Positions 1-64,000 are shown, counted from the first letter of the stretch. The stretch: DNA of 64,000 nucleotides from Rhodoferax sp. (GCF_023701345.1 NZ_JAMPXE010000002.1:14109-78108); one strand, 5' to 3'. Notes: generated from the sequence alone by a model not told the origin. Translations and numbers: made by a program.

Positions 1-188
1 GCATCCGCCGTGATCTTTTCTTTCTTGAGCAAGCGGTCCAGGCTGCCAGACACGGTGGCGATGCCCTTGGCCACTGCGGCCTCTGAAATATCCACCATGA
101 CCACGTTGATGCCCGACACGGCGCAAGCCTGTGCAATGCCGTTACCCATGGTGCCCGCGCCAATGATGCCAACCGTTGTGATGCCCAT
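1..188 (-). CDS. 3-hydroxybutyryl-CoA / 3-hydroxyacyl-CoA dehydrogenase (N-terminal part; runs off the window edge)
   Basis: My translation of the minus strand from ATG 188: MGITTVGIIGAGTMGNGIAQACAVSGINVVMVDISEAAVAKG... with a GxGxMG Rossmann motif. GGAG RBS at 200-197. Not in the ORF track because it is truncated. Confidence 0.9.
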   Translation of the reverse strand, partial: MGITTVGIIGAGTMGNGIAQACAVSGINVVMVDISEAAVAKGIATVSGSLDRLLKKEKITAD

Positions 189-271
189 CTTGAAAACTCC
201 TGTTGATTTGATCTCTTGATGTTAACTGGCAAAAAATCGCCTCGTTTTGGCTGAATGTGTCAACCCCGGCT

Positions 272-349
272 GTCATTGCGAGCGTAGCGCGGCAATCCAG
301 AGTCCATAAATGCATGGATTGCCGCGTCGCTGGCGCTCCTCGCAATGAC
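272..349. repeat. REP-like palindromic intergenic element
   Basis: Outer inverted repeat GTCATTGCGAG (272-282) / CTCGCAATGAC (339-349), 11/11. Inner inverted repeat CGCGGCAATCCA (288-299) / TGGATTGCCGCG (315-326), 12/12. A degenerate copy lies at 41404-41499. Confidence 0.85.
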
Positions 350-397
350 GCACCCTAACGTGATAATGCGGGCACTTCAACCCAGGAGACGTTCCTC

Positions 398-2020
398 ATG
401 AATCTCACCGAACAACTGCTGACCGCGCTCAAAAAGCACGGTGCGCGGCAGATTTTTGGCATCCCCGGCGACTTTGCCCTGCCCTACTTCCGCATCATCG
501 AAGAGTCGCAGATTTTGCCGCTTTACACCCTGAGCCACGAGCCCGGCGTGGGTTTTGCGGCCGATGCCGCTGCCCGCATCAATGGCAGTCTGGGCGTGGC
601 GGCGGTCACCTACGGCGCGGGTGCCTTGAACATGATCAATTCGGTGGCCGCCGCCTTTGCCGAGAAATCGCCGCTGGTGGTGCTTTCGGGCGGGCCGGGC
701 AAGAACGAGTCACGCTCGGGCCTGCTGCTGCACCACCAGGCCAAGACGCTTGACAGCCAGTTTCAGATTTTCAAGGAAATCACCTGCGACCAGGTGCGCC
801 TGGACGACGCCGAACGCGCCCCGGCCGACATTGCCCGCGTGCTGGCCAACTGCCTGCGCCATTCCGAGCCGGTGTACATCGAGATTCCGCGCGACATGGT
901 GGCCGTGCCCTGCCTGGAGGTGGTGCCCGAAGCCGCGTTCCAGGTGGACCCCGACGCGCTCGATGCCTGTGTCGATGAAATCCTGGAGCGCCTCGCCAGT
1001 GCCAAATCGCCCGTTTTAATGGCCGGCGTGGAAGTGCGCCGCTATGGCCTGGAAGACAAGGTCGCCACCCTGTCGCGCCGCCTGGGGCTGCCGGTCGTCA
1101 CCAGCTTCATGGGCCGCGGTCTGCTGGCCGACCAGGACGCGCCGCTGATCGGCACCTACATGGGTGTGGCGGGGTTCCCGGAAGTGACGCAGCTTGTGGA
1201 AAGCTCCGACGGCCTGTTTCTGCTGGGCGAGATCATCTGCGACACCAACTTTGCCGTGTCCGAGACCAAGATCGACATGCGCAAGACCATCCAGGCCTTG
1301 AACGGCCAGGTCAACATCGGTTACCACACCTACGCCAAGCTGCCGCTGGCCGCCGTGGTCAACCGCATGTTGGAACGTGTGCCCGGGCCCGACAAGGCCT
1401 TCAGCGTGACGCCGCAAAGCTTTCCCACCGGCTTGGCCGAGGACGACCAAAGCATCACACCCACCGACATTGCCACGGCCGTGAACGACCTGATGGCCAG
1501 GCACGGCAAGATGCCAATGGCCTCCGACATGGGCGACTGCCTGTTCACCGCCATGGAAATCAGCCACACCGCGCTGGTGGCGCCCGGCTATTACGCCACC
1601 ATGGGTTTTGGCGTTCCCGCTGGCCTGGGCCTGCAAGCCGCCACCGGTGAACGCCCGCTGATTCTGGTCGGCGACGGCGCCTTCCAGATGACCGGCTGGG
1701 AGCTGGGCAACTGCAAGCGCTATGGCTGGGACCCGATCGTGCTGCTGTTCAACAACGCCAGCTGGGAAATGCTGCGCACCTTCCAGCCCGAGTCCGGCTT
1801 CAATGACCTGGGCCACTGGGGCTTTGCCGAAATAGCGGCCGGGCTGGGCGGCGACGGTGTGCGCGTGGGCACCCGGGCCGAACTCAAGGCGGCACTGGAC
1901 AAAGCCATGGCCACGCGCGGCAAGTTTCAGTTGATCGAAATCACCATTCCACGGGGCGTGCTCTCCAACACGCTGGCCCGTTTTGTGGCGGGGGTGAAGC
2001 GGCTCAACGCGGCCAAATAA
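398..2020 (+). CDS. ipdC: Indolepyruvate/phenylpyruvate decarboxylase (ThDP-dependent, Azospirillum type)
   Basis: N-terminal FGIPGDFALP, HEPGVGFAADA with the catalytic Glu, LLHHQ, and the ThDP motif GDGAFQMTG...NN. GGAG RBS. Confidence 0.9.
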   Translation: MNLTEQLLTALKKHGARQIFGIPGDFALPYFRIIEESQILPLYTLSHEPGVGFAADAAARINGSLGVAAVTYGAGALNMINSVAAAFAEKSPLVVLSGGPGKNESRSGLLLHHQAKTLDSQFQIFKEITCDQVRLDDAERAPADIARVLANCLRHSEPVYIEIPRDMVAVPCLEVVPEAAFQVDPDALDACVDEILERLASAKSPVLMAGVEVRRYGLEDKVATLSRRLGLPVVTSFMGRGLLADQDAPLIGTYMGVAGFPEVTQLVESSDGLFLLGEIICDTNFAVSETKIDMRKTIQALNGQVNIGYHTYAKLPLAAVVNRMLERVPGPDKAFSVTPQSFPTGLAEDDQSITPTDIATAVNDLMARHGKMPMASDMGDCLFTAMEISHTALVAPGYYATMGFGVPAGLGLQAATGERPLILVGDGAFQMTGWELGNCKRYGWDPIVLLFNNASWEMLRTFQPESGFNDLGHWGFAEIAAGLGGDGVRVGTRAELKAALDKAMATRGKFQLIEITIPRGVLSNTLARFVAGVKRLNAAK

Positions 2021-2032
2021 GGGCCGAGCGCC

Positions 2033-3403
2033 TCACACCCAGGCGCATTCACAAGTGAAGTGCCGCAAATACTGCGGCTGCTTGGTAATCTTCACACCGC
2101 GGATGCTGGCGGCTTTTTGCTTGACCTCATCAATCACCTCAGCCGCATAGTCGAAGTGGCTCTGCGTGTACATGCGCCGCGGAAAAGCCAACCGCACCAG
2201 CTCCATGCTGTGGTAGGTCTCGGTACCGTCAGGCAGGCGCTTGCCGAACATCACCGAGCCAATTTCCACACCGCGAATGCCGCCCTCCAGGTACAAAGCG
2301 TTGCACAGCGCCCAGGCCGGGTAATGCGCCACCGGCATGTCGGGCAGCACGGTGCGGGCGTCGATGTAAACCGCGTGGCCACCGGTGGGTTTGACAAAGC
2401 CCACACCCGCCGCGTCAAGGCGCTCGCCCAGGTATTCGGCGGTGCGCAGACGGTAGCGCAGGTAGTCTTCCTGCATGCCCTCCTCCAGCCCCACGGCCAG
2501 CGCCTCCAGGTCGCGCCCGGCCAGGCCGCCATAGGTGGGAAAGCCCTCGGTCATGATCAGCACGTTGCGCACCGCGTCCATCCACTCCTCGCTGCGCAGC
2601 ACGATGAAGCCGCCAATGTTGACCATGCCGTCTTTTTTGGCGCTCATGGTGGCGCCGTCGGCATAACTGAACATCTCTTGCACGATGGTTTTGATCGGCG
2701 TGTTCTCGTAGCCCGGTTCGCGCATCTTGATGAACATGGCGTTTTCGGAAAAGCGGCAAACGTCCATGATGAAGGGCTTGCCATGCGCCTTGAGTAGCTT
2801 GGCGTAGGCGCGGATGTTGGCCATCGACACCGGCTGGCCGCCGCCGGTGTTGTTGGTCACGGTGATCATGCCAAAAGGTATCTGGTCACCCCGCTCTTTC
2901 AGCAATGCCTCCGCCCGATCCAAGTCAATATTGCCCTTGAACGGATGGAGGGTGGCGGGCTGCAAGCCCTCGGCAATCACCAGATCGAGCGCCTCGACGC
3001 CCAGATATTCCAGATTGGCGCGGGTGGTATCAAAGTGGCAGTTGTTGGGCACCACGTCGCCTTTTTTACACACTGCGGTGAACAATACTTTTTCTGCGGC
3101 ACGGCCCTGGTGTGTTGGCACAAAGAACTGCATGCCGGTGATGTCTTGAATCACTTTCTCCAGCCGGTAAAAGCTGCGCGCCCCGGCGTAACTCTCGTCG
3201 CCTTCCATGATGGCGCCCCACTGGCGCGAAGACATGGCGCCAGTGCCGGAGTCGGTGAGCCAATCGATCAACACGTCTTCGGCGCGCAGCTTGAACACGT
3301 TGAGTTTGGCGGCTTCCAGCAGTTGCTCGCGCTCAGGCCGCGTGGTCATGCGGATGGGCTCGACACTTTTGATGCGAAACGGTTCGATCAGGGTTTTGGG
3401 CAT
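2033..3403 (-). CDS. tnaA: Tryptophanase (PLP-dependent beta-eliminating lyase)
   Basis: EPFRIKSVEPI, TDSGT, SAKKD (PLP Lys). It has the tryptophanase-type residues HFDTT (Asp), VEIG (Ile) and LRHFT (His), rather than the Thr/Arg/Phe of tyrosine phenol-lyase. Start moved to ATG 3403 (AAGGA RBS). Confidence 0.85.
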   Translation of the reverse strand: MPKTLIEPFRIKSVEPIRMTTRPEREQLLEAAKLNVFKLRAEDVLIDWLTDSGTGAMSSRQWGAIMEGDESYAGARSFYRLEKVIQDITGMQFFVPTHQGRAAEKVLFTAVCKKGDVVPNNCHFDTTRANLEYLGVEALDLVIAEGLQPATLHPFKGNIDLDRAEALLKERGDQIPFGMITVTNNTGGGQPVSMANIRAYAKLLKAHGKPFIMDVCRFSENAMFIKMREPGYENTPIKTIVQEMFSYADGATMSAKKDGMVNIGGFIVLRSEEWMDAVRNVLIMTEGFPTYGGLAGRDLEALAVGLEEGMQEDYLRYRLRTAEYLGERLDAAGVGFVKPTGGHAVYIDARTVLPDMPVAHYPAWALCNALYLEGGIRGVEIGSVMFGKRLPDGTETYHSMELVRLAFPRRMYTQSHFDYAAEVIDEVKQKAASIRGVKITKQPQYLRHFTCECAWV

Positions 3404-3468
3404 GGTGTTTCCTTGCAGGATTTCAAAAAAACCTGAAGGTAGCACCGCCCGAGGGACCGTGGTGTCGG

Positions 3469-3507
3469 TTATTTCCAACAGCGGCCATACGTTTTGTGCC
3501 AATACAT
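3469..3507 (-). CDS. Candidate leader peptide MYWHKTYGRCWK upstream of tnaA
   Basis: 12-aa mini-ORF with 2 Trp and 2 Tyr codons, followed by a small hairpin and a T7 run before the tnaA RBS. No clear SD. Confidence 0.35.
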   Translation of the reverse strand: MYWHKTYGRCWK

Positions 3508-3576
3508 GCGGCGAATGAAATCGCGCAGTCCTGACTTGAAAGGGGTGGATTTAACTTCGGTTGCGCAGCGGCAGGC

Positions 3577-3605
3577 ATTATCCGGATTCAGTTCGTGGGC
3601 AGCAA
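3577..3605 (-). promoter_or_regulatory. Putative sigma70 promoter for tnaA (TTGCTG-17 bp-GATAAT)
   Basis: -35 at 3605-3600, -10 at 3582-3577, 17-bp spacer. This implies a leader of about 165 nt. Confidence 0.4.
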
Positions 3606-3619
3606 ATCCTTGGCCATTC

Positions 3620-3647
3620 GGCAAGCCAGCAAAAACACCGGCTTGCC
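3620..3647 (-). terminator. Stem-loop just after the SDR gene
   Basis: GGCAAGCC / GGCTTGCC arms 13 nt downstream of the stop codon. No strong U-tract. Confidence 0.45.
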
Positions 3648-3660
3648 TCAAGATCGGAAA

Positions 3661-4437
3661 TCAGGGCATGTACTGACCACCATTGACATTGATGATCTGT
3701 CCCGTGATGTAGCCACTGCAGGCATGTGAAGCAAGGAACAAAAAGGTTGGTGCAATCTCTTGCGCGGTAGCAAAACGGCCCATCGGGATGGTGGCATTAA
3801 TCTGGGCGCGCACCGCATCGTTCTTATCGGCATGGAAAGCGGTATCCACGGTTCCTGGTGCCACGACATTAAAACGGACGCCGTCCTTGGTGTAAGACGT
3901 CACCCAATTTTTTTGGATGGTATGGATCCAGGCCTTGGCGGCAGCATAAAGCGAAGCGCCCGGACCACCGCCCATGTAACTCGCAAACGAGCCTACCAGA
4001 ATCACCGAGGATGTGGTACCGCTGGCCTGCGCCGAGGCCTTCAGATGAGGCATCGCGTACTTGGTGACCATGTGCGCCGACCGAGCATTCAGATCGAACA
4101 CCCGATCAAAAAATTCATCGTCAATTTCGCTGATCTGTTTGCGACCGACCAACCCGCCAACGTTGTTGATAACCACGTCAATTCCGCCAAATCGAGCGAC
4201 GAAACGCTCGATCAGATCCTTGCACTCCAGGGTATTACACAGATCGCCCTGAAAAAACTCGGCTTCGCCTCCGATTTGGTGCAAACCTTCAAGCGATTGC
4301 TGCACGCCATCGGTCATTGCCTGTGAGGTGATTCCTATTTTTGCGCCATAACGAGCAAAGGTCTGTGCAGTTGCCAGCCCGATGCCTGCTGTTGAACCGG
4401 TGATCAATACGCGTTTGTCTTTCAAGTCCTTGAACAT
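3661..4437 (-). CDS. Short-chain dehydrogenase/reductase resembling DEH (4-deoxy-L-erythro-5-hexoseulose uronate) reductase A1-R/A1-R'
   Basis: TGSTAGIG, NNVGG and YAAAK motifs. The blocks GGLVGRK, GGGPGA, KNWV, TKDGVRFN, PGTVDTAFHADK, IPMGRF and SGYITGQ match my recollection of the Sphingomonas A1 alginate DEH reductases. Confidence 0.75.
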   Translation of the reverse strand: MFKDLKDKRVLITGSTAGIGLATAQTFARYGAKIGITSQAMTDGVQQSLEGLHQIGGEAEFFQGDLCNTLECKDLIERFVARFGGIDVVINNVGGLVGRKQISEIDDEFFDRVFDLNARSAHMVTKYAMPHLKASAQASGTTSSVILVGSFASYMGGGPGASLYAAAKAWIHTIQKNWVTSYTKDGVRFNVVAPGTVDTAFHADKNDAVRAQINATIPMGRFATAQEIAPTFLFLASHACSGYITGQIINVNGGQYMP

Positions 4438-4473
4438 TCTCTTTTTCCTTGTGATGAAAATCAGCTGCTAAAT

Positions 4474-4505
4474 TGGGATAGTTCCCACTTAAATAGTCTC
4501 ACTAT
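4474..4505. promoter_or_regulatory. Two palindromes in the AT-rich SDR/IclR divergent promoter (candidate IclR operators)
   Basis: TGGGA-TAGT-TCCCA (4474-4487) and ATAGT-CTC-ACTAT (4493-4505). Confidence 0.4.
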
Positions 4506-4596
4506 ATGGACACATAAAAACTATTTGACACAATGGTACTTTAATCTTACTATTTGGTCAACAAACTAAGTATTTGAGACAAAGTTGAGGTGCCCA

Positions 4597-5421
4597 TTGA
4601 ACAGTCCAACCAAACCATCACTGCCGACCGAAACAAAAGACGCCCAGAAAGGCGGCGGTACGCAAACCCTGTTGCGCGGATTGGCCTTGCTTGAATGTGT
4701 GGCGCAGGGCATATCGGATGTGAAAGGCATCGCAACACATCTTGGAACGCCCCGCAGCACCACCCACCGCATGCTCAACAGTCTGGTCAACGAGGGTTAT
4801 CTGCACCACGTCCCATACGGTGGCTATACGCTCGGTTTCCGACTGATCTATCTGGGCGCCAAGGCAAGTGAGCAGCGCCCGCTAGGTGCACTGGCCCGGC
4901 CGTATCTTGAAGCACTGGCGGTACAGACCGGTGATACGGTGCATTTGGGCACGCGGGAAGAAAACCGGGTGTTTTACCTGGACAAGATTTCCGGAACCAA
5001 GGGCCTTGAAATGCGGTCCCGGGTCGGCCATCGCATGCCTCTGGCCTCCACTGGCGTGGGTAAGGCGCTGATGTTGGGATTGGCACCGGATGCCTGGCAG
5101 GCGCTGTACAACGAGGCTGTGGCCGAGAAGGTGAATGCAGGGGAGCGTGTCTTGCTGAGTCCGTGGCCGCAATACCAAGAGGACATGCTGCGTTACCGGG
5201 CGCAGGGGTGGGTCATGGATCTGGAGGAGAACGAACTCGGAATCCGCTGCGTGGCCGCACCGATCAGGGACGTCAGCGGTGCGGTGGTGGCGGCAGTCAG
5301 CGTCGCCAGCGCGGTGCCTTACATCCCAAAAGAAAGGCTGTTGGCTCTGGGCCCGACTGTTTATGCCGTAGCCCAAGACATATCTGAAAAGCTGGGACTG
5401 GAGCGAAACCGTCATGAATGA
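4597..5421 (+). CDS. IclR-family transcriptional regulator
   Basis: HTH (LLRGLALLE...TPRSTTHRMLNSL) and C-terminal GKALM, EENELGIRCVAAPI. Start set at TTG 4597 after GAGG; the ORF track starts at 4585. Confidence 0.9.
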   Translation: MNSPTKPSLPTETKDAQKGGGTQTLLRGLALLECVAQGISDVKGIATHLGTPRSTTHRMLNSLVNEGYLHHVPYGGYTLGFRLIYLGAKASEQRPLGALARPYLEALAVQTGDTVHLGTREENRVFYLDKISGTKGLEMRSRVGHRMPLASTGVGKALMLGLAPDAWQALYNEAVAEKVNAGERVLLSPWPQYQEDMLRYRAQGWVMDLEENELGIRCVAAPIRDVSGAVVAAVSVASAVPYIPKERLLALGPTVYAVAQDISEKLGLERNRHE

Positions 5422-6415
5422 CATCAACAAGCAGCATACCCCTGAACTGCTGGCGCTGGATTGGGGCACATCGAGTTTGCGCGCTTTTTTATTGGGCGGC
5501 GATGGGCAGGTGCTACAGACCCGCAGCACCTCCCAGGGTCTGCAATCGCTTCCCGTGCCAGGTGCAGCAGGTTTTGAAAAGGCTTTTGCTGACATTGCCG
5601 GTGACTGGCTGGCGAACTGGCCGCAGTTGCCAGTCGTTGCCGGGGGCATGATCGGCAGTATCCAGGGTTGGAAAGAAGCACCGTATGTGCGCTGTCCTGC
5701 TGACGTCGGTTCACTGGCTGCACACAGTGTGCGTATGCCAAGCGGAGCAGGTGTCGACGTGGTCATTGCGCCAGGTGTGCTGTTGGATGAAGTCGGCATG
5801 GCCCCTGATGTGATTCGTGGCGAGGAAATCCAGATTGCTGGGGCCCTGGCAGAAAACCCGGCGCTCGCCGAGCGCGCCACCATGGTGCTGCCCGGGACGC
5901 ATTCCAAATGGGTCCAGATCAGAAACGGGCGGATCACCCACTTTTCCAGCTACATGACCGGCGAAATTTTCTCCGTTCTGGTCAAGCATTCCATCCTAGG
6001 CCGACTGATGACCGACGAGACCTCTGCCGAGGCCGGAGCCGAAAAGGCCGCCTTCATGCAGGGTTTGCAGGCCGCGCGCGACAGCCAGCCTGGTGATTTC
6101 ACACACCAGATCTTTGCCTCCCGGACCCTTGGACTGACGGAGCGTTTGCCGTCCCACCTTCTCAAGAGCTACTTATCTGGGCTGTTGATCGGCCACGAAC
6201 TGGTTTCAGGCTTGGCCAAGTCGTCAACTGTCTTGCAGGCGCAAGGTCCGTTGTTGCTGATCGGTGAGGGCACCCTGTGCCAGCGTTATGCAAGTGCTTT
6301 TGCGGCAATGGGCGTGGCGGTGGCCGGAATTCTCGACAACCCGGCCCCCCGTGGCTTGTGGGAGTTTGCCAAGGCGCTTGGATTGCTCAAAAAACCGATG
6401 CACATACTGAACTGA
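5414..6415 (+). CDS. dgoK: 2-dehydro-3-deoxygalactonokinase
   Basis: LDWGTSSLRA, DVIRGEEIQIAG, LPGTHSKW, MTGEIF, YLSGLLIGHE. Confidence 0.9.
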   Translation: MNDINKQHTPELLALDWGTSSLRAFLLGGDGQVLQTRSTSQGLQSLPVPGAAGFEKAFADIAGDWLANWPQLPVVAGGMIGSIQGWKEAPYVRCPADVGSLAAHSVRMPSGAGVDVVIAPGVLLDEVGMAPDVIRGEEIQIAGALAENPALAERATMVLPGTHSKWVQIRNGRITHFSSYMTGEIFSVLVKHSILGRLMTDETSAEAGAEKAAFMQGLQAARDSQPGDFTHQIFASRTLGLTERLPSHLLKSYLSGLLIGHELVSGLAKSSTVLQAQGPLLLIGEGTLCQRYASAFAAMGVAVAGILDNPAPRGLWEFAKALGLLKKPMHILN

Positions 6416-6421
6416 GACCCC

Positions 6422-7072
6422 ATGATGACCCACGAAATTCATACCCGTTTTGAGATCGCGCTGCAGCATTTGCCCCTGGTGGCAATTCTTCGCGGCCTGA
6501 CCCCAGCCGAAGCTGAGCCTGTAGCCAAGACCTTGTACCAGGCGGGCTTTCGCCTGATCGAAGTCCCGCTGAACTCGCCAGACCCGTTCACCAGCATTGG
6601 CCGCATCCGTCAGTGTCTGCCAGAGGATGCCCTGGTGGGTGCCGGTACGGTGCTGGATACAGCCGATGTGACGCGCCTGAAAGACATCAGCGCCGATCTG
6701 GTGGTGATGCCACATGCTGATACCGATGTGATCAGCGCCGCCAAAGCCCATGGTCTGATCAGTCTGCCCGGCATCGTCACACCGACCGAGGCCTTTGCGG
6801 CACTTAAGGCCGGTGCCAATGCGCTGAAGCTGTTCCCGGCCGAACTGGTGTCACCCGCCATCATCAAGGCGATGCGTGCTGTATTACCCAAAGCAACGCG
6901 TCTGTTCCCGGTGGGGGGCATCACACCCACCAACATGTCACCTTACTTGGCCGCCGGCGTCAGCGGTTTCGGATTGGGTTCCGCCTTGTATTCGCCTGGA
7001 GTCTCGCTTGCGCAGTTGTCCAGGCAAGCCGAATGCTTTGTTGCTGCGTGGAAGACGCAGTGCGCGGCATAG
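6422..7072 (+). CDS. dgoA: 2-dehydro-3-deoxy-6-phosphogalactonate aldolase
   Basis: PLVAILRG, IEVPLNSP, GAGTV, LKLFPAE, PVGGITP. Adjacent to dgoK. Confidence 0.9.
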   Translation: MMTHEIHTRFEIALQHLPLVAILRGLTPAEAEPVAKTLYQAGFRLIEVPLNSPDPFTSIGRIRQCLPEDALVGAGTVLDTADVTRLKDISADLVVMPHADTDVISAAKAHGLISLPGIVTPTEAFAALKAGANALKLFPAELVSPAIIKAMRAVLPKATRLFPVGGITPTNMSPYLAAGVSGFGLGSALYSPGVSLAQLSRQAECFVAAWKTQCAA

Positions 7073-7153
7073 AGAGTTCCTGACCATCGCGTCGGGGACC
7101 TCATTTTGTGTAGTTTTTTCACCAACTGTACTAATTTTTAACAATCAGGAGAA

Positions 7154-8125
7154 ATGATGAAATCGAAAACAGTGATAGCGCGTTTGTTGACGGCGATGTG
7201 CGCCTCCACCCTTTTACTCAGTGCCCCGGTTCGGGCTGCCGACTACCCGACCAAGCCGATTGAAGTGGTGGTGCCTTATTCCGCTGGCGGTGGGACAGAC
7301 CTGGTGACCCGCGCCTTTGTGGACACGGCCAAGAAATATCTGCCCAAGGCCATCGGTGTGGTCAACAAGACCGGCGGCGGTGGTGCCGTGGGTTTGTCTG
7401 AAATCGCGATGACGCGTCCCGATGGCTACAAAATCGGTACCGGCACGGTGGAAATCGCCATGCTGCCGCATATGGGCTTGGTGCAGTTCGCGGCTGATGA
7501 TTTTGCGCCTATCGCCCGCCTGAACGCGGAGCCGGCGGCCATTTCGGTCAACGCGAGTGCGCCATGGAACACCTATGAAGAGTTCATGACCTATGCCAAG
7601 GCCAATCCGGGCAAGGTGCGCATCGGCAATTCAGGTACCGGCGCCATCTGGCATCTGGCAGCGGAAGCGTTGTCGGACAAGACCGGCGCCAAGTTCAACC
7701 ACATCCCGTATGACGGCGCCAACCCCGCTGTGACGGCCCTGCTCGGTGGTCACATCGAAGCCGTTACGGTCAGCCCCGCTGAAGTGGTGGGTCATGTCAC
7801 GGCTGGCAAGGTCAAGATCTTGGCCGTGATGGCCGATCAGCGCCTGCCTTCGTTTGACAAAGTGCCCACACTGAAGGAAAAGGGCGTGGACCTGAGCATC
7901 CTGACCTGGCGCGGCATTGTGGTCCCCAAGAAGACCCCGCAAGACGTTCAGGACGTGTTGCGCACCGCAGCCAAAAAGACCGTGGAAGACCCGGCTTTCA
8001 AGGATCAGTTGGCCAAGATGAACCTGACACACGCTTATCTTGATGCCCCGGCATTCAAAGCGGCCATTGACAAGGACAACCTGTTCTTCAAAACCCTGAT
8101 GACCAAACTCGGCATCGCCAAGTAA
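7154..8125 (+). CDS. Tripartite tricarboxylate transporter substrate-binding protein (TctC/Bug)
   Basis: Signal peptide, YPTKPIEVVVPYSAGGGTD, NKTGGGG, PDGY, PYDGANPAVTALLGGH. Confidence 0.92.
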   Translation: MMKSKTVIARLLTAMCASTLLLSAPVRAADYPTKPIEVVVPYSAGGGTDLVTRAFVDTAKKYLPKAIGVVNKTGGGGAVGLSEIAMTRPDGYKIGTGTVEIAMLPHMGLVQFAADDFAPIARLNAEPAAISVNASAPWNTYEEFMTYAKANPGKVRIGNSGTGAIWHLAAEALSDKTGAKFNHIPYDGANPAVTALLGGHIEAVTVSPAEVVGHVTAGKVKILAVMADQRLPSFDKVPTLKEKGVDLSILTWRGIVVPKKTPQDVQDVLRTAAKKTVEDPAFKDQLAKMNLTHAYLDAPAFKAAIDKDNLFFKTLMTKLGIAK

Positions 8126-8134
8126 AACCTGATG

Positions 8135-8155
8135 CTGCCCGGTGACAGCGGGCAG
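8135..8155 (+). other. Stem-loop after the SBP gene (likely an mRNA stabiliser or partial terminator)
   Basis: CTGCCCG-GTGACAG-CGGGCAG, a perfect 7-bp stem 9 nt after the stop. Confidence 0.4.
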
Positions 8156-8248
8156 ACCGGACGACATAGCAAGGTCAGCCAACGTTTCCCGGTGGGCTTC
8201 GTGCCCGGCCCGGGTGCTTTGTGCTGCCAACTCGTGAGGTTCTAAACC

Positions 8249-8770
8249 ATGACTACATCCCAAGCCTCCACCCCAACAGAGCTGAAATCTGCGGGTTGGA
8301 ACATGGACATCGTTATCGCCGGCATCGTTTCGATGTTGGCCGTCGCCGCGATATTCTTTTCGCGCAAATTCCCTACCACTGGCCTAGCCACAGATATCGG
8401 TTCGGCGCGGTTTCCTCAAATTTACGCAGTTGCACTGCTGGTGCTGTGCGCGATGCTGATCGGCCGCCATCTGATCAAAGGCAGGCCAACGCCGTCCGCA
8501 GTGCCTGAGGGCATGGTGATCAATGTGGAAGTCCGCAACTACCGCAAAACCTTTGTCGGCATCGTCAGTTCGGTGATTTGTCTCGCCGCCATGCCCTACC
8601 TCGGTTATGGATTGGTCACCGTCACCTATCTGTCGTTTCTGATGTGGCTGATGGGCATGCGGCACAAGGCCTGGAACCCGCTCCTTGCCCTCACGATCAC
8701 CGCAGTCCTTTACTTCACCTTTTCGACCGGACTGAATGTGCCTTTGCCGTTCGGCAGCCTGTTTGAATAA
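8249..8770 (+). CDS. TTT small membrane subunit (TctB)
   Basis: About four hydrophobic segments, ARFP motif, ends LNVPLPFG. Lies between tctC and tctA. Confidence 0.85.
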   Translation: MTTSQASTPTELKSAGWNMDIVIAGIVSMLAVAAIFFSRKFPTTGLATDIGSARFPQIYAVALLVLCAMLIGRHLIKGRPTPSAVPEGMVINVEVRNYRKTFVGIVSSVICLAAMPYLGYGLVTVTYLSFLMWLMGMRHKAWNPLLALTITAVLYFTFSTGLNVPLPFGSLFE

Positions 8771-8797
8771 AACGAACCACTTCGTTGGAGACTTGCC

Positions 8798-10312
8798 ATG
8801 CAAGAACTGAATTTGCTTTTGAACGGGTTTGCCGCCTTGGCGCACCAACCCATGGCACTGCTGCTGGCTGTGATCGGCGTTGCCGTGGGTATTGTGATCG
8901 GTGCCATGCCGGGTCTGACCGCGACCATGGGGGTAGCGATCCTGTTGCCCTTCACCTTTGGCATGGACCCGGTGTCGGGCCTGCTGATGATTTCCGGCGT
9001 GTATTTCGGCGGGGTGTATGGCGGTTCCATTACCGCCATCCTGCTGAAAATTCCAGGCACCCCCGCCGCGGCCGCCACGGCGATCGACGGTTTTGAGCTG
9101 ACCAAAAAGGGCATGGCCGGCATTGCGCTGGGCACAGCGACCCTTTCGTCGTTCATCGGCGGTACCCTGAGCGTTATCGTGCTGGTGTTCATGGCGCCCC
9201 TGCTGGCGGGTGTGGCCCTTGAATTCAGCGCGTCGGAGACCTTTGCACTGGCCGTCTTTGGTTTGAGCATCATCGCCAGCATCTCGGGCAAATCGCTGGT
9301 CAAGGGCCTGATTGCCGGTTTTGTCGGCCTGCTGATCTCCACCATCGGGCTTGATCCGATGGGCGGCTTCCCAAGGTTTACCGGCGGTTTTGTTGAGCTG
9401 ATGAGTGTGCCGTTCATCCCGGTGATGATCGGCCTGTTTGCCGCTGCTGAAGCCTTCAAGCAGATGGAAACCAGCGACATCGTCAAGAGGAAGGCCGCAG
9501 AACTGGGCCGCATCATTCCGCCCTGGTCGGTCTTCAAAGGCCTGATCTTCACGATTCTGCGTTCGGCGGGTCTGGGGATTTTCATCGGGGCGATCCCGGG
9601 TGCCGGTGCCGACATCGCGGCGTTTGTGGCCTACAACGAAGCCAAACGCTTCAGCAAGCACCCGGAGAACTTTGGCAAGGGTGAACTGTCCGCTGTTGCG
9701 GCCTGCGAATCCGGCGCCAATGGCTGTACCGGTGGCGCCATGTTGCCGATGCTGACACTGGGCATTCCGGGGGATGCCACCACCGCAGTGATGCTGGGGG
9801 CGCTGACGCTGCAAGGTTTGCAACCTGGCCCGCTGCTGTTCAAGGATCACAGCGATCTGGTGTTCACCCTGTTTGCGGGCATGTTGTTCTGTTACCTGGC
9901 CATGTTGGTGATTGGTTTGGGGTCGCTGCGTTTCATCGGCAAGATCCTGCAGATGCCCAAGTCGGTACTGACACCCACCATCCTGGCGCTGTGTGTGGTG
10001 GGCACCTACGCGATCAACAACAGCATGTTCGACATCGGCATCATGCTCGCTGCTGGCGTGCTGGGCTACTTCATGGAGAAGTGGGATTTCCCGCCCTCAC
10101 CCATCGTGCTGGCGCTGATCATGGGCCCGATGGCTGAGAGCAACTTCCGGCGCGCCTTGTCGTTGTCCAACGGCAGCTACGACTTCCTCTATACCCGCCC
10201 GATCACCGCCACCTTCCTGGTCATCGCCTTGCTGTCGCTGTTCTTTCCGGTGATCAGCAGATACCGGCATAAACGTCTGCTACGCCGACTTGCCAGCGCC
10301 AACGCGGCCTGA
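8798..10312 (+). CDS. TTT large permease (TctA)
   Basis: GAMPGLTATM, YGGSITAILLKIPGTP, LTLGIPGD. 504 aa. Confidence 0.93.
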   Translation: MQELNLLLNGFAALAHQPMALLLAVIGVAVGIVIGAMPGLTATMGVAILLPFTFGMDPVSGLLMISGVYFGGVYGGSITAILLKIPGTPAAAATAIDGFELTKKGMAGIALGTATLSSFIGGTLSVIVLVFMAPLLAGVALEFSASETFALAVFGLSIIASISGKSLVKGLIAGFVGLLISTIGLDPMGGFPRFTGGFVELMSVPFIPVMIGLFAAAEAFKQMETSDIVKRKAAELGRIIPPWSVFKGLIFTILRSAGLGIFIGAIPGAGADIAAFVAYNEAKRFSKHPENFGKGELSAVAACESGANGCTGGAMLPMLTLGIPGDATTAVMLGALTLQGLQPGPLLFKDHSDLVFTLFAGMLFCYLAMLVIGLGSLRFIGKILQMPKSVLTPTILALCVVGTYAINNSMFDIGIMLAAGVLGYFMEKWDFPPSPIVLALIMGPMAESNFRRALSLSNGSYDFLYTRPITATFLVIALLSLFFPVISRYRHKRLLRRLASANAA

Positions 10313-10339
10313 TCCAACCATTTTGCAAAGGACAATGTG

Positions 10340-11245
10340 ATGAAGATAACCACCCTGAGCGCGGATGCGCTGCTATGTCCTGAGGTACGTAACGCCGTTG
10401 GCGAAAGCCCGGTCTGGGATGTGAATTCGGCTTGCTGGTTGTGGATCGACCAGGCTGGCAAGGTATTCCGTCTGGACCCGGCCACCGGTGAAACCCGTCA
10501 CTGGTCGGTGACAGAGAAAATCGGCAGCATGGTGCTGCGTCCCGACGGTGGTCTGGTGTGTTGTTGCGAGACCGGCATTTTTGATGTGGAGTTGGGTGAG
10601 AGCGAGGCCGCCGGCATGACACGGCTGGCCTCAATCACCCACCCGAAGACCGGCATGCGCTTCAACGACGGACGTTGTGACCGGCAAGGGCGGCTCTGGG
10701 TGTCCACCATGGTGATGGACATTTCGCTGGGTGATGCGTCCGGAAGCTGGTTTCGCTACACCCGCCAGGAGGGGCTCATCGCCTCCGACTTTGGCGACTT
10801 TGTGATTCCGAACGGTTCGGCCTTCAGCCCGGATGGCAAGACCTTTTATTGCTCCGACACCCATCGCGATGTGCGCATGCTCTGGCAATTTGACTACGAC
10901 ACCGACGCCGGTGTTCCGAGCAACAAGCGCCCGTTTGTCGACCTGCGCGATGCGCCGGGACGCCCGGACGGCGCGGCGGTGGACGTGGATGGTTGCTACT
11001 GGATTTGCGGTCTGGATGAAGGCAGCATCATGCGCTTCACCCCGCAGGGCAAGCTTGATCACAAGTTCATGCTGCCGATGCAAAAACCGACCATGTGCTC
11101 CTTCGGTGGCGCCGATGGCCAAACCATGCTGGTGACGTCGCTGTGCCGAGGCGAGAAAGACCTGGAGACCGATCCACATGCCGGTCGGCTGCTGATGTTC
11201 AGGCCGGGTGCACAAGGGATTGTTGAACCACGGCTGCTGGCCTGA
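10340..11245 (+). CDS. SMP-30/gluconolactonase/LRE family beta-propeller
   Basis: GESPVWD, RFNDG, PNGSAFSPDG and PDGAAVD, with the E/N/N/D metal ligands intact. Confidence 0.9.
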   Translation: MKITTLSADALLCPEVRNAVGESPVWDVNSACWLWIDQAGKVFRLDPATGETRHWSVTEKIGSMVLRPDGGLVCCCETGIFDVELGESEAAGMTRLASITHPKTGMRFNDGRCDRQGRLWVSTMVMDISLGDASGSWFRYTRQEGLIASDFGDFVIPNGSAFSPDGKTFYCSDTHRDVRMLWQFDYDTDAGVPSNKRPFVDLRDAPGRPDGAAVDVDGCYWICGLDEGSIMRFTPQGKLDHKFMLPMQKPTMCSFGGADGQTMLVTSLCRGEKDLETDPHAGRLLMFRPGAQGIVEPRLLA

Positions 11246-11332
11246 CGTATACGCTGGCAAACTGGTTCCAAGCAGCGCAACTCGGGTTCGTCAAGCGTGA
11301 TCACAACTTGGCTCACGATGCCGCACCCAAGT

Positions 11333-12844
11333 TCAGTTGCCACTCGTAACCATCGTGATCCTGGGTTTTCTAAAAAACCTCAACAGGATCGGCAAACACC
11401 ACAAGGTCAGGGTAAACACGCCCAGCCCTCCCGCAATCGGACGCTCGAAAAAAGCCAGCATGGAACCATCGGACTTGATCAATGAGGTAGTCAGGCTGCG
11501 TTCGACCAGTCCACCCATCACGATGCCAAGGATGGTGGGAGCCACGGGGAACCCATTTTCCTCCATCATGTAGGCGATGACCCCCATCACCAGCATGATG
11601 ACGATGCCGGATGCCGATGCATCAATTGCATACGAGCCGACGATACAGAACACGAGGATCAGCGGTGCCAGGATCAGTTTCGGGACGACGAGTACCTTGG
11701 TCCCCACACGGATCGCCAACAGACCCAGCGGGATGATTAGCAGATTGGCCAGCAGGAACACCAGAAAAATCGCCATGACCTGCGGCGCGTTGTTAACAAA
11801 GATCATCGGACCGGGGTTGAGGCCTTTCATGTAGAGGACACCAATCACGATGGCCGTGATCGAGTCGCCGGGAATGCCAAAAACCAGAGCAGGCACATAC
11901 GCACCCGACAACGCGGCGTTGTTCGCTGAGCAGGCTTCAACCAAACCTTCATCGTGGCCTGTTCCGAACTTCTCTGGCGTCTTGGAGCGCATTTTTGCCG
12001 TCGCGTAGGCAATCCAGGAACCGATATCGGATCCTGCTCCCGGCAAGATACCAATGATGGTGCCAATCAGCGAGCCGCGCACTACGTTAAATCGATATTT
12101 GAATAATGAACCACCCAGACCATCAAAGATGGTTCGGAAGTTGCCGACACTCTTAGGTCTTTTTACCTGTGTTGCGCCGAGCAGCGTGCGTATGACCTCG
12201 GGAATGGCGAACATACCGATGAGTGCTGGTACAAAAGATACGCCACTGATCAGAGAAGGCTGGTCGAAGGTAAATCGAGGATAGCCAGAAGATGCATCTT
12301 GACCCACTGTCGCTATCAATAATCCAAGCGCCAATGAAAGCAGTCCTTTGATGACGGATCCGGTTCCCAGCATGACAGCGGCAGACAAGCCCAGAAGAGC
12401 CAGCCAGAAATACTCGAAGCTGGTGAAATTGATGGAAACTTCTGCCAGTTGCGGAGCTGCCAAGATGAGAATCAAGGTGCCAAATATCCCGCCGATGCAT
12501 GAACATATGACCGAAATGCCAAGTGCTCGTCCTGCACGTCCTTGCTTGGCGTATTCGTGCATTTCGTCCACATATGCTGCCGACGCTGCAGTTCCGGGAA
12601 TGCGTATAAGAGCCGCAGGTATATCAGAAGCGAAAATCGCCATGCATGCCGTCGTGACGATAGCGGCAATCGCCGTCACGGGTGGCATATAGAAGGTTAA
12701 AGGCACCAGCATGGCTGTTGCCATCGTGGCCGACAGTCCGGGTACCGCCCCGACGAACAGGCCAAAAGCCGCGCACGCCAGCATCGTTATCAGCGTCTGT
12801 GCATTGAAAACAAGCGGCAATGCAGCCGACATATGATCGAGCAT
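11333..12844 (-). CDS. TTT large permease (TctA), second system
   Basis: GAVPGLSATM, LIRIPGT, LVFGIPGD. Start placed at ATG 12844, which overlaps the tctB stop (TGATG); the ORF-track extension to 13171 overlaps tctB. Confidence 0.9.
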   Translation of the reverse strand: MLDHMSAALPLVFNAQTLITMLACAAFGLFVGAVPGLSATMATAMLVPLTFYMPPVTAIAAIVTTACMAIFASDIPAALIRIPGTAASAAYVDEMHEYAKQGRAGRALGISVICSCIGGIFGTLILILAAPQLAEVSINFTSFEYFWLALLGLSAAVMLGTGSVIKGLLSLALGLLIATVGQDASSGYPRFTFDQPSLISGVSFVPALIGMFAIPEVIRTLLGATQVKRPKSVGNFRTIFDGLGGSLFKYRFNVVRGSLIGTIIGILPGAGSDIGSWIAYATAKMRSKTPEKFGTGHDEGLVEACSANNAALSGAYVPALVFGIPGDSITAIVIGVLYMKGLNPGPMIFVNNAPQVMAIFLVFLLANLLIIPLGLLAIRVGTKVLVVPKLILAPLILVFCIVGSYAIDASASGIVIMLVMGVIAYMMEENGFPVAPTILGIVMGGLVERSLTTSLIKSDGSMLAFFERPIAGGLGVFTLTLWCLPILLRFFRKPRITMVTSGN

Positions 12845-13305
12845 CACAACCAGCTCCCCATTGGCAAAGGCACGTAAAGCATTCGGGTCATCACCAGAGC
12901 CACTATGGCAACGAAACCAGCCGCCATGACAAAAATCAACGGCTTGCGCAAGCCCGACAGCAGGTACATTCCCGTGCACATCACCAGCGCGCCAAGCGGA
13001 AAACCGATATCTTCGAACCAGATGGAGAGTACCAGGGTACCCAAGAGACAGAAAACCACGCTTGCCAGGTGGAGAGGCTGGTACCAACCAGGATCCAGCG
13101 TGACAAGCGCGCTCTTGCGCAAGCGTCTTAGCGACATTGCGGCAACGATTGCACCACCGATCATCATGCATGTCCCGATCAGGGTGGGAAAGGTCGATGG
13201 GCCAATTTCTTGCCCAGGCATCTGAGGGAAATGCCGTGCTATGAGCAGCACGGCAAGCCCCAATGCCATAAAGAAAAGACCACTAAACGCATCGTGAAGC
13301 CGCAT
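12844..13305 (-). CDS. TTT small membrane subunit (TctB), second system
   Basis: Hydrophobic, GPSTFP motif, ends LYVPLPMG. GGAG RBS before ATG 13305. Confidence 0.85.
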   Translation of the reverse strand: MRLHDAFSGLFFMALGLAVLLIARHFPQMPGQEIGPSTFPTLIGTCMMIGGAIVAAMSLRRLRKSALVTLDPGWYQPLHLASVVFCLLGTLVLSIWFEDIGFPLGALVMCTGMYLLSGLRKPLIFVMAAGFVAIVALVMTRMLYVPLPMGSWL

Positions 13306-13381
13306 ATAAACATCTCCATGTCTGACTGCGCCAAAACCGCAGTCAGACATATACAAAAATCACTACTTAAATCACCACTTA

Positions 13382-14371
13382 CTACTTGGTAATACCTACT
13401 GCACGCAGGGTCGATCCAACGTCCGCATCAGACTTTTTCATGAAGCTCACAAACTCATCGCCGGCATTCCACTGGGTTGCGTATCCGCGACTATTCATGA
13501 ACTTGAGGTATTCCGGATTCACAACGACCTTCGCCACAGCTTTTTGCAGAGTCGCCAGGATATTTGGAGGAGTACCCTTTGGCGCAACCAAGCCGCGCCA
13601 TGATCCCATGGACCAGGACTTTCCTGTAGCTTCGGTAAACGTTGGTAAATCCGATTTTGCAGCCGCGCGTTTGTCAGCGAAAATAGCAACGGGCCGGATG
13701 CGACCAGCATCCATCAAGGCTTGCGCCTCGGGCAGAGAGGCTACAGCGAACTGCACGCCGCCAGCCGCCAGATCCTGCAAACCAGGGGCTGCACCTTCTG
13801 ACGGAACCCAGGCCACGCGATCAGCTGGAATATCCGACGCCAACAACATGCCAGCCATTGCCAGGTGATTCACGCCACCTTGAGCCGAACCCGAGGCCTT
13901 AAAGGCGCGGTTCGCACTGGCGCGAATGGCACCTACCAAGTCATTGGCTGTCTTGTAGGGCGAGTCCATCCGCACGAATACCGCTGCCGGGTCAGAGTTG
14001 TAGATCCCGATCGGTGCGTAGGACTGATAGGTGAGAGTCGTCAGCCCCTGGTAGTGCATGCTGCCGATCTCCAGCGTAGCCACGCCGATGGTGTAACCAT
14101 CCGGCGCTGCCGAAGCGATTGCGCTATGGCCCACCACGCCTGACCCCCCCGTTCGATTGACAACCGGAACGGGTACACCAAGTTCCTTCTCCAACAACGT
14201 GCCGATCATGCGCGCGGTTGCATCTGTTCCACCACCGGCGCCCCAAGGTACGATCAGGGTTACCGGCTTGGCTGGCCAGTCGGCTGCCTGTACCGCAGTC
14301 GCAAAAGAGGTGCCCAAAACCAGGGCTGTTCCTGCCACCAGGGCGAAACGTCGGTTAAAACACGTAGCCAT
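13382..14371 (-). CDS. TTT substrate-binding protein (TctC/Bug), second system
   Basis: WPAKPVTLIVPWGAGGGTD, NRTGGSG, APDGYT. Confidence 0.92.
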   Translation of the reverse strand: MATCFNRRFALVAGTALVLGTSFATAVQAADWPAKPVTLIVPWGAGGGTDATARMIGTLLEKELGVPVPVVNRTGGSGVVGHSAIASAAPDGYTIGVATLEIGSMHYQGLTTLTYQSYAPIGIYNSDPAAVFVRMDSPYKTANDLVGAIRASANRAFKASGSAQGGVNHLAMAGMLLASDIPADRVAWVPSEGAAPGLQDLAAGGVQFAVASLPEAQALMDAGRIRPVAIFADKRAAAKSDLPTFTEATGKSWSMGSWRGLVAPKGTPPNILATLQKAVAKVVVNPEYLKFMNSRGYATQWNAGDEFVSFMKKSDADVGSTLRAVGITK

Positions 14372-14425
14372 CAGTCTATCTCCTTAAAAATTGCGGCAGC
14401 AAAATACCACCGACTTGGTTGAAAA

Positions 14426-15838
14426 TCAAACCACCTTGCCGGGATTGAGCAGGTTCTTTGGATCAAGTGCACCCTTCAGCGTGCGCATCAGTGCGATCTC
14501 TTCGGGCGTTCGGGCGTGCCCCAACCACCGTTGCTTCAACGTGCCGATCCCGTGCTCTGCTGAGACGGTGCCGTGATAAGCGCGCACCAGTTCATAAACC
14601 ACCTCCTCGACATCGTCTTTGGGTTGAGTGGCAACGCCGGGTAGGAAGGCCACAATATGCATGTTGCCGTCACCAATATGCCCGTAGAACACCGACAGGC
14701 ATCCCGGCACGCGTTCCGCCAGTTTTTCCTTGCAGCGGCGTGCATATTCATCCATAGCGGCAACCGGAAGTCCAATGTCAAAAGCCATGTGGCGCGGCCA
14801 TAAGGTATGCAGCTCGCCACAAGCATCGCGCACGCCCCAGAAGGCACCGGCGTCCGCCACCGACTGGGCAACTGCTGCATCGGGGATCACACCGTTCTCA
14901 AGCAAGCGCCCCAGCCACGCTTCGAAACGGGGGGCATCCAGGGTCGGGTCGGTACCAAGCGCTTCGATCAATACATAGGCCGCACGAGGAGGCGCATCAT
15001 GGCCAAATGGATTGCGAACACCAGGCGCTTGCGTCGTTGCAAAAGTCCAGTAGTCAGGCCACATCACTTCAAAGGCTGACAGCAGCGGTCCGAGCTCGCT
15101 GCGCGCCGACGACAGCAAACGAAGCACTGTTTCAAAATCATCGGCTGCGCAAATTGCCGTCATGGTTGACGCCGGCTTGGGAAACATCTTCAACACAATG
15201 CGCGTGATAATGCCAAGCGTTCCTTCACTGCCGATGAACAGGTGCTTTAGATCAAAGCCGGCATTGTTCTTGATCATTTTGTTCATGCTGGTAACCACGG
15301 TGCCATCGGCCAAGACCGCCTCGAGACCAAGAACCATCTCCCGTGCCATCCCGTATCGGATAACCCGGTTACCACCAGCGTTGGTCGAGAGATTGCCTCC
15401 TATGGCACAAGATCCGCGTGCACCCAGATCGAGTGGACAAAAGAAGCCCGCATCTGCCGCGGCCTGCTGCACTGTCTCCAACGGCGTTCCGGCCCGGACG
15501 GTCATGGTGGCCGAAGCTGGATCAATCTCTTCTATGCCGACCATTCTCTCCATCGAGAGTGCAATCTGGTCCTCTCCAGCTCGTGCACCGCCGCACAAGC
15601 CTGTCAATCCGCCTTGGGGAACCACCGCAATTCCATGCAGGTTACAAAGGCGCATCACGGTCGAAATCCCCTGGGTATCGGATGGACGAACCACTGCCAG
15701 CGGACGTGACGGCAACATGCCGCTGTAGTCATTGTGATTTCGAACCGGCAGATTGTTGCCTGTCAAAACGGCGGTGGGGCCGAGTTTTTCAAGAAGTTCC
15801 TGCAGTACAGTGGATTGGGCGGTGGCTGTCATAGTCAT
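14426..15838 (-). CDS. FAD-binding 2-hydroxyacid oxidoreductase (D-lactate/D-2-hydroxyglutarate dehydrogenase, GlcD-like)
   Basis: PQGGLTGLCGG, IGGNLSTNAGG, GSEGTLG, GHIGDGNMH, SAEHGIG, LDPKNLLNPGKV. Start (15838 or 15832) uncertain. Confidence 0.88.
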   Translation of the reverse strand: MTMTATAQSTVLQELLEKLGPTAVLTGNNLPVRNHNDYSGMLPSRPLAVVRPSDTQGISTVMRLCNLHGIAVVPQGGLTGLCGGARAGEDQIALSMERMVGIEEIDPASATMTVRAGTPLETVQQAAADAGFFCPLDLGARGSCAIGGNLSTNAGGNRVIRYGMAREMVLGLEAVLADGTVVTSMNKMIKNNAGFDLKHLFIGSEGTLGIITRIVLKMFPKPASTMTAICAADDFETVLRLLSSARSELGPLLSAFEVMWPDYWTFATTQAPGVRNPFGHDAPPRAAYVLIEALGTDPTLDAPRFEAWLGRLLENGVIPDAAVAQSVADAGAFWGVRDACGELHTLWPRHMAFDIGLPVAAMDEYARRCKEKLAERVPGCLSVFYGHIGDGNMHIVAFLPGVATQPKDDVEEVVYELVRAYHGTVSAEHGIGTLKQRWLGHARTPEEIALMRTLKGALDPKNLLNPGKVV

Positions 15839-15870
15839 GATGTCTGTGTGCTTCTCGTAAAAAGTTGAAC

Positions 15871-16743
15871 TCAATGCCCAAACTGGTCATCGAGATGTTT
15901 ATGAAATGGCAGACCTATGCGCTCCGAGAAGTCGGCATAGCTCACCATACCGCTGGCAGCAGCGGCTGGGGTTCCATCTACCTTCAATCGCAGGAGTGCA
16001 TCGCTTACCGCCTTGACTGCGGTAAAGAGCGTCGTAACGGCATAAAACACAACGGAGAACCCCATCTCCTGCAGGTCTGCGGCCGTGAGTGCGACCGTCT
16101 CGTTGCCATCGACGATTGACACAACTTTGGGCCCATTCACCGCCCTGGCAATAGCCTCGATCTCGGCGATTTTTTTAATGCCATCGACAAATACCAGGTC
16201 CACACCTGTGTCCTGGAAAAGCTTGGCCCTGCGAACCGCCTCGTCTATCCCCGCGGCAGGAAGTGCATCGGTGCGGCCGATGATTAACAGGTCATCATCA
16301 CCGCGCGACTGAACGGCGCAGCGTAAGCGCAGCGCAGCCTCGCCCGCATCCATCAAACGGATGCCCGCCATCTGGCCACAACGTTTGGGTGCCACCTGGT
16401 CCTCCAGATGTATGGCGGCAACACCTGCCTGCAAATACTCACGTACGGTGCGATGGATGTTGGAGGGGCCTCCATAGCCGGTGTCAGCATCGGCAATCAC
16501 CGGAATCTCAACCACGCGTACCATGTCCCTGGCGTGCGTTGTCATCTCGGTCTGCGTCATCAGTCCGATGTCCGGACATCCAAGGCGAGTGGCTGTTGCA
16601 CCGAATCCCGTCATGTAGATAGCAGGAAATCCTGCCTGCTGAATCAACCGTGCGGTCAACGCGTCTGGTGCGCCTGGCGCCATCACGATCTGACCCGACT
16701 GAAGCAGAGTCCGCAGCGCCCCTGCCTGTGTGAGCTTGTTCAT
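15871..16743 (-). CDS. Isocitrate lyase/PEP mutase superfamily enzyme with a variant active-site loop (KRCGQ)
   Basis: DALTA, YMTG, DADTGYG, IHLEDQ, KRCGQ, GRTDA. Confidence 0.88.
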   Translation of the reverse strand: MNKLTQAGALRTLLQSGQIVMAPGAPDALTARLIQQAGFPAIYMTGFGATATRLGCPDIGLMTQTEMTTHARDMVRVVEIPVIADADTGYGGPSNIHRTVREYLQAGVAAIHLEDQVAPKRCGQMAGIRLMDAGEAALRLRCAVQSRGDDDLLIIGRTDALPAAGIDEAVRRAKLFQDTGVDLVFVDGIKKIAEIEAIARAVNGPKVVSIVDGNETVALTAADLQEMGFSVVFYAVTTLFTAVKAVSDALLRLKVDGTPAAAASGMVSYADFSERIGLPFHKHLDDQFGH

Positions 16744-16931
16744 GGCGGCTATTTCCTGAAATGCTCAAGGGCCGCACCGCGCGCTGACAACCGCCCAACG
16801 CAAGGCGAACCTACTTGACTGAAAAAGTACAAACTCACCGATATTGCAAGAATGGCAACTTCGATAAAGGGTAAGGATGTCATCATGAAATTGGGTTGAT
16901 AGGGTTGTATATGCGCTTGATGTATTGTTGT

Positions 16932-16947
16932 ATGTAAGGCATTACAT
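16932..16947. promoter_or_regulatory. Candidate GntR operator
   Basis: Perfect inverted repeat ATGTAA-GGCA-TTACAT in the AT-rich divergent region. Further TGTA/TACA half-sites nearby (for example TTGTA-N7-TACAA, 16989-17005). Confidence 0.4.
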
Positions 16948-17046
16948 GTGAACTGGTGTTTACCCTATGTTGGCAATTTCCATCAAACTTGTACCTCACA
17001 TACAATGAGCAACCATCCCAACATGGACTACCCTGGAAGGAAAATT

Positions 17047-17751
17047 GTGAAACGATCGCTCAAGCTAGCGCCCACCAGTTCACTGGCCACCCTGGCAACC
17101 CAGCGCATCCGCGACGCCATCACCGATGGGGAATTTGCCCTTGGTGAAATGATTCCCGAAGAGTCCCTGGCGCAAGCCATGGGCATCAGCAGAACGCCCG
17201 TGCGAGAAGCTTTAAACCAATTGCAGCGTATCGGTCTCGTCGTGATCAAACCGCAACGTGGCAGTTATGTGTTCGAACCCAGCGAAGAAGATATTGACGC
17301 CATCTGTAGCTACCGCTACATGCTGGAAAGTCAGGCTGCCAGGATGGCCCATGCGCAAAATATGGAAGCAACACTGAACGCAATGTCTGACGCGGTGACT
17401 GCCATGGAGAAGGCGCGCGGAGATGGCGACCGTGTGGCTTACGGTCAGGCTGACACCCGTTTCCACGCAGCTTTTTTCGAAAACTGCGGCAATGACTACC
17501 TGCGAGCTGCCTATGACTTGGTCTCTGGCAAGATTGCTGCTTTGCGCACTCAGTTGACGGCGCCCTTTGATGCCTTGCGCAGCCAGTCTTTCGATGAACA
17601 CCGCGACTTCGTCGAGCTGTTTCGAGTGGGCGGTTTCACGCAGATCGATGCACTGATGCGCGAACACGTCAACCGCACAGGCGTCGTCTACTCACAGGCC
17701 TGGAAAGCACTGCAGAAGACCACTGCAGATCAGACTGACCGAAAAATCTGA
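17047..17751 (+). CDS. GntR-family (FCD domain) regulator
   Basis: wHTH EESLAQAMGISRTPVREAL; FCD-type FH...CGN.YL and EH. Start chosen at GTG 17047 after GGAAGG; ATG 17005 is also possible. Confidence 0.88.
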   Translation: MKRSLKLAPTSSLATLATQRIRDAITDGEFALGEMIPEESLAQAMGISRTPVREALNQLQRIGLVVIKPQRGSYVFEPSEEDIDAICSYRYMLESQAARMAHAQNMEATLNAMSDAVTAMEKARGDGDRVAYGQADTRFHAAFFENCGNDYLRAAYDLVSGKIAALRTQLTAPFDALRSQSFDEHRDFVELFRVGGFTQIDALMREHVNRTGVVYSQAWKALQKTTADQTDRKI

Positions 17752-17757
17752 ACTGTG

Positions 17758-18204
17758 ATGGACTGCAAATACTGCGATTTTCTAAAGCATGGCCACCTAC
17801 CCGATGGTATGCAACCGGTGGGGCGTGTCAACGGAGCGGATGCGCTTCTGTTGATCGATAGCAAACACCCCGGACGCTGTGTTCTGGTGTCACCTTGGCA
17901 TGTTCGCGATCTTTTCGACCTACTGCCAACGCAGCGAAGCGAGTTCCTCGAAGCCGTCAGCCGCCTTGCCAAGGTTGTGTCCACAGCCTGCGCTGCTGAC
18001 AAGGTGAACATCGCGTTTTATGGCGACCTGTCTGACCATCTGCATGCGCATGTGGTGCCCAAGTGGCGCGATGGCCCTTGTTGGGGTGACGCATTTAATC
18101 TGCAACCGACGATCGCTGAGGAACCAGGTGCAGGTCCATTTAGCAATCTGAGCTGGACAGACGTTAATGAAAACCTTAGGGGGCTCATTCGCACCGGCAA
18201 CTGA
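17758..18204 (+). CDS. HIT-family hydrolase
   Basis: N-terminal CxxC, PGR.VLV, and the histidine triad HLHAHVVP. Confidence 0.8.
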   Translation: MDCKYCDFLKHGHLPDGMQPVGRVNGADALLLIDSKHPGRCVLVSPWHVRDLFDLLPTQRSEFLEAVSRLAKVVSTACAADKVNIAFYGDLSDHLHAHVVPKWRDGPCWGDAFNLQPTIAEEPGAGPFSNLSWTDVNENLRGLIRTGN

Positions 18205-18453
18205 TCACTTGTGCATTTTGAAATGCCGTGCCAAATGCAGAAATGGGCGCAGACATGCAGGAAGTACGTTAATACATGCTACGAGCCGGTCAATCAGTTT
18301 AGTGTTGCATATACCGGTCCATGACGACCGACAGCAACTGGTCCTTCAAGAGTCATCCGCTGCATACCTGATGATGGCATGCCCCTATTCTTCCTCGTAT
18401 GCGCCAAGATACCACCAGCCAGCAGATGGTGAGTTGGGCTGACGGCCTATGGT

Positions 18454-20715
<2,262 letters not shown>

Positions 20716-20767
20716 AAATTTCCTTCAAATCAAAAAAACCTGGATTGCCACGCTGCGCAATGACACT

Positions 20768-21706
20768 TCAGGACGGGGACAGCTCAGGCCAATACAAGCG
20801 CATCGGGTTGGCCACCAGCAGCTGGTACTGCAGCGCTGCGGTGGGGGCGATGTGCGGAATAAAGTCGACCAGCAGGCCGTCGTCGGGCATGTGGTCCTTG
20901 AGGTTGGGGTGCGGCCAGTCGGTGCCCCAGAGCACGCGGTTCGGGAACTCTGCAACGATCGCCCGGGCAAACGGCACCACGTCGCGGTAAGCGTTCTGCT
21001 CGCCGTTCAGGGCTTTCGGGCCGGTCACGCTCAGGCGCTCGGGGCAGCTGACCTTGCTCCAGACGTTGGCGTGCTCGCGCATGAATTTCTGGAACAGGGC
21101 AAACTGCGGGCCGTCCACCGGCAGCGACACGTCGGGGCGGCCCATGTGATCGACCACCACGGTGGTGGGCAGCGCCGTAAAAAAATCCCACAGTTCGGGC
21201 AGATCCACCGCTTCAAAATAGATCACCACATGCCAGCCCCAGTGCTTGATGCGCGCGGCAATTTCCATCAGCTCGTCCTTGGGCGTGAAGTCCACCAGGC
21301 GCTTGACAAAGTTGAAGCGAACGCCGCGCACACCGGCGTCGTGCATGGCCTGCAGTTCGGTGTCGCTCACGCTGCGTTTCACGGTGGCCACGCCGCGCGC
21401 CCTGCCTTCTGAATGGATGAGCGCATCGACCAGCGCGCGGTTGTCGGCGCCATGGCAGGTGGCCTGCACAATCACGTTTTTGTCGAATCCGAGGTGGTCG
21501 CGCAGCGCAAACAGCTGCGCCTTGGAGGCATCACACGGCGTGTACTTGCGCTCGGGGGCATAGGGGAACTCGGCACCCGGGCCGAACACGTGGCAATGCG
21601 CGTCCACCGCACCGGCGGGCAATTTGAACGTGGGCTTGGCAGGACCGGCGTACCAGTCCATCCAGCCGGAGGTTTTGGTGAAATCACCTGTGGTGGCTTG
21701 GCTCAT
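20768..21706 (-). CDS. ligI: 2-pyrone-4,6-dicarboxylate hydrolase
   Basis: DAHCHVFGP, VQATCHG, RFNF, DHMGRP, WGTDWPHP. Confidence 0.93.
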   Translation of the reverse strand: MSQATTGDFTKTSGWMDWYAGPAKPTFKLPAGAVDAHCHVFGPGAEFPYAPERKYTPCDASKAQLFALRDHLGFDKNVIVQATCHGADNRALVDALIHSEGRARGVATVKRSVSDTELQAMHDAGVRGVRFNFVKRLVDFTPKDELMEIAARIKHWGWHVVIYFEAVDLPELWDFFTALPTTVVVDHMGRPDVSLPVDGPQFALFQKFMREHANVWSKVSCPERLSVTGPKALNGEQNAYRDVVPFARAIVAEFPNRVLWGTDWPHPNLKDHMPDDGLLVDFIPHIAPTAALQYQLLVANPMRLYWPELSPS

Positions 21707-22635
21707 CGTTCATTCCTTGGTTTGACCTGCGCGAGCATGCGGTCGGCCTCGACACGCCAGTCTGCGCTGCGGGCGAATTCAGGCGTGCCTTTGGGGCCGA
21801 ACACACCGCTGTCGGCCAGATCGGCCACCCAGGCCTGGCGCTCGGCGGTTCCCGACGCTGACCAGGGGGTCAGACCGGCATCACGCACGGTCTCGGCCAC
21901 TTCACGCACTTCTTCGCTGCGGCGTCGGCCATGCTCGATGACGCGTTGAAAGAAATAGGCGGCCTGTTTTTCCCAGTCGATGCCGGGGAAGGTCTCATAG
22001 AGTGAGGCCACCACCGCGTCTTCCACGCCGTAGTGGCGGGCTGTGGTGAAGCTCTCGATCACCATGGCCTCCAGCCCCTTGATCATGACGCTGCGGCACA
22101 TCTTGGTGGCACTGGCCACGCCCAATTGCTCGCTGGCAACCTTGGCGGCAAAGCCCATCGCATTGAGCAGCGGGCACAAGGCATTGGCGTGTGCTCCCCC
22201 CAGCAGCAACGGCACCTTGATGCGGTACGGCGGGATGCTGGTCATGACGGCACCTTCCACATAACGGCCACCGGCTGCGTCGATCGAGGCAGCAGCACGC
22301 TGCTTGGCACCCGGAGAAGCCGAGTTGAAGTCAAGGAAGAAGCTGCCTCGCCGGACTGAGTCGGCACAGGCCTCTGCCACCCGCACGGTCTGGCTGGCAG
22401 TGACCGCGCTGATGATCAGGTCAGCGCCCGCCGCCAATTCACCGCTGGCGCCGAGCAAAGCCACACCATGCTGTGCCGCATGGGTCTGCAGGGGCGCGGC
22501 GGTGTCCGCGTTGTCCAACTTGAGGTCATAGGCGCTGACGGCGATGCTCTGGGCGCGCAGGTCTTCTGCCAGAATGCGGCCCACCTCGCCGTAACCGACC
22601 AGGCCAACGCGCCATTGTTTGGGATCTGTTTGCAT
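21703..22635 (-). CDS. NAD(P)-dependent oxidoreductase (6PGD/3-hydroxyisobutyrate DH-like N-domain, DUF1932-like C-domain)
   Basis: GLVGYGEVG, DFNSASP, KMCRSVMIKGLEA, HGRRRSEE. Confidence 0.8.
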   Translation of the reverse strand: MQTDPKQWRVGLVGYGEVGRILAEDLRAQSIAVSAYDLKLDNADTAAPLQTHAAQHGVALLGASGELAAGADLIISAVTASQTVRVAEACADSVRRGSFFLDFNSASPGAKQRAAASIDAAGGRYVEGAVMTSIPPYRIKVPLLLGGAHANALCPLLNAMGFAAKVASEQLGVASATKMCRSVMIKGLEAMVIESFTTARHYGVEDAVVASLYETFPGIDWEKQAAYFFQRVIEHGRRRSEEVREVAETVRDAGLTPWSASGTAERQAWVADLADSGVFGPKGTPEFARSADWRVEADRMLAQVKPRNER

Positions 22636-22645
22636 GGGGAGGTGT

Positions 22646-23329
22646 TCAGTCGATGTATTTCAGACCGGCTTTCTCCAGGCCTTCGCGCATCTTGTAGTAG
22701 TCGAGCCCGAGCACACCCGAGGCAAAGATGGAGCGCTTGGCGCCTTCGTTGGCCTCGCGCGCCTCGGCTGCATCGGCGACCTGTTGCGCCAGGGCGGCGG
22801 GCACCACCACCACACCGTCGATGTCGGCAATGACGACATCGCCGGGGTTGACCTGGGCGCCGGCGCACACCACGGGCACGTTGACCGAGCCCAGCGTGGC
22901 CTTGATCGTGCCTTTGGCATGGATGGCCTTGCTGAACACGGGAAAGTTCATTTCGGTCAGGTCTTTCACGTCGCGCACGCCGCCGTCGATGACCAGACCG
23001 ACGGCACCACGGGCCTGGAAGGAGGTGGCCAGCAGGTCGCCAAAAAAGCCGTCCGCGTTGTCGGTGGTGCAGGCGGCCACCACCACGTCACCGGGCTGCA
23101 ACTGCTCGGCGGCCACGTGCATCATCCAGTTGTCGCCCGGCTGCAGCAGCACCGTCACCGCCGTGCCGCAAATCTTGGCTTCGTTGTAGATCGGGCGCAG
23201 GTAGGGTTTCATGAGGCCGACGCGGCCCATGGCCTCGTGGATGGTGGCGACACCAAAGCGTGACAGTTTTGCGACCGCTGCCTTGTCGGCGCGGGTAATG
23301 TTGCGTTTGACGATACCGAGCTGATTCAT
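22646..23329 (-). CDS. ligK: 4-carboxy-4-hydroxy-2-oxoadipate aldolase (HMG/CHA aldolase)
   Basis: [32 protein letters not shown]. Confidence 0.93.
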
Positions 23330-23341
23330 ACTTTCTCCTGT

Positions 23342-23893
23342 TCAGGTGGGGGACGGCGCCTGGGTGATGTGCCGCACATGCAGCGACAGGCCAAGCGCCG
23401 CCATGTGGTTGCTGTTGCGACTCAGGATGGTCTCGGACAGGGGCAAAAACTGGGCTTCTTCAAAAGTGGCGTGGGCCTGGTAATCGTTCACCAGTTGCTG
23501 CACGGCGGCGGCATCGAGCAAAGCGGTCTGCCCTTTGGCCATTTTTTTCAGCTGGGGTTCCAGTTTGGCCCACATGGCTTCAATCTGCCGGTGTTCACGG
23601 GTCAACCGGTCGGTGATGGCCTTGACGTGCGTCAGCTCGGCGCCGGGCTCGGCGCTGGCCAGAACGGCTTCAAACAGCACCCGCTCTTCTTCCTCATGGT
23701 GATTGAAGATGACGTCACGAAAGAAGTTGCGCGTGCTCTCGGCGGCCTGACGCGTCCGCTCGGCGGCCTGCGCCTGGGCCGGCAAATCTTCCATGACCGT
23801 CAGTTGCCGCAGGATGCCTTCGTGGCAATGCGAAAAGTTGCTGATGGGGGCGTTATCGGTCGCCATCGGGGGTGATTGGTTTGTGCTGGCCAT
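23342..23893 (-). CDS. Hemerythrin-like (HHE cation-binding) protein
   Basis: His/carboxylate pattern SHCH, HHEEEE, REH and HATFEE in a predicted four-helix bundle. Confidence 0.8.
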   Translation of the reverse strand: MASTNQSPPMATDNAPISNFSHCHEGILRQLTVMEDLPAQAQAAERTRQAAESTRNFFRDVIFNHHEEEERVLFEAVLASAEPGAELTHVKAITDRLTREHRQIEAMWAKLEPQLKKMAKGQTALLDAAAVQQLVNDYQAHATFEEAQFLPLSETILSRNSNHMAALGLSLHVRHITQAPSPT

Positions 23894-23932
23894 GGTGAAC
23901 TACCTGAAGAAGTTGGGTGGGGCTGGACCGGA

Positions 23933-24964
23933 TCAGTCGGCTTGCCGGCCGGCGAGCCGCGCATCCAGGCGCGGGAACACGCGCCGCGCATTGCCTTCAT
24001 AAATCTGCTGGCGATCGGCATCGCTCAGAAGGGTGCTGGCTTCGATGTAGCGCTTGGTGTCGTCATAGTAATGACCGGTCTCGGGGTCAATACCACGCAC
24101 CGCGCCAATCATTTCACTGGCGAACAGCACGTTTTTCACCGGGATCACGGTGGTGAGCAGATCAATGCCGGGCTGGTGGTAAACGCAGGTGTCAAAGAAG
24201 ATGTTGTTGAGCAGATGCTCTTGCAACAGCGGCTTCTTCAATTCCTGCGCCAAGCCACGGAAACGGCCCCAGTGGTAGGGCACGGCGCCACCGCCATGCG
24301 GGATCAAAAACTTGAGCGTCGGAAAATCCTTGAACAGGTCGCTGGTCAGGCACTGCATGAAGGCCGTGGTGTCGGCGTTGAGGTAATGCGCGCCGGTGGT
24401 GTGGAAACAGGCGTTGCAACTGGTGGACACATGGATCATGGCCGGCAGCTCGTATTCCACCATCTTCTCGTAAATCGGGTACCAATGCCGGTCGCTCAAA
24501 GGGGGCGAGGTCCAGTGGCCGCCGCTGGGGTCGGGGTTGAGGTTGATACCCACTGCGCCATAGTCACGCACACATTTTTCCAGCTCTGGGATGCACGTTG
24601 CCGGATCCACGCCGGGCGATTGCGGCAGCATGGCCACCGGCACAAAGCTGTCCGGAAACAGCTGGCTGACGCGGAAACACAATTCATTGCAAATGGCCGC
24701 CCAGGTGCTGGAGACATTGAAATCGCCGATGTGGTGCGCCATGAAACTGGCGCGCGGACTGAACAGTGTCAGGTCAGAACCCCTGCTGCGCATCAGGCGC
24801 AACTGGTTGGCCTCGATCGACTCGCGCAGTTCGTCGTCGCTGATGTGCAGGTCGGCCGCCTTCGGGCTAAGGGCGGGGTCCTTGATGCCGGCGATTTGCT
24901 GGTTGCGCCAGGTTTCCAGCGCTTTGGGTGCGGTGGTGTAGTGGCCGTGGCAGTCGATGATCAT
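23933..24964 (-). CDS. ligJ: 4-oxalomesaconate hydratase (amidohydrolase fold)
   Basis: MIIDCHGHYT, FSPRAS, HVSTS, HGGG, FASEMIGA. Confidence 0.93.
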   Translation of the reverse strand: MIIDCHGHYTTAPKALETWRNQQIAGIKDPALSPKAADLHISDDELRESIEANQLRLMRSRGSDLTLFSPRASFMAHHIGDFNVSSTWAAICNELCFRVSQLFPDSFVPVAMLPQSPGVDPATCIPELEKCVRDYGAVGINLNPDPSGGHWTSPPLSDRHWYPIYEKMVEYELPAMIHVSTSCNACFHTTGAHYLNADTTAFMQCLTSDLFKDFPTLKFLIPHGGGAVPYHWGRFRGLAQELKKPLLQEHLLNNIFFDTCVYHQPGIDLLTTVIPVKNVLFASEMIGAVRGIDPETGHYYDDTKRYIEASTLLSDADRQQIYEGNARRVFPRLDARLAGRQAD

Positions 24965-24993
24965 GGCGATGCTTTCTAAAAATCATGGGTCAA

Positions 24994-27532
<2,539 letters not shown>

Positions 27533-27536
<4 letters not shown>

Positions 27537-28084
27537 GACTTCACCCCGCTTTGCGCCGCGCTCATGCGCCAGTGAAAACTCACCATGTAGAAACCAGCCA
27601 GCGCCATCAGCAGAAACCCGGGCACCATCAACACCTGGGCAACCCAGATTGGCCAGCCCAGAATCATGCTGGTCTCACCCGCCTCCTTGATCGCCAACGC
27701 CCCCACGGCGGCGCGCCAGGTGATCAGCGCCCCGAACAAGCCCACCAGCAGCGAGCCAAAAGCATCAAGGCGATGCACCGTGGCCGGACTGGCCTTGGCG
27801 GTGAAGAAGTCCACCTTGACATCACCGCCATTGAGGTGGCAGTAAGAAAAAAAGCTGGCCGAGGCAAAAGCGGCCGCCATTTGCAGCATTTCGACATCGC
27901 CGGGCACCGGCGCGGCAAACAGCTTGCGCCCGACAATGCTGATGATGCTCATGACCACGATGGCCACGAACATCAGGCCGCCCATGATGGCCGACACTTT
28001 GGAGGCGCGAAACAAAATTTGGCCTATAGGACCAAAGGCAAGCGAAGCGGCACCAGGGTCGGCACCGGGAATGGGCTCATGCAT
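27533..28084 (-). CDS. TRAP transporter small permease (DctQ)
   Basis: About four TM segments, PVPGDVE, DVKVDFF. Start ATG 28084. Confidence 0.85.
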
Positions 28085-28187
28085 GAACACTCCTACTCTG
28101 ACGCTGCCATCCAGGGACGCATCAAATGGTTGAAATTGGGGGATGACCTGTGTGACGCACGCCACCCAGGTCGAGCCGACAGCTTGC

Positions 28188-29222
28188 TTACTTGACCGCG
28201 TACTTGCTGATCAAGGCGCGTGCGTTTTCCAGCAGCAACTTGCCGTTGGCACCTTTGGCGGTGACATCTGCCACCCAATCCGTGGTGATTTGCTCGCTCG
28301 CCTTTTTCCAGCTTTGGAGCTCTGAGGCAGGAATCACGTTGTGGGTGTTCTTTTCGGTCAGCTTCTTGCCAATGCCATCGGCCGCCAGAAAGGTCTTGCC
28401 GACCTGACCTGACAGGGCCTGGCCGCTGTTGGCGTCGATCACCTTTTTCAGGTCAGGCGGCAGGCTCTCGTATTTGGCCTTATTCATGGCAAAAACGAAC
28501 GTGGAGGTGTAAATGGCGGGCTCGGCCGGGTCGGTCTCGGAATGGAACTTGACCAGCTCCTGGATCTTGACCGAAGGCACCACTTCATAGGGCACCAGGG
28601 CGCCGTCGATCACCGACTTGGCCAGGGCCTCGCTCACGGCCGGCACCGGCATGGCCACGGGGGTGGCACCCAATGCGGCCAGCAGCTTGTTGGTCTGGCG
28701 GGTCGGGGCACGGACTTTCAGACCCTTCAGGTCAGCCATGGTTTTGATGGGTTTGTTGGTCATGTGAAACACGCCATCGCCATGGACGTGCAGCGCCAGC
28801 AGCTTGACATCCTTGAACTCGGCGGCCACGTTCGGATTGGTTTGAACAAAGTCCCACAGCGCCTTGCTGGTGCCCTCCGGGCTTTGCATCATGAAGGGAA
28901 GCTCGAACACTTCAGACAAGGGGAAGCGACCCGCCATGTAGCCGGGCAACACCCAGGTCACATCGACCACGCCGTCCTTGACCTGGTCAAACAGCTGCGG
29001 CGGTGTGCCACCGAGCTGCATGGACGGGTAGATCTGGCATTTCATTTTGTCGCCGGATTCCAGGGCGATCTTGTCGCACCAGGGCTTGATGAACATGGTC
29101 TGGGCGGCCGAGCCGGCCGGCAGGAAGTGGTGCACCTTGAGCGTGACCGTCTGCGCTGAGGCGCTGAGTGCGGCGCAAGCCAGCACTGAGAGTGCCGCGA
29201 AGGATTTAAATGATGCTTTCAT
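28188..29222 (-). CDS. TRAP transporter substrate-binding protein (DctP)
   Basis: Signal peptide, YPSMQLGG, DLKGLKVRAP, GATPVAMP. Confidence 0.92.
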   Translation of the reverse strand: MKASFKSFAALSVLACAALSASAQTVTLKVHHFLPAGSAAQTMFIKPWCDKIALESGDKMKCQIYPSMQLGGTPPQLFDQVKDGVVDVTWVLPGYMAGRFPLSEVFELPFMMQSPEGTSKALWDFVQTNPNVAAEFKDVKLLALHVHGDGVFHMTNKPIKTMADLKGLKVRAPTRQTNKLLAALGATPVAMPVPAVSEALAKSVIDGALVPYEVVPSVKIQELVKFHSETDPAEPAIYTSTFVFAMNKAKYESLPPDLKKVIDANSGQALSGQVGKTFLAADGIGKKLTEKNTHNVIPASELQSWKKASEQITTDWVADVTAKGANGKLLLENARALISKYAVK

Positions 29223-29280
29223 GTTGTCTCCTGTTGTAAAAATAAAACCAAGTTTTCCAGTTCAAATGGTAGCGGTTGTT

Positions 29281-30405
29281 TCAGCGCGCCGAGGCAGGGC
29301 CGGACCAGATCGTGGCGGGCACCATGACCTCGCCCCGCATGATCAGGCGTGCCGTGCGCAGCAAGGCCGCTTGCGTCACTTGCTGCGGGTCTTGCGGGTC
29401 CAGCCCCAGGGCCACGCTGAATTCTCCGGTGGGGTGCTCGACCGATACCGTGGGCGCGTTGCCCGGCTGCATCACGGCCACGCCGTCGCACACCGAGCCC
29501 TTGAGCACACAGGCGGTCCCCACCGTGACGGCGGCCAGCACGCCAATGGCGTCATGGCACACATGCGGAATAAAACTGCGGGTGTTGATGCTGCCACCGG
29601 CGCGAGGCGGCGCAATCAGCGTCATTTTGGGATAGTTCTTTTGCGCCACATCGCCCAGGCCCATCTTGCGCGAAATCTGCAAACGCAGCGCTTCCAGGCG
29701 GCGCTTCAGGTTGTCATCGGCATTGAGTTCGGCCACGCTCTCATAACCGGTGCGGCCCATGTCGGCAGCTTCGATCAGCACCAGCGGCATGCCGTTGTCA
29801 ATGCAGGTCACATCGAGCGTAAAGGGGGCAAAATTTTCGCCAGTGACCGTGATGGTGTCACGTACCTGCCCTGTCGGCAGCAAGCTGGAACACACCGAGC
29901 CGGCGGTATCCAGAAAATTGATGGTGACTGGCGCGGCACTACCTGGAACGCCGTCAATGCGGGCGTCGCCACCGTAATTCACCCGGCCGCCTTGCGTGGC
30001 CACCGTGATGTCGCACTGCATGCCGGTGTTGAGGGTCAGCACGCGCGCTGTGGTGGTGTCACCCTGCACGGGAACCAGGCCGCGCTCGATGGCAAAGGGC
30101 AGCACGGCAGCCAGCATGTTGCCGCAGTTGGGCGTGGTGTCCACGGTGTCGCGCTCGGGCTGCAACTGGGCAAACAAAAAGTCCACCGCCACACCGGGCG
30201 TTTGACTGGTGCTGACGATGCCGACCTTGCTGGTCAGCGGGTGCGCGCCGCCCAACCCGTCGATCTGGCGCCGGTCCGGCGAACCCATCACCGCCAGCAG
30301 CACCCGGTCCCGCGTGGCCACGTCAGCAGGCAAATCCGAGGCCAGAAAAAATGGCCCGCGTGAGGTGCCACCGCGCATGAAATAACAGGGAATGGGAGTT
30401 TGCAT
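29281..30405 (-). CDS. ligU: 4-oxalomesaconate tautomerase (PrpF/LigU/GalD family)
   Basis: MRGGTSRG, QIDGLGG, TSKV, NCGNM, CIDNG, HDAIG, EHPTG. Confidence 0.88.
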   Translation of the reverse strand: MQTPIPCYFMRGGTSRGPFFLASDLPADVATRDRVLLAVMGSPDRRQIDGLGGAHPLTSKVGIVSTSQTPGVAVDFLFAQLQPERDTVDTTPNCGNMLAAVLPFAIERGLVPVQGDTTTARVLTLNTGMQCDITVATQGGRVNYGGDARIDGVPGSAAPVTINFLDTAGSVCSSLLPTGQVRDTITVTGENFAPFTLDVTCIDNGMPLVLIEAADMGRTGYESVAELNADDNLKRRLEALRLQISRKMGLGDVAQKNYPKMTLIAPPRAGGSINTRSFIPHVCHDAIGVLAAVTVGTACVLKGSVCDGVAVMQPGNAPTVSVEHPTGEFSVALGLDPQDPQQVTQAALLRTARLIMRGEVMVPATIWSGPASAR

Positions 30406-30463
30406 GGGGCGGATTTTGACGATATCTGCCGACCTTCAAAAGCCAATCAAGCCACTACCAGAT

Positions 30464-30495
30464 ATAACAACTTGGCATAATTGGCATCTTGTTAT
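30464..30495. promoter_or_regulatory. Candidate LysR binding region
   Basis: T-N11-A at 30465-30477, inverted ATAACAA/TTGTTAT, and TTGGCAT repeated directly, between the divergent ligU and LysR genes. Confidence 0.4.
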
Positions 30496-30542
30496 GGTTA
30501 ACCCTTAATCCCACAACACAGACACTTCACCGACGACAGCCC

Positions 30543-31451
30543 ATGGACCTGAAACAACTCGAATACTTTGTGCGCGTGGCCGAGCTTGGCAGTTTTACCC
30601 GCGCCGCCATTGCCCTGAACGTGGCGCAACCGGCACTAAGCCGTCAGGTGCGCCTGCTGGAAGTGGAGCTGCGGCAAAACCTGCTGACGCGCAACGGCCG
30701 CGGCGCCTTGCCCACCGAGGCCGGCAAACTGCTGCTGGCGCATGGTCGCGGCATCCTGCACCAAGTGGCACGTGCACGTGAAGAGTTGGGCCGGGTGCGC
30801 GGCTCGCTGGCGGGCAGAGTGGCCGTGGGCCTGCCGACCAGCCTGGCGCGGGTGCTGACCGTACCGCTGATCCGGGCCCATCAAACCGAATTGCCCGATG
30901 CCACGCTGGCCATCAGCGAAGGCTTGTCGATGCCCATGCAGGAGTCGCTACTGGCCGGGCGGCTCGACATTGCGGTGCTCTACAACGCCCAGCCCAGTTC
31001 CGACATCGACATCACCCCGCTGCTCGAAGAAGACCTGCTGCTGGTGCAACGGCGCCCGCCCGGTCTGGCCGAAGAACCGCCACCCGGCCCCATCACACTG
31101 CGCGAACTGGCCCGCTTGCCGCTGGTCATCCCGACCCGGCCCAACGCCATCCGCATGCAGGTGGAGACCGAACTCGCCAACCTGGGTTGTCGCCTGAACA
31201 TGGCACTTGAAATTGATGGGGTATCCGCGATTCTGGATCTGGTGGCAGACGGAGCCGGCAGCGCCGTGCTGTCGCGCAACGCAGTGGCCAGTTCGATCCG
31301 GCCCTCCGCATTCACCGTGCGCACCATCACGGACCCGGTATTGCGCACCAAAATCTGCATGGCCACCAGCGCACTTAGGCCCACCACACTGACGCAGCAA
31401 GCCACGCTGGCGCTGCTGCAGCGCACGGTGCAGCAGGTTTTCAAGCTGTAA
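30543..31451 (+). CDS. LysR-family regulator of the lig cluster
   Basis: MDLKQLEYFVRVAELGSFTRAA...QPALSRQ. Divergent from ligU. Confidence 0.92.
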   Translation: MDLKQLEYFVRVAELGSFTRAAIALNVAQPALSRQVRLLEVELRQNLLTRNGRGALPTEAGKLLLAHGRGILHQVARAREELGRVRGSLAGRVAVGLPTSLARVLTVPLIRAHQTELPDATLAISEGLSMPMQESLLAGRLDIAVLYNAQPSSDIDITPLLEEDLLLVQRRPPGLAEEPPPGPITLRELARLPLVIPTRPNAIRMQVETELANLGCRLNMALEIDGVSAILDLVADGAGSAVLSRNAVASSIRPSAFTVRTITDPVLRTKICMATSALRPTTLTQQATLALLQRTVQQVFKL

Positions 31452-31464
31452 AAAGCCGGAAAAC

Positions 31465-33837
31465 CTATTCCACCCGCGTGATCGACACCGGCTTGAAACC
31501 GAGGTCAGCCACCTTGCCCTTGCGTGCCCGTGCCGCCCGGGCGTTGTTGAGGCTGCGGATTTCCAGTGTTTCATCACGCGCCTTGCCACCGCGGCCAATG
31601 CCTTCAATGCGCACGCTTCGGGTGTAGGCGGCCGCGCCGGCCAGCGTGTCCTTGGCCTCCAAGTCCAGCAGCATCAGGCCACGGCCGCCATTGGCTTGTG
31701 GCCTGAGTTCGCTGAGCTCGAAGGTCAGAATGCGCCCGCCCGTGGAGGCACAGGCGACATGGGTGGCTGGCGCGACAGCGGTTGCGGCATTGGCCACCAA
31801 GGAGGGCTGGCACAGGGTTTCGCCCTCGTTCACGGTGACAAAGGCCTTGCCCGCTTTTTGGCGCGAGACCATGTTGGCCACCGTGGCGGTAAATCCGTAA
31901 GCCCCGGAGCTGCTCAACAACAGCGTAGCCTCCATCGGACCGGCAAAATAAGACAGCAATTGGGTGCCTGCCTCCAGTTCAATCAGGCTGGTGATCGGCT
32001 GACCGTCGCCCCGGCCACCGGGCAGCAGCGCCACCGCCACCGAATAGACGCGGCCGTTGGCGCCAAAAGCCAGCAGGGTATCGACGGAGCGGCACTCGAA
32101 CGTGCCATACAGCGCATCGCCAGCCTTGAAGTTGTATTCGGGTGTTGGCGCGCCATTGAGCCGGTCACGCGCCCAGCCTTTTTGCGTGCGCACCCAGCCT
32201 TTCTGACTGACCACCACGGTCACAGACTCGTCCACCACCTTGACTTCGAGCACCACTTTTTTCTCGGTCTGGATCAGGGTGCGGCGAGGATCAGCGAAGG
32301 TCTTGGCGTCCGCCTCGATTTCTTTCACCATCAGGCGGCGCAGCGCCGCCGGGCTGCCCAGAATTTCTTCCAGCCTGTTCTGCTCCTCACGCAGACCGGC
32401 CAGCTCCTGCTCGATCTTGATGGCCTCCAGCCGCGCCAATTGGCGCAGGCGGATTTCGAGAATGTCCTCAGCCTGCCGCTCCGACAGATTGAAACGCGCG
32501 ATCAAGGCCGCCTTGGGTTCGTCGGCCTGGCGGATGATGGCGATCACCTCGTCAATGTTGAGCAACACCAGCGCCCGGCCTTCCAGGATGTGGATGCGGT
32601 CCAGCACCTTGGTCAGCCGGTGGCGGGTGCGCCGCTCGATGGTGGTCTGCCGGAACGCAATCCACTCGGTGACCATCTGGCGCAGCGACTTGAGTGTGGG
32701 CCGGCCATCGAGCCCGATCATGGTCAGGTTGATCGGGCTTGACGTTTCCAGGCTGGTATGCGCCAGCAGCGTATTGATGAGCTCCTGCTGGCCGATCTTG
32801 CTGGTCTTGGGCTCGCACACCAGGCGCACGGCCGCGTCCTTGCTGGACTCGTCGCGCACGCCGTCGAGCACCGACAGCACGGTGGCCTTGAGCTGGTTTT
32901 GCTCCAGCGACAGGGCTTTCTTGCCGGCCTTGATCTTGGGGTTGGTCAGCTCTTCAATTTCTTCGAGCACGCGCTGGGTGCTGACACCGGGCGGCAACTC
33001 GGTCACCACCAGTTGCCACTGGCCGCGCGCCAGTTCTTCGATCTTCCAGCGGGCCCGGCATTTCAAGGAACCGCGACCGCTGCGGTAGGCCTCGGCAATC
33101 TCGGCGGCGCTGCTGATGATCTGGCCGCCGCCGGGAAAGTCCGGGCCCGGCAGCAGGGCAAACAATTCATCGTCCAGCAGGTTCGGCGTCTTGATCAGCG
33201 CCACGCAGGCATCGGCCACCTCGCGCAGGTTGTGGCTCGGGATTTCGGTGGCCAGGCCCACGGCGATGCCGCTGGCGCCGTTGAGCAGGGCAAACGGCAG
33301 GCGCGCCGGCAGCTGCTTGGGCTCCTCGGTGGAGCCGTCGTAGTTGGGTGAAAAATCGACCGTGCCCTCGTCGATTTCGTCGAGCAATAGGCTGGTGATT
33401 TTGGCCAACCGCGCCTCGGTGTAACGCATGGCGGCAGCGCCGTCGCCGTCGCGACTGCCAAAGTTGCCCTGGCCGTCGATCAGCGGGTAACGCTGCGAAA
33501 AGTCTTGCGCCATACGCACCAGCGCGTCGTAGGCGGCACTGTCGCCGTGCGGGTGGTAACGGCCCAACACATCACCCACCACGCGCGCACATTTGACCGG
33601 TTTGGCCCCGGTGTTGCCATTGGCGCCACCAAAACCCAGGCCCATGCGGCTCATGGCATACAAAATGCGCCGCTGCACCGGTTTCTGACCGTCACACACA
33701 TCCGGCAAGGCGCGCCCCTTGACCACGCTAAGGGCGTATTCCAGATAGGCCTGCTGGGCATAAGTGGCCAGGTTCAGCGCGTCGTCACCCTCGGGCTGGG
33801 CCGGGGCCGGGGGTTCAAAAATGAGTTGATCAGTCAT
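31465..33837 (-). CDS. parC: DNA topoisomerase IV subunit A
   Basis: [24 protein letters not shown] (catalytic Tyr). Lies next to parE. Confidence 0.95.
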
Positions 33838-33894
33838 AAAACCAGTTTCAAAAATTCAAAAATCAAGTAGCCTCATCATTGCGCCAGGTAACCC

Positions 33895-33970
33895 GCGAGG
33901 CAGGCAGTCTGGGCAACTTCCTCATACTGGAGTACCAGAAATCGTCAGTCCCCCAGACTGCCCACCTCGC
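33895..33970 (-). other. Long intergenic stem-loop between parE and parC
   Basis: 19-nt arms (33895-33913 / 33952-33970) with 17 Watson-Crick pairs. The other two positions are G-U pairs on the minus (mRNA) strand only. Confidence 0.6.
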
Positions 33971-34018
33971 TAGACGCATCGATGAATCGAGCAGTAGCCA
34001 GCCCAATTTATCCGACAG

Positions 34019-35989
34019 TTAAACATCAATCTCCACCGAATCCCCGTGCAACTCCATCAACTCCCGGCGCGCCGCAGCCTCCCCCTTGCCCATCAGCTTG
34101 GTCATGAGTTCGGAGGTTTGCAGCACACTCAAGCTGCCCAAATGCACCGGCAGTAACCTGCGGGTGTCGGGATTCAGCGTGGTGTCCCACAACTGTTCGG
34201 CGTTCATCTCGCCCAGGCCCTTGAAGCGGCTGATGGTCCAGGTGCCTTCGCGCACGCCTTCCTTGCGCAGCTTGTCCAGAATGGCGGTGAGTTCGCCTTC
34301 ATCGAGGGCATAGGCCTTGGACGCGGGCTTTTTGCCGCGTGCCGGCGCATCCACCCGGAACAGCGGCGGGCGGGCCACAAAGACATGACCGGTGTCGATT
34401 AGCTTGGGAAAATGCTTGAAAAACAAGGTTAGCAACAGCACCTGGATGTGCGAACCGTCCACGTCAGCATCACTCAAAATGCAAATCTTGCCGTAGCGCA
34501 GGCCGCTCAGATCGGGGGCGTCATCGGGTCCGTGCGGATCGACGCCAATGGCCACGGCAATGTCGTGGATTTCGTTGTTGGCAAAAAGGCGGTCACGCTC
34601 GACTTCCCAGGTGTTCAGGACCTTGCCGCGCAAGGGCAGCACAGCCTGGCTTTCCTTGTTGCGCCCCATCTTGGCGCTGCCGCCCGCCGAGTCACCTTCG
34701 ACCAGAAAAACCTCGTTCTCGGCAATGTCGCGGCTCTCGCAGTCGGTGAGCTTGCCCGGCAACACCGCCACGCCCGAGCCCTTGCGCTTTTCAACCTTTT
34801 GGCCTGCCTTCTGGCGGCTTTGCGCGGCCTTGATGGCAATCTCGGCCAGCTTCTTGCCGTATTCCACATTCTGGTTCAGCCACAGCTCCAGCGCCGGCCG
34901 GACAAAGCTGGACACCAGCCGCACCGCATCACGCGAGTTCAGTCGCTCCTTGATCTGGCCCTGGAACTGCGGGTCGAGCACCTTGGTCGACAACACATAA
35001 CTGGCGCGCGCAAAGACGTCGTCGGGCAGCAGCTTGACGCCCTTGGGCAACAGCGAATGCATTTCCACAAAGCTTTTCACCGCCGTGTACAAACCATCGC
35101 GCAAGCCCGACTCGTGCGTGCCACCGGCGGGAGTCGGGATCAGGTTGACATAACTTTCGCGCACCGGCTGGCCGTCTTCGGTGAAGGCCACGCACCAGGC
35201 CGCGCCCTCGCCCTCGGCAAAACTGTCGTGCTGGGCGTCGGCAAAACCCTCGCCTTCAAACAGCGGAATGACCGGCTCACCGGTCAGGGTCTGCGTCAGG
35301 TAATCGCGCAAGCCTCCCTTGAACACCCAGGTCTGGGACTCTTTGGTTTTCTCCTGCACCAGCGTCACCGAAACGCCTGGCATCAACACCGCCTTGCTGC
35401 GCAACAGGTGCTCCAGATGCGCCATCGGCAGTACCATCGACTCAAAATATTTACCGTCGGGCCAGACCCGCACCGTGGTACCCGACTTGCGGTCGCCCTC
35501 GCCTGCCGGTCGCACGCTCAGGGGCTCGATCACGTTGCCACCGGCAAACACCAGGCGTGCCACCTGGCCTTCGCGGTAGGTAGTGGCCTCCAGGCGCAGC
35601 GACAAGGCATTGGTCACGCTCACACCCACGCCATGCAGGCCACCGGAAAAACTGTAGGCACCGCCCTGGCCCTTGTCAAATTTGCCACCGGCGTGCAACT
35701 GGGTAAATACCAGTTCGATCACCGGCGCATGCTCGGTGGGGTGCATGCCGAAGGGAATGCCACGGCCATCGTCTTCGACGGTGATCGATCCGTCGGCATG
35801 GACGATGGTCTTGATCTTTTTGCCGTGCCCGGCCAGCGCTTCGTCAGCGGCGTTATCCAGCACCTCCTGGATGACGTGCATCGGGTTGTCGGTGCGGGTG
35901 TACATGCCCGGACGCTGTTTGACCGGCTCCAGCCCTTTCAGGACGCGGATCGAGTTTTCGGAATATTCGGGGGTGGGTTTGCTTGCCAT
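34019..35989 (-). CDS. parE: DNA topoisomerase IV subunit B
   Basis: EVLDNAADE, DDGRGIP, GGLHGVG, EGDSAGG, PLRGK, DADVDG. Confidence 0.95.
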   Translation of the reverse strand: MASKPTPEYSENSIRVLKGLEPVKQRPGMYTRTDNPMHVIQEVLDNAADEALAGHGKKIKTIVHADGSITVEDDGRGIPFGMHPTEHAPVIELVFTQLHAGGKFDKGQGGAYSFSGGLHGVGVSVTNALSLRLEATTYREGQVARLVFAGGNVIEPLSVRPAGEGDRKSGTTVRVWPDGKYFESMVLPMAHLEHLLRSKAVLMPGVSVTLVQEKTKESQTWVFKGGLRDYLTQTLTGEPVIPLFEGEGFADAQHDSFAEGEGAAWCVAFTEDGQPVRESYVNLIPTPAGGTHESGLRDGLYTAVKSFVEMHSLLPKGVKLLPDDVFARASYVLSTKVLDPQFQGQIKERLNSRDAVRLVSSFVRPALELWLNQNVEYGKKLAEIAIKAAQSRQKAGQKVEKRKGSGVAVLPGKLTDCESRDIAENEVFLVEGDSAGGSAKMGRNKESQAVLPLRGKVLNTWEVERDRLFANNEIHDIAVAIGVDPHGPDDAPDLSGLRYGKICILSDADVDGSHIQVLLLTLFFKHFPKLIDTGHVFVARPPLFRVDAPARGKKPASKAYALDEGELTAILDKLRKEGVREGTWTISRFKGLGEMNAEQLWDTTLNPDTRRLLPVHLGSLSVLQTSELMTKLMGKGEAAARRELMELHGDSVEIDV

Positions 35990-36145
35990 AACAGCGCATT
36001 GTAATCAGCCGGTTTTTAAACAACTGGATGGATAACCAGTCTTCAAAATTCACCGCTTCACCGGCGTTGCCCATGCCATCGACTTGGCGCAGCCGCTGAC
36101 AGCAGAACCCGACATGGCAACAAACGGCCCGGGAGTAACATCGAC

Positions 36146-36177
36146 ACATCAGGGAAAACCCTGATGTTGCTTTTTTT
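36146..36177 (+). promoter_or_regulatory. Perfect palindrome ACATCAGGG-AAAA-CCCTGATGT followed by a T-run, upstream of the LivK-like gene
   Basis: 9-bp arms and T7 at 36171-36177. Either a terminator in a leader or a transcription-factor site. Confidence 0.5.
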
Positions 36178-36201
36178 CATTTGAAACTCTGATCACCGAC
36201 C

Positions 36202-37350
36202 ATGAAATTGACCTCTACCCATTACGTTTCACTTCGTCTCACTGCCCTTGCCGTGTTGGGACTCACCACTGTCTTCGCCAGCGCACAGGATGTGCAAACC
36301 GTGCGTATCGCCCACGCCGGCCCGACTTCGGGTGGCATTGCCCACATCGGCAAAGATACAGAAAACGGCGTGCGCATGGCCATTGACGAACTGAACACCC
36401 AGGCCATCGTCATTGGCGGCAAGAAAATCAAATTTGAACTGGCGGCCGAGGACGACGCCGGCGACCCGCGTCAGGCCACCGCAGTGGCACAAAAGCTGTG
36501 CGACTCCAAAGTGGCTGGCGTGGTCGGCCACTTGCAGTCGGGCACCACCATCCCGGCTTCATCCGTGTACAACAAATGCGATCTGCCCCACATCACGGTG
36601 GCAGCCACCAACCCCGACGTAACCAAGCGCGGCTACGCCACCACTTTCCGCCTGATTGCCGACGACAACGCGCTGGGTGCGGCGCTGGCCGTGTATGCCA
36701 GCGACAAGCTCAAACTCAAAACGGTTGCCGTCATTGATGACCGCACGGCCTATGGCCAGGGTTTGGCCAACGTCTTCAAGGCCACCGCCAAACAAAAGGG
36801 CATGCAGATCCTGGCCGAAGAGTTCACCACGGACAAGGCCACCGATTTCATGGCCATCCTGACCAACATCAAGAGCAAGAAACCAGATGCCATCTTTTAC
36901 GGCGGCCTCGACTCCCAGGCCGGCCCCATGCTGCGCCAGATGGCGCAGCTGGGCATGTCCAATGTGAAGTTCTTTGGCGGTGACGGCCTGTGCACCGAGA
37001 AGCTGGCTGAGCTTTCCAGCAAGGCGGCTGCACTCAAGGGCGTCACCTGCGCCACGGGCGGTGCTTCAGTGCAAAAAATGCAGGGCGGCGCGGCCTGGAA
37101 GAAAAAATACGATGCCCGTTTTCCTGGCCAGTTCCAGATTTACAGCCCCTACGCCTACGATGCCACCTATGTTTTGGTGGATGCCATGAAGCGCGCCCAG
37201 TCCGTCGATCCCGCGGTCTACACCCCGTTCATCGGCAAAACCAAGCTCAAGGGTATCACCGCCAACATCGCCTTCACCCCGAAAAACGAGTTGACCGTGC
37301 CCGCCGTGACGCTGTACTCTTACAAGGACAACGTGCGCGCAGAGCATTAA
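36202..37350 (+). CDS. Branched-chain amino acid ABC transporter substrate-binding protein (orphan, LivK-like)
   Basis: Signal peptide, GPTSGGIAHIGKD, EDDAGDP, GHLQSG, DDRTAYGQG. Confidence 0.88.
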   Translation: MKLTSTHYVSLRLTALAVLGLTTVFASAQDVQTVRIAHAGPTSGGIAHIGKDTENGVRMAIDELNTQAIVIGGKKIKFELAAEDDAGDPRQATAVAQKLCDSKVAGVVGHLQSGTTIPASSVYNKCDLPHITVAATNPDVTKRGYATTFRLIADDNALGAALAVYASDKLKLKTVAVIDDRTAYGQGLANVFKATAKQKGMQILAEEFTTDKATDFMAILTNIKSKKPDAIFYGGLDSQAGPMLRQMAQLGMSNVKFFGGDGLCTEKLAELSSKAAALKGVTCATGGASVQKMQGGAAWKKKYDARFPGQFQIYSPYAYDATYVLVDAMKRAQSVDPAVYTPFIGKTKLKGITANIAFTPKNELTVPAVTLYSYKDNVRAEH

Positions 37351-37402
37351 GGCTTAAAGACCTGGCGGGTGCGGGGCGGGCATAGTTCGGTATATTCCAC
37401 GC

Positions 37403-38623
37403 ATGTCGCATCCCGCCAAAACACTTTCCATGAACCAGGTCCTGCTATGCGGAGCCGCCATCGTCACGATTTCAATGGGCATCCGGCACGGCTTTGGGCT
37501 GTGGCTGCAGCCCATGACACAAGACCTGAACTGGAGCCGCGAAACCTTTGCCTTCGCCCTGGCCATCCAAAACCTGGTGTGGGGATTGACCGGCGTTTTG
37601 GCCGGCATGCTGGCCGATCGCTTTGGCGCTTTTCGCGTCATCGTGGGTGGCGCCCTGCTTTACGCCCTGGGGCTGCTGGGCATGGCCTATGCCACCACCG
37701 CGCTGCTGCTGTCGCTGAGTGCCGGGGTGCTGATAGGCATGGCGCAAGCGGGCACCACCTATGCCATCATTTACGGCGTGATTGGCCGCAACATCAGCGC
37801 CAGCAAACGCTCCTGGGCCATGGGCGTGGCGGCAGCGGCGGGCTCCTTTGGTCAGTTCCTGATGGTGCCGACCGAGGGTTTCCTGATTGACAGTCTGGGC
37901 TGGCAGCAGGCCCTGGTGGCGCTGGCGCTGGCGGCGCTGCTGATCATGCCACTGGCCTGGGGCCTGCGTGAGCCGGGGTTCAGGGGCGGCGCCGGGCATT
38001 TTCGCGAGCAGTCCATTATGCAGGCGCTGCGCGAGGCCTTTCAATACCGCAGCTTCCAGTTGCTGATGGCCGGTTATTTTGTCTGCGGCTTCCAGGTGGT
38101 GTTCATTGGTGTGCACATGCCGAGCTACCTGAAAGACCAGGGACTCGCGTCCAACGTGGCCAGCATCTCCCTGGCGCTGATTGGCCTGTTCAATGTGTTT
38201 GGCACCTACGCCGCAGGCGTGCTGGGCCAGCGCATGCAAAAGAAAAACATCCTGGCCTTCATTTATTTTGCGCGCGCTGTCGTCATCAGCATCTTTTTGC
38301 TGGTGCCGCTGTCGCCCATGAGCGTCTACGTGTTCTCGGCCGTGATGGGCCTGCTGTGGCTGTCCACCGTGCCGCCGACCAATGCCACCGTGGCGCAGAT
38401 TTTTGGTGTGGCGCATTTGTCCATGCTTGGAGGCTTTGTTTTCTTCAGCCACCAGATCGGCTCTTTCATGGGCGTCTGGCTGGGCGGCTATCTGTTTGAC
38501 CGCACCGGCAGCTACGACATCGTTTGGTACATCGCGATTGCACTGGGCGTGCTGGCAGCGCTGGTCAACCTGCCGATCAAGGAAGCCGCCATTGTGCGCA
38601 CACCGGTGCCCCAGGGGGCCTGA
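37403..38623 (+). CDS. MFS transporter
   Basis: GMLADRFG motif A and about 12 TM segments. Confidence 0.9.
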   Translation: MSHPAKTLSMNQVLLCGAAIVTISMGIRHGFGLWLQPMTQDLNWSRETFAFALAIQNLVWGLTGVLAGMLADRFGAFRVIVGGALLYALGLLGMAYATTALLLSLSAGVLIGMAQAGTTYAIIYGVIGRNISASKRSWAMGVAAAAGSFGQFLMVPTEGFLIDSLGWQQALVALALAALLIMPLAWGLREPGFRGGAGHFREQSIMQALREAFQYRSFQLLMAGYFVCGFQVVFIGVHMPSYLKDQGLASNVASISLALIGLFNVFGTYAAGVLGQRMQKKNILAFIYFARAVVISIFLLVPLSPMSVYVFSAVMGLLWLSTVPPTNATVAQIFGVAHLSMLGGFVFFSHQIGSFMGVWLGGYLFDRTGSYDIVWYIAIALGVLAALVNLPIKEAAIVRTPVPQGA

Positions 38624-38627
38624 CGCC

Positions 38628-38753
38628 ATGAAACCGGTCCAGAAAGTCCTGCTCTACACCGGCTTGGCTGTGGTGCTGGGGCTGGTGTTTGCCATGTACA
38701 CCCAGCCCGACTTTGTCATGACGCTGGCCAACCAGGTGTGGGGTTGCTTTTAG
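38628..38753 (+). CDS. Small single-TM membrane protein (41 aa)
   Basis: MKPVQKVLLYTGLAVVLGLVFAMYTQPDFVMTLANQVWGCF. Fills the gap between the MFS and the methyltransferase; its stop overlaps the next start. Confidence 0.6.
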   Translation: MKPVQKVLLYTGLAVVLGLVFAMYTQPDFVMTLANQVWGCF

Positions 38754-39328
38754 TGTCTGATCACAACTTGAGTGAGCCCTCTGACTGGGTGCAACACTGG
38801 CAGCATTTGATCCACCCCAACGCGCGCGTGCTGGACGTGGCTTGCGGCTCGGGTCGCCACATGGCATGGCTGAGCCAACGGGGCTGCAATTGCACCGGCA
38901 TCGACCGCTCGGCGGAGGCGCTGGCGCAAGCCGGCCGCTTCGGCGACACGGTCCAGGCGGACATCGAAGGCGGTCCCTGGCCCCTGATGCAGCACGGCCT
39001 GCCGCAACAATTTGACGTGGTGCTGGTCACCAATTACCTGTGGCGGCCGCTGTTTCCCGTATTGCTGCAAAGCCTGGCACCAGATGGCTTGCTGCTTTAT
39101 GAAACCTTTGCCCAGGGCAACGAAACCGTAGGCAAACCGGCCCGGCCCGATTTCTTGCTGCAAACCGGCGAATTGCTGCAACTCTGCCAGAGCCTGCGCA
39201 TAGTGGCGTTTGAGGATGGTTTCCTGCCGAACCCGGAGCGCTTTGTGCAGCGCATTGCGGCTTTCAGGCCCTTGCAAGCCTTTAACACGGCATCGTCACC
39301 CGCGCGTTACCCGCTCTCGCTAAAATGA
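38753..39328 (+). CDS. Class I SAM-dependent methyltransferase
   Basis: [29 protein letters not shown]. Confidence 0.85.
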
Positions 39329-39356
39329 TACGTTAATCCAATTACCAGAAGACAAG

Positions 39357-40250
39357 ATGTCAAACTCCACGCCCCAACTTACCGGCAGTATTGTTGCCCT
39401 GGTCACCCCCATGCATCCTGACGGCAGCGTGGACTACCCGGCGCTGCGCAAACTGATCGACTGGCACATTGCCGAGGGAACGGATTGCATTGGCGTGGTC
39501 GGCACCACCGGCGAGTCGCCCACCGTCAGTGTCGAAGAGCACCGTGAGATCATCCGTGTCGCCGTGGAACAGGCTGCCAGGCGCGTGCCTATCATGGCCG
39601 GCTGCGGTTCCAACTGCACCGCTGAAGCCATTGAACTGACCAAATTCGCCAAAAAAGTGGGCGCCGATTACCAGTTGCAGGTGGTGCCTTACTACAACAA
39701 GCCGACCCAGGAAGGCCAGTACCAGCACTTCAAGGCCATTGCCGAAGCCGTTGACCTGCCCATGGTGTTGTACAACGTGCCCGGGCGCACGGTGGCAGAC
39801 ATGACCATTGAAACGGCGCTGCGCCTGGCCCAGGTGCCCGGCATCGTGGGCATCAAGGAAGCCACCGGCAACATGGACCGTGCCCAATGGCTGATTCGCG
39901 AGGCCCCCAGGCACTTTGCCATTTATTCAGGTGACGACCCCACCGCAGTGGCGTTGATGCTGTGCGGTGGTCATGGCAACGTCAGCGTCACGGCCAATGT
40001 GGCCCCGCGCCTGATGCACGAACTGTGCATGGCAGCCATCGCCGGTGATGTCAAACGCGCCATGGAAATTCAATTCAAATTGATGCCACTGCATAAGAAC
40101 CTGTTTGTCGAAGCCAACCCGATCCCTGTGAAATGGGCCGTGGCACGCATGAACCTGTGTGGCGGAACGCTGCGTTTGCCCATGACGGAGCTGACCCCCG
40201 CCTACGTGCCGGTGGTAGAAGCCGCCTTGCGCGACGTTGGCCTGCTTTGA
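39357..40250 (+). CDS. dapA: 4-hydroxy-tetrahydrodipicolinate synthase
   Basis: [28 protein letters not shown]. Confidence 0.95.
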
Positions 40251-40306
40251 CGCCAGGCTGCTCCGCTGTCCCCCGCTGAACCGATCTTTGACCCAAAGGA
40301 ACCTTT

Positions 40307-41389
40307 GTGAACCCTATTTCCAGAATTGCACTCCTTGGCCTGACCCTGACCCTGGGCGCGTGCTCGGTGCTCGAGACCGACAAGGTGGACTACAAAAGTG
40401 CCGGCAAGGCGCCGACACTTGAAGTGCCACCTGACCTGACCCAGCTGTCGCGCGAAACACGTTATGCCGTACCTGGCGCAGCGGTCACCGCTTCCAGTTT
40501 TCAAATTGGCCAGCTTGCCACTCAAACCACGCCCACAGCGGCAACGTCCTTGGGTGATGTGCGCATCGAGCGCGCCGGCACCCAACGCTGGCTGGTCATC
40601 AGCCGCCCGGCCGACAAATTGTGGGAGCCGGTGAAAGACTTCTGGCTGGAAAACGGTTTTTTATTGGTGATGGACCAGGCCAACCTGGGCATCATGGAAA
40701 CCGACTGGGCAGAAAACCGGGCCAAAATCCCGCAGGACATCATCCGCAACACCATTGGCAAGGTGTTTGATTCGCTGTACTCCACCGGCGAACGTGACAA
40801 GTTTCGCACCCGTCTGGAACGCAACCCCAGCGGCGGCACCGACATTTTCATCAGCCACCGCGGCATGATCGAGGTCTATAGCTCGACCTCCAAAGACCAG
40901 ACCGTGTGGCAGCCCCGTGCCGCCGACCCCGAGCTCGAAACCGAATTTTTGCGCCGCCTGATGGTCAAGCTTGGCATCTCCGAGGTGCAATCCAAAGCCC
41001 TGGTCGCCGCCGGGCCGGGCAGCACAGGCGCCCAGATGGACACCGTCAACGGCCAGCCTGTGGTGCGCCTGAATGACGAATTTGACCGTGCCTGGCGCCG
41101 GGTGGGTCTGGCGCTGGACCGCACCAATTTCACCGTGGAAGACCGTGACCGCAGCAAAGGCATTTACTTTGTGCGTTATGTGGCGCCCAACGCCGACAAG
41201 GCCGAACCGGGCTTCTTTGGCAAACTCTTCGGCTCTTCCAAGCCCGACAGTGCACCGCAAAAATTCACCATCTCGGTACAGAGCCAGGGCAACACCAGCA
41301 CGGTGTCGGTGCAAAACGCGAATGGCAGTCAAGCGGCGATGGCTGACGCGCAGCGCATCGTCAAAGTGTTGGCGGACGACCTCAAGTAA
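40307..41389 (+). CDS. bamC: Outer membrane protein assembly lipoprotein
   Basis: Lipobox LGAC, LEVPPDL, METDWAENRA, RDKFRTRLER. Follows dapA as usual. Confidence 0.9.
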   Translation: MNPISRIALLGLTLTLGACSVLETDKVDYKSAGKAPTLEVPPDLTQLSRETRYAVPGAAVTASSFQIGQLATQTTPTAATSLGDVRIERAGTQRWLVISRPADKLWEPVKDFWLENGFLLVMDQANLGIMETDWAENRAKIPQDIIRNTIGKVFDSLYSTGERDKFRTRLERNPSGGTDIFISHRGMIEVYSSTSKDQTVWQPRAADPELETEFLRRLMVKLGISEVQSKALVAAGPGSTGAQMDTVNGQPVVRLNDEFDRAWRRVGLALDRTNFTVEDRDRSKGIYFVRYVAPNADKAEPGFFGKLFGSSKPDSAPQKFTISVQSQGNTSTVSVQNANGSQAAMADAQRIVKVLADDLK

Positions 41390-41403
41390 GAAAAAAGAAA
41401 ACC

Positions 41404-41499
41404 GTCACTGCGAGCCCTTCGGCGGGCTCAGGACAGGCGGTAGCGCGGCAGTCGATGCCGTCGGAAGTCATGGTTTGCTTCACTTGCGCTCGCAATGTC
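41404..41499. repeat. Degenerate copy of the 272-349 element, with a 24-nt insert
   Basis: GTCACTGCGAGC-[CCTTCGGCGGGCTCAGGACAGGCG]-GTAGCGCGGCAGTC ... CATGGTTTGC ... CTCGCAATGTC. Lies between convergent genes. Confidence 0.7.
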
Positions 41500-41508
41500 G
41501 TCGCTGAT

Positions 41509-42234
41509 TCAGTCCAGCCAGCGGGTGAACTCTGACACCGCTTCACGCGGAGTGCGGAAGCTGTTCACCAACTGCTCCGTATCCGCGTAACCCAGGGCCA
41601 TGCCGCACACCAGCATTTCGTCCGGGCCGGCGCCAATGTGCGGCAGGATCAGACTGGCATAGCCGTTCCACGCCGCCTGCGGGCAGGTATGCAAGCCACG
41701 GGCGCGCGCCGCCACCATGATGTTCTGCAGAAACATGCCGTAATCGAGCAAGGAGCCGCGCCCCATGATCCGGTTGATGGTGAACATCAGGCCCACCGGG
41801 GCGTCAAAAAACTTGTAGTTGCGCTGGTGCTGCGCATGCATTTTGTCCTTGTCACCCTTGCCAATGCCGAGCAAGTTGTACAGGCCCCAGCCATTTTCTC
41901 GGCGCCGGTCAATGTAGGGGCTGACCCACTTTTCAGGGTAATAGTCATATTCTTCGCAGTACGCGGCGGCCAGCGCCGGGTTGGCACGCAGCGCATCATG
42001 GGCGGCACAGACCTTGTCCACCAGACTGTTGCGGCTATTGCCTTGCAGCACATAGACCTTCCAGGGTTGGGTGTTGGTGCCCGACGGGGCCCGGCTTGCC
42101 ACCTGCAGGATGTCGTGCAGGGCCTGCTGCGTTACCGCCCGTTGGGTAAAGGCGCGGGCAGACATGCGCGAGGTGATGGCGGTGTCCACGGTGGCTGCGT
42201 TCAGTTCTGAATCAGACAATTTTTCTGGGGTCAA
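41509..42234 (-). CDS. Nitroreductase-family protein
   Basis: SRMSARAF, APSGTNTQPW, FFDAP, ARGLHTCPQ. TTG start. Confidence 0.88.
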   Translation of the reverse strand: MTPEKLSDSELNAATVDTAITSRMSARAFTQRAVTQQALHDILQVASRAPSGTNTQPWKVYVLQGNSRNSLVDKVCAAHDALRANPALAAAYCEEYDYYPEKWVSPYIDRRRENGWGLYNLLGIGKGDKDKMHAQHQRNYKFFDAPVGLMFTINRIMGRGSLLDYGMFLQNIMVAARARGLHTCPQAAWNGYASLILPHIGAGPDEMLVCGMALGYADTEQLVNSFRTPREAVSEFTRWLD

Positions 42235-42662
42235 ACGAGTTTCTCCAGGACAGTTTTGAGGGGTTCGGGCAAGGGGGTGGGCCGGCGCGTTGCACGGTCC
42301 ACATAGACATGGATGAAGTGGCCCTTGGCGGCGGTCAAGGGGGCATCTTGCGCAAACAGCCCGACCTCAAAGCGCACACTGGAATTACCCAGGCGCGCCA
42401 GGCGAATGCCGGCCTCGACGGTTTGTGGAAACGCCAGCGGCTCGAAATAATTGCACTGGGTTTCGATCACCAGCCCAATGGTCTGACCGTGTTCGATGTC
42501 GAGCACGCCCTGCTCGATCAGGTAGGCGTTCACCGCCGTGTCAAACCAGCTGTAGTAAACGACATTGTTGACGTGACCATAGGCATCGTTGTCCATCCAG
42601 CGGGTGCTGATGGCGCGAAACACCTTGTAGGCGCTGCGCGGTTCAGGTTGTGGCTTGTGCAT
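42231..42662 (-). CDS. Acyl-CoA thioesterase (hotdog fold)
   Basis: RWMDNDAYGHVNNVVYYSWFD. Confidence 0.88.
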   Translation of the reverse strand: MHKPQPEPRSAYKVFRAISTRWMDNDAYGHVNNVVYYSWFDTAVNAYLIEQGVLDIEHGQTIGLVIETQCNYFEPLAFPQTVEAGIRLARLGNSSVRFEVGLFAQDAPLTAAKGHFIHVYVDRATRRPTPLPEPLKTVLEKLV

Positions 42663-42665
42663 GGG

Positions 42666-44105
42666 TCAGGATTTTCGGTCCTTTTCCTTGAGCAGGTCGC
42701 GCAGGCGCCTGGGAGCGGGTACCAGCGGCGTGCGGCTGCGCGTCCAGGCGCCCTGGTCGGACGGTGACAGGGCGCGGCCCCGGCTCATGAACCAGGATGC
42801 CAGCTTGTACAGGCCCGAGCGGCCATACACCTGGGCCCAGACATTCCAGACCGCTGTACTGGCTGCGGTGCGCCCGGCGCCGCTGCCGCGCAAGGTGGCC
42901 TCGTCGCTGTCAGGCTTGGCTTGCGAGGCATTGCGCAAGCGCACCAGGATATCGGTGATCGGTATCTTGACCGGGCAGACCTCAACGCAGGCCCCGCACA
43001 GGGTCGAGGCAAAGGCCAGCGGGTAAGTGGCATCCAGCCCCAGCATGTGCGGCGAGATGATGGCGCCGATCGGGCCCGGGTAAGTGGTGCCATAGGCGTG
43101 GCCGCCGATGCGCGCATACACCGGGCAATGGTTCATGCAGGCGCCGCAGCGGATGCATTTGAGGGTTTCGCGCAGTTCTTCATCGGCATAGGCCTGGGTG
43201 CGGCCGTTGTCGAGCAGGATCAGGTGCACTTCTTCGGGGCCGTCTTTTTCACCGGGCTGGCGCGGGCCGCTGATCAAATTGAAATAGGTGGTGACCGCCT
43301 GGCCGGTGGCCGAGCGCGACAGCAGGCTGTACAGCGGCGGCACATGCTCCAGCTTTTCCACCACTTTTTCAATGCCGGTGATGGCGATATGCACCTTGGG
43401 CACGGTGGTGCACATGCGACCGTTGCCTTCGTTTTCCACCAGGCACAGGGTGCCGGTTTCGGCCACGCAAAAGTTCACGCCCGACAAGCCGATGTCGGCA
43501 TCGGCAAACTTGCGCCGCAGCACCTTGCGACCAATGCGAATCAGGGCATCAACGTCTTCGGTATAGGCCACGCCCGGAATTTCTTCGGCAAACAGCTTGG
43601 CAATCGCCTGTTTGGTCTTGTGGATGGCCGGCATGATGATATGCGACGGCGCCTCGCCGGCGAGCTGCACGATGTACTCACCCATGTCGGATTCCAGCGC
43701 CTCGATACCGGCTGCCTCCATGGCGTGGTTAAAACCCACCTCTTCGCTCACCATCGACTTGCCCTTGATGATGCGTTTGGCCTTGACCCGCTGGGCAATA
43801 CCGAGGGCAATGGCGTTGGCCTCATCGGGGTTTTGCGCCCAGTGCACCTGGATGCCGTTGGCGGTGAGCCGGGCCTCAAGCTGCTCCAGCAGGCGCGGCA
43901 GGTTGGCCAAACTGTAGCGGCGAATTTGTGAACCCAGTTCGCGCAGACCCTGCAACTCTTGCTCATCGGGAAACTGGGCGCGCCGTTTGGCCTGCAGGAA
44001 GTCCATGGCGCCGCGAAAATTCTTGCGCTGACCCGGATCATTGAGCACACTGCGGCTGCGCTCCTTGAAGTCTTCCATCGGGTGGATCTTGATGACCTGG
44101 CTCAT
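42666..44105 (-). CDS. lutB: L-lactate utilization Fe-S protein (LutB/LldF)
   Basis: KGKSM, ESDMGEYIVQ, PSHIIMPAIH, CIRCGACMNHCP, CGACVEVCP. Start ATG 44105. Confidence 0.92.
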   Translation of the reverse strand: MSQVIKIHPMEDFKERSRSVLNDPGQRKNFRGAMDFLQAKRRAQFPDEQELQGLRELGSQIRRYSLANLPRLLEQLEARLTANGIQVHWAQNPDEANAIALGIAQRVKAKRIIKGKSMVSEEVGFNHAMEAAGIEALESDMGEYIVQLAGEAPSHIIMPAIHKTKQAIAKLFAEEIPGVAYTEDVDALIRIGRKVLRRKFADADIGLSGVNFCVAETGTLCLVENEGNGRMCTTVPKVHIAITGIEKVVEKLEHVPPLYSLLSRSATGQAVTTYFNLISGPRQPGEKDGPEEVHLILLDNGRTQAYADEELRETLKCIRCGACMNHCPVYARIGGHAYGTTYPGPIGAIISPHMLGLDATYPLAFASTLCGACVEVCPVKIPITDILVRLRNASQAKPDSDEATLRGSGAGRTAASTAVWNVWAQVYGRSGLYKLASWFMSRGRALSPSDQGAWTRSRTPLVPAPRRLRDLLKEKDRKS

Positions 44106-44824
44106 GCGGCTGCTCCTGGTTGGGCGGGGGCTGCGTGACGCAACAGCACCACCAGTTCGCGCGGGCCATGCGCACCGTAGGCCAGCGTTTGCTGGATGTC
44201 GGCGGTCTTGGACGGGCCGCAAATCAACAGCGCGTTGGTCGGCAAACTGTCCTTCCAGCCCTCGGTTGCCACCGCCGAATGAAAATCGGCATGGATGGTG
44301 GCCACATCCAGCAGCACAAAGTGCACCGACGGCACCAGCGACATCAGGCGCGGTTCGGCGGGCGTGGGCCACACAATCAGGCTGCCAATCTCGGCAATGG
44401 CGCTTTTGGCCAGCGTCAGCGAGGCATCGACCTCGTCAAACAGCACATCGCGCCAGGAATCAATGGACTCGGCATAACGTTTGAGTTCCAGGTTGGCGGG
44501 TTGACGCGCCTCCAATGCGGCACCGTGCGGCGTGTCAGTGCCAATGAGCAGATTGCGCAGGCCCTTGGCGGCGACCAGGCGCAACAAGAGATCGGGCCAA
44601 TCGGCAGCCGTGGTGTCGTGCACCTCGGTTTTGACGGCTTCCAGCGCGGCGCGCAGGCGGCTCACGCGCTGGGCGCTGTCTTCACTGCGCTGGTGCGCTT
44701 CAAACCAGGCCTTGACATCTGGCAAGGGCAGCGGCTCCGGCGTGGCCGTGGCGCGCAATCGGCCCAGGATGCTGCTGCGCGCGTTCGCTTCAGCCGCGCC
44801 GGTGGGGTTCAAGGTCGCGTTCAT
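44102..44824 (-). CDS. lutC: L-lactate utilization protein (LutC/LldG, LUD domain)
   Basis: IAEIGS, SLVPSVH, GPSKTADIQQTLAYGAHGP. Confidence 0.9.
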   Translation of the reverse strand: MNATLNPTGAAEANARSSILGRLRATATPEPLPLPDVKAWFEAHQRSEDSAQRVSRLRAALEAVKTEVHDTTAADWPDLLLRLVAAKGLRNLLIGTDTPHGAALEARQPANLELKRYAESIDSWRDVLFDEVDASLTLAKSAIAEIGSLIVWPTPAEPRLMSLVPSVHFVLLDVATIHADFHSAVATEGWKDSLPTNALLICGPSKTADIQQTLAYGAHGPRELVVLLRHAAPAQPGAAA

Positions 44825-45639
44825 GCGGCGTCTCCGGTGGCGGCTTGTTCAGCCGTTCGACGCCACAAAAAACTGGCCAGGTGTTCACCCGGCAACGTGG
44901 GCTGGGGCAAGCCAGCCAATTCGTCCTGCCTGGCAGCGCGACCGGTAATGTTGAGCAGGCAACCGCAGTCGGCGCTGACCACCAAGCCAGCCCCCGTGTC
45001 GCGGATGGCGGCCACCTTGTCGCTGACGATGGCCTCGGAAATATCGGGATAACGCATGGCAAAGGTACCGCCAAAGCCGCAGCACTCCTCAATGCGTACC
45101 TGTTCCTTCACGGTCACCTGCGCCATGCTGTCAAGCAGCGCCACACTGGTCTCATGCACGCCCATTTCGCGGCGCGCGTGGCACGAGGTGTGCAGCGCGA
45201 TGGTGCATGGCGCGCCCAGGTCTGGCTGGCTGAAATTGACCACATGCACCAGGAATTCACTGAGTTCATAGACCCGCTCCGACAGGTCCACCGCCTTGGC
45301 GTGCAACACCGGGTCGCCGGCAAACAGATGCGGGTAATGCTTGCGGATCATGCCGCCGCAAGAGCCCGATGGAATCACCACCGGCCAGGGCTCGACAAAC
45401 AGATTCAATTGCTGCAAGGCCACGGCACGTGCCTCCTCCGGAAAACCGCTGCTGTGGGCGGGCTGGCCGCAGCAGGTTTGCGCTTCCAGGTAATGCACCC
45501 GAATGCCTTCGCGCTCCAGCAGGCGTACCGTGTCCAGACCCGCCTCGGGCGCGAACTGGTCAATCAGACAGGTGGCAAACAGGTAGACATCGGTCGGTTT
45601 TGGCGGGTAGGTTCGCGCTTCAAAGGTGCTTAAGGTCAT
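44821..45639 (-). CDS. lutA: L-lactate utilization Fe-S oxidoreductase (LutA/LldE, CCG domains)
   Basis: FATCLID, QTCCGQP, PSGSC, HTSCH, CCGFGG, ADCGCL. Confidence 0.92.
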   Translation of the reverse strand: MTLSTFEARTYPPKPTDVYLFATCLIDQFAPEAGLDTVRLLEREGIRVHYLEAQTCCGQPAHSSGFPEEARAVALQQLNLFVEPWPVVIPSGSCGGMIRKHYPHLFAGDPVLHAKAVDLSERVYELSEFLVHVVNFSQPDLGAPCTIALHTSCHARREMGVHETSVALLDSMAQVTVKEQVRIEECCGFGGTFAMRYPDISEAIVSDKVAAIRDTGAGLVVSADCGCLLNITGRAARQDELAGLPQPTLPGEHLASFLWRRTAEQAATGDAA

Positions 45640-45746
45640 CTATCTTGTCTCCTCGTTGTGGCACGCGTTTGGCGCGCATGGCTGGATTGTGAAACATTTA
45701 GCCGTCTTGTTCTTGTGATATTCGCACGGGAGAGTTTTCAATAATT

Positions 45747-46697
45747 TCAAACGTCCAGACCGGCCTGTTGACCTGGATGCTGCTGCCAGCGCTGTGCATA
45801 AGACAGCCCCAGGCGAAAGGTGCGGCGTTGAATCCGGACGGTCTCTTCAATCTGCCTGCCATAGCCACCCGCCATCACGAACGCCACCGGAATCCGGCGC
45901 TCATGACACCAGTCAAACACGCGCCGATCCCGCGCCTCCAACCCGTCCTCGGTCAAGGCCAGGCGACCCAGGCGGTCACCCCGGTAGGGATCGGCACCGG
46001 CCAGGTACAGCACCAAGCCGGGCTCAAAGCGCTGGCTCAGCTCGAGCAGCGCCTGCTCCAGCGCGGCCAGGTACTCCGTATCGCCACAGCCATCAGGCAG
46101 CGCCACGTCCAGGTCGCTGGCCTCCTTGCGAAACGGAAAATTCTTGTCGCCATGCAGTGACAGCGTGAACACGCTGTCGTCTTGTTGAAAAATATGCGCC
46201 GTGCCATTGCCCTGATGCACATCCAGGTCGATCACCGCCACCTTCAGGGGCTGACGGTGTTGCCGCTGCCACTCTGCTTGCGCCAGACGTGCCGCCACCG
46301 CCACATCATTGAAAACACAAAATCCGCCGCCCTTGTCGGCGTAAGCATGGTGCGTGCCGCCTGCCAGATTGGCCGCCACGCCGGTTTGCAGTGCCGAGCG
46401 CACCGCCGCGACCGTGGCACCTACCGAGCGTCGCGCCCGCGCCACCATGAATTCGCTCCAGGGGAAGCCAATCTCGCGCATGGCAGCGGCACTGATCTGG
46501 CCGCTCACCAGGGTTTCGATGTACCCGGGCGTGTGCACCAGGGCCAATTGGCCGTCGCTGGCAGCGGGCGCCTCCAACAACGTCACCGCCGGCAGATGCT
46601 GCGCGATGGCTTCGCGCAGCATGGCGTATTTGGCCATCGGAAAACGATGTCCCGGCGGCAAGGGCAAGACAAAATGATCTGAATAAAAAGCCTGCAT
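45747..46697 (-). CDS. Histone deacetylase-family protein
   Basis: HRFPMAKY, GGTHHA, GFCVFND, DLDVHQGNG, AGAD, GGY. Confidence 0.9.
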   Translation of the reverse strand: MQAFYSDHFVLPLPPGHRFPMAKYAMLREAIAQHLPAVTLLEAPAASDGQLALVHTPGYIETLVSGQISAAAMREIGFPWSEFMVARARRSVGATVAAVRSALQTGVAANLAGGTHHAYADKGGGFCVFNDVAVAARLAQAEWQRQHRQPLKVAVIDLDVHQGNGTAHIFQQDDSVFTLSLHGDKNFPFRKEASDLDVALPDGCGDTEYLAALEQALLELSQRFEPGLVLYLAGADPYRGDRLGRLALTEDGLEARDRRVFDWCHERRIPVAFVMAGGYGRQIEETVRIQRRTFRLGLSYAQRWQQHPGQQAGLDV

Positions 46698-46806
46698 GGC
46701 GTTATTTTGGCTTGATGACAAAACTGGCATTTTGAGACTTTGCGGGTCAGACCACCCGCACAGCGACGTGCTCTGACCCCAGATGATTAGGAATTAGTCT
46801 CTAATT

Positions 46807-46880
46807 TGCTGCAATGCAACAAAAAAAGCTTGCGCAGACTTGGGATCCCCCTATAATTCAAACCATGCTGCACTGCAACA
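46807..46880 (+). promoter_or_regulatory. Phasin promoter flanked by two PhaR-type TGC-rich boxes
   Basis: TGCTGCAATGCAACA (46807-21) and TGCTGCACTGCAACA (46866-80), 14/15 identical, flank TTGCGC (46830-35)-16 bp-TATAAT (46852-57). Confidence 0.65.
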
Positions 46881-46942
46881 TAAACCGGGTTCACTCAGTT
46901 TCGGCGCAGATACCTTTTTACTAAACCTCTGGAGAATTGATT

Positions 46943-47479
46943 ATGCTGACCGTAGAACAAGTGATGGCCTCACAAAAAGCCAATGTTGAAACCCTGTTGG
47001 GCCTGACTTCCAAAGCCTTTGAAGGCGTGGAAAAGATTGTTGAACTCAACCTGAGCGCGTCCAAAGCTGCTTTGGCTGAAACCGGTGACGCCGCCAAGGC
47101 CATGTTGAGCGTCAAAGATGCCCAGGAATTGCTGGCACTGCAATCCGGCCTGCTGCAACCCCTGGCTGAAAAGACCGCTGCTTACAGCCGTCACCTGTAC
47201 GAAATCGCGACCGGCGCTTCCAGCGAGTTCACCAAGGCTTTTGAAAGCCAGGCTGCTGAAGCCCAGCAACAATTTGCCGGTATGGTTGAAGCCGCCGCCA
47301 AAAACGCACCTGCCGGTTCTGAAACCGCAGTGGCGGTGATGAAGAGCTCGGTGGCTGCTGCTACCAGTGCCCTGGAGTCCGTGCAAAAAGCGGTCAAGCA
47401 AGCCACTGACGTGGCCGAAGCCAACTTCAATGCCGTGGCGGCCACCGCTACCACCAAACCTGCTGCTAAAAAGCGTTAA
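46943..47479 (+). CDS. phaP: Phasin (PHA granule protein)
   Basis: [50 protein letters not shown]. Confidence 0.9.
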
Positions 47480-47571
47480 TGTTTGAGTCCGGCAAGTCAA
47501 ACATCAAATTAATTTAAGAATTTGACTTTAAAACCAAGGGGAAACCCTGGCTTGCTTGGTATCATTTGGAA

Positions 47572-47675
47572 TATCGAAAACGAAAGTTTTCCAACCGTTG
47601 TCTCCTCGGGTCCTTTCGAAACCTTCAGGTTCAGGGACTCCTTAAGGGTTGGTCGCAAGACCAACCCTTTTTTTT
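47572..47675 (+). ncRNA. Candidate small RNA with an anti-SD GUUGUCUCCUC seed (resembles betaproteobacterial 'toxic sRNA' architecture)
   Basis: 5' hairpin GAAAAC-GAAA-GTTTTC (47576-91), seed at 47597-47607, second stem, then a strong terminator. TATCAT -10-like hexamer at 47560-65. Confidence 0.6.
47644..47675 (+). terminator. Rho-independent terminator
   Basis: AAGGGTTGGTC-GCAA-GACCAACCCTT, a perfect 11-bp stem running into a T-tract. Confidence 0.9.
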
Positions 47676-47687
47676 GCTCTGTTCAGA

Positions 47688-48623
47688 TCAGGTCGGTGCA
47701 TCCGTCATGGTTCCCGTCAGGGTACCACCGAGCAGTTCAGGCAGGCGATCGATCGGCATCTTGAATCCACTGGCCTGGGCATGGCCACCCCCACCCATGC
47801 TGGCCGCCAGGGGAATGCAATTGAAATCAGACCTGGAGCGCAGGCCGCACTTGACCACCCCTTTTTTGTCGACACTCCAGAGCAAGGCAAAGGTGCCGGA
47901 TTTCCGACACAGCAAATCACCCACCAGACTGTGAAAGACACCGGGTGCATTGACCATCAGTCCAGCCACGCCATTGAAGACCACGGGGCTCGCCGCATCA
48001 GCGATCAATTCGGCCAGCTTTGAAAACTTCTCGTCCATGGCGTGGCCACGTTCGATGAAGGCCGCCAGTTGCACGGCATCCATTTGTGCAATGTACTGCC
48101 AGCGCGCAAAGTCAAACGGCTCCATGTCGAGGGCCGCCAGAAAACTGGCACTTTCAGGATATTGCCAGACCCAGATGTCACGGTCTTCGACAAACCGGAC
48201 CAGATCCGGCACTGGATGTGCCGGATGGAAAAACTCCCAGGCCAATCGGGCGCCCGACTTCTTCATGTCGAAGTGCACCACACCGCAGCAACACACAAAA
48301 CCGGTCAGTTTCTCCGCCGCGCTCAGGTGATGGTCCAGCATGACCAGCTTGGCGGCGCGTTCTTCAATGGCGCGCAAAATAGCTTCACCAAAGGAAAAGT
48401 CCAAAATGTACACGGCGCGCCCGGCCAGCGCCGGCAAGTCATCCACCGACCGGACATCCCCATGGTCGAGGGCCAAAAATTCGGCCTTGCCATGGTAATA
48501 CGTCCAGGCCGCCAGCGCTGCAGCAAAGCCGTCCGGGCAGGTGTGGCCATGGTAAATGATGAGGGGCTGAGGGTCGTTTGGGTCGGGCTTGACCAGCAAG
48601 CTCAGTGGCAATATGGATTTCAT
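47688..48623 (-). CDS. DHH/DHHA1-family phosphoesterase
   Basis: YHG..CPDG, ILDF, LDHH, GGGGHAQASG. Confidence 0.85.
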   Translation of the reverse strand: MKSILPLSLLVKPDPNDPQPLIIYHGHTCPDGFAAALAAWTYYHGKAEFLALDHGDVRSVDDLPALAGRAVYILDFSFGEAILRAIEERAAKLVMLDHHLSAAEKLTGFVCCCGVVHFDMKKSGARLAWEFFHPAHPVPDLVRFVEDRDIWVWQYPESASFLAALDMEPFDFARWQYIAQMDAVQLAAFIERGHAMDEKFSKLAELIADAASPVVFNGVAGLMVNAPGVFHSLVGDLLCRKSGTFALLWSVDKKGVVKCGLRSRSDFNCIPLAASMGGGGHAQASGFKMPIDRLPELLGGTLTGTMTDAPT

Positions 48624-48643
48624 TGGCTAAATATAATTGATCG

Positions 48644-48940
48644 ATGAGTGTAGACAAGAACCCGACAATTTTCACTGGCTTCGCCGAACCCGATGCCCGC
48701 CAGTTTGATGCCTGGTCGCATCAGCCGCTGCTGATGTCAATGGAACAAGGTGGTATCGACTGGCCAAGCTCCTGCCGCAACGGCACCTGCCGCACCTGTT
48801 TCAGCAAGCTGGACAGTGGTCAGGTGCACTACCAGATCGAGTGGCCGGGTTTGAGCGCCGAAGAAAAAGACGACGGCTACGTGCTGCCCTGTGTGGCCTA
48901 CCCCTGCTCGGACGTGGTGCTGCGGCACGAAGCTTTTTGA
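48644..48940 (+). CDS. 2Fe-2S ferredoxin-like protein
   Basis: SSCRNGTCRTC ... LPCVA (C-x4-C-x2-C-x29-C type). Confidence 0.85.
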   Translation: MSVDKNPTIFTGFAEPDARQFDAWSHQPLLMSMEQGGIDWPSSCRNGTCRTCFSKLDSGQVHYQIEWPGLSAEEKDDGYVLPCVAYPCSDVVLRHEAF

Positions 48941-48942
48941 AA

Positions 48943-49902
48943 TCAGCGTGATGAGCGTAAATCCGGGCGCGGGACTTTTTTGAACCTGATTTTTCGGTCC
49001 AGTTCGATCGCATCCTTTTTCACCTGACGCTGGGCATCCAGCGTTTTCCCCACAGCCAGCCACTGGGCAAATTCTTCGGGTGTCTCCAGCGTCATGCGAC
49101 CGATCACGCCCGAGCGAAAGTCGTAGATCGCAATCTCGGCGGCCTTTTGCAGATTAACCTTTTTGCCACCCTGCAAAGCGCCGCGCTGGCGACCAATCGC
49201 TTCCAGCAACAGCTCATCTGTCATGGCGGCCACACCCGTGAGCTTGAAGCGGGCCTCCAGCAGCGCCGGGTAATGCGTTTTTAAATAATCCAGCAGTTCC
49301 AGCGCCGCTTCTTCTTCATCAAAGGCATTGCGACCAATGGCGCCACTGGCGGCCAGGTTGTAGCCACTCTTGGCCACAATGATGCGCGGCCACAACATGC
49401 CCGGCGTGTCGTACAGATAAAAGTCGTCGGCCAGGCTGATGCGCTGCTCCAGCTTGGTGATGCCGGCTTCATCGCCAGTCTTGGCAGCGCGCTTGGCGGT
49501 GAGCGTATTGATCAGGGTCGATTTGCCCACGTTGGGAATGCCGCAGATCAGCACCCGCATCGGCTTGACCATGCCACCGCGGTTGGGCGCCAGCTCAAAA
49601 CAGGCTTTGACCAGTGCCTTGGCGGGCGCCGCCATGCTGGCGTCCAGCCCGATGGCGCGGGTGCCGCTCTGGCTGTTGTAATGCGCCAGCCACTGCACGG
49701 TGCGCTCCGGGTCGGCCAGGTCCTGCTTATTCAGGACCTTGAGTGTCGGTTTGCCCTGCGTCAGCTCAGCCAGCATCGGGTTGGCGCTGGATCCGGGCAG
49801 GCGGGCGTCGAGCAATTCGATCACGACATCGATGTTTTTGACGCGTTCGGCTATCGCCTTTTGCGTCAGGTGCATGTGGCCGGGAAACCATTGAATTGCC
49901 AT
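48943..49902 (-). CDS. rbgA: Ribosome biogenesis GTPase
   Basis: IQWFPGHM, LDARLP, NKQDL, GIPNVGKST, DTPG. Confidence 0.93.
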   Translation of the reverse strand: MAIQWFPGHMHLTQKAIAERVKNIDVVIELLDARLPGSSANPMLAELTQGKPTLKVLNKQDLADPERTVQWLAHYNSQSGTRAIGLDASMAAPAKALVKACFELAPNRGGMVKPMRVLICGIPNVGKSTLINTLTAKRAAKTGDEAGITKLEQRISLADDFYLYDTPGMLWPRIIVAKSGYNLAASGAIGRNAFDEEEAALELLDYLKTHYPALLEARFKLTGVAAMTDELLLEAIGRQRGALQGGKKVNLQKAAEIAIYDFRSGVIGRMTLETPEEFAQWLAVGKTLDAQRQVKKDAIELDRKIRFKKVPRPDLRSSR

Positions 49903-49933
49903 GTTTTATAAATCCAGTTTGAACCGCAGCCCA

Positions 49934-50353
49934 TCAATGCTCATGCAGAACCCGGGCACGCGTGGCCTTGACCTCGGAGCGCTGTGTCTTGGCCTGGCGC
50001 ACCCGCCTGACTGAGGCGCGCGTCGGTTTGGTGGGTTTGCGCGTTTTGGGCGGCTGCGCCACGCTGTTGACCAGTTCGTGCAGGCGAATCAACGCGTCAA
50101 AACGGTTCATCTCCTGGGTGCGGTGCTGCTGCGCCTTGAGCACCAGAATGCCGTCCTTGGTAATGCGACTGTCATGCAGCGCCAGCAAACGCTCCTTGAC
50201 GTCGTCGGGCAGGCTCGATGCAGCTATGTCAAAACGCAAATGGATCGCGCTGGATACCTTGTTGACGTTTTGCCCGCCCGCGCCCTGCGCCCGGATGGCC
50301 GAGAGTTCAACCTCGTCCTCGCGCACATGTAAAGGCTCTGCATTCACGGTCAT
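49934..50353 (-). CDS. arfB: Alternative ribosome rescue peptidyl-tRNA hydrolase
   Basis: AQGAGGQNVNK (GGQ motif) and a basic C-terminal tail. Confidence 0.92.
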   Translation of the reverse strand: MTVNAEPLHVREDEVELSAIRAQGAGGQNVNKVSSAIHLRFDIAASSLPDDVKERLLALHDSRITKDGILVLKAQQHRTQEMNRFDALIRLHELVNSVAQPPKTRKPTKPTRASVRRVRQAKTQRSEVKATRARVLHEH

Positions 50354-50358
50354 CCCAG

Positions 50359-51759
50359 TCACACCAACGAAGCGGTAGGATTTGTCTCTGGCGCATGCAC
50401 ATAACGCGCCACAAACGCACCCACGGCAGTTTCCGGCAGCGGCAACCACACGGTGTGGCCACTGCCTGGCGCCACCGCCACGGCGCTGCCGTCAGCGCTT
50501 TCCATGCGGTTGATCTGCACATCAAAATTGCCATCCGGGTGGATGATCTCGAGCCAGTCGTTCACGGCAAATCGGTTGCGCACGTTCACCTGCATCAGGC
50601 CGCGCGCGGCGTCAAACGCCACGGCATCGCCCACGTACAAGCTGCGACCCGACTCCGAGTAACCGCGCAAATAATTTTGCGTGGCTTCGGGACTGTGGCG
50701 CTGGAAAAAACCCGAGGTGTAGCCGCGGTTGGCCAGCCCTTCGAGCTGCCCCAACAGCGCCGGGTCCAGTTCGCGTCCGGCCACCGCGTCGTCTATCGCG
50801 CGGCGATAGCTTTGCACCGTGCGCGCCACGTAATACGGGCTCTTGGTGCGGCCCTCGATCTTGAGCGAATCGACACCAATTTCCACCAGCCGCTTGACGT
50901 GCTCGATGGCGCGCAGGTCCTTGGAATTCATCACGTAGGTGCCGTGCTCGTCTTCCTCGATCGGCATGTAACTGCCCTCGCGCTGGCTTTCCTCAAGCAT
51001 GTAGACCTGGTCGGCTTCGGGCGCACGTTCAATGTGACCCTGCCCTGGCAACACGCCACCGCCGGTTCGCTCGTCCTGTTCGCGTTCACGCGCCATCGCC
51101 GCCTGGCGTGTCAGCACGTCGCCCGAGGCATCGACCACGCCTTTTTGCGTCTTGTAGTCCCAGCGGCAGGAATTGGTGCAACTGCCCTGGTTGGCGTCGC
51201 GGTGGTTGAAGTAGCCCGACAGCAGGCAGCGGCCCGAATAGGCAATACACAAGGCGCCGTGCACAAACACTTCGAGTTCGGTGTCCGGGCAATCCTGGCG
51301 AATCTGCGCCACCTGGTCCAGCGACAACTCGCGCGACAGGATGACCCGGCTGATGCCGACGGTTTTCCAAAACCTGACAGCGGCGGAATTCACCGTGTTG
51401 GCCTGCACCGACAGATGGATTTCCATCTCGGGCCAGGTTTCGCGCACCATCATGATGAGGCCGGGGTCGGACATGATCATGGCATCGGGCTTCAAGGCAA
51501 TCACCGGCGCCATGTTGTCGATGTAGCTCCTGATCTTGTTGCCGTGCGGGAAGATGTTGGACACCAGGAAAAATTTGGCGCCTTTGGCATGGGCCGTGTC
51601 AATGCCCTGCTTCAAGACCTCAATGGCACCGAAGTCGTTGTTGCGCACGCGCAGGGAATAGCGCGGCTGGCCTGCATAAATGGCCGTGGCGCCAAAGGCC
51701 AGCGCCGTTTCCAGCATGGCCAAGGAGCCTGCCGGGGCCAACAGTTCAGGGGTTTTCAT
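50359..51759 (-). CDS. trhP: tRNA 5-hydroxyuridine modification protein (peptidase U32 family, YegQ)
   Basis: PELLAPAG, YSLRVRNN, HLSVQAN, HGALCIAYSGRCLLSGY, CTNSCRW, KIEGRTKS. Confidence 0.88.
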   Translation of the reverse strand: MKTPELLAPAGSLAMLETALAFGATAIYAGQPRYSLRVRNNDFGAIEVLKQGIDTAHAKGAKFFLVSNIFPHGNKIRSYIDNMAPVIALKPDAMIMSDPGLIMMVRETWPEMEIHLSVQANTVNSAAVRFWKTVGISRVILSRELSLDQVAQIRQDCPDTELEVFVHGALCIAYSGRCLLSGYFNHRDANQGSCTNSCRWDYKTQKGVVDASGDVLTRQAAMAREREQDERTGGGVLPGQGHIERAPEADQVYMLEESQREGSYMPIEEDEHGTYVMNSKDLRAIEHVKRLVEIGVDSLKIEGRTKSPYYVARTVQSYRRAIDDAVAGRELDPALLGQLEGLANRGYTSGFFQRHSPEATQNYLRGYSESGRSLYVGDAVAFDAARGLMQVNVRNRFAVNDWLEIIHPDGNFDVQINRMESADGSAVAVAPGSGHTVWLPLPETAVGAFVARYVHAPETNPTASLV

Positions 51760-51772
51760 GGCGTGTATCAAT

Positions 51773-52867
51773 TCAGGCCTGGGCGGCAATAGGCGCCAGC
51801 ACAGGCTGCACATCGCCACACTGGGCGCGCTGGCGCAACGCGTGCTCCATCACCACCAGCGCCAGCATGGCTTCCAGGATGGGCGTGGCGCGAATGCCCA
51901 CGCAAGGGTCGTGGCGGCCTTTGGTGACCACTTCGGTGGGCTGGCCCGCCATGTCGATCGAGGTGCGCGGCGTCAGGATCGAGCTGGTCGGCTTGACCGC
52001 CACCGACACTTCCAGGTCCTGCCCTGAGGTGATGCCACCCAGCGTGCCGCCCGCGTTGTTGCCCATGAAGCCCTGAGGGGTCAGCGCGTCGCCATGCCTG
52101 CTGCCACGCTGTGCCACGCAGGCAAAACCGGCGCCAATTTCCACGCCCTTGACAGCATTGACGCCCATCATGGCGTAGGCAATGTCAGCGTCCATTTTGT
52201 CGAACAGCGGCTCACCCAGGCCCACCGGCACATTCGATGCCGACACGCGCAAGCGCGCACCACAGGAGTCGCCGCCCTTGCGCAGCTCGCTCAAGTAGCT
52301 TTCCAGCGCAGACACATCGGCCACCGGCGCAAAAAACGGGTTGTTCGGCACATGCTGCCACGACTCGAAGGCAATCGGCAGTTCGCCAATTTGAGTCATG
52401 CAGCCGCGAAACACCGTGCCATATTTCTCAAACAGCCATTTTTTGGCCACCGCGCCGGCCGCCACCATCGGCGCCGTCAAACGCGCGCTGGAACGGCCAC
52501 CGCCGCGCGGGTCGCGAATGCCGTATTTCTGGAAATAGCTGTAATCAGCATGGCCGGGGCGAAAGGTTTGAACGATGTTGCCGTAGTCCTTGCTGCGCTG
52601 GTCGGTGTTTTTGATCAACAGGCAAATCGGCGTGCCGGTGGTTTTGCCATCAAACACGCCCGACAAAATTTCTACCGCATCGGGCTCGTTGCGCTGGGTG
52701 ACAAACTTGCTGGTGCCTGGCCGACGCCGGTCCAGATCGGGCTGAATGTCAGCCTCGGACAGCGACAGCCCGGGCGGGCAGCCGTCGATCACGCAGCCAA
52801 TGGCCGGGCCGTGGGATTCACCAAAGTTGGTGACTGCGAATAAATTTCCAAAGGTATTGCCGCTCAT
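51773..52867 (-). CDS. aroC: Chorismate synthase
   Basis: FGESHG, RPGHAD, GGRSSAR, KPTSSI, GRHDPCV. Confidence 0.96.
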
Positions 52868-52916
52868 GGGGCGCGATTATCCCAGAGCGGGCCGCCCTGT
52901 GGGCGAAGCCTTGAAA

Positions 52917-53381
52917 CTAGAGCTTGGGCGCGTCTGCCGGTTCCTGGCCTTCGGGCCAGTCATGGATGTAGGCCTTGAGCATCTTGTTCTCAAAGTTCTG
53001 ACTGTCCACCACGGCGCGGGCCACGTCGTGAAAGCTGATCACGCCCATCAGCACTTTTTTGTTCATGACCGGCATGTAGCGCGCATGGCGCTCCAGCATC
53101 ATGCGCCGCACTTCGTCCATGTCGGTCTCGGTAGTGCAGGTCAGCGGCGAATCGTCCATGGCAGTGCGCACAACGGTGCTACTGATGCTGCCACCGGTTT
53201 TGACCAGGACCTTGGTGAGCTCGCGAACCGTGAGCATGCCCACCAGTTCGCCGTGCTCCATGACCACCAGTGAACCTATATCACGGTCATCCATCAACTT
53301 GAGTGCGTTTATCAGAAGCTCGTCGGGTGAGACTGTAAACAGCGTGCCGCCTTTGATGCGCAAAATATCACTGACTTTCAT
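52917..53381 (-). CDS. CBS-domain pair protein
   Basis: IGSLVVM..GELVGMLT and MPV..KKVLMGVIS..D. Confidence 0.85.
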   Translation of the reverse strand: MKVSDILRIKGGTLFTVSPDELLINALKLMDDRDIGSLVVMEHGELVGMLTVRELTKVLVKTGGSISSTVVRTAMDDSPLTCTTETDMDEVRRMMLERHARYMPVMNKKVLMGVISFHDVARAVVDSQNFENKMLKAYIHDWPEGQEPADAPKL

Positions 53382-53536
53382 AGTGCTCCTCGTGTTGAAT
53401 CAGTCAAAGATGACCGAATAAGTAATCCGAAATATAGCCCACAATCAGCTCGTCTTGATCAGTGATTTCCATCAGCTTGCTGCTAATTGTTTAAAAATAT
53501 TGATCTCACGCACCTTATTCAACCCGAAAGTCCCCC

Positions 53537-54835
53537 ATGCCCGGCTACTCCGACCCCGGTTTTGACACCCTTGCCTTGCACGCGGGCGCCGCGCCCGACC
53601 CCGCCACAGGTGCCCGTGCACTTCCCATCTACCTGACCACCTCGTTCGTTTTCGAGTCCAGCGACCACGCCCAGTCGCTGTTCAACCTGGAACGCGCCGG
53701 CCATGTGTACAGCCGCATCAGCAATCCGACCAACGCGGTGCTGGAGCAGCGCATCGCGGCGCTGGAAGGTGGCATTGGCGCGATTGCGGTGGCCAGCGGC
53801 CAGGCCGCGCTGCACCTGAGCATTGCCACGCTGATGGGCGCCGGCAGCCACATCGTGGCCAGCACCGCGCTCTATGGTGGCAGCCAGAACCTGTTGCACT
53901 ACACGCTGCGCCGCTTTGGCATCGACACCACGTTTGTCAAGCCCGGCGACATCGACGGCTGGCGCGCGGCAGTGCGGCCCAACACCCGGCTTTTTTTTGG
54001 TGAAACTGTCGGCAACCCTGGGCTCGACGTGCTGGACATTCCGACCATAAGCGACATCGCCCACGAGGCCGGCGTGCCGCTGCTGGTGGACTCGACCCTG
54101 ACCACGCCCTGGCTGATGAAGCCGTTCGAGCATGGTGCCGACCTGGTCTACCACTCGGCCACCAAGTTCCTGAGCGGCCACGGCACGGTGATCGGCGGGC
54201 TGGTGGTGGATGGCGGCAGTTTTGACTGGGAGGCCGCGGGGCGCTTCCCCGAGCTGTGCCAGCCCTACGACGGTTTTCACAACATGGTGTTCTCCGAAGA
54301 ATCCACCGTCGGCGCGTTTTTGCTGCGGGCCCGCCGTGAAGGCCTGCGCGACTTTGGCGCGGCCTTGAGCCCCCACTCGGCCTGGCTCATTTTGCAGGGC
54401 ATGGAAACGCTGCCGCTGCGCATGGCGCGGCACATGAGCAACACCCAGCGTGTGGTCGAATTCCTGGCCAGCCAGCCCTTTGTGGCGCGGGTCGGCCACC
54501 CCATGCTGGACAGCCACCCCAGCCATGCGCTGGCGCAAAAACTGCTGCCACGCGGCGCGGGATCGGTCTTCAGTTTCGACCTGAAAGGCAGCCGCGCCCA
54601 GGGCAAGGCCTTTGTCGAAAACCTCAAGCTGTTCAGCCACCTGGCCAATGTGGGCGACTGCCGCAGCCTGGTGATCCACCCGGCCAGCACCACCCACTTC
54701 CGCATGGATAACGCAGCCCTGATCGCGGCCGGCATCACCCAGGGAACGATCCGCCTGAGCATCGGACTGGAAGATCCGGATGATCTGATCGACGACCTGA
54801 AACGGGCTTTGAAAGCCGCGGAGAAAGCAGCATGA
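53537..54835 (+). CDS. metY: O-acetylhomoserine aminocarboxypropyltransferase (PLP)
   Basis: YSRISNPT, ASGQAA, VDST, HSATKFLSGH, HLANVGD, IRLSIGLE. Confidence 0.85.
   Translation: MPGYSDPGFDTLALHAGAAPDPATGARALPIYLTTSFVFESSDHAQSLFNLERAGHVYSRISNPTNAVLEQRIAALEGGIGAIAVASGQAALHLSIATLMGAGSHIVASTALYGGSQNLLHYTLRRFGIDTTFVKPGDIDGWRAAVRPNTRLFFGETVGNPGLDVLDIPTISDIAHEAGVPLLVDSTLTTPWLMKPFEHGADLVYHSATKFLSGHGTVIGGLVVDGGSFDWEAAGRFPELCQPYDGFHNMVFSEESTVGAFLLRARREGLRDFGAALSPHSAWLILQGMETLPLRMARHMSNTQRVVEFLASQPFVARVGHPMLDSHPSHALAQKLLPRGAGSVFSFDLKGSRAQGKAFVENLKLFSHLANVGDCRSLVIHPASTTHFRMDNAALIAAGITQGTIRLSIGLEDPDDLIDDLKRALKAAEKAA
53553..53571. repeat. 19-bp direct repeat, copy 1 (metY codons 6-12)
   Basis: ACCCCGGTTTTGACACCCT, identical to 55681-55699. 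Confidence 0.9.
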
Positions 54836-55656
54836 TTTTCACTGTCAACGGCGCACCAACTTATTGCTACACCGGCGGCAAACCCTTCGATGCCGCCCAG
54901 CCCACCGCGATCTTCATCCACGGTGTGCTGGGCGACCACAGCGTCTGGATTTTGCAGACGCGCTACCTGGCGCACCACGGCTGGAACGTGCTGGCGATTG
55001 ATTTGCCCGGCCACTGCCGCAGCGGCGGCGAGCCGCCCGCCACAGTAGAAGAGGCGGCCGACTTTGTACTGGCGTTGATGGCTGCGGCAGGGCTCAAGCA
55101 GGCCGCCTTGGTGGGCCACAGCCTTGGCTCGCTGATTGCACTGGAAGCCGCGGCCCGCGCACCTGAACGCATCAGTCAACTGGTGCTGGTCGGCACCGCG
55201 TTTCCCATGCGCGTCTCCCCGGCCCTGTTACGGGCGTCAGTGACGGAGCCGATGAAGGCACTGGCCATGGTCAACGTATTTTCCCGCGCCACGCTGGCCC
55301 CGCCGCCCTCAGCTTTGGGGCCGGGCACCTGGGTCTATGGCGCGTCGATGGCGCTGGGCCGCCGGGTGCTGGCCAGCAATCAAAAAGTGAACGTGTTTTA
55401 CACCGGCTTCAAGGCCTGCGACAGCTACCAGAACGGCCTGCAAGCCATGGCCCGGGTCACTTGCCCGGTGCTGTTTGTGCTGGGCAAGGTGGACCAGATG
55501 ACGCCGCCCAAGGCAGCGCAGGAACTGATCAAGGGGGCAAGGAATGCCCAGGTGGTTTATTTGCCCGGTGGGCACCAGCAGATGAATGAAACGCCTGAGG
55601 AGATGCTGGCGGCATTGAGCGGTTTTTTGACCATCAACAAAATGGTATTGCGCTGA
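54832..55656 (+). CDS. Alpha/beta-fold hydrolase
   Basis: FIHG, DLPGHC, GHSLG nucleophile elbow, DQMTP, GGH. Overlaps the metY stop. Confidence 0.88.
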   Translation: MIFTVNGAPTYCYTGGKPFDAAQPTAIFIHGVLGDHSVWILQTRYLAHHGWNVLAIDLPGHCRSGGEPPATVEEAADFVLALMAAAGLKQAALVGHSLGSLIALEAAARAPERISQLVLVGTAFPMRVSPALLRASVTEPMKALAMVNVFSRATLAPPPSALGPGTWVYGASMALGRRVLASNQKVNVFYTGFKACDSYQNGLQAMARVTCPVLFVLGKVDQMTPPKAAQELIKGARNAQVVYLPGGHQQMNETPEEMLAALSGFLTINKMVLR

Positions 55657-55680
55657 AGTAACTCGGTGTCGCTTGAAGAC

Positions 55681-55699
55681 ACCCCGGTTTTGACACCCT
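55681..55699. repeat. 19-bp direct repeat, copy 2 (intergenic, at the edge of the nif block)
   Basis: Exact match to 53553-53571. Confidence 0.9.
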
Positions 55700-55719
55700 C
55701 ACTGGCTTGGGACAACTTA

Positions 55720-55818
55720 TTCCGTTTCCAAATCATTTGTGTCTAGGCGCGAAGCCGCAGGCAGTGCTGTAGCACGACAAGGCGAAGCAACAACGACACG
55801 GATGATTTAGAAATGGAA
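55720..55818. repeat. Hairpin / MITE-like intergenic element with 24-nt terminal inverted repeats
   Basis: 55720-55743 versus 55795-55818: 20/24 Watson-Crick pairs plus 3 G-T. Sits 6 bp past the fdxB stop, between convergent operons. Confidence 0.7.
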
Positions 55819-55824
55819 TTACGT

Positions 55825-56136
55825 TCACACAAGGGCTGCAGCGTGGGTATAGCACTTCTTCGGGCAAATCTTGGCGCACGCAGTGCAACCGATGCACAGT
55901 TCCTGGTGCGCAATCGTCATCACTTTCTTTTCGTATTCCTCATCATCGTCGTCATCGTCGATATCGACAGTAATCCGCTCGCCCTCTTCGGTCAAGCCAA
56001 CCAGTTCCAATACACCGCGCGGACAGACCTTGAAACAACGTCCGCAGCCGATGCATTTTTGATCGTCCAATGCCGCGACAAAAGTGGGGGTCCACACCGC
56101 ACCACTGGGCAGGGTGACGTTGAATGTCGCGCTCAT
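55825..56136 (-). CDS. fdxB: Ferredoxin III, nif-specific (2x[4Fe-4S])
   Basis: CIGCGRCFKVCP, acidic insert, CIGCTACAKICP. Confidence 0.92.
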   Translation of the reverse strand: MSATFNVTLPSGAVWTPTFVAALDDQKCIGCGRCFKVCPRGVLELVGLTEEGERITVDIDDDDDDEEYEKKVMTIAHQELCIGCTACAKICPKKCYTHAAALV

Positions 56137-56327
56137 AACGCAGCCGCCGCCTTGCGTGCGTCCATCAGCATGGCATGAGCTTCGTGACAGCGCTGCGCCA
56201 CCTGCAAAATCATTTCCCAGTTGGTTGGCAGTTCTTCCGACAGGTCGTGCAGGTCCATTTTGGCCTGCGTGGCGCGGGCGTTGAGTTTTTTCAGCCGCGC
56301 CTTGAGTTCTTCAGCATCCGTGCTCAT
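56133..56327 (-). CDS. Small nif-associated protein (DUF683 / CCE_0567 type)
   Basis: LKARLKKLNARATQAKMDLHDLSEELP.NW, in its usual place after nifX. Confidence 0.85.
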   Translation of the reverse strand: MSTDAEELKARLKKLNARATQAKMDLHDLSEELPTNWEMILQVAQRCHEAHAMLMDARKAAAAL

Positions 56328-56329
56328 GA

Positions 56330-56821
56330 TCAGGCTCCGTATTGCGCCACAGCGGGATAAGTGCGGATCATGCTGACCGCTTCATCAAAAAACTTGCCCC
56401 CGGCCTGCGCCAGTTTGGCCAGTGACGGGAAGCCAAAGCGATGCACGTCGCGCAACTGCTTGTTGACCACGACCAATCGACCGGCAATCAACACCATGCG
56501 GCCAAAGCCTTCGTGGCTCATTTTCATCATCGGCGACACCATCTGACCGGTTTCGCGCTCAATCGCCACGGCAATCGCGTTGTAGAAAATTTCCAGATGC
56601 CACAAGGTTTCGGGATCCGGATCACCCAGGATCGGCAGGGCACGGCGTTCTTCAGCCGTGTGAATATAGGGCTTGAGCAACTGCAGGTCGCTCTTGTTGT
56701 CCCAGGTGCCGTTGGTGTCCTGCGCGCGCAGTTGCTTGATGAGCTGCTGCACAAACGGTGTCGAGAGATACGCCTCGTCATTGACGGGGGCAAGCGTCTC
56801 AAGGGTTTCAGATTCTGTCAT
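56330..56821 (-). CDS. NifX-associated nitrogen fixation protein (DUF269)
   Basis: [35 protein letters not shown]. Confidence 0.88.
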
Positions 56822-57228
56822 TGGGTTACCTCATCGTCTTCAAAGTCAAATGTGCGCTCGCCGTCTTTGGCCAGTGCCTTGCGCAGCCAGGGTGGCGGCG
56901 TGCCCTGCAGCACCAGCTGAAGCTTGTCCAGAATTTCGGCAATCGATTCAGGCTGGGACACCTTGATGGGATGGATCTTCATGGCCACGACACGCGCCGC
57001 ACCGGAGCCACCAATGGCGGCCACGTAGACGATGGCGCAGTCCTTGATGGCTTCCAGCTTGGGGGCCAGCTTGTCTTCGTCGCCGTCTTCTTCAAGCGTG
57101 TCGCCAAACTCAAAACTCTCGACAAAGTGATGCCCCTCGGGCGACACGTCATACACAACAATGCTTTTGGCCCAGCCAAAATGCGCGTCAACGCGCGCTT
57201 TGTCCTGGGTGGCGAAGGCAATTTTCAT
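56818..57228 (-). CDS. nifX: FeMo-cofactor biosynthesis protein NifX
   Basis: [29 protein letters not shown]. Confidence 0.92.
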
Positions 57229-57264
57229 AAGGCACTCCTGGTTTTGGGTTGAGGTTTCAAGGGG

Positions 57265-58683
57265 TCAGGCACTGGCAGCCGCCACGGTTTCCTGATAACG
57301 CGCTGAGTCCTGCAGCTTGTCCGGTCTCGCTCGCACCACTGCCGCTGCTGCGCGCAAGGCCTCGGGCGTGAGCGGCCAGTCGGTAGCGTGGTGATGACCG
57401 ATCTGTTCAATCATCAGGTTGGCAATGTCAAAAATCAGGGCCATCGTGCCGCGGTAACCCACCTGGCAACGGTGTGCGTTGCCAATGCGGTCAAACACCG
57501 GAAAACCAATGCGCAACAGGGGCTTGCCCAACCGCTCTGCCGCCTGGCGACCATGTGAATGGGTGACCAGCAAGTCGCAATCTACGGCACCTTTTTCCAG
57601 GTCTTCCAGGTCACCCAGAATCACTGTCTCAGCCGGCAGCAATGCGTGCGAAGCCGACTTGGTGGTGCTAACGCAGCAGCGCAATTCGGCCCCCATTTCA
57701 TGCAGCAGGCTGCCCACCGCCAGCAGCAAGTCGGGTTCGGCCGCAATCGCCACCTTGATGCCACCAGTGTAAAAATGGCCGTCCAGCATGGCATCAAGCA
57801 ACTGGCTGCGCTGGCTGCGGTATTTGGCGGGCACCGGCCGCCCGGAAACCTGTGCCAGACGTTGCAGAAATCGGTCGTTGACTTCCAGCCCGGTCAACCG
57901 GTCAAAAATTTCCAGCGGTGTCCCGGCAATGCCTTGCAACGCTTCGGCCGGCTCACGGGTTTGTTCACCCACGCCGATGGTCAGCGCAGAAGCCCCGGCG
58001 GCCCGAATCTGTTCCAACGTGGTGCCACCCAAGGTGGTGCCACGCCAATCGGGGGCAATGTGACCGTCGAGCGAGCCTGAAATGTCTGGCAGGACGATGA
58101 CCGAGAGGCCAAAAGCTTCAATGATGTCGCGCAGTTCGTCAATGTCGGCCGGCGCCAGATGGCTGCCGGGCAACAAGGTCACTTGCTGGGTGTTGACCGG
58201 CAGCGGTTTAACCAGTGTCTTGACGATGGCGGTTACCGCATGGCTGTAGCCATCTTCAAACCCACCCACGTAATCGGGGGTAGATACATAGATGATCTCG
58301 GTGTCATCCAGCTCGGGCTTGCGTTTGCGCACGGTCACGATGTAGCCGTCCACATCATCCCCTTTTGTTTCCGTCAGGCCGGTGGAGCAGATGGCAATCA
58401 CTTTGGGTGCGGCGCGTTTGCGGATGTTCAGCAGAGCCGCTTCGATGTTGTCGTAGCCCCCCAGGATGGAGGTCACCTCGTTCATGGCTGTAGTCTGCAG
58501 CGGAATGGCTTCCTTGAAATGCCGCACCAGCAGCACCAGACCGAACGAGGTGCAACCTTGTGAGCCGTGCATCACCGGCATACAGGCGTCCAGCCCCAGA
58601 AAGGCAAAACTGGCACCCAGCGGCTGGCTCATCTTGAGCGGGTTCACCGCGCAGGCTTTTTTGGATTCAACAACGCTGGCCAT
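57265..58683 (-). CDS. nifN: Nitrogenase FeMo-co scaffold beta subunit
   Basis: NPLKMSQPLGA, HGSQGC, RHFKE.IPLQTT, GFPVFDRIG. Confidence 0.95.
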   Translation of the reverse strand: MASVVESKKACAVNPLKMSQPLGASFAFLGLDACMPVMHGSQGCTSFGLVLLVRHFKEAIPLQTTAMNEVTSILGGYDNIEAALLNIRKRAAPKVIAICSTGLTETKGDDVDGYIVTVRKRKPELDDTEIIYVSTPDYVGGFEDGYSHAVTAIVKTLVKPLPVNTQQVTLLPGSHLAPADIDELRDIIEAFGLSVIVLPDISGSLDGHIAPDWRGTTLGGTTLEQIRAAGASALTIGVGEQTREPAEALQGIAGTPLEIFDRLTGLEVNDRFLQRLAQVSGRPVPAKYRSQRSQLLDAMLDGHFYTGGIKVAIAAEPDLLLAVGSLLHEMGAELRCCVSTTKSASHALLPAETVILGDLEDLEKGAVDCDLLVTHSHGRQAAERLGKPLLRIGFPVFDRIGNAHRCQVGYRGTMALIFDIANLMIEQIGHHHATDWPLTPEALRAAAAVVRARPDKLQDSARYQETVAAASA

Positions 58684-58715
58684 GTTGGATTACTCGGGTT
58701 AGGGGTTGTGTGGGG

Positions 58716-60206
58716 TCAACTCGGCACTTCTTCGGGGGCCAGGCCCATGGACTTGGCGGCCACTTCGGTCAGGTAAGCCATGGGCTGCGCGCTGGGCAAC
58801 ACGGCACCCAGGGTTTCGCCGTCATCACCCCAGGGGGCCGGGATCCGCACCTGCTGCCAGACCGGGTTGTGGATGGCGCGGTCTATCTCGCGCACCAGTT
58901 CCACCATGCCTTCATAGCCGCCATAAGGGTGATAACGCTCCTGGTTGATGTCCAGCCAGGGCATACGCGCTTTCAGCGCGACAAACTGCGAACGCCCGCC
59001 GGAGAGCATGATGTCAGCCCGCGCCTCACGCAGCATGTTGTACATCTCGCGCGGGGTCATGTCGTCGATCATGTGGGCGTCGTCACCCATGATCTCCTTG
59101 ATCTTTTCCTTGTCTTCCTTGGTGGACTTTTTCACGCTGGTGCCCACAATCTCCATGCCACCTTCCTGCAGCGCTGCCACCACCGACCAGGATTTGACAC
59201 CGCCGGTGATCAGCAGCACCCGCTTGCCCTGCAGCCGCTGCTTGTATTCGGCAATGCGCTGCCAGGCGCGTGCCTCTTCGACTTCGATCAGGCGCTCGGT
59301 ACGGTCCAGCAAATCATCAGGGGCACCCTGCTGCACCAGCAGTTTGGCGATCTGGCGCAAGGTGTCGCTCATGTCGCCAATGCCGTAGAACGAACCTTCA
59401 AAATACGGAATGCCCCAGCGCTGCTCCATCTTGGTGGCAATGTTGATCATCGACTTGGAGCACACCATCATGTTCACCTTGGCCCGGTGCGCGCTGGCCA
59501 CCTCCTTGTAACGTCCGTCGCCCGAGATACACGACAGGATCCGGATGCCCAGCGCATCCAGCAGCGGCTTGACCTGCCACAACTCGCCCACCAGGTTGTA
59601 TTCACCAATGATGTTGATGTCATAGGGCGTGGTGAATTCGGGTTCTACCGTGCCGATCACGTAGTCCAGCAAAGCCTCGGCACCCAGTTTGTTGCCCAGG
59701 TTCTTGGGGCCGGCAAAACCGGGGGCGTTAACCGGAATGATGGGTTTGCCAAATTTCTCGGTGGCGCGCTGGCACACGGCCTCGATGTCGTCGCCCACCA
59801 GGGCAGTCACGCAGGTCTGGTAGACAAACACAGCCGGTGGATCGTACTTCTCAATGATCTCGCGAATCGACTTGAACAGGCGTTTTTCACCGCCGTAGAT
59901 CACGTCCAGCTCGTTGATGTCGGTGGTGAACCCGGTGCGATAGATTTGCGGGCCGGACGAGCCACTGTGCCGGTTGTCCCAGGAGTTGCCCTCGCAGGCA
60001 ATCGGCCCGTGCACCAGGTGCGCCACGTCGGCAATGGGTTGCAGCGCAATCTTGGCGCCGTCAAAAGCGCAACCACCGGCGGCCGCGCCGGGCGAGAGCT
60101 GCTTGGTGCAGCCCTTCTTGCGTTCCTTCTCGCTCTTGCCCTGATTCTTGTCGCAACCAGGCTCTTCGAACACTTCGGCAATTTTGGCCTTGAGCGCAAC
60201 TGACAT
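58716..60206 (-). CDS. nifE: Nitrogenase FeMo-co scaffold alpha subunit
   Basis: GGCAFDGA, HGPIAC, YQTCV, TGGVKSWS, INQER. Confidence 0.95.
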   Translation of the reverse strand: MSVALKAKIAEVFEEPGCDKNQGKSEKERKKGCTKQLSPGAAAGGCAFDGAKIALQPIADVAHLVHGPIACEGNSWDNRHSGSSGPQIYRTGFTTDINELDVIYGGEKRLFKSIREIIEKYDPPAVFVYQTCVTALVGDDIEAVCQRATEKFGKPIIPVNAPGFAGPKNLGNKLGAEALLDYVIGTVEPEFTTPYDINIIGEYNLVGELWQVKPLLDALGIRILSCISGDGRYKEVASAHRAKVNMMVCSKSMINIATKMEQRWGIPYFEGSFYGIGDMSDTLRQIAKLLVQQGAPDDLLDRTERLIEVEEARAWQRIAEYKQRLQGKRVLLITGGVKSWSVVAALQEGGMEIVGTSVKKSTKEDKEKIKEIMGDDAHMIDDMTPREMYNMLREARADIMLSGGRSQFVALKARMPWLDINQERYHPYGGYEGMVELVREIDRAIHNPVWQQVRIPAPWGDDGETLGAVLPSAQPMAYLTEVAAKSMGLAPEEVPS

Positions 60207-60240
60207 GGAAGACTCCTGATGGGGTGGGTAGTCTTCTCAT

Positions 60241-60257
60241 TGCATTTTTGGTGCCAG
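60241..60257 (-). promoter_or_regulatory. Sigma54 (-24/-12) promoter of nifENX
   Basis: The minus strand reads CTGGCACCAAAAATGCA: GG-N10-GC with TGGCAC, 35 bp upstream of the nifE ATG. Confidence 0.85.
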
Positions 60258-60326
60258 GATAAAACCCGACTTTTTCAGTGATTACGACGGGATATCGCTA
60301 CCGGCGACGCCGCGCTTTAGCCGGTT

Positions 60327-60342
60327 TGTAGGGATTACGACA
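60327..60342. promoter_or_regulatory. NifA upstream activator sequence
   Basis: TGT-AGGGATTACG-ACA (TGT-N10-ACA) inside the extended palindrome CCGGTTTGT...ACAAACGG, about 70-85 bp upstream of the -24 box. Confidence 0.8.
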
Positions 60343-60464
60343 AACGGTTTGCGACAGAACGGCGGCTGGTTTGCTGGCTTCACGATCCAGTGGATCAATC
60401 ATCCAGGTTGGAGTATCAACATTCACCCGTTTCTGCGCCTGCAACACACGCTTTGCCTTGGTAC

Positions 60465-60866
60465 TCATAGGTGGCGAAAGAATGCCGGTGCGCTTTGCCA
60501 TTTGTCATGCAGCCCGTCAACATAGGTGATGGGGACTTTTGAAAGCTCCTCGTCTGTAACATCGGAGAGACACCCAAGATTGACGCCATACATTTTGCCG
60601 ATGGGCGTTTCATTGCCGATGCCAAAGCAGCGAACGCCGCAGCGCTTGCAGAAATAGTGATGATTTTTCTTTGTGTTGAACAAATACTGCGTCAGCTCGG
60701 ATTCGCCAGTAAGTAAACGGAAGTTTTCAGGCCTGGCTACAGTCGGCCAGAAGCGAGTGCGCCGACATATGGAGCAGTTGCAACGGAATGAGCTTTGGGT
60801 GAGGTCAAGGTCGGCCTCGAAAGTTACAGCACCGCAATGACAACTGCCTTGATATGTTTTTAGCAT
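60465..60866 (-). CDS. GFA / CENP-V family zinc-binding protein
   Basis: GSCHCG, CNCSIC, FCKRCG. Confidence 0.88.
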   Translation of the reverse strand: MLKTYQGSCHCGAVTFEADLDLTQSSFRCNCSICRRTRFWPTVARPENFRLLTGESELTQYLFNTKKNHHYFCKRCGVRCFGIGNETPIGKMYGVNLGCLSDVTDEELSKVPITYVDGLHDKWQSAPAFFRHL

Positions 60867-60914
60867 GATGCATTCTCCTCAATACCTGAGAGCGGGCTTT
60901 TTCAAGCCCAACGA

Positions 60915-61238
60915 TTAGCGCTTATCCTCTAGCCATGCAGGAATGTCACGTTGCCCACGCAAAACGCGCCAGACATCAATGCTATCTTCACACTCGATGA
61001 AGAACACCAGATACGGGTAGCGGTTGAGTGACCGGGAGCGTAGGCCGGGAATGTTCAGCGCGTGGGCGTAGCGTGGTGAGCCGGTGGCGGGATGGCGCGC
61101 GATATGGGCGTAGGCCTGCTCAAGGGCATCGACAAACCCCAAGGCTGCTCGCTCGGCGCTTTCGCTCAGATAGTGATCAATCGCGTCGTCCACGTCCCGG
61201 TTGGCCTCACTGCGCGGGCCAATGGACTTGGCCTTCAT
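60915..61238 (-). CDS. ParE/RelE-family type II toxin
   Basis: A.RDVDDAIDHY, RHPATGSPRYA, PGLRS, YPYLVF, DVWRVL..QRDIP. Confidence 0.88.
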   Translation of the reverse strand: MKAKSIGPRSEANRDVDDAIDHYLSESAERAALGFVDALEQAYAHIARHPATGSPRYAHALNIPGLRSRSLNRYPYLVFFIECEDSIDVWRVLRGQRDIPAWLEDKR

Positions 61239-61474
61239 CCCGGAGCGCGATTTTGCACACGCTCACGCAATGTCGAAAAGTAACTGGCATCGACGGGCGC
61301 CGCAGGCGTTGATGCTGCGCCCTTGAGCAGCAGGCCACGCAGGTGCAAAAGATCCGCGTCTTTGCGAATCAATTCGCGCACGTACTCGCTGCTGGTGCCG
61401 TAACCGCGTTGTGCGACCTGTTCGTCCACAAAGGATTTGAGCGAATCAGGCAGGGAGATGTTCATTGTGCTCAT
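61235..61474 (-). CDS. Ribbon-helix-helix ParD-type antitoxin
   Basis: MSTMNISLPDSLKSFVDEQV..RGYGTSSEYVRELIR. 4-nt overlap with the toxin. Confidence 0.9.
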   Translation of the reverse strand: MSTMNISLPDSLKSFVDEQVAQRGYGTSSEYVRELIRKDADLLHLRGLLLKGAASTPAAPVDASYFSTLRERVQNRAPG

Positions 61475-61477
61475 GGC

Positions 61478-64000: not shown

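Follow-up and report, generated by a model that had tools for sequence, protein, structure and literature searches.

A structured RNA in the gap downstream of phaP

The phasin gene phaP (46943..47479, + strand; Phasin_2 domain, Pfam PF09361, E 1e-28) is separated by a 208-nt gap from a convergent gene for a DHHA1-domain protein (47688-48623, opposite to phaP). An initial annotation of the 64,000-nt stretch of DNA analyzed here (the window) had placed in this gap a small RNA with an anti-Shine-Dalgarno (SD) seed, proposed to be a global repressor linking PHA state to catabolite control. The locus raises the question of whether the gap encodes such an RNA or simply the terminator of phaP, and on what the RNA might act. 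All features listed in that annotation lie within the gap, and its TATCAT motif, GNRA hairpin, single-stranded seed, second stem and terminator were confirmed base for base.

Directly 3′ of the phaP stop codon, a weak hairpin without a U-run, TGTTTGA...TCAAACA, can be read from the sequence (47480..47503, + strand). The terminator scan made no call at this hairpin and RNA contigs cross it, and it is probably a poor terminator. Farther downstream on the same strand are a conserved box, GGGGAAACCCTG (47538..47549), also found upstream of the elements of relatives, and an extended -10-like sequence confined to the window clade, TGgTATCAT (47557..47565, with TATCAT at 47560-47565), whose predicted transcription start is near 47571-47573. 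In the MFE fold, a 5′ hairpin of 6 bp with a GAAA loop, GAAAAC-GAAA-GTTTTC (47576..47591, +), precedes the seed GUUGUCUCCUCG (47597..47608, +), i.e., the unpaired GTTGTCTCCTCG, whose core UUGUCUCCU (47598-47606, +), the complement of AGGAGACAA, is invariant in relatives. The same fold contains a two-tier stem-loop 2 (47608..47640, +), with an outer stem of 8 bp and an inner one of 5 bp. A UUAA linker then leads to an intrinsic terminator called by the terminator scan (47644..47675, +), with 11 bp and a GCAA loop (47644-47669) and a run of eight U's (47668-47675). This is also the sole strong terminator of phaP. The layout of linker, terminator and U-tail resembles the Hfq-binding 3′ module described for enterobacterial sRNAs. 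The RNA from 47572 to 47680 has an MFE of -36.9 kcal/mol (z = -4.0), and none of 200 shuffled sequences folded equally well. The mean unpaired probability was 0.66 for the seed versus 0.33 for the 3′ part.

With the phasin protein as an anchor, we gathered 80 loci from contigs representing one genome per species, so that the set was unbiased by the RNA sequence. The nearest phasin loci, with 94-95% amino-acid identity, were in MAGs labelled Polaromonas sp. and Rhodoferax sp. The phasin proteins of relatives were 72-95% identical and the intergenic DNA around the element was mostly unalignable; the 80 nt from seed to U-tail were 80-97% identical in most Rhodoferax-type loci, with an alignment starting exactly at 47597. 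The sequences TTGTCTCCT, GG and TC were invariant columns in an alignment of 76 phasin-anchored sequences that had not been selected for the seed. RNAalifold recovered the terminator, with compensatory changes in 8 of 10 pairs.

A covariance model (R1) was built from 149 distinct sequences with a structure that we specified. Searched against the window, it gave a single match, at 47597-47674 (95 bits, E 4e-21; runner-up, 13.7 bits). It matched 78 of the 80 phasin loci, once each, always on the phaP strand and just 3′ of phaP. As for the two misses, the L057 contig stops inside phaP, and L075 (Variovorax sp. PvP013) is genuinely devoid of the element. The element is therefore present in 78 of the 79 assessable phasin loci, from Rhodoferax, Polaromonas, Variovorax and Acidovorax, in one copy each, as counted within +/-3 kb of each phasin locus.

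When the phasin-anchored set was aligned with R1, 96.7% of the cells were paired, versus 60-62% with the partners slid by one column (58-62% over the alignments), and 13 of the 23 pairs showed compensatory changes. The pairing result was the same with a MAFFT alignment not fitted to the structure. Compensatory changes affected all 10 terminator pairs (99.4% paired) and 3-5 pairs of stem-loop 2, for which 94.6% of the cells were paired in the phasin-anchored set. The 5′ hairpin varied in sequence and kept its structure, with stems such as GAAAC/GTTTC, GAGAAC/GTTCTC, GAAGC/GCTTC, CTGCAG/CTGCAG and GCCCGC/GCGGGC. It ended 3-6 nt 5′ of the seed in approximately 80% of 77 distinct relatives (mean z in relatives, -1.5).

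At the level of sequence comparison, an unchanging unpaired 9-mer between stems that change pairwise is the classical signature of the seed of a base-pairing sRNA. A plain terminator does not require an unpaired invariant 9-mer. We rejected a small open reading frame, because the loops of relatives differ by indels of 1-4 nt and because conservation tracks base pairs rather than codons. The element, of about 80-105 nt, is structured and highly conserved and is not a chance hairpin; it is almost certainly a functional RNA. The invariant seed and the covarying stems bear out the earlier description of a genuine structured RNA with a single-stranded anti-SD seed, rather than a mere terminator.

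The likeness to the betaproteobacterial “toxic” sRNAs had also been pointed out, and a search of Rfam with Infernal had been suggested. At gathering scores, Rfam 15 returned nothing in the window or in 20 loci, and a permissive scan of 47400-47760 yielded terminator-driven noise and no match at E<=10 to RF02278 (Betaproteobacteria toxic sRNA; gathering score, 50 bits). The window element does not reach Rfam's formal threshold for RF02278, so it is not filed as a member by that test. The search thus came out negative for the window, and it was positive, below gathering, for relatives from other genera. RF02278 was the top match, over the full model, for the Variovorax versions L071 and L063 (36 bits, E 3e-6). 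In a 59-kb scan of ten diverse loci it matched the element in nine, at 26.6-37.9 bits, and nothing else. The matches to the Variovorax, Polaromonas and Acidovorax elements (27-38 bits, all below 50) were position-exact. Reciprocally, R1 found L071, which is absent from its training set, at 39 bits. When the four double-hairpin RNAs of Burkholderia were searched with the family profile in nhmmer, all matches were non-significant and at terminator level; homology to the Burkholderia RNAs is therefore not demonstrable by sequence only, and the link rests on the RF02278 matches of intermediate relatives. The chain from the window through R1 to the Variovorax, Polaromonas and Acidovorax elements, and from these to RF02278, supports common descent. 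By these matches the element is very probably related to RF02278, most likely as a diverged, phaP-linked branch of the family with an enlarged first hairpin. As the relatives match RF02278 and share the Burkholderia seed UGUCUCCUC, the likeness goes beyond resemblance.

Linkage to phaP, promoter-like motifs and transcripts

Scanning metagenome contigs for an exact 17-mer gave 119 loci. A phasin gene was directly upstream in 103 of the 110 loci having at least 300 nt of upstream sequence, and four of the seven phasin-less ones were chance 17-mers without hairpins. The 17-mer matches dismissed as chance for want of hairpins were L091, L107, L122, L124, L132, L135 and L144; L132 is a 17-nt complement at an aldehyde-dehydrogenase-like ribosome-binding site (RBS) on an unrelated contig, as expected by chance given the size of the collection. 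Three loci (L157, L168 and L198) harbor a complete element with no phasin gene anywhere in the locus. In L157, the element adjoins the histone-deacetylase-family gene that precedes phaP in the window, and it appears that phaP was lost or moved and the RNA retained. The association with phaP, put forward for the window, is thus real and nearly universal, both in the phasin-anchored loci and in the metagenome contigs.

A box, GGGRAAACCCTG, was found upstream of 97 of the 185 elements with sufficient upstream sequence. In 90 of these 97 loci, an A and a hexamer of the form NAT[AG]NT (GATACT, GATAAT, CATAAT, CATACT or TATACT) occur at a fixed offset, and the whole reads as TG-n-hexamer, a putative extended -10. 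Upstream, at a distance of 17 nt, is a weak TAGAAA-like -35. The promoter-like box is retained in the phaP-less loci L198 and L168. In the window clade (the window, L001, L002, L010 and L170) the box hexamer has decayed to CTTGCT, and a new TGgTATCAT/TATGAT is found 10 nt downstream; TGGTATGAT/TATCAT is also present in the four other members. The -10-like TATCAT of the initial annotation agrees with this clade-specific motif. Other clades have GGGAACTCTAC...GGGG-N6-CCCGATACT upstream. Because a consensus scan of the window called no sigma-70 -35/-10 pair at the element, TGgTATCAT is regarded here as a putative promoter. The conserved extended -10 motif and the three phaP-less copies suggest that the element also has a promoter of its own. 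In a Polaromonas-like group and one Variovorax, the start of the seed is so close to the phaP stop codon (8-10 nt) that an intergenic promoter could not fit.

From the phaP stop codon to 47644, the terminator scan made no further call. The element thus shares its terminator with the upstream gene, which is a defining trait of 3′UTR-derived sRNAs. Contigs from two sediment metatranscriptomes (X6, 46885-47595; X9, 47441-47637) run from the phaP coding/5′ region into the gap, and an X29 contig starts at the phaP stop codon and ends within the terminator. In X71, an rRNA-depleted soil metatranscriptome, one contig on the Acidovorax locus L072 (3378-3723) goes from phaP coding sequence through the element and stops at the U-run. 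Its depth of 76, similar to or below that of the phaP coding contigs (80-150), is followed by a depth of 24 in the next contig. These are assembled contigs in which DNA carry-over is possible, and they are supportive of co-transcription without being proof of it. The depth of the phaP contig was about 3000 in the oligo-dT runs X24 and X25, which were left out for transcript ends since one contig crosses the terminator into the convergent gene, which may reflect DNA, read-through or priming at an A-run. Of five raw-read runs listed for 2026, the three cDNA libraries X91-X93, whose species label is that of a DNA run containing the Acidovorax locus, gave 0 reads on the element. We infer that the phaP mRNA ends at the terminator of the element, so that the seed would be part of all phaP transcripts; an internal promoter has probably been added in many lineages.

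Candidate targets and proposed function

The complements to the seed reported at the RBSs of lutA (11 nt) and dctP (10 nt) were exact and correctly placed, and the 7-nt match reported for ipdC was found at the RBS of a gene for a TPP enzyme (384-390). lutA codes for a CCG-domain protein and is the first gene of a lutABC lactate-utilization cluster, followed by lutC and lutB. Its initiation region (45640..45655, - strand) contains CGAGGAGACAA, the + strand carrying a copy of the seed, TTGTCTCCTCG, at 45645-45655, 5 nt upstream of the lutA ATG. dctP, for a TRAP solute-binding protein, is the first gene of a dctPQM cluster, with a PrpF gene upstream. Its initiation region (29220..29232, - strand) reads AGGAGACAAC-AUG, and the + strand seed copy, GTTGTCTCCT, at 29223-29232, abuts the dctP ATG. 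Over both strands (128 kb), no seed complement other than these two exceeds 8 nt, and window-wide counts of the patterns did not differ significantly from expectation (2 versus 0.93 for lutA and 5 versus 2.16 for dctP).

An unrestricted RNAduplex scan of both window strands placed its top matches in GC-rich coding regions, and controls with shuffled flanks gave equal or lower minima. As this was uninformative, it was replaced by a scan limited to start regions, in which the 12-nt seed was paired with 63 crude translation-initiation regions. lutA ranked first of the 63 (-19.0 kcal/mol) and dctP second (-17.4 kcal/mol), ahead of a third-best duplex at -14.1 kcal/mol. Control seeds that kept UCUCC and had shuffled flanks equalled the best site in 3.4% and the second in 1.4% of 500 trials. 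The SD region of phaP itself, CUCUGGAGAAUUG, forms only 5 contiguous pairs (GGAGA) with the seed, fewer than those of lutA or dctP, and was rejected as a target. Searching the literature with the seed string returned only mammalian PCR primers.

We then turned to orthologues of the two genes. GGAGAC is present at the lutA RBS in 8 of 12 orthologues adjoining phaP, with AGGAGA or weaker in the rest, and the three closest genomes retain 9, 7 and 8 nt of the 11-nt match. Among seven dctP orthologues (78-94% identity, all in a PrpF-DctPQ context), AGGAGACA is found in five and AGGAGAC in six, and the next three bases vary freely. With the window included, AGGAGACA is kept in 6 of 8, and this conserved stretch is the exact complement of the invariant seed core UGUCUCCU. 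About a third of the GGAGA sites in these genomes continue with C and about 11% with CA; AGGAGACAA, a fairly common RBS form, accounts for 5 of 478 distinct contexts, including the lutA and dctP sites of the window. The additional GACAA(C) pairing, to which the initial annotation attached particular value, thus turned out to be specific to the window, as the orthologues keep only AGGAGAC(A), a common RBS form. Judging from these alignments, it is not an evolutionarily maintained interaction. In our reading, the seed may be adapted to strong ribosome-binding sites of one class, together with the spacer. Whether lutA belongs to that class here is doubtful although plausible, and the same applies to dctP; that one or the other is a direct target of the RNA is a tentative proposal drawn from base complementarity. 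They are the best candidates within the window, and candidates only.

We propose that the element is a small regulatory RNA of approximately 80-105 nt from the phaP 3′ region, representing a Comamonadaceae branch of the RF02278 “toxic”/double-hairpin family, a reading that we hold with moderate confidence. The RNA probably acts in trans on ribosome-binding sites. It would be made in two ways, as the 3′ end of the phaP mRNA, since phaP has no other good terminator, and probably also from an intergenic extended -10 promoter of its own; in clades with a stop-adjacent seed it would be released by processing. The invariant single-stranded UUGUCUCCU would pair with an SD and spacer of the form AGGAGACA(A) and block ribosome loading on a set of mRNAs, Hfq probably being bound to the 3′ module of UUAA linker, terminator and U-tail. 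By analogy with the family (PMC5688073, PMC10987360), pairing would occur over the SD and spacer of multiple mRNAs, mainly of transport and carbon metabolism, and their lowered translation would amount to a brake on metabolism. From its position, the dose of the RNA would be expected to follow phaP transcription and, because of co-expression with the phasin, PHB granule formation. In PHB producers, phaP transcription is derepressed when granules form, following a PhaR/AniA logic (PMC8401924, PMC12542648), so that the brake would engage during carbon storage.

In its fullest form, this proposal makes the Comamonadaceae phasin mRNA a dual-output transcript, whose 3′ end would be a toxic-sRNA-type translational brake dosed by PhaR-controlled phaP transcription, the onset of PHB granules throttling AGGAGACA-type carbon-uptake and catabolic mRNAs. 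This extension is possible although speculative. If it is true, AGGAGACA-type mRNAs (for TRAP transporters, lactate oxidation and others) would be braked in a hard-wired feedback from storage to uptake that is undescribed for any PHB producer. The global repressor of the initial annotation, linking PHA state to catabolite control, remains a proposal.

The near-obligatory linkage to phaP (78/79 and 103/110 loci), the stop-adjacent seed that leaves no promoter space in some clades, and RNA contigs continuous with the phaP coding region at similar depth could be expected of a purely cis-acting module of the phaP 3′UTR, which would set the stability of the phaP mRNA or fold onto the phaP leader and have no targets in trans. 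We consider this unlikely. The phaP SD region offers the seed just 5 contiguous pairs, fewer than at lutA or dctP, termination or 3′-end protection needs no invariant unpaired 9-mer, three complete copies lie in loci without phaP, and the RF02278 relatives of Burkholderia are free-standing, trans-acting sRNAs that do not lie beside phasin genes. A simpler view still, that of an ordinary phaP terminator with incidental conservation and a CU-rich spacer that looks like an anti-SD by coincidence, draws on the fact that a textbook intrinsic terminator is the strongest single feature of the gap and that most weak Rfam matches in the window are terminator driven. It is very improbable given a 9-nt core identical in 76 species-level genomes whose phasins are only 72-95% identical and whose flanks are unalignable. 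Moreover, the terminator stem substitutes freely with compensation and the unpaired seed never changes, the RF02278 matches of relatives are position-exact even though they are below threshold, and a span of four named genera excludes an artefact of near-identical genomes.

The RNA might also bind proteins or act as a sponge, titrating Hfq, another RNA-binding protein or another sRNA rather than pairing with mRNA starts. The two hairpins, the U-rich linker and the long U-tail do resemble the enterobacterial Hfq-binding 3′ module. The phaP mRNA is usually very abundant, and with depths such as those of X24 and X25 it could act by mass through its 3′ end. However, the sequence has no repeated GGA loops or other known protein-titration motifs, and its invariant part is the anti-SD string common to sRNAs whose CU-rich region mediates growth effects (PMC5688073), which makes a sponge improbable. 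Pairing in trans with ribosome-binding sites is the reading that we favor.

According to reviews, how PHA metabolism is controlled by RNA in betaproteobacterial producers has yet to be deciphered (PMC8401924). The element offers a concrete and widely conserved candidate for a link between PHB carbon storage and the post-transcriptional control of carbon uptake, by way of an RNA that is physically tied to the phasin gene in these bacteria. Through it, a known family of betaproteobacterial sRNAs that brake metabolism now reaches into many environmental bacteria, where the Rfam threshold misses it completely. With an invariant seed and covarying stems, R1 is ready for use as an annotation model. 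The variety in biogenesis, with elements that have a putative promoter of their own, are stop-adjacent or lack phaP, makes this a good system for studying the origin of 3′UTR sRNAs.

Comparison with known systems

The RF02278 members of Burkholderia cenocepacia J2315 are the “double-hairpin RNAs” ncS03, ncS05, ncS27 and ncS62 (Sass et al. 2017 supplement, PMC5688073). ncS27 comprises AUUGGUUGUCGCGCUGCGGCAACCUCCGAAUGUCUCCUCCACC...GGUGGAUUAAGCCCGAAC...GUUCGGGCUUUUUUU, ncS03 and ncS05 begin with GUCUCCUCCAUG..., and ncS62 with CUGUCUCCUCCAUG... (PMC5688073). All four have, like the window element, a single-stranded 5′ (U)GUCUCCUC leading into hairpin 1. In the window this anti-SD motif is UUGUCUCCUCG (47598-47608), which is unpaired in the MFE fold, invariant in 76 relatives, and identical to consensus positions 1-9 of RF02278 and to ncS27 and ncS62. 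The window element also has the two hairpins, A/U linker and terminator with U-tail of the family. The linker is AUUMA in Burkholderia versus UUAA or UUCAA in the phaP-linked RNAs, and it is followed in both by a GC-rich terminator and U7-8. NcS27 has an extra 5′ stem-loop before its seed, as does the window element.

The differences lie in hairpin 1, the seed and the genomic setting. Stem-loop 2 of the window corresponds to RF02278 hairpin 1 but is enlarged (33 nt, two-tier). The second CU-rich motif of RF02278, CUCCUC in the loop of hairpin 1, is absent there, the loop being CUUCAGG; relatives mostly have N4-7 loops lacking CUCC, and the sole such string in the window clade is ACUCCUU, located in the 3′ arm and linker. 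Relative to RF02278, the seed carries an additional GUU at its 5′ end. With its 33-nt hairpin 1, lost CU motif in the loop and GUU-extended seed, the Rhodoferax-type RNA is the most diverged. Burkholderia genomes have 3-5 dispersed copies and the 64-kb window has one. The window-type element keeps a fixed place in the phaP 3′ region. In Burkholderia, by contrast, the four copies lie between unrelated genes (LysR/OmpW, glyoxalase/MGMT, exported protein/OsmC, and hypothetical protein/membrane protein). Expression or overexpression of RF02278 RNAs inhibits growth, as toxicity in Escherichia coli or attenuation in Burkholderia (PMC5688073), and overexpression of NcS27 attenuates growth through its CU-rich 5′ region (PMC5688073; PMC10987360). 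The predicted mode of action, a CU-rich stretch covering the RBSs of transport and carbon-metabolism mRNAs, is common to RF02278 (PMC5688073) and the window element.

Sass et al. cite the sibling sRNAs of Neisseria as structural analogues of the double-hairpin RNAs (PMC5688073). NmsR and NgncR_162-163 (RcoF) are betaproteobacterial and contain unpaired CU-rich stretches that complement the RBSs of genes for central metabolism. Unlike the window element, they are tandem sibling genes that are not linked to a phasin gene; this comparison is by description only.

The MmgR sRNA of Sinorhizobium meliloti (alpha-r8, RF00519 “suhB”), which is short, depends on Hfq and has a conserved C/U-rich core, is also tied to PHB. 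Under repression by AniA/PhaR, MmgR keeps PHB accumulation in check and reduces the protein levels of PhaP1 and PhaP2 (PMC8401924). It is alphaproteobacterial, is not adjacent to phaP and targets phasins, whereas phaP is a poor predicted target here. RF00519 scored 18.1 bits in the window (E 0.21, mostly on the terminator) and 10-25 bits in relatives, below its gathering score of 41. In Rhodobacter sphaeroides, the 0381_3′ RNA is a stable 3′ terminus of approximately 75-88 nt, including the terminator, of the phaP-like mRNA RSP_0381; dRNA-seq hinted at a start site of its own, and no promoter activity was found (PMC4179960). It shares the gene context of the window element, an analogy of position only, and is alphaproteobacterial. 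ncS35 of Burkholderia, retrieved from the literature through the word “phasin,” was set aside as unrelated, a phasin-like gene being merely within its regulon. MmgR and 0381_3′ are precedents for PHB-linked riboregulation, and neither is a homologue by the tests run.

Enterobacterial 3′UTR-derived sRNAs are made either from an internal promoter (type I, e.g., DapZ and MicL) or by RNase E release (type II, e.g., CpxQ, NarS and SdhX). As here, they share the terminator of the parent gene, are conserved above the flanking UTR and have the seed near the 5′ end of the conserved block (PMC7038943, PMC7398697). The output of such sRNAs is tied to the promoter of the parent gene (PMC7038943, PMC7398697). 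Going by the promoter-like box in some clades and the stop-adjacent seed in others, both biogenesis routes appear to be used by the phaP-linked RNAs. The element is not a new kind of regulator; what is new is a phaP-linked, structurally modified branch of a known sRNA family.

Association of the sRNA element with phaP

The phasin gene phaP and the structured sRNA element that follows it in the window are linked in nearly all, though not every one, of the loci from other genomes and metagenome contigs. A full element without a phasin gene in the whole locus was found in L157 (8677-8755), L168 (1856-1938) and L198 (3226-3302). The L157 and L198 copies are bordered upstream by a minus-strand gene and downstream by a clpA-like one; in L157, the upstream neighbour is histone-deacetylase-like, as is the gene upstream of phaP in the window. 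The promoter-like motif GGGRAAACCCTG and the -10 box are retained in L198 and L168. Conversely, the element was absent from the phaP locus of Variovorax sp. PvP013 (L075, 3549-3780), the sole such case among 79 assessable phasin loci. The phaP 3′ region of this locus contains other, GC-rich hairpins instead, and the genome offers a natural "minus" comparator for comparative target analysis of the sRNA.

Another arrangement is present in Polaromonas-like and Variovorax loci, with the seed, the stretch complementary to ribosome-binding sites (RBSs), located almost directly after the phaP stop codon (9-10 nt past it in L067, L070, L074, L083, L087, L093 and L140; also in L071, 653-712). Both the 5′ hairpin and the promoter box are missing from all these loci. 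The sole possible sources of the RNA there are the phaP transcript and a promoter within the coding region.

Transcription signals around phaP and the element

In the window, the phaP promoter consists of TTGCGC (46830-46835) and TATAAT (46852-46857) separated by a 16-nt spacer, and the RNA contigs over phaP start at 46885-46894. Two copies of the 14-mer TGCTGCA[A/C]TGCAAC (46807-46820 and 46866-46879) flank this promoter on both sides and represent a candidate operator pair, possibly used by the regulator PhaR.

At the other end (47676-47690), 12 nt lead from the U-run of the terminator to the stop codon (47688) of the convergent DHH/DHHA1 gene. Read on the minus strand, the hairpin is followed only by UUAAGGAG, and the terminator thus looks essentially one-directional. 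The oligo-dT "transcriptomic" sequencing runs X24-X26, compared with window 46800-47800, contain a phaP approximately 91% identical at a contig depth of about 3000, which points to an associate or contaminant that is Rhodoferax-like and expresses phasin very strongly. One of their contigs runs past the terminator into the convergent gene. The minus-strand A8 run at the terminator may have served as an oligo-dT priming site in these runs.

Genomic context of candidate targets

The candidate target dctP (28188-29222) belongs to a minus-strand cluster in which a PrpF-family isomerase gene (29281-30405) comes first and dctP is followed by dctQ (27533-28165) and dctM (26205-27536). This order is conserved in at least six (L201-L206) of the seven orthologous loci retrieved; in the seventh, L200, the gene upstream has no Pfam record. 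Such synteny suggests a TRAP system dedicated to a PrpF substrate, which might be, e.g., an aconitate-/methylaconitate-like or lignin-derived tricarboxylate.

In L023, the RBS of an acetyl-CoA acetyltransferase (thiolase) gene located less than 3 kb from the phaP-sRNA locus, AGGAGACAA, is a 9-nt seed complement (minus strand, near position 44 when the locus is reverse-complemented). If real, this match would connect the sRNA with the initial reaction in PHB synthesis.

Resemblance to other sRNA families

Besides RF02278, the Betaproteobacteria toxic sRNA model, the elements of L043, L044, L061 and L063 gave weak, sub-threshold matches to the models of the Burkholderia sRNAs anti-hemB (RF02837, 20-25 bits) and ncS54 (RF02871, 19-21 bits), and to the model of MmgR, the PHB-linked sRNA of S. 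meliloti (22-25 bits). Those matches probably reflect a common layout, namely, a CU-rich stretch followed by a terminator, rather than homology.
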